DNA of 20,000 bases from an uncultured virus (IMG/VR IMGVR_UViG_3300034106_003629) (lineage: Duplodnaviria > Heunggongvirae > Uroviricota > Caudoviricetes): IMG/VR virus record IMGVR_UViG_3300034106_003629, one strand, 5' to 3'. The notes beneath the pieces were generated by a model that searched no databases, was not told where the DNA came from, and worked only from the letters and a program-made list of their open reading frames with translations. Below are positions 1-20,000 of this stretch, in pieces; positions within the stretch are counted from its first letter, which is position 1; each line of letters starts with the position of its first letter. The translations under genes and the position numbers were made by a program.

Positions 1-510
1 TCCATAGGATTCTCGATAATTCTTTGTAATCCAATATCCATATAATTTTGCTACCCCATAAGGAGAACGTGGATAAAAGGGAGTAGTTTCTTTTTGAGGA
101 ACCTCTTGCACTAATCCATAAAGTTCACTTGTAGATGCTTGATAAACTCTACAAGTTTTTTCCATTCCCAAAATTCTTACCGCTTCAAGAATTCTAAGAG
201 TTCCCAATCCATCAACATTACCAGTATACTCAGGCATCTCAAACGATACTTTTACATGACTTTGTGCCGCGAGATTATAAATCTCATCAGGTTTAGTTTG
301 TTGGAGAATGTGAATAATATTTGCAGAATCGGTCAAATCCCCATAATGTAACTTGAGATGTGGGTGATTAAAAATATGATCAATCCTATGTGTATTAATA
401 AGGGATGCTCTACGAATTATTCCATGAACCATGTATCCCTTTTCAATCAATAATTCAGCAAGATAAGAACCATCTTGCCCCGTGATTCCTGTAATTAAAG
501 CAGTCTTCAT
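1..510 (-). CDS. gmd: GDP-mannose 4,6-dehydratase (5' part; runs off the window's left edge)
   Basis: Manual translation from ATG at 510: [46 protein letters not shown]..., later [14 protein letters not shown] and [11 protein letters not shown]; hallmark Gmd motifs. Missing from the ORF track because it is truncated. Confidence 0.96.
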
Positions 511-532
511 AGTAAGTGTATATTCACCAAAA

Positions 533-561
533 ATTATAGCACCTCCAAACAAAAACATCAA
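533..561 (-). promoter_or_regulatory. sigma70-type promoter for gmd
   Basis: Minus strand TTGATG-N17-TATAAT with TG extended -10 (TGC-TATAAT). Confidence 0.6.
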
Positions 562-563
562 TA

Positions 564-570
564 ATAAATA
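564..570 (+). promoter_or_regulatory. T4-like late promoter motif ATAAATA upstream of the ORF at 594
   Basis: ATAAATA ends 23 nt before the ATG; matches the gp55-type late consensus. Short AT-rich motif, so it could be chance. Confidence 0.45.
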
Positions 571-593
571 CTCTTACTGGACTCATTATCTTA

Positions 594-1232
594 ATGGAAA
601 AAACCGCTCAAATAAAAAAGCACGAAGGGAATTATTTCTACAAAGCATATAATTTTATGCCAGAAGAATCTCTTCCAGAACTATATTCCTCTGCGGTAAA
701 ATGGTTAGAGAATACTCGAAAGAGTACACTTGAAGAAGTATTTCCCCCAGAAGCATCTCAGAATTTATTGGGTAACGCGATACAAGAATCTTTCCTATCT
801 GAGCAAGTTTGGGTAAATTTTTATTCGGAAGCAAAAAAACATATTGCACAATATTGCAAAGTAACAGGAATCAATATACAAAATATTCGTTTACATTCTT
901 CTTGGATTACTAGACTGCACAATTTAGATTTTCCAAGTGTACACTCAAAAAATGAGTTGGAAAAAAGATTAGGGTTGCATAATACATTTGGAAATATGCA
1001 TTCCCATAAAACCAATCCTATAGGAATGGTTTATTATTTAAAAAACCCAGACCCAAAATATGGAACTATAGTAAAAATAACAAATAAAAAAATATTTAAT
1101 AATAACGGAGAAGAAAATACTATTATGATTTTTGACCCTAGACTATATCATACAGCATTATATCCACCAATTAAAGAAACTGAAGTTTATCCTAGAATTA
1201 CCATTGTAGTTGATTGTGAGTATATTGATTAA
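594..1232 (+). CDS. putative 2OG-Fe(II) oxygenase (2OG-FeII_Oxy_5-like)
   Basis: SWI...NMHSH..NPIGMVYYL...IMIFDPRLYHTA...RITIVVD: HxH, distal His and terminal Arg typical of this DSBH family. Confidence 0.75.
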   Translation: MEKTAQIKKHEGNYFYKAYNFMPEESLPELYSSAVKWLENTRKSTLEEVFPPEASQNLLGNAIQESFLSEQVWVNFYSEAKKHIAQYCKVTGINIQNIRLHSSWITRLHNLDFPSVHSKNELEKRLGLHNTFGNMHSHKTNPIGMVYYLKNPDPKYGTIVKITNKKIFNNNGEENTIMIFDPRLYHTALYPPIKETEVYPRITIVVDCEYID

Positions 1233-1882
1233 GGTAAAACCCAATCAGGAACTCCAAAGGGAATATTAATATACCAATCAAATACAATATTATATTTTAT
1301 AAAATCACTATTAATTAAAAATTTATTTGAACATGGATATGAACCACCATTAAAAATAACCAACGAATTCTGTTCTCCAGGAATAGATTTAATTTTATTT
1401 CCTATTTTTATATCCGTTCCCATATGTACATTATCATTTCTTAGATAATATACAGTTCTTATCATATGTTTTTTAAGCCAGTCGTCATCAACGAGTCCAA
1501 AATCATCCTGAAAAATTGAAGATTCAAAATTAATTACACTAAATATGCTATTTGGTTTTGTTGCTGATCTTTCTCCCCAACAAGAATGGGGAACAATTAA
1601 AGATTCATCAACACCAACAACTTTAAAATATTCCAGTACATGATGTTTTACTCTAAGACAAAATATATTCCAACATCTCTCATCATAGGGAAAATAAGAA
1701 CTTGATGATAATGCCAATCCATGGCAGTCAATAATACATTTTGTTACTTCTATTGCATCTGCATGTAGTAAATTATATTTAAAATGTTTATCAGAACTTA
1801 CTTTTAATTCATTCTGCAAATCATCAGAAAAAACATTTTTAACTACATGTACATAATCAGATTTAATAATATTTTTTTCCAT
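1229..1882 (-). CDS. 2OG-Fe(II) oxygenase-fold paralog of 594..1232 lacking metal-binding His residues
   Basis: Colinear similarity by eye (HSCW/HSSW, VYYLRN/VYYLKN, GTDIKI/GTIVKI, GEQNSLVIF/GEENTIMIF) but no HxH or distal His. Confidence 0.65.
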   Translation of the reverse strand: MEKNIIKSDYVHVVKNVFSDDLQNELKVSSDKHFKYNLLHADAIEVTKCIIDCHGLALSSSSYFPYDERCWNIFCLRVKHHVLEYFKVVGVDESLIVPHSCWGERSATKPNSIFSVINFESSIFQDDFGLVDDDWLKKHMIRTVYYLRNDNVHMGTDIKIGNKIKSIPGEQNSLVIFNGGSYPCSNKFLINSDFIKYNIVFDWYINIPFGVPDWVLP

Positions 1883-2678
1883 AATTTGGAGAATGTAATG
1901 GTGTCTTTTTCGTAAATTTATTTGCCTTTTTAGGGCACATTGTACAAACTGGTTCCGCAGTTCTTGTGAAAAATTCTAGAATATCTATCTCAGAACTAGT
2001 TGGTAACAATGGGTTATACTTTAAATAAGGATCCCATTTTGATGATAGATTATTCCCAAATTTTTTCTTTTGTAGTGGTAAGTAAGCAAGCGCCGCACAT
2101 TTATATATTTTACCATCCAATAATTGAAAGTTTTCTTGTCCTCCTGGACAATTATTCCAACTCTCAATATAATCATCACTGCAAATTGGTTCAATAGAAC
2201 ACCCATATCCAGTATATGTTCTTAACCAATAAGTAGATGCATCATGTATTTTATAATTTACTCCAGATGACTTAATTTTTTGAATCGCAATATCAAATAA
2301 TCTGATGTAATTATGGTCCTGCGAATGTTTAGTTATAGTCAAAATACAATTTGTATCAATCAGTGCTTTTGATAGTCCATCAATTCTATCAAATAGCAAT
2401 CCATTCGATACTAATTCAAATTCTTGGTCATCTTGTATATTCCAAATCTCTTTTGTCATGTAAATAATATCAACGATCTCCTTATTGAGAAGAGGTTCTC
2501 CACCTAACATTGACAATTCTTTTGGATAAATTTTTTTATTCCAACACAAATACCACTCTTTTAGAGTGGTAAGTGAAATATTTTCTTTGTACCCATCATT
2601 AGTATAATGACCACATCCCTCACAAGTAAAATTGCAAGAATGGGTAACATGCCACTCTAAGTGGGGGATTTTAATCAT
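1863..2678 (-). CDS. radical SAM enzyme with C-terminal Cys cluster (SPASM/twitch-like)
   Basis: CNFTCEGC (CxxxCxxC), LGGEPLL, VSNGLL; C-terminal NNC...GKIYKC...CTMCP. Confidence 0.92.
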   Translation of the reverse strand: MIKIPHLEWHVTHSCNFTCEGCGHYTNDGYKENISLTTLKEWYLCWNKKIYPKELSMLGGEPLLNKEIVDIIYMTKEIWNIQDDQEFELVSNGLLFDRIDGLSKALIDTNCILTITKHSQDHNYIRLFDIAIQKIKSSGVNYKIHDASTYWLRTYTGYGCSIEPICSDDYIESWNNCPGGQENFQLLDGKIYKCAALAYLPLQKKKFGNNLSSKWDPYLKYNPLLPTSSEIDILEFFTRTAEPVCTMCPKKANKFTKKTPLHSPNYGKKYY

Positions 2679-3289
2679 TGGGCATCAATACTAGATACAT
2701 CTCTTTCAGGAGAGAAAGTTCTCATTCCAATATTACCAGCATACCACCCAGTTGCAATATACTTATTAACTGGTGTGGGATTACCCCTATGCAGATGAGT
2801 AAAAGATCCAGGCCAAATTGCAACTCTACCTAATTTTGGCTTTACTTTTACCCCCTGATATAAAAATTCAGTTTCTCCACCATCTTCAATATCATTAAAG
2901 TACACTGTCCAAGCAAGAGTTCTTTCTTTTGTTATCCATGTTGTATTTTCTGCATGGAAAGAATGATAACCACCACGCCTTGGTTCCGTTTTTTGAAGAA
3001 GAACTGTACAACTATGGTAACTAAATTGTTTTAAATAAGGGTATGAATCAATATATTGATTCATACAGAAGTCAATTCCTCCCATCAAATAGTTTGCCTC
3101 AGATGGAGAAAATGCACTAAGGCATACTTGCTTATCTGTAACAAAACTATAATTTCTAGAATTAATGAATGAAGTATTATCAATATAATTAATAATAAAA
3201 TCACAGAATTCTTGATCAAATACATTATCCCAAACACCAATAAAGTTATCTAAAACTGAATTAGTTGGTGTAGATTTTTTGTTTTCCAT
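2675..3289 (-). CDS. 2OG-Fe(II) oxygenase (prolyl 4-hydroxylase-like)
   Basis: YHSFHAE, YFNDIEDGGETEF, THLHRGNP, KYIATGW. Start moved to the ATG at 3289 (MENKK), because the longer GTG start lies in the structured RNA. Confidence 0.9.
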   Translation of the reverse strand: MENKKSTPTNSVLDNFIGVWDNVFDQEFCDFIINYIDNTSFINSRNYSFVTDKQVCLSAFSPSEANYLMGGIDFCMNQYIDSYPYLKQFSYHSCTVLLQKTEPRRGGYHSFHAENTTWITKERTLAWTVYFNDIEDGGETEFLYQGVKVKPKLGRVAIWPGSFTHLHRGNPTPVNKYIATGWYAGNIGMRTFSPERDVSSIDAQ

Positions 3290-3304
3290 AAAAACCAAAG
3301 AAGG

Positions 3305-3703
3305 ACGCGCCACCTAGTTTTGACTGAACTAGGAAACAGGCGGGAGAGATTCCCATCCGCACCAGTCGGCATATTTAAAGTCCATCCGACGAGGACATAA
3401 GGGGTCAGATTGACTCCACCACTTAGTTTTAAGAAACTAAGAAAAGTTGGGTTAACTTTGATATTTCGGAGATACCAAAGAATGCACATAAAAACAGCAC
3501 ATCCCAAAGTTTAAGTTTGATAGCAAAAGGAATTGTGAGAAGACCTCCAATAACTTTAATCATCAAACCATATTTAAATTCTCCCCATAACATAGTTTGA
3601 TAACCAATTATAAGAAGAATGTTTCCAATCCACCGAAGTAAATCAGATTTAGACATAAGGGGTTGCTCCCGACCAGGGCACTTTTATAGTCATTCCGAGA
3701 CTA
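3305..3703 (-). ncRNA. manA/wcaG-like cyanophage structured RNA (tandem pseudoknot/hairpin modules), interrupted by ORF 3429..3656
   Basis: GC-rich modules TAGTC/GACTA, CTTAGTTT/AAACTAAG, GTCC/GGAC+GTCGG/CCGAC and CTG/CAG+CCTAGTT/AACTAGG, each followed by TGG, plus GGTGCGGATGGG...CCCGCC. Family assignment is from recollection of cyanophage manA/wcaG motifs, not a search. Confidence 0.55.
3429..3656 (-). CDS. small multi-pass membrane protein (75 aa)
   Basis: ATG start and three hydrophobic segments (WIGNILLIIGY, LMIKVIGGLLTIPFAI, WDVLFLCAFFGI). Confidence 0.7.
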   Translation of the reverse strand: MSKSDLLRWIGNILLIIGYQTMLWGEFKYGLMIKVIGGLLTIPFAIKLKLWDVLFLCAFFGISEISKLTQLFLVS

Positions 3704-3916
3704 GGCAACTTCAATTTGCTCAAGATCTTGAACCAGACAATCAATGAGAATATCATAATCATCTAGAGGATCTCCAGAAAAGACTACACCTTCATTTTCA
3801 TAATAACGACGGACTTTTTTAAAGAGTTTTGGGTTTTTTACATCTAGGTAAAAATCACCGTTTGCAGCACCACGAAGAGTTTGCACATCTTTTTTAAATT
3901 TTTCTGTGAGAGTCAT
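3701..3916 (-). CDS. conserved cyanophage-type hypothetical protein (71 aa)
   Basis: MTLTEKFKKDVQTLRGAANGDFYLDVKNPKLFKKVRRYYENEGVVFSGDPLDDY. Start set at the ATG at 3916, downstream of a promoter; the longer track ORF overlaps a tRNA. Confidence 0.8.
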   Translation of the reverse strand: MTLTEKFKKDVQTLRGAANGDFYLDVKNPKLFKKVRRYYENEGVVFSGDPLDDYDILIDCLVQDLEQIEVA

Positions 3917-3938
3917 TGCTTTGAATGTTGACCTTAAT

Positions 3939-3967
3939 AGTATAAGGGTTTGACAGTTATCTGTCAA
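3939..3967 (-). promoter_or_regulatory. sigma70-type early promoter with palindrome over -35
   Basis: TTGACA-N17-TATACT; TTGACAG-ATAA-CTGTCAA inverted repeat. Confidence 0.75.
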
Positions 3968-3968
3968 G

Positions 3969-4041
3969 TGCTCCTTGCGTGGATCGAACACGCCTCAGGC
4001 GAATTATGAGTTCGCTGCATTCACCAGATTGCTAAAGGAGC
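3969..4041 (-). tRNA. tRNA with CAT anticodon (elongator Met or Ile2)
   Basis: Cloverleaf GCTCCTT/AAGGAGC, anticodon loop CTCATAA, T-loop GTTCGATCC. G1-C72 is paired, so it is not an initiator. Confidence 0.92.
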
Positions 4042-4044
4042 AAG

Positions 4045-4172
4045 TGGGGATAGTCGAACTTCACCCAATTTGGGCAAAGTCCTCGGACCCTGCCCAACCA
4101 TCCCCATACGACGCTACGGAAGATATCCGTAGTAGAAGTTGGCGTCTACTTAGTTAATCGCTAAGGACTACC
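4045..4172 (-). ncRNA. candidate structured RNA(s) between tRNA-Ile and tRNA-CAT
   Basis: TAGTC/GATTA+CTTAG/CTAAG pseudoknot; GACGC/GCGTC enclosing CTACGGA/TCCGTAG; 9-bp TGGGGATGG/CTATCCCCA enclosing a 12-bp hairpin. G-U pairs fit the minus strand. Confidence 0.5.
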
Positions 4173-4174
4173 AA

Positions 4175-4246
4175 TAGGACTGCTGAGAATTGAACTCAGT
4201 TCACACCGTTATAAGCAGTGGGCCTTAACCAATAGGCGACAGTCCC
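4175..4246 (-). tRNA. tRNA-Ile(TAT)
   Basis: GGGACTG/CAGTCCT acceptor, anticodon loop CTTATAA, T-loop GTTCAATTC. Confidence 0.92.
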
Positions 4247-4250
4247 TCGA

Positions 4251-4748
4251 TTAAAAATAGTTAACTATTACAATAGATCTAAAAAAAGAATCCGTGCAAG
4301 TTGTACTACAATGATTTTTACTTGGATCAAAGAATAGTGCTCTATTCTCTATTGATTCTACTTTAGTTCCATCTTCCAAAATAGTAAATCCATTATTAGT
4401 ATTCAAATAAACTATCAATCCAAAATGTTCATATGGATAATCTATATGCATCCCATGCTGGACAATTTTATTTGTTTTTGGATAGACATTTGCTCTTGCT
4501 CTAATAATTGCTTTTGGATTTATTTTTTCAAAGATTGGGTTTAAAGATCCAAAGTATTGACTAGAAATATTGTAGTCTGTATAAAACGTGTGGGTAAAAT
4601 AAATTCCTTCATCATTGTAAGTATTCTTTGTTGATATTCCATGATTTAAAAACCAAGGAATTGTATTATTTCCCACAATTGTTTTTTTAAAATGTTCAAA
4701 AATTGATGGTTCAATAAAGTTATCAATAATTTTTGTTGACTGGTCCAT
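4251..4748 (-). CDS. 2OG-Fe(II) oxygenase family protein
   Basis: HGMHIDY (HxD), YLNTNNGFT, HCSTTCT, RSIVIVNYF; likely start MDQSTK at 4748. Confidence 0.82.
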   Translation of the reverse strand: MDQSTKIIDNFIEPSIFEHFKKTIVGNNTIPWFLNHGISTKNTYNDEGIYFTHTFYTDYNISSQYFGSLNPIFEKINPKAIIRARANVYPKTNKIVQHGMHIDYPYEHFGLIVYLNTNNGFTILEDGTKVESIENRALFFDPSKNHCSTTCTDSFFRSIVIVNYF

Positions 4749-4771
4749 AGTAACAGATGGTCTTATGGTTG

Positions 4772-4969
4772 TCAAGGTGCTTCGTTGTGGTCAGTGTATA
4801 TTCGTATCAATTCTTCATCTGCTGGCATGAGCACTGCTTCACCATACTCACTAGTGATGATAAAAGACTTCATTTCCTTTTCAACCAAATTCATTAAGTT
4901 ATCAAAATCTGCTTGAAACTCTTCCACAGTATACCTCTTTAAACTACCAAGTTCCTTTTCGATACTCAT
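4772..4969 (-). CDS. Phd/YefM-like small protein
   Basis: YTVEEFQADFDNLMNLVE...SFIITSEYGEAVLMP resembles the Phd/YefM N-terminal pattern; start taken at MSIEKE. Confidence 0.55.
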   Translation of the reverse strand: MSIEKELGSLKRYTVEEFQADFDNLMNLVEKEMKSFIITSEYGEAVLMPADEELIRIYTDHNEAP

Positions 4970-5627
4970 CATCAACCTCCGCAGGACAAAGATATTGTAC
5001 TTTATTATTTTTATATGGGATATAATCCCAATTTTCTGGTCTCCAATGAAAGTACATGTTCCTATAATAATCTCCTTGAAATGGAGTATATCTAGAGTGA
5101 ACACATAGACTCTCATATAATAACATGTCACCAGGTTCAAAAACAACCTTGTGTCTAACACCATCATGATCCCAAAAATCTAAAGGCCAATTTGTATTTT
5201 TGGGTTGCTCGTCAATAAAAATTATACAACTAATAATATGAGTTTTTATTTCATCTCGGTGTAAACATAATATTGAGTCTTTTGGATAACTTCTTATTCC
5301 ATAACCCGTGCTATATTTTAATTTTTGATGAGACCATTCTTCCAATATTGGTTGAAGAATATCCGCCCATTCTTTTAATTTTTCTGTGGGAATATGGTTT
5401 ATATGGGTATAAGGATTTTTAATTCTTTTAGGGTCACCTAAAGGATTTCTAAATGCTATCGAACCAGCCGTAATGTGTTCTCCGTATTTAGGATCATAAT
5501 GAGAATTGGTAGAATCTTCTTTTTGTGAGAAGTCGCAAGTATTATAAAAATTCAATATTTCAGAATATAAATTCTCTGGAACCCTGACCAGTTTAAACGG
5601 ATTATCTGCAAAACTTGGCCACTTCAT
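4944..5627 (-). CDS. 2OG-Fe(II) oxygenase family protein
   Basis: GIRSY...LCLHRD (HxD), EPGDMLLYES.CVHSR, YYRNMYFHW; the ATG at 5627 overlaps the upstream TGA (ATGA coupling). Confidence 0.85.
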   Translation of the reverse strand: MKWPSFADNPFKLVRVPENLYSEILNFYNTCDFSQKEDSTNSHYDPKYGEHITAGSIAFRNPLGDPKRIKNPYTHINHIPTEKLKEWADILQPILEEWSHQKLKYSTGYGIRSYPKDSILCLHRDEIKTHIISCIIFIDEQPKNTNWPLDFWDHDGVRHKVVFEPGDMLLYESLCVHSRYTPFQGDYYRNMYFHWRPENWDYIPYKNNKVQYLCPAEVDDEYRKGTW

Positions 5628-6235
5628 TTTAATTTGGGACCATACATCCAAGTAACCAAAGATACTCTTCTTCCTCTTGTTACTGGAGTAACTCTATGAG
5701 GAATTCTTGAATCAAATACAATAACAGATCCTTTTTCTTTTGGTGCCTGTATAATATTGCCATGATAGTCTATGAATTCTAAGTCACCACCATCATATTC
5801 AGAAGGGTCACTAACTAAAACACTTGCACTAAGTTTTCTAGTCCACTTCCCATTTTTTGAAGTTCCATAATCACTATGCCAACCATAGTGTCCATTTTCA
5901 AGATATACTGAGATTTGTATACTTTCAAGTAAATTCAAATCATATTCCCAATACTTTCTATTAGATAAACCAATATAATAAGAAATTACACTACATGCCC
6001 AATGGTCTTCAAACCACCAATTGATTTTAGAATTTCTAATTTTTGGGTCTATCCGACCATTATCCTCACCACCAACACCAGCATCTTCAAATGGAACTTT
6101 AAATTCTTCCATCTCTTTCAATTCTTTGACCATAAGATCTACCAAATCTTCTGGAAGAACTTCTCTATGATAAACTAATGGAGAATCTGCAAGAACATGT
6201 GGTTCTTGACCGTTTATTTTAATACTTTTATCCAT
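5624..6235 (-). CDS. PKHD-type 2OG-Fe(II) oxygenase
   Basis: HYGWHSD, RKLSAS..SDPSEYDGGDLEF, VFDSRIPHRVTPVTRGRRVSLVTW. Confidence 0.93.
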   Translation of the reverse strand: MDKSIKINGQEPHVLADSPLVYHREVLPEDLVDLMVKELKEMEEFKVPFEDAGVGGEDNGRIDPKIRNSKINWWFEDHWACSVISYYIGLSNRKYWEYDLNLLESIQISVYLENGHYGWHSDYGTSKNGKWTRKLSASVLVSDPSEYDGGDLEFIDYHGNIIQAPKEKGSVIVFDSRIPHRVTPVTRGRRVSLVTWMYGPKLK

Positions 6236-6262
6236 GAATTAAAAGAACAAATATTGTCCAAG

Positions 6263-6337
6263 TCGGGGTGAAAGGATTTGAACCTTCGGCCCCTGCTTCC
6301 CAAAAGCAGTGCTCTATCCAAACTGAGCTACACCCCG
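6263..6337 (-). tRNA. tRNA-Pro(TGG)
   Basis: CGGGGTG/CACCCCG acceptor, loop TTTGGGA, T-loop GTTCAAATC. Confidence 0.95.
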
Positions 6338-6355
6338 TTGACTTGGTATGAGGAT

Positions 6356-6384
6356 ATTATACATCCTCATAATTTTGTTGTCAA
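6356..6384 (-). promoter_or_regulatory. consensus sigma70 promoter for tRNA-Pro
   Basis: TTGACA-N17-TATAAT perfect consensus. Confidence 0.85.
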
Positions 6385-6977
6385 GCGTTTAAGACTTCCT
6401 CTCTTATATATGAAGCAATCAATACCCCTCGACGAGTATCTGACTTATTATAAGCATAATGTTCTGATAATTTTTCATCAAATAAATTTAAGTCTCCATT
6501 TTTAAGAAGACGTTCTTCTCCATTAACAACCAATGCTGAAGGTCCATCGCTTGGAATATCTAAACTAAAATGATACTTTATTACACTTGAATGTAAAAAG
6601 TTATCATCAATTCTTTCATCTCCATCAGAATGGGGACTAATTTCAACTCCTGGTTCAAGAATAGAAAATACAGCAAGAACTGGTTTAATTGATTGACTAA
6701 GTAATATTCTTACTGTCTCAGACTGTTGTACTTGAAGAGGTGTCCTTAAAATTTGCTGTCTATTAAAAATTAATGGACACACTTTCCAGGGAAAATTTGG
6801 AGTGTATGTTGGAACAAACCCCAAAAAATTATTATCTAATGAAGTTAAATTGTATGTATGAGAATAATCTATAAAATAATTACAATCCCTAAATTCAATA
6901 TAATCACTTTTAATTTGAGAGTAATTAGATGTAAAAATAGAAGTTTGTATTTTACTCAATTTTGGTTCAATAAACAT
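6381..6977 (-). CDS. aspartyl/asparaginyl beta-hydroxylase-family oxygenase
   Basis: WKVCPL, FSILEPGVEISPHSD, YHFSLDIP, LFDE...HYAYNKSDTRRGVL. Confidence 0.88.
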   Translation of the reverse strand: MFIEPKLSKIQTSIFTSNYSQIKSDYIEFRDCNYFIDYSHTYNLTSLDNNFLGFVPTYTPNFPWKVCPLIFNRQQILRTPLQVQQSETVRILLSQSIKPVLAVFSILEPGVEISPHSDGDERIDDNFLHSSVIKYHFSLDIPSDGPSALVVNGEERLLKNGDLNLFDEKLSEHYAYNKSDTRRGVLIASYIREEVLNA

Positions 6978-7010
6978 TATTTAATATAATAATTTTTATT
7001 ATTTATGGGG

Positions 7011-7127
7011 TTATAACCCACTACCATTCCTAAACCCATACACGTATCCCACAATAAGACCACACATAAACACAATAAAAATCAAAACTTGTTTACCAAG
7101 AAACTCAATAAGTTCCTGCCATTCCAT
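7011..7127 (-). CDS. small membrane protein (38 aa)
   Basis: Manual translation MEWQELIEFLGKQVLIFIVFMCGLIVGYVYGFRNGSGL; below the ORF track cutoff. Confidence 0.55.
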   Translation of the reverse strand: MEWQELIEFLGKQVLIFIVFMCGLIVGYVYGFRNGSGL

Positions 7128-7236
7128 AGTCATCATCGTCCTCATAAGTTGATGGTTCTTCAAACAACTCAGACATCTTTTGTTGTTTAACTAGTTCTTG
7201 CAATTCCTTTAAATCTTCTTCTGTAAGCGATATCAT
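7105..7236 (-). CDS. small acidic protein (43 aa)
   Basis: MISLTEEDLKELQELVKQQKMSELFEEPSTYEDDDDYGMAGTY; ATGA coupling with the upstream ORF. Confidence 0.65.
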   Translation of the reverse strand: MISLTEEDLKELQELVKQQKMSELFEEPSTYEDDDDYGMAGTY

Positions 7237-7412
7237 TTGTCCTTGAGTAATTCTTCTATTCTTTTACGCATATTTGTGCTATCTTGTTTCAAATAGTCCC
7301 GAAGAGAATATCCTCGGTGACCCTTCATAATACAAGTGCCCTGATAAAACATCGTGGCAGCAAATACTAACAGAAAAACTATTCCAATTATTTCAAGGTG
7401 ATATTGAGCCAT
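7233..7412 (-). CDS. small membrane protein (59 aa)
   Basis: MAQYHLEIIGIVFLLVFAATMFYQGTCIMKGHRGYSLRDYLKQDSTNMRKRIEELLKDK. Confidence 0.6.
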   Translation of the reverse strand: MAQYHLEIIGIVFLLVFAATMFYQGTCIMKGHRGYSLRDYLKQDSTNMRKRIEELLKDK

Positions 7413-7606
7413 GGTAGTAGAGGTGGTATTACTCCAATAAGTCGAAGAAGACCTTCAGCAAAAAGTGAAAGAACAACCCAACCAACACACATTGAAATAA
7501 CCGAAGCATTACGATTATGTCTTCGTATGGCATCATCAATCATCTCCTGACACTGCTTCTGTGTCACATAATGTTCTGAATTTATTTTAGTCATTCTGTG
7601 GACCAC
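7388..7606 (-). CDS. small membrane protein, cyanophage-type hypothetical
   Basis: CQEMIDDAIRRHNRNASVISMCVGWVVLSLFAEGLLRL; part of an overlapping ORF chain. Confidence 0.7.
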   Translation of the reverse strand: MVHRMTKINSEHYVTQKQCQEMIDDAIRRHNRNASVISMCVGWVVLSLFAEGLLRLIGVIPPLLPWLNITLK

Positions 7607-7847
7607 GGAACTCGTCTTGCTCTAATTGGGTCAATCTCCTTTCCCATGTTATCCCACTTGTTGAACCTTTGCATGGATTTATGCAGGTTTCATCACCAAA
7701 GTTATTACATACAAGACCTGCAAGATCATGTGGGTCACCTTCTTTCCCAGTACCAGACCAATAATGCTGCCCATTCAACCAAATGGCACCACACTTAGGA
7801 CATTCCTTCCTATCAATAGACAGGTCGGACAGTTCTTTATTATTCAT
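7587..7847 (-). CDS. Cys-rich hypothetical protein
   Basis: CPKCGAIWLNGQHYW...DLAGLVCN...CINPC. Confidence 0.75.
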   Translation of the reverse strand: MNNKELSDLSIDRKECPKCGAIWLNGQHYWSGTGKEGDPHDLAGLVCNNFGDETCINPCKGSTSGITWERRLTQLEQDEFRGPQND

Positions 7848-8079
7848 TAGGATAATCCTTTAGAAATTTTTCGTAGCTCTTTGTGTCTTTAATTAGCTGA
7901 CGCTTTAATTTCCATCCTAAAACTTTCATTTGCATCCGAATAAAAAAGTGACGCAATTCAAGATCCAGATATGTAAAAACTCTCATGGTCCCTTCAAGTC
8001 CTGCATAGGCAACCATAAGTCCAAGGATTATTATTGTTATATAAAATCCTAGTAAAGGAGTTGTTGTAGATGGGTCCAT
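7840..8079 (-). CDS. small membrane-anchored hypothetical protein
   Basis: N-terminal TM segment; first gene after the promoter at 8108-8136. Confidence 0.7.
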   Translation of the reverse strand: MDPSTTTPLLGFYITIIILGLMVAYAGLEGTMRVFTYLDLELRHFFIRMQMKVLGWKLKRQLIKDTKSYEKFLKDYPNE

Positions 8080-8107
8080 TAAGGCACAGTGCTACGTGTA
8101 CTTACAA

Positions 8108-8160
8108 ATTGTATATAGGTAATACAATAATGTCAACGTCTCATTAGTATCTCCTGATAC
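8108..8160 (-). promoter_or_regulatory. sigma70 promoter with upstream NtcA-like palindrome
   Basis: TTGACA(8136-8131)-N17-TACAAT; GTA-TCTCCTGA-TAC (GTA-N8-TAC) at 8147-8160 inside TTAGTATC/GATACTAA. Confidence 0.6.
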
Positions 8161-8195
8161 TAAGTTTAATAACAATCAAAAGAAATAGTTAAAAA

Positions 8196-8281
8196 CGGAA
8201 GCGGTAGGATTTGAACCCACGAACGCTGTTAACGTTGGTTGTTTTCAAGACAACTGCCATAAACCACTCGGCCACGCTTCC
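8196..8281 (-). tRNA. tRNA-Ser(TGA)
   Basis: GGAAGCG/CGCTTCC, loop CTTGAAA, long variable arm, G73. Confidence 0.95.
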
Positions 8282-8298
8282 AGTATTTGATTTCTTAT

Positions 8299-8327
8299 AG
8301 TATAATATATCTATATTATTTTGTCAA
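8299..8327 (-). promoter_or_regulatory. sigma70 promoter for tRNA-Ser
   Basis: TTGACA-N17-TATACT. Confidence 0.7.
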
Positions 8328-8329
8328 AC

Positions 8330-8929
8330 ATGAACATAGATGAATATCTTTTAAGTCTAGGATATGACGATAAAGAGACCTTATACGAACCTGGTAAGAA
8401 GTTATCTATAAAAATTCCATTTGATTTTAATGGTAAAAGAATTAATATCTGCCCATACATTGTTCCATATTATAGCAAAAAAAGTTACATAGCAGCAGAA
8501 TATAATTACTCAGTTTACTACGACAATCCAGAAGTAACCAAACAAAAAATTCTAAATTTAATCAAATACATTAAATATCCAGAACCAGGTAGAGTTGGTG
8601 ATATTGGATGGGAAGCAGAATATCTTGTAGACCCCAGAGAATTTACTGCTGAAGAAAGAGCACGTATTGTTGTATCTAGTTTTAAAAAATTTAGAACCTT
8701 AATTTTAAAAGGTGAATGGTTGGACGGAATCAGAGCACAACCAGGTGATATTGTAGCATCTAAACCAATAGGAATTAAATTTGATATGGGATTTAATGAA
8801 GAATCGGAAAAAGAAGGAACTCTCCAAAGAAGCATACTTTCAAAAAAAGTATTCAGGTTTGGAGAGTTAAAAGAAGATGGAATGCAATATTCAATTATTG
8901 GAGAAGATTTAGATATGCATCCTATCTAA
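8330..8929 (+). CDS. hypothetical protein (about 200 aa) on the opposite strand
   Basis: Long AT-rich ORF from the ATG at 8330 (MNIDEY); no recognisable motif. Confidence 0.75.
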   Translation: MNIDEYLLSLGYDDKETLYEPGKKLSIKIPFDFNGKRINICPYIVPYYSKKSYIAAEYNYSVYYDNPEVTKQKILNLIKYIKYPEPGRVGDIGWEAEYLVDPREFTAEERARIVVSSFKKFRTLILKGEWLDGIRAQPGDIVASKPIGIKFDMGFNEESEKEGTLQRSILSKKVFRFGELKEDGMQYSIIGEDLDMHPI

Positions 8930-9173
8930 CTTCAAAGTCCAACTTACGGACTTTCCTTTGCCTTCTACTTTCTTGCCAAGAAATATCATCAGAAGATAAG
9001 ACTCCAATATTTTTATTTGGGGTCTTAGTACTTTCAATAATAATGACTTGACTAAGGTCATTTGCAAAAATAGTATCATTCTTAATAGATGTCATATTAG
9101 GACATCCACAAGAAATAGTTTTTGCAACATGAGCTTGCAGTTCTTTATTGCAAGATTTACAACGTATTAACAT
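8922..9173 (-). CDS. small putative zinc-binding protein
   Basis: IRCKSCNKEL...SCGCPNM; C-terminal RRQRKVRKLDFEVR. Confidence 0.75.
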   Translation of the reverse strand: MLIRCKSCNKELQAHVAKTISCGCPNMTSIKNDTIFANDLSQVIIIESTKTPNKNIGVLSSDDISWQESRRQRKVRKLDFEVR

Positions 9174-9200
9174 TTTATCAAACCATATATTAAATATGTA

Positions 9201-9272
9201 TGGGCGAAGAGGGGATCGAACCCCCGACCGACTGGGTGTAAACCAGTAGCTCTACCGCTGAGCTATTCGCCC
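9201..9272 (-). tRNA. tRNA-Val(TAC)
   Basis: GGGCGAA/TTCGCCC, loop TTTACAC, T-loop GTTCGATCC. Confidence 0.95.
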
Positions 9273-9277
9273 TTAAT

Positions 9278-9451
9278 GAGTAGTGAGTGCCCACCACTCG
9301 CGGAAGACACTTTCCGCAAAAGCTTCACTTTCGTGAAGAGTCAATAGACACGCTATTGACATGTTTTTTGTTACTGGCGGGGGTGATCAAGTCCCCGACC
9401 TAAGCGAACTTAGGATTTAGTAAGGAAGACCCAGACATTTCTAGACCTTCC
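9278..9451 (-). ncRNA. candidate structured RNA: run of hairpins plus a three-way junction
   Basis: Seven stem-loops, including CCTAAG-TTCG-CTTAGG and CTTCAC-GAAA-GTGAAG, fill the spacer between tRNA-Asn and tRNA-Val. Confidence 0.5.
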
Positions 9452-9453
9452 AA

Positions 9454-9525
9454 CTGCCCAGCCTGGGATCGAACCAGGGACCAATCGATTAACAGTCGAT
9501 AGCTCTACCGCTGAGCTACTAGGCA
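9454..9525 (-). tRNA. tRNA-Asn(GTT)
   Basis: TGCCTAG/CTGGGCA, loop CTGTTAA, G73. Confidence 0.95.
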
Positions 9526-9596
9526 TTATATTTTTTTATTTAATCACCTATAAATGTTATCACACTTATTTTAAATTGTCAAGTAGGTTTTTTTAT

Positions 9597-10244
9597 TTAG
9601 AGTAAATCATCAATCTTAACTTTTTGATCAAAGCATAAACAATACCTTGGGGTTGACAAAGTATTATAAACCATATGAGTAGTATTTCCCCAAAAAAACA
9701 TAAATTTATTATTTTCAAAATATTCACTAAATACTCCCTTTTGAGTATTCAATGCCAAAAATGCATACTCATCTTTAGATGATTGAACGTCTAATCCCCA
9801 CAAACCCCTAATAGTGATGTAATCATCATCAGAAGGATCATTATCTACATGCCAGTCAATTGCTTTACCTGGATAAACAACACTAATACCAACCCTTTGT
9901 CTTAAACCAGACTGATAAGAAACATTAGTTAAAGTTGGTAGATATTCTGCATTATCGCTGTAAATAATATCTCTTTCATAATCTATATGAGCCTTGGTTT
10001 TGTAAACATGCTCATAGTAATGTCTATTCTGTTCAATATAATTATTATATTCAAGATATAATGCAGCAACTTGCCACCCATCATATGGGTTTGATTTTAC
10101 AGACGTGTAATAATTATTACCTGCCCAATTTGTCCAAATAAGTTTATCCTTATTTTGATTAAACTCTTCAACAATTGATTGATAATTGTCAGAGAGGAGT
10201 TTAAGTTCAGGATTTATTTCTTCTAAAGAATAAAATCTTCCCAT
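9597..10244 (-). CDS. aspartyl/asparaginyl beta-hydroxylase-family oxygenase
   Basis: GWQVAAL, ISVVYPGKAIDWHVD, THMVYNTLSTPRYCLCFD; likely start MGRFYS. Confidence 0.82.
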   Translation of the reverse strand: MGRFYSLEEINPELKLLSDNYQSIVEEFNQNKDKLIWTNWAGNNYYTSVKSNPYDGWQVAALYLEYNNYIEQNRHYYEHVYKTKAHIDYERDIIYSDNAEYLPTLTNVSYQSGLRQRVGISVVYPGKAIDWHVDNDPSDDDYITIRGLWGLDVQSSKDEYAFLALNTQKGVFSEYFENNKFMFFWGNTTHMVYNTLSTPRYCLCFDQKVKIDDLL

Positions 10245-10305
10245 AATAGTATGAAATATCAGTAATGGATCTGGTGATATATGTAACATACTCAATTATT
10301 AGTTA

Positions 10306-10378
10306 TGGAGAATAGCGGACTCGAACCGCTGACATCCTGCTTGCAAAGCAGGCGCTCTACCAACTGAGCTAATTCCCC
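10306..10378 (-). tRNA. tRNA-Ala(TGC)
   Basis: GGGGAAT/ATTCTCC with G3-U70, loop TTTGCAA. Confidence 0.96.
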
Positions 10379-10455
<77 letters not shown>

Positions 10456-10463
10456 ATAAGACA

Positions 10464-10492
10464 ATTATACCAGTGATGGATTTAATTGTCAA
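10464..10492 (-). promoter_or_regulatory. consensus sigma70 promoter for tRNA-Arg/Ala
   Basis: TTGACA-N17-TATAAT with TG extended -10. Confidence 0.85.
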
Positions 10493-10494
10493 GG

Positions 10495-10576
10495 TGGGCA
10501 GGGAGGGATTTGAACCCCCGTAGGCAGAGCCAGCGGATTTACAGTCCGCCTCCATTAACCACTCGGACACCTACCC
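10495..10576 (-). tRNA. tRNA-Tyr(GTA)
   Basis: GGGTAGG/CCTGCCC, loop CTGTAAA, long variable arm. Confidence 0.95.
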
Positions 10577-10579
10577 ATG

Positions 10580-10661
10580 TGGACACTGACCTGATGGTTA
10601 CTCTTTCTGCGGAGGGAGGCGTCAGTTTTTTATATCCAAGCAAGCACCTTGCTGGAGTCCA
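10580..10661 (-). ncRNA. candidate small RNA preceding tRNA-Tyr
   Basis: Closing stem TGGAC/GTCCA, inner TCCAGCAAG/CTTGCTTGGA and CTGAC/GTCAG; begins at the expected TSS of the promoter at 10669-10697. Confidence 0.5.
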
Positions 10662-10668
10662 TGTGGTA

Positions 10669-10697
10669 ATGATATCACTGTTTGGGGCAGTCGTCAA
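10669..10697 (-). promoter_or_regulatory. sigma70 promoter
   Basis: TTGACG-N17-TATCAT with TG extended -10. Confidence 0.6.
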
Positions 10698-11076
10698 CCC
10701 AGGGAGCACACAATCTCATTTCACCTCCAAGAACTGATTGGGCATAAGACCCATCTGGTGGTTTCTCTGAGTATCGTGGTTTAGGCATTCTAACCTTTCC
10801 ATCGTCCCCTGTCAAGCGTTCATACTCTGCAATTGCTGCATCAACATCACGCTTAATTCTTCTTTCAAGTTTCTTATCATCCTTAATCACAAACTCATTA
10901 AGTATTGTGCCTGGAAAATATTTTCTTTGAATTTCGTCCAGTAAGTCCCAAAGACCAGTCTCAGAAACTCCTGTGCATTGTGAAAGTGCTGCAATAATAG
11001 AAGATAATACTATACCGATTATTGCGTATTGTTTTATGTCTGGTTTTTTCTTACCAAGATTAAAATTAACCCTCAT
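10675..11076 (-). CDS. hypothetical membrane-anchored protein
   Basis: N-terminal TM (YAIIGIVLSSIIAALSQC); C-terminal GGEMRLCAPWVDDC. Confidence 0.75.
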   Translation of the reverse strand: MRVNFNLGKKKPDIKQYAIIGIVLSSIIAALSQCTGVSETGLWDLLDEIQRKYFPGTILNEFVIKDDKKLERRIKRDVDAAIAEYERLTGDDGKVRMPKPRYSEKPPDGSYAQSVLGGEMRLCAPWVDDCPKQ

Positions 11077-11227
11077 TACATTCAAGATATTTTTGTATCA
11101 CTTCATTATTTTTCTTTTGAACTTTCAAAAGTTCATCATAATCCATACCCAAGTAAGAGGCAAAACCTTTTAGATCTTCATGCCCAAAAGTATTTAAATT
11201 GGAAGTTATAGATTTGTCTTGTGTCAT
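11066..11227 (-). CDS. small hypothetical protein (53 aa)
   Basis: Manual translation MTQDKSITSNLNTFGHEDLKGFASYLGMDYDELLKVQKKNNEVIQKYLECNEG. Confidence 0.55.
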   Translation of the reverse strand: MTQDKSITSNLNTFGHEDLKGFASYLGMDYDELLKVQKKNNEVIQKYLECNEG

Positions 11228-11251
11228 AACTTTTATTTAAATTAAATTACT

Positions 11252-11277
11252 AAAAAAGGGAGTTCTGTAGAACTCCC
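11252..11277 (-). terminator. intrinsic terminator after the lysozyme gene
   Basis: Minus strand GGGAGTTC-TACA-GAACTCCC followed by TTTTTT. Confidence 0.85.
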
Positions 11278-11295
11278 CAATATTTATTCAGTTTG

Positions 11296-11943
11296 TTAAA
11301 CTTCTACCGTGATCAGTTTAGAAGCATAATCATGAGCATACGAAGTGCGAGCACCATGATGCCCCCAACCAATCCAACTATACGCATAGTCCATGTAACG
11401 ATTGATGGACTTACCAGGAGTTTTCATCCTGTCCTCAATTCGTTGCCATTGAACCTCAGTCGTTAGATAACGAAGTTGCGTGTGAAGTGCTGATGGAGAA
11501 CCACCATACCTCTTAGCAAAATCACCCAATCCATAATAACGATCGGCAGATGTCCATTGAATCAGTCCGTAACCGCGTCCGCAGTTACTCCAACTGGTTC
11601 TACTACCACCTTCGCAAATGTTAGGAATAAAAGTTGATTCCTGACGAATATTGCCCATGATGGTAGCAAGGGCGTTTCTGTCTTTAATACCACGCTCCTG
11701 GAAAAATACCAGGGTAGCATTCTCATGTTCATTACACCCTTTACAAATAAGCCTTTTCTCTTTTGGCTTTGGTAGTGCAACCTCGCGGATTGCTGTCTTC
11801 TTTTCATCTACAAGATTCATTTTAATTGTCTCTTCCACTGGAGGTGGGGGACCTTGCATCTTGTAGTTGACGAATGGCAGTGATGCCGTACTGGTTGTAA
11901 CCGATGCCAGAAGGGGCAGGGCTACTGTAAAGAAATTTTGCAT
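11296..11943 (-). CDS. phage tail-type lysozyme / cell wall hydrolase (Phage_lysozyme2-like) with signal peptide
   Basis: ALATIMGNIRQES (catalytic Glu) and GYGLIQWT; N-terminal signal-like segment. Confidence 0.82.
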   Translation of the reverse strand: MQNFFTVALPLLASVTTSTASLPFVNYKMQGPPPPVEETIKMNLVDEKKTAIREVALPKPKEKRLICKGCNEHENATLVFFQERGIKDRNALATIMGNIRQESTFIPNICEGGSRTSWSNCGRGYGLIQWTSADRYYGLGDFAKRYGGSPSALHTQLRYLTTEVQWQRIEDRMKTPGKSINRYMDYAYSWIGWGHHGARTSYAHDYASKLITVEV

Positions 11944-11954
11944 TTAAATTGATA

Positions 11955-12068
11955 GAACTCTACATCCGTATAGAAAGGGGGTACACCCTCTTTTCAAAGG
12001 GCACTTTCCACGGCTCTAAATGTCACTTCAAGGACTCATTATGACAAAACCCACCTTTTGAGTGGGTT
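11955..12068 (-). promoter_or_regulatory. structured 5' leader of the lysozyme gene
   Basis: AACCCAC/GTGGGTT, TGTCA/TGACA, and nested AGAGC/GTTCT, CCGTGGAAAG/CTTTCTATACGG, TGCCCTTT-GAAA-AGAGGGTG. Confidence 0.5.
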
Positions 12069-12074
12069 CCCTGC

Positions 12075-12103
12075 ATAATAAGTTATTATTTAGATTTTGT
12101 CAA
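12075..12103 (-). promoter_or_regulatory. sigma70 promoter with embedded CTAAATA late-like motif
   Basis: TTGACA-N17-TATTAT. Confidence 0.6.
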
Positions 12104-12161
12104 GAATTCAATTTAAAACAAATACCACCTAAATAACAGTAGTGTTTACTACTTAAGAAAA

Positions 12162-12623
12162 ATGAAAAGACTTCTTCTAGTTTTTTCGTTATTCTTCATT
12201 ACTCCTGCAAGTGCTGCTGAAATTACATCAAGAATTACTGATTCTGTTCAACTAAATGTTCAGGGTGCTGCGGTACAATCAACTCGAATTGGAGCATCTT
12301 ATTCTGCTTCAGGTACAAATATTCAATCAACCTCCTTTGGTGGAGTGAATGGTGCTGGAACTTATGATATCAATACAGCAGGTCAAGCATTCAGTTTCTC
12401 AGAATCTTTCAATGCTGCTGATACGCCAGTCACCACTCAGTCGGTCAGTGGTGGAGTTATTGCTTCTCCCAACCTTTATGGGGATTCTGTTACTCAGTTA
12501 GCAGGAGACAAAGGTTCTCTCGCTGGTACATTATCACCTACTGGTGTTCCTACAGTCACTGCTGGTGGTCCTGGAACCACCGCAACTGCACAACGTAGTA
12601 TTGAGTTAAGCGTATTCAAATGA
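12162..12623 (+). CDS. secreted/structural hypothetical protein
   Basis: Signal peptide MKRLLLVFSLFFITPASAA; S/T/G-rich beta-type sequence. Confidence 0.8.
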   Translation: MKRLLLVFSLFFITPASAAEITSRITDSVQLNVQGAAVQSTRIGASYSASGTNIQSTSFGGVNGAGTYDINTAGQAFSFSESFNAADTPVTTQSVSGGVIASPNLYGDSVTQLAGDKGSLAGTLSPTGVPTVTAGGPGTTATAQRSIELSVFK

Positions 12624-12985
12624 GACATCTAACTCCCGTCTTGCTTTTAGCAGCGGGAGTCATTTGTACTCCTGCTATGGCTAATACTGTTGTGCCTAAT
12701 TTTACTAGAGGTACAATCAACGCAACAACTGAATCAACTACAAAAGTTATAGAAACAATTCGCCAAGTTGAATATGCAACTGGCACATCTTATACTGTGA
12801 CTGGAACTAATATTAACATTCCTGGCACTCCTCAACAAGGAGCAAACTACAGTATTATGAATCAAGGTGCTCCCTTCCAGTTTAGTGAGACTTATCTCGG
12901 TCCTGGAGTGGCAAAGGAAACATGGATAGATCGCACCACAGAAACCCAATCAACAACTACATCAATATCAGTCTTTACGCAGTAG
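12620..12985 (+). CDS. secreted/structural hypothetical protein
   Basis: Signal peptide; VVPNFTRG...GAPFQFSETY; ATGA coupling. Confidence 0.8.
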   Translation: MRHLTPVLLLAAGVICTPAMANTVVPNFTRGTINATTESTTKVIETIRQVEYATGTSYTVTGTNINIPGTPQQGANYSIMNQGAPFQFSETYLGPGVAKETWIDRTTETQSTTTSISVFTQ

Positions 12986-13509
12986 CAACCATTTTAGTAT
13001 TAACACTTGCAGGTTCTACCAGAAGTAAAGCACAACAAGCACCTTCTAATACAAATATTGCAGGACCTTCAGCATCTGCTACTGGTAATGTTACAAACCA
13101 GGCCGTGCAGGTGTTACAAGGTCCTTATGCAGTCAACACTTATGGTGGAGGTGTAAGTTGTCAAGGACCAACCATGAGTTTTTCCCCATTTGTATTGGGA
13201 AGTATGAATGGTAGTCAAGACCCATCAACATTCCAATCCCATAATGGTAACGCTGGTGTCAGTATGGGATTTAACTTCCCTTTGGATGGGGGACTAACAG
13301 AACTTTGTAAAGAAAGAGCAAGGTCAGAAATCAAAAGACAAAATGCTGAATCAGATAAAGCAAGACTTGATTTTGAATTAGTAAGACTTTTAAAGTGTGG
13401 TGAGGCAATCAAGTCTGGTATTACATTTCATCCAGAAAGTCCCTACCATAAAATCTGTGCCGACGTAGTTGTGAGGTATCCAAATGGATCTCATACCACC
13501 AATAAGTAA
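12922..13509 (+). CDS. secreted hypothetical protein
   Basis: Signal/TM segment, GGGVSCQGPT, RLDFELVRLLKCGE, ICADV. Confidence 0.8.
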   Translation: MDRSHHRNPINNYINISLYAVATILVLTLAGSTRSKAQQAPSNTNIAGPSASATGNVTNQAVQVLQGPYAVNTYGGGVSCQGPTMSFSPFVLGSMNGSQDPSTFQSHNGNAGVSMGFNFPLDGGLTELCKERARSEIKRQNAESDKARLDFELVRLLKCGEAIKSGITFHPESPYHKICADVVVRYPNGSHTTNK

Positions 13510-14353
13510 TGCAAATGGAATTGCCAATATAAAAACTAATACCAACGAAGTACCAAAAGTTGGTATTAATGGTCCTAGTGTTATTTCAACAATAGAACCA
13601 CCAGTTCTTCGTAGTGTAGAAGTTCCTGTTGTTCGTGGAATGGCACTTCCAGTATTTGAAATGCCAAATACTTCTATTAAATATCCAATTATTAATGTAC
13701 CTACACAAGAAGAGTTTGATGCTGCTGTAAGGGCGGATAAAGAAAAGCAGGCACAAGAAGATGCAGCAAAAAATAGAGGACTTCCAGACTCTACCCCCCC
13801 ACCTCAACTGCCTCAAGTTACTCAAACCCCTCCCACACAAACACCTATTGCTGAGATACCAGCGGATAAACCAAAAACAACACCATCTTTTAGTGTTTAT
13901 GGAGTCGATATTAATTTACCTGACCCTTCTCTTGTTGCTACGGCTGGTGCTGTCGCAGTAGTAACCACTGCTGCTACAATGGCATCAACAACAGTTTTAA
14001 ATGTAGTTAAAAACGCTGCTGAACCATTGATTAGAGAAGCAACAAAAAACAAATTTAAAATTAAAATTAAACAAGTTAAACCTGTTCTACATTATGTCAT
14101 GTCAGACGGTGGACATGTTGATATATTTGAATACTCTGCAGATGGCACCCGCTTAGTAGCGCAGACAGATAACGTAGAGCAGTATATCCGCGACCAAGTA
14201 GAGACCAATGCTTACTATGAAATGGACAATAAAATTATTATTGATGATGTAATGAAAGATAAATTCACAAAAGAGGGGCAAGAGAGATTTAAAGGTCTCT
14301 ATGCCCCACCTAAAAAGATTGCTAAGAAGTTATCAGCTCGACTTTCTTTTTGA
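13484..14353 (+). CDS. Pro-rich hypothetical protein with hydrophobic segment
   Basis: 289-aa ORF; P/T/Q-rich linker followed by ATAGAVAVVTTAATMAST. Confidence 0.8.
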   Translation: MDLIPPISNANGIANIKTNTNEVPKVGINGPSVISTIEPPVLRSVEVPVVRGMALPVFEMPNTSIKYPIINVPTQEEFDAAVRADKEKQAQEDAAKNRGLPDSTPPPQLPQVTQTPPTQTPIAEIPADKPKTTPSFSVYGVDINLPDPSLVATAGAVAVVTTAATMASTTVLNVVKNAAEPLIREATKNKFKIKIKQVKPVLHYVMSDGGHVDIFEYSADGTRLVAQTDNVEQYIRDQVETNAYYEMDNKIIIDDVMKDKFTKEGQERFKGLYAPPKKIAKKLSARLSF

Positions 14354-14749
14354 TAGAAGTAGGTCGAAATCTTTCTTCTTTGTTCCACCATCATATTCCC
14401 AAGCATAACCTTCAGTAATCATTTGATTGTTGATGGAAATCTCTTCACCATTGACATATAGATGACCAATGATACGACCATACTTTTCGGTACTATCAGG
14501 TAGTTCTGTTTTGATTAAAATATCTTTAGCAAATTTTAGTCTTTCTTTGAGCCAATCTTTAACTTCGAGACCAAGTTTCTTTTCATACGCATCAGTTGTC
14601 CTGCTCTCTGGGGTATCGATACCAGCAAGACGAATTCGCTTAGTAAGGGAGATATCAAAACCCAAATCAATGTCAGCGTCAATAGTGTCGCCATCTACTA
14701 CCTTGTGAACTGAACGTATTCTATAGACGTAAGGATCTTTGTCAGCCAT
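14333..14749 (-). CDS. thermonuclease (SNase-like) family protein
   Basis: KVVDGDTID, RIRLAGIDTPE, EKYGRIIG, INNQMITEGYAWEY. Confidence 0.92.
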   Translation of the reverse strand: MADKDPYVYRIRSVHKVVDGDTIDADIDLGFDISLTKRIRLAGIDTPESRTTDAYEKKLGLEVKDWLKERLKFAKDILIKTELPDSTEKYGRIIGHLYVNGEEISINNQMITEGYAWEYDGGTKKKDFDLLLSKRKSS

Positions 14750-14961
14750 TAGAATGGTAATTTAAACTTCTCAGTATTTAGTTTGGGAATAGGTAGTTTT
14801 TCAAATGCCTTATTAACCTGCTTCTCTACAACGGCACCAACAAACTCTTCTGGGTTGTTAAGAATCTTCTGTGCTTTCTGATAAGTTACATAAGCACCAT
14901 AACAAAGTGCTCCACTAATCGCTAGACTTGTCGCTGACAGAATGATCGCTAGGTTCTTCAT
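14749..14961 (-). CDS. small membrane-anchored protein
   Basis: N-terminal hydrophobic segment; its stop overlaps the next gene's start. Confidence 0.7.
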   Translation of the reverse strand: MKNLAIILSATSLAISGALCYGAYVTYQKAQKILNNPEEFVGAVVEKQVNKAFEKLPIPKLNTEKFKLPF

Positions 14962-15067
14962 CTTTCATTTCCTCAAATGCTAACCTTAATATGTAGTAAA
15001 TGATATATGCAGTAAAGGCAAGTCCGCAGGATAATAATATTACAACACCCCAAGGAAACTCACTCAT
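14915..15067 (-). CDS. small membrane protein (50 aa)
   Basis: Manual translation MSEFPWGVVILLSCGLAFTAYIIYYILRLAFEEMKDEEPSDHSVSDKSSD. Confidence 0.55.
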   Translation of the reverse strand: MSEFPWGVVILLSCGLAFTAYIIYYILRLAFEEMKDEEPSDHSVSDKSSD

Positions 15068-15072
15068 AATAA

Positions 15073-16674
15073 TTACCTACTAATCTCTTCCCAGTCCATA
15101 GACCCGTGAATATCTGCACCATTAGAATTGGAAGAAGCAACGAGAGAAAGTTCATAAGGTGTTCCTGTTAATGCATCCCTTTCCAACTGAAACTTAAATA
15201 ATGCCTCTTTAAGAATATCAACTGGTGTTGAACCTTGATTAGACCCGTACAAATATCCAGATGCTAATATTCTTCCACCAGTATAAGTTCCACCATCAAT
15301 TTTATATTCCACAGAACTATCAATACCAGCATCGACCCAAGTTCCACCAACAGATGTTCCTGTTGCTCTTACTTGCCAGTTATAAACTGCATTGTTTGTA
15401 ATACCAAGAATTGAAAGTGCAGTCATAATTACAATTGCATCCAATCTATTTGGCGTTGCTTTAAGACGAATTGATAAAACAGTATAATAAGTTCCTGCAG
15501 TTGTTAAATCAACTGGTGTTTGAACAGGTGTTCCTGCTGCTTGCTGCAATCCACGAAGTTCATAACCACCCTCTGAAATTACAGTAGAACAAACTTGTTT
15601 TAATGTGCTCGCACTCGTTGTAATTCCAGTATTTGCAATCTCATATCTCAAAGGTAATGATGCTGTTGTGATATAAGTTGTATTGATAAGATTTGCGTGA
15701 TGGAATGAGTGGCAGTGAATAAACTTACCATCAACTACAAATCCTAGTCTTACCGTTCCAAGTCCCAACCATTCAATATCCATCCACATAATTTGTGCTT
15801 TGCTGATATCTAATGTGACACCAGATGGATTGAGATGCCCAGGACCAAGCATCGTATCAACATTCCAACTTGCTTGTGATACTCTTGTTTCTGTTGTAAT
15901 TCCTGGAACATATGTTCTTTCTACAAAATATAAATTACTTCCATCAAGTTCTAAATACATCCCATTATCTGCACCAAAGTATCCTACTCTTTGACGAAGA
16001 TTTGATTTTGTTGGATTCATTACAAACGTATTCAATACCTGTAATGATTTTCCTGGTTGATAAGAGAATACTTTTGTAGTTTCTCTGATGATTGATGCGG
16101 TGCTTCCAACACCAACAGTCATATTAATCAAACCTTGTGCTGTCGAAAATCCAACTGTTGAACCAGTACCAACAACTAAACCACTCCAAAGATTATTGTC
16201 TCTATATCTGTGAGATGAATCAAAGAGAGTGAGTGGAGTAGACATCCTCTGCCTACCAAATGCATCTGTTGCTATTGGTGGTAATTCGATATCAACAGTT
16301 CCTGTAACTGGAAATGGATTTGTGGTGCTGACTGGTGAATTATTGAGGTTAATTGATACTTGTCCAGTGGTTCCAATACCTACAGTATTCAGTAATGTAG
16401 AAATACCGACTGGAAGATATGGTGTTGTTAATGCACCACTGGTTCCAACTTCAACTATATGGGAATGAATTGGATTTTCTGGTGTACTTGTAACAGTTAC
16501 TATTCCAGGAATACTAATATCACCATTAATTGTAATACTAGAACTTCCAAGAGATACTGGAAATGGATTGTCAACACTAACTGGTTGACCATCTTTAGTT
16601 GCAATATTATTAACTTCAAATAAAGATCTTTCTTGATTTAAATAATCTTGATTTTGTATATTCCACTGTGCCAT
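15073..16674 (-). CDS. probable virion structural protein (533 aa)
   Basis: Repeated NPFPV/NPI/YLPV motifs and VGIGT segments at the N-terminus, then DAFGRQRMS..TLFDS, YQPGKS, IEWLGLG in a beta-rich domain. Confidence 0.7.
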   Translation of the reverse strand: MAQWNIQNQDYLNQERSLFEVNNIATKDGQPVSVDNPFPVSLGSSSITINGDISIPGIVTVTSTPENPIHSHIVEVGTSGALTTPYLPVGISTLLNTVGIGTTGQVSINLNNSPVSTTNPFPVTGTVDIELPPIATDAFGRQRMSTPLTLFDSSHRYRDNNLWSGLVVGTGSTVGFSTAQGLINMTVGVGSTASIIRETTKVFSYQPGKSLQVLNTFVMNPTKSNLRQRVGYFGADNGMYLELDGSNLYFVERTYVPGITTETRVSQASWNVDTMLGPGHLNPSGVTLDISKAQIMWMDIEWLGLGTVRLGFVVDGKFIHCHSFHHANLINTTYITTASLPLRYEIANTGITTSASTLKQVCSTVISEGGYELRGLQQAAGTPVQTPVDLTTAGTYYTVLSIRLKATPNRLDAIVIMTALSILGITNNAVYNWQVRATGTSVGGTWVDAGIDSSVEYKIDGGTYTGGRILASGYLYGSNQGSTPVDILKEALFKFQLERDALTGTPYELSLVASSNSNGADIHGSMDWEEISR

Positions 16675-16677
16675 AAA

Positions 16678-16998
16678 TCAATCAATCCATTCTAATTTTG
16701 AGGGGTGGTATCTTTTTGTATTTTTAATATTGAAGTTTTTTTCTTCTGCTGGATAAATTTGATGAACTACAGCACCTGGATATTCACCTTGAAGTTGTTC
16801 TCCCAAATCCCTCTTTGAAGGAATTCCATTTTTGGAGACTAAATCAAGTCTATAAAGATTACCCTTCCACATAATATCCGCAGAGTATTCTTCCCCAACT
16901 TGTTGTGTTTGTGGTTCTGAATTATTAATATAAAGATTGCCGTTAAAATCTCCAGCAATCGTTACACTTTCTGACAAAAATTGTTTGAAAGATTTCAT
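16678..16998 (-). CDS. hypothetical protein with MKSFKQFLSE N-terminus (possible internal head protein)
   Basis: MKSFKQFxxE leader is typical of T4-like capsid-targeted proteins; a CTAAATA late motif lies upstream. Confidence 0.7.
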   Translation of the reverse strand: MKSFKQFLSESVTIAGDFNGNLYINNSEPQTQQVGEEYSADIMWKGNLYRLDLVSKNGIPSKRDLGEQLQGEYPGAVVHQIYPAEEKNFNIKNTKRYHPSKLEWID

Positions 16999-17022
16999 CT
17001 GAAACAATCCATTATATTATAT

Positions 17023-17769
17023 TTAGTATTTACCCTCCACACAGTAATCTGACTTTTTATTTGGTGTATATTCCTTATAACCTTCTTGTGGATTCATCCA
17101 TCCACAACCAATCAACCACTCCATCGTCATTGGAGTAGGTCTTACCTGTTCCCACAGTGGTCCTTTAGCACACATCTCCAAGTATTTGGCAGTTTGATTT
17201 AATTGTTCTTCTGCCCAGTTGGCATCTGCTTCCCAAGGAACAGCACGACTTTGACCCATAGATTCATAAGCAAGTTTAGTCGTCTTCATCACCCAAGCAG
17301 GAATCTCAGAATCTTGATGAACTTGTGCCATAAAAGATGTTTTCAATCCACCACCCATACAATCCTGAACAGTGTGCCATCCTTCATGTCTTAGAGTTCC
17401 CAGAAACTCTCTAGGGTCTTGAATAAGACTTTCGTTAATGAAGAAACGATTATATTCTGGTTTATATAAACCTATCGTTCTTGGTGTAAAGTATCTACTA
17501 GGACCAACATAAACTGGGACATCCAATTTGTTGAGTGCTACTAGAATAGATTTGATTTCGGATCGAAAGGTATCAAACTCTTTACCAGATAAAAATGCAG
17601 ATTCTGGTGTAAGTTGTTCGACTCCTTCTGTACATTCTCTGAGTATCATACAACCCATCGCTGCAAGGCTGTATGCTGGAACTGTTGGTTGTTTCTTTTC
17701 TAATGAACTAGCAAATGCGGGAAATGCCAGAGTTAATGATAAACCAAATGCTGCAAAGAGTTTCTTCAT
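17023..17769 (-). CDS. secreted zinc metallopeptidase-like protein
   Basis: Signal peptide; TLRHEGWHTVQDC (HEXXH) and downstream WEADA (third ligand Glu). Confidence 0.78.
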   Translation of the reverse strand: MKKLFAAFGLSLTLAFPAFASSLEKKQPTVPAYSLAAMGCMILRECTEGVEQLTPESAFLSGKEFDTFRSEIKSILVALNKLDVPVYVGPSRYFTPRTIGLYKPEYNRFFINESLIQDPREFLGTLRHEGWHTVQDCMGGGLKTSFMAQVHQDSEIPAWVMKTTKLAYESMGQSRAVPWEADANWAEEQLNQTAKYLEMCAKGPLWEQVRPTPMTMEWLIGCGWMNPQEGYKEYTPNKKSDYCVEGKY

Positions 17770-17960
17770 TCTCTTCCCTCTTGTTTATGTATCCAGACCT
17801 TCAAATCTTTTACATATTTTCTTAATATTTCTGCTTGTGATAAGTGCCAGTCATCTCCCGATTTAATATATGCCTTGATGTGTTCATCGACAGCATCAAG
17901 GCACTTTTTAATTACAGGATTCCAGGGTTCCCGAATTGGAGTATTCCATTCGCGTGGCAT
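17766..17960 (-). CDS. small hypothetical protein
   Basis: MPREWNTPIREPWNPVIKKCLDAVDEH; ATGA coupling to the next gene. Confidence 0.75.
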   Translation of the reverse strand: MPREWNTPIREPWNPVIKKCLDAVDEHIKAYIKSGDDWHLSQAEILRKYVKDLKVWIHKQEGRE

Positions 17961-17973
17961 AATACCTCATAAA

Positions 17974-18087
17974 TCATTTTTTCTTACCACCATTCTTTGC
18001 CTTTTTAGCAGTAGCATTACCCTGGTTCTGCTTGGATTGTTTTCCTCCAGCAGAACCTTTCTTACCTTTATTAGCAGACTTGGACAT
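17974..18087 (-). CDS. tiny Lys/Gly-rich basic protein (37 aa)
   Basis: MSKSANKGKKGSAGGKQSKQNQGNATAKKAKNGGKKK; TAATG coupling and an AGGAG RBS. Confidence 0.65.
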   Translation of the reverse strand: MSKSANKGKKGSAGGKQSKQNQGNATAKKAKNGGKKK

Positions 18088-18428
18088 TATGCTCCTGTGC
18101 GGGGTTGAACGTAACCTTCACCATCTTCCACCTTAGTTTCAAGTGCTTCAACTCTTGCTTCAAGAGTTTCTGGTGCTTCTGGTTCTGGTGGAGCAGCAGC
18201 AACTACTTCTTCCCTACGTGGTTCCTCTTTTTGGTCATCATCATCTCCACCTTTCTTCATGGTGTTAATTCCAAAGGTTGCAGCGGAGGCAGTAAAAACG
18301 GTTGCGATAAAAGTTGGATCCATTTTAGCAAGAAGCCCAGCATACGATGCTGTCAGAAGTGCGGCAGACCAACTCAAAATCGAAATACGAATCAATTGTC
18401 CCATAGCGTTTTCCTTTTTCTTTTCCAT
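18087..18428 (-). CDS. two-TM membrane protein with acidic tail
   Basis: ILSWSAALLTASYAG, DPTFIATVFTASAATFGI, acidic C-terminus. Confidence 0.78.
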   Translation of the reverse strand: MEKKKENAMGQLIRISILSWSAALLTASYAGLLAKMDPTFIATVFTASAATFGINTMKKGGDDDDQKEEPRREEVVAAAPPEPEAPETLEARVEALETKVEDGEGYVQPRTGA

Positions 18429-18464
18429 CAGTCCTGATGATTGATGTACTTCTTATTTAGGTTT

Positions 18465-20000
18465 TTAGAACTTAAACTTGACTTTTGCAGCAACAGAATT
18501 GTTAGTAACTCCATTGTTTACACCATGAGAACCTTCAACAAATAATATTTCTTTATAATCCAGAGAAGCACTTACACCATAAGAACTATCAGTTCCATAA
18601 GCACCTTCTACACTGACACCAAATAAATCTTTCTTCTTGCCACCAAAACGAGTTTCTAATTTAAGTCCTGCTTCACCAACATGTGTTGTTTGATTGTGAC
18701 CATCAACACTTCTAGCAGACTGAATGGAACCAGTTTCATTATATGCATTTCTCTTTACATTTTGAACAGTATAACCAATAAATGGTTTTACTGCTTTATT
18801 AAGATGCCAATATAATCGATTAGAAACCCACCACTCAGTTCCAGTTGTTTCACCAGCATTATTAAAGACACCTTCTACATTTCTATTGTACTTATAATTG
18901 CTGTTCGCAATCGCAGCATTGGTATTCAGAGTCAGTGTATTACCTCTGAGTTCACTGAATATACCGAAATGGTCTTTGTTCTGTTGTGTGCTTGAGTCAA
19001 CGCCATTGAGGTTTGTGTTAACTCTATTATACTGAGCACCAAGAGTCCAACCTTTGGTTACATCAAACTCAAACCCACCACCGAAGATTTTAGAATCAGC
19101 ATTATAACCATCAGCATTATAAGACTGAACAAATCTGTTATTCTCAAATACTCTTAATCTTTGATTACCTGCGGTTGGTTCATGATTCAAAAGTCCATTA
19201 ATACCATCATTAATTCCATCAAGAACTTCTAACTGATCCACTCTACCAAAGTAAAAATCATAAGAATCTGATACTGCAACATCATTAGAATAAGCATAAG
19301 AATATGATGGAGTTCCGTCAATTACGGTTGTTGTTCCATCAGCATAAACAGTTGTGGTAACTGGAGTTGTAGTTGTGGTAGTAACCATTGGAGTGGTTAC
19401 AGTTGTCACCGTTTGTTTTTTGATTTGTTGTTTTCCACTAGATTCACTTGCTTCAAAATTATATACTTTGGTTGTAACTGCTGGAAGTGTTTGAGAAGCG
19501 GCAATCGCAGAAGAAACGGAAGGAGCAATCGTTGATGTATAGTTTAGAACTGTTGCCGTTACTTGCGATGTAGAAGGTCCATTAGACGTTGAACTAGTTA
19601 CAACTGGCGTTCCATTTGATGTGGTTGTAGAACCATCAGAATATGTGGTGGTTGTAACTGGAGTTGTAGTTGTGGTAGTTGTAGTAACTGGAGTTGTAGT
19701 TTCTACAGTATCAGTATAGTTCTGAACTACTCCATATCCATTACCGTCAAGATTGCTTACATTATAAGTAACCTGAGCTGTTACTACAACATTTGAAGTT
19801 GATGAAGATGTTGATACCTGATCTGTTGTAGATGTTCCAGTTACTGTTGGAGCAGGTGGTGGTGTTGGAGTTGGAGTTGGAGGTGTGGGTGGGGTTGGAT
19901 TTACTGTGGGAGCATTTGGATTGTTGGGAGCAACAGCACCAAATGGTTGTCCATTTGCTAATGTAGTTCCTGGTTGACTATCAACTAAAAGAACTGGTGA
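18465..20000 (-). CDS. autotransporter-like outer-membrane beta-barrel protein (3' part; start lies beyond the window)
   Basis: The frame stays open from 20000 to the stop at 18465. Pro/Thr-rich linker (PTPPTPPTPTPTPPPAP), then amphipathic beta-strands (GGGFEFD, WTLGAQY, VKPFIGY, AYNETG) and C-terminal VKFKF. Confidence 0.82.
   Translation of the reverse strand, partial: SPVLLVDSQPGTTLANGQPFGAVAPNNPNAPTVNPTPPTPPTPTPTPPPAPTVTGTSTTDQVSTSSSTSNVVVTAQVTYNVSNLDGNGYGVVQNYTDTVETTTPVTTTTTTTTPVTTTTYSDGSTTTSNGTPVVTSSTSNGPSTSQVTATVLNYTSTIAPSVSSAIAASQTLPAVTTKVYNFEASESSGKQQIKKQTVTTVTTPMVTTTTTTPVTTTVYADGTTTVIDGTPSYSYAYSNDVAVSDSYDFYFGRVDQLEVLDGINDGINGLLNHEPTAGNQRLRVFENNRFVQSYNADGYNADSKIFGGGFEFDVTKGWTLGAQYNRVNTNLNGVDSSTQQNKDHFGIFSELRGNTLTLNTNAAIANSNYKYNRNVEGVFNNAGETTGTEWWVSNRLYWHLNKAVKPFIGYTVQNVKRNAYNETGSIQSARSVDGHNQTTHVGEAGLKLETRFGGKKKDLFGVSVEGAYGTDSSYGVSASLDYKEILFVEGSHGVNNGVTNNSVAAKVKFKF
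19330..19700 (-). repeat. internal coding repeat TTTTTTPVTTT(T/V)Y(S/A)DG(S/T)TT, two copies
   Basis: Near-identical GTAACTGGAGTTGTAGTTGTGGTAGT blocks at about 19357 and 19654 in the Thr-rich passenger. Confidence 0.7.

Follow-up and report, generated by a model that had tools for sequence, protein, structure and literature searches.

A Cyanophage wcaG-Type RNA Array That Probably Binds the 3′ Ends of Host tRNAs

The window analyzed here is the whole 20,000-nucleotide stretch of DNA from an uncultured virus (IMG/VR IMGVR_UViG_3300034106_003629); it is AT-rich, has nine tRNA genes, and belongs to a T4-like cyanophage. All 69 phage records with a match to positions 3250–3800 are Synechococcus phages or cyanophages. 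This region is part of a minus-strand operon headed by a candidate sigma-70-type early promoter (3939–3967; TTGACA-17-TATACT, 11 of 12 consensus positions), whose function is predicted from the motif. The promoter-like site is followed by a gene of unknown function (PHROG 552; 3701–3916), RNA module 1, a 75-aa open reading frame (ORF; 3429–3656), and modules 2–4. The operon continues with a 2OG-Fe(II) oxygenase gene directly 3′ of the array (2675–3289), in an allele lacking a terminator, and then a radical SAM gene. At least four 2OG-Fe(II) oxygenase-like genes, the radical SAM gene, and a Phd-like antitoxin gene are clustered around the array (594–6235). Between the tRNA-Ile and tRNA-Met genes, a minus-strand element (4045–4105) has a tRNA-like GGGGATG/TATCCCC-A acceptor stem and GTTCGA T-loop; it was called by neither ARAGORN nor Rfam and might be either a decayed tRNA or a mimic of one. 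Contigs of relatives from four RNA runs cover 3294–4049, although contigs carry no strand, ends, or level and thus are no proof of transcription.

Direct reading of the sequence confirmed the original prediction of four minus-strand modules, each followed by TGG, with stems where they had been placed. Module 1 (3676–3703), whose first three nucleotides are the TAG stop of the PHROG 552 gene, contains the predicted stem (stem 1, AGTC/GACT) but is also a pseudoknot, here termed class I. Its further pairs are G3696-C3676, G3695-C3677, and A3694-T3680, with a tertiary C3697-G3679 pair, and its UGG lies at 3675–3673, after a 3′ strand that the prediction had omitted. Module 2 (3422–3444), which overlaps the last codons and TAA of the ORF, has the predicted stem as stem 2 of a class II knot; the correction is that the first stem is missing in the window copy. 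Module 3 (3365–3396) is a class III H-type pseudoknot (GTCC/GGAC and GTCGG/CCGAC), and module 4 (3313–3339) is a class II H-type pseudoknot (CTG/CAG and CCTAGTT/AACTAGG). A knot-plus-UGG detector found exactly these four modules in the 20-kb window, versus 0–2 each (five in total) in 15 Markov controls. Each module consists of a covarying pseudoknot followed directly by UGG and eight bases, which together form an 11-mer tail. In the order of modules 1–4, the tails are C (UGGUCGGGAGC, 3665–3675), A (UGGUGGAGUCA, 3411–3421), B (UGGUGCGGAUG, 3354–3364), and E (UGGCGCGUCCU, 3302–3312), the last being a variant of tail D. Homologs display three knot designs, and knots and tails join freely at the UGG, which is invariant; position 4 of the tail is U or C.

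Stems required by the detector (stem 1 of classes I and III, stem 2 of classes II and III) have pair percentages that are high by construction, and the evidence within them comes only from both-sided changes and from unselected pairs. For the module 1 type, two detector-unselected pairs were 100% Watson–Crick in 54 distinct homologs (CG 37/UA 17 and GC 26/AU 25/UA 3), and it is because of these pairs, with their many double changes, that we assign module 1 as a pseudoknot. Among 35 homologs of the module 2 type, analyzed for stem 2 only, 99.6% of positions were paired, with double changes at four of seven pairs. The corresponding values were 95% and three pairs for the module 3 type (12 homologs) and 99.8% and nine of ten pairs for the module 4 type (44 homologs, stem 1 unselected), whose members exceed the window copy by 2 nt; the window copy itself stands outside their alignment. 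A shuffle control can be beaten by related sequences without structure; slid controls dropped to 17–57% paired. An additional knot type (TCTTT..CAATAGAC..CTAGA, then TGG) is located 5′ of the tail A module in marine-type phages (loci L358, L370, L415, L437, L438, and L460). Its tails, such as UGGUUUUAGGCGCG or UGGUGUUUGGCUGG, have no evident tRNA match.

Modules 3 and 4 match Rfam wcaG (RF01761; 3299–3398) with 60.8 bits against a gathering threshold of 42, and a second, weak wcaG match of 23.2 bits covers module 2. The original prediction had named a manA/wcaG-like RNA that was modular rather than a simple riboswitch. The wcaG-type modular assignment was borne out by the covariance-model match above gathering and by the compensatory changes in homologous knots. 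The manA assignment was rejected: RF01745 gave no match at E ≤ 10 in 3250–3800 and was absent from 12 related loci, nine of them natural ORF-less alleles, while wcaG scored in all 12; manA was detected in S-CREM1 (96.6 bits), which served as the positive control. The wcaG family model spans two of the four units, and Rfam wcaG in all likelihood represents the 3′ half of a phage array of four RNA units. No wcaG match was found in phage B3. With the pattern used, a species-genome scan returned no cellular copies; its five matches were four misbinned cyanophage-like contigs and one chance match. Cyanophage-like contigs with wcaG arrays (L452, L454, L455, and L456) are binned into metagenome-assembled genomes of unrelated bacteria and an archaeon. 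As a sequence family, wcaG was catalogued in 2010 but without an assigned function. The alignment published then already holds all knot classes, including the module-3-type knot, together with tails A–D and tandem matches, and it marks the pseudoknot of the second knot (PMC2864571). The wcaG passages of that paper and parts of its alignment mention no tRNA complementarity, nor was any report of it in wcaG found among CC-licensed PubMed Central papers or in bioRxiv.

The likeliest explanation of the modules, which the original prediction missed and which is new here, lies in the tails. Judged by sequence, the 11-mers represent, in reverse complement, the 3′ ends of mature tRNAs, with acceptor strand, discriminator, and CCA. 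UGG complements CCA, the base at position 4 faces an A or G discriminator, and positions 5–11 correspond to the acceptor 3′ strand. By this register, tail A is assigned to tRNA-Ala, tail B to tRNA-Leu, and tail C to tRNA-Pro, and tails D and E fit a G73 tRNA, probably Arg. The window copy of tail B is an exact complement, and tail C matches at nine of 11 positions here and at 11 of 11 in its UGGUCGGGAUG variant. To identify isotypes, the complement of each tail 8-mer was sought behind a T-loop motif. Leu accounted for 77 of 87 tRNA calls with tail B (123 matches), Ala for 27 of 30 with tail A (40 matches), and Arg for 38 of 48 with tail D (125 matches). A degenerate metagenome scan with four equal variants gave 108 tRNA calls in 125 matches. 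The two real tails supplied 101 of these calls (tail C variant, 52, all Pro; tail B, 49, of which 48 were Leu) and the two non-tail variants seven. A marine variant of tail D, with CATGCACG as its target, gave one tRNA call in 53 matches. The isotypes of tails A, B, and C were also supported by a catalogue of 786 tRNAs, mostly from phages, that had not been fetched by tail patterns. Within this catalogue, the A and D tails that occur most often had matches of no more than five and four of eight bases, respectively, and exact 8/8 matches were obtained for eight of 48 distinct tails versus six of 354 controls.

Candidate host targets, namely picocyanobacterial Leu(CAG) and Pro(CGG), could be traced for tails B and C, respectively. 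Synechococcaceae and Pseudanabaena contigs, named via their proteins, carry a tRNA-Pro(CGG) ending in CATCCCGA. The attP of phage S-TIP37, stated in its report to match a host tRNA-Leu perfectly (PMC8776855), begins with GCGGATG, identical to tail B positions 5–11, and has a CAG anticodon; the 3′ strand of host Leu(CAG) was deduced from the 5′ strand in this attP. A different Leu is represented by the P-SSP7 attP, which is not compatible with tail B. Hosts have about 45 tRNAs, and on that number one exact 8-base match would arise by chance with a frequency of about 7 in 10,000 by simple arithmetic.

Across 54 arrays anchored on tail B, conservation of the unselected tails A and D extends through position 11, where the acceptor stem ends, and then falls to 67% and 56%. 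Tail C is conserved to position 9, with 42–46% at positions 10–11. The tail A region (3401–3421) folds into a hairpin whose 3′ arm, TGACCCC (3401–3407), complements the Ala 5′ strand GGGGTCA. An A·C mismatch occupies the position of G3·U70 in tRNA-Ala, and therefore each arm complements one tRNA-Ala strand. Such a double strand exchange fits tail A only; the 3′ arms of tails B and C pair at 5–6 of 7 positions, tail B forming a weak local hairpin (3340–3364). Cognate duplexes were calculated at −17.1 (Pro), −19.1 (Ala), and −19.8 (Leu) kcal/mol, compared with −11.2 kcal/mol at best for non-cognate pairs; the duplex of tail E in the window is weak (−11.6 kcal/mol). The tRNAs encoded by the phages themselves pair fully with only one of 24 same-phage tails in six phages.

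The arrays obey a one-of-each rule. In the 54 arrays, which were selected through tail B and not through tails A, C, or D, 46 hold exactly one each of A–D and none repeats a tail. A larger, anchor-biased set agrees, as 103 of 123 arrays with at least three modules comprise exactly A, B, C, and D, and three repeat a tail. In the tail-B-anchored set, all four units are kept in 27 of 35 arrays that lack the ORF. Of 173 arrays, 124 have a terminator 3′ of their last module, and in 106 the terminator contains a promoter-like site. In S-PM2, S-CREM1, S-RIM8, and five of 54 loci, the array ends on a tRNA gene. A short hairpin and a tRNA-Gly gene, rather than a protein gene, lie 3′ of the array in L451 (S-PM2), L136, L160, L177, L181, and L183. 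The genes downstream of arrays encode sugar enzymes, oxygenases, or tRNAs.

These array ends fit poorly with a 5′ riboswitch. In 2010, wcaG was proposed to be a 5′ cis-regulator and listed as a probable riboswitch (PMC2864571). A small-molecule riboswitch for sugar or exopolysaccharide genes, as suggested at that time, would be in keeping with the NAD-dependent epimerase that lies downstream in 55 of 109 distinct cases. We consider this reading highly improbable, as three knot designs that swap freely with tails leave no single conserved pocket, a terminator–promoter or tRNA separates the RNA from the gene, and the next gene in the window encodes a 2OG oxygenase. Alternatively, the units could bind tRNA ends yet act in cis as T-box-like switches on translation of the adjacent gene or on terminator read-through, with uncharged tRNA masking or opening a tail hairpin. 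The terminators that follow most arrays are consistent with such a role, as is a Shine–Dalgarno-like GGGAG located inside the tail C hairpin, 9 nt 5′ of the ORF ATG. Because 20 of 22 ORF-containing alleles have the UGGUCGGGAGC variant, tail C seems, from sequence comparison, to have been co-opted as a ribosome-binding site in these alleles. Cis switching is nonetheless unlikely in our estimation. Most ORF-less arrays keep their four units, there is no fixed pairing of tail B types with terminator stems, the terminator often contains a promoter-like site, some arrays are closed by a tRNA gene, and a specifier loop is absent. We also considered an antiterminator in which tail B pairs with the terminator that follows the array and rejected it for lack of covariation.

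The 75-aa ORF is situated between modules 1 and 2, as the original prediction had it. It encodes a three-helix membrane-type protein (PHROG 2318/DUF6552-like) with no Pfam match and no PDB match at E ≤ 0.001; a single-sequence structure model has three helices and a pLDDT of 74.7. The ORF is an optional passenger, being present in 19 of 54 distinct tail-B-anchored arrays. When tail C was used as the anchor, 76 of 88 module-bearing loci ran into the ORF, nine into another module, and two into another gene, and one was cut (120 loci were fetched, of which 32 were dropped as chance non-modules). A loose tail C scan gave mostly chance matches, with 38 of 119 in an AT-rich context. Anchoring on tail A placed the ORF upstream in 44 of 120 loci. 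The gene also occurs without module 1 in ACG-2014f and without any module in B3, S-CREM1, and SynMITS9220M01. A DUF6552-like gene is present, unannotated, in the GenBank records of S-SRM01 (L001, 2893–3117) and ACG-2014f (L449, 1501–1725). In some relatives, a 187-aa ORF with no Pfam match interrupts tail A (L034, 1783–2343; L036; L274); we take its start to be GIY-YIG-like.

The original prediction explained the locus as a modular cassette for gene capture, with a 12-bp direct repeat as boundary, or for coupling translation termination to reinitiation. Part of this stands. Genes do come and go between modules, as illustrated by two clean ORF-less alleles (L272 and L282) and by eight clusters of proteins (98 in total) encoded between modules. 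In 183 of 283 cases, the stop codon of a gene lies within the knot that comes next, and in another 82 it precedes that knot by no more than 10 nt. A single RNA-library contig connects 3396 with 3659, with a side of 20 nt. Modules are located where genes end, and the genes lying between them are exchanged. The repeat fares worse. Both copies of ACCCCTTATGTC are where they were predicted, at 3652–3663 (the end of tail C and start of the ORF) and 3394–3405 (the end of tail A and start of a mini-ORF), but they do not flank the ORF, as the second copy is on the far side of module 2. Of 86 distinct ORF-containing alleles, one has the exact 12-mer twice, namely the window's own, and no repeat is found at the empty junction of L272 or L282. 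By comparison, 12-mers recurring within 300 bp were counted at a rate of 1.4 per 20 kb across 40 Markov controls. We therefore rejected the repeat as a target-site duplication or insertion boundary; chance and tail paralogy suffice to account for it. Comparison across orthologous loci thus upholds an optional ORF and not a conserved repeat.

Coupling to reinitiation met a similar fate. The mini-ORF (MSSSDGL*) is present at 3375–3398, and a second ATG occurs in 41 of 86 ORF-containing alleles, but MSSSDGL occurs in one of 86; the mini-ORF is incidental. The stops of the upstream gene, the 75-aa gene, and the mini-ORF do fall inside modules as described, yet this placement is not required: the stop is inside the knot in 84 of 93 cases for module 2 and in 46 of 128 for module 1. 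Separately, canonical wcaG is spanned by a 31–32-codon ORF in 28 of 41 second-ATG alleles (L014 and relatives); this ORF ends at the TGA of tail D and is probably incidental. It was rejected as a peptide gene, as its residues follow stem covariation and its frame is broken in other alleles. The cassette explanation also leaves the four distinct tails and their tRNA match unaccounted for, and the gene is found without modules. We give it almost no credence; as a primary function it is largely refuted, with recombination at tails retained as a side effect. Genes such as the 75-aa ORF would then be passengers shuffled through recombination at the repeated tails. A related behavior is described for PeSLs of T4-like phages, which shuffle promoters and terminators and in which repeated elements act as recombination points (PMC4122927). 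The array shares with them short repeated elements for gene gain and loss, and a terminator–promoter ends most arrays. PeSLs are DNA-level regulatory motifs, whereas the array units are covarying RNA pseudoknots.

Structure, modularity with free combination of parts, complementarity, and the one-of-each rule are directly supported. From these, we infer that the four-unit RNA probably binds the ends of host tRNAs for Pro, Ala, and Leu and of a G73 tRNA, probably Arg. Each unit would consist of a small pseudoknot, in any of three interchangeable designs, joined without a spacer to UGGY and a further 5–7 bases that oppose tRNA positions 76–66. The free CCA end of a tRNA would pair with UGG as a toehold, and the new helix would stack on stem 2 of the knot, much as the UGGN helix of a T-box stacks on helix A1. 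Pairing could then spread into the acceptor stem and displace the unit's own weak tail hairpin, although opening an already folded stem in this way may be slow unless assisted. The likely ligand is uncharged tRNA, given that A76 would lie directly against the knot, and the units would accordingly sense charge. Since the three designs are interchangeable, the knot most likely serves as a stacking platform and a steric gate for uncharged tRNA rather than as a catalytic core.

The placement of the knot against A76 would also suit a ribozyme acting on the bound tRNA end, by deacylation, cleavage, or charging, or a site for tRNA-primed synthesis. Primer-binding sites of retroelements start with UGG and complement 8–18 nt of a host tRNA 3′ end, and the 8–11 nt of complementarity opening with UGG take the same form. 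A primer-binding site is single and needs a reverse transcriptase; the array has four sites fused to pseudoknots within a dsDNA phage operon, and no reverse transcriptase was found among ten neighboring proteins scanned on a 27-kb fragment. Three unrelated, interchangeable knot designs argue for a structural role, and catalysis or priming is in our view very unlikely.

The predicted binding of tRNA ends by the units has its nearest parallel in the T-box, in which UGGN is fixed next to helix A1 for stacking of the tRNA end (PMC7583486). In both, a UGGN-type complement of tRNA NCCA lies beside a helix and position 4 reads the discriminator. The T-box pairs 4 nt and uses the specifier loop of Stem I, whereas the array would pair 8–11 nt, has no Stem I, and chains four units for four tRNAs in a lytic phage; T-box Rfam families gave no match in the window at E ≤ 5. 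Type III toxin–antitoxin RNAs offer a different parallel, as their tandem H-type pseudoknots precede an intrinsic terminator. The array could accordingly be a decoy for an RNA-binding defense toxin that imitates type III antitoxin repeats (pseudo-ToxI). Its tandem pseudoknots and terminator resemble toxI, cptI, and tenpI layouts (PMC5086642, PMC12283969), and the Phd-like antitoxin gene is nearby. The array has no toxin gene after it, its units are not near-identical, and their tails are distinct. No ToxN, CptN, or TenpN family member was present among 35 representative neighbors (27 downstream, eight internal), no cellular copy emerged from the species-genome scan, and a decoy leaves the anti-tRNA tails unexplained, making this proposal extremely improbable. 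The lack of a T-box or manA family match in the window and of a type III toxin among the neighbors sets the array apart from those systems as a phage RNA with predicted extended complementarity to several host tRNA acceptor ends.

As to purpose, codon usage differs sharply between phage and host. Per 1000 codons, the window (19 genes, 4096 codons) and two host genes (886 codons) use CUG at 5.4 versus 79, CCG at 0.2 versus 21, GCC at 2.2 versus 60, and CGG at 0.5 versus 34. An early transcript could sequester host tRNAs for G/C-ending codons that the AT-rich phage hardly uses, which would tilt translation toward phage mRNA or damp the stringent response. The retention of four units in arrays that lack the ORF or are flanked by a tRNA leads us to prefer sequestration to cis switching, and we advance sequestration as the leading, though tentative, account of what the array is for. 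In its full form, the proposal, which we hold with similar reserve, is a programmable anti-tRNA RNA. Chained antisense units, each with a pseudoknot cap, may capture four host tRNAs (Leu CAG, Pro CGG, Ala, and Arg) by their 3′ ends and thereby stop host translation or the stringent response, and phage tRNAs with altered acceptor stems would escape.

Together, these findings give an orphan riboswitch candidate a specific predicted ligand that is cheap to test. They are relevant to the presence of tRNA genes in AT-rich cyanophages whose hosts are GC-rich, and they suggest how nature may target individual tRNAs through the acceptor stem. If the proposal is true, the array would be an RNA-only device for host takeover, one that would explain both the orphan riboswitch candidate and the phages' own tRNAs.
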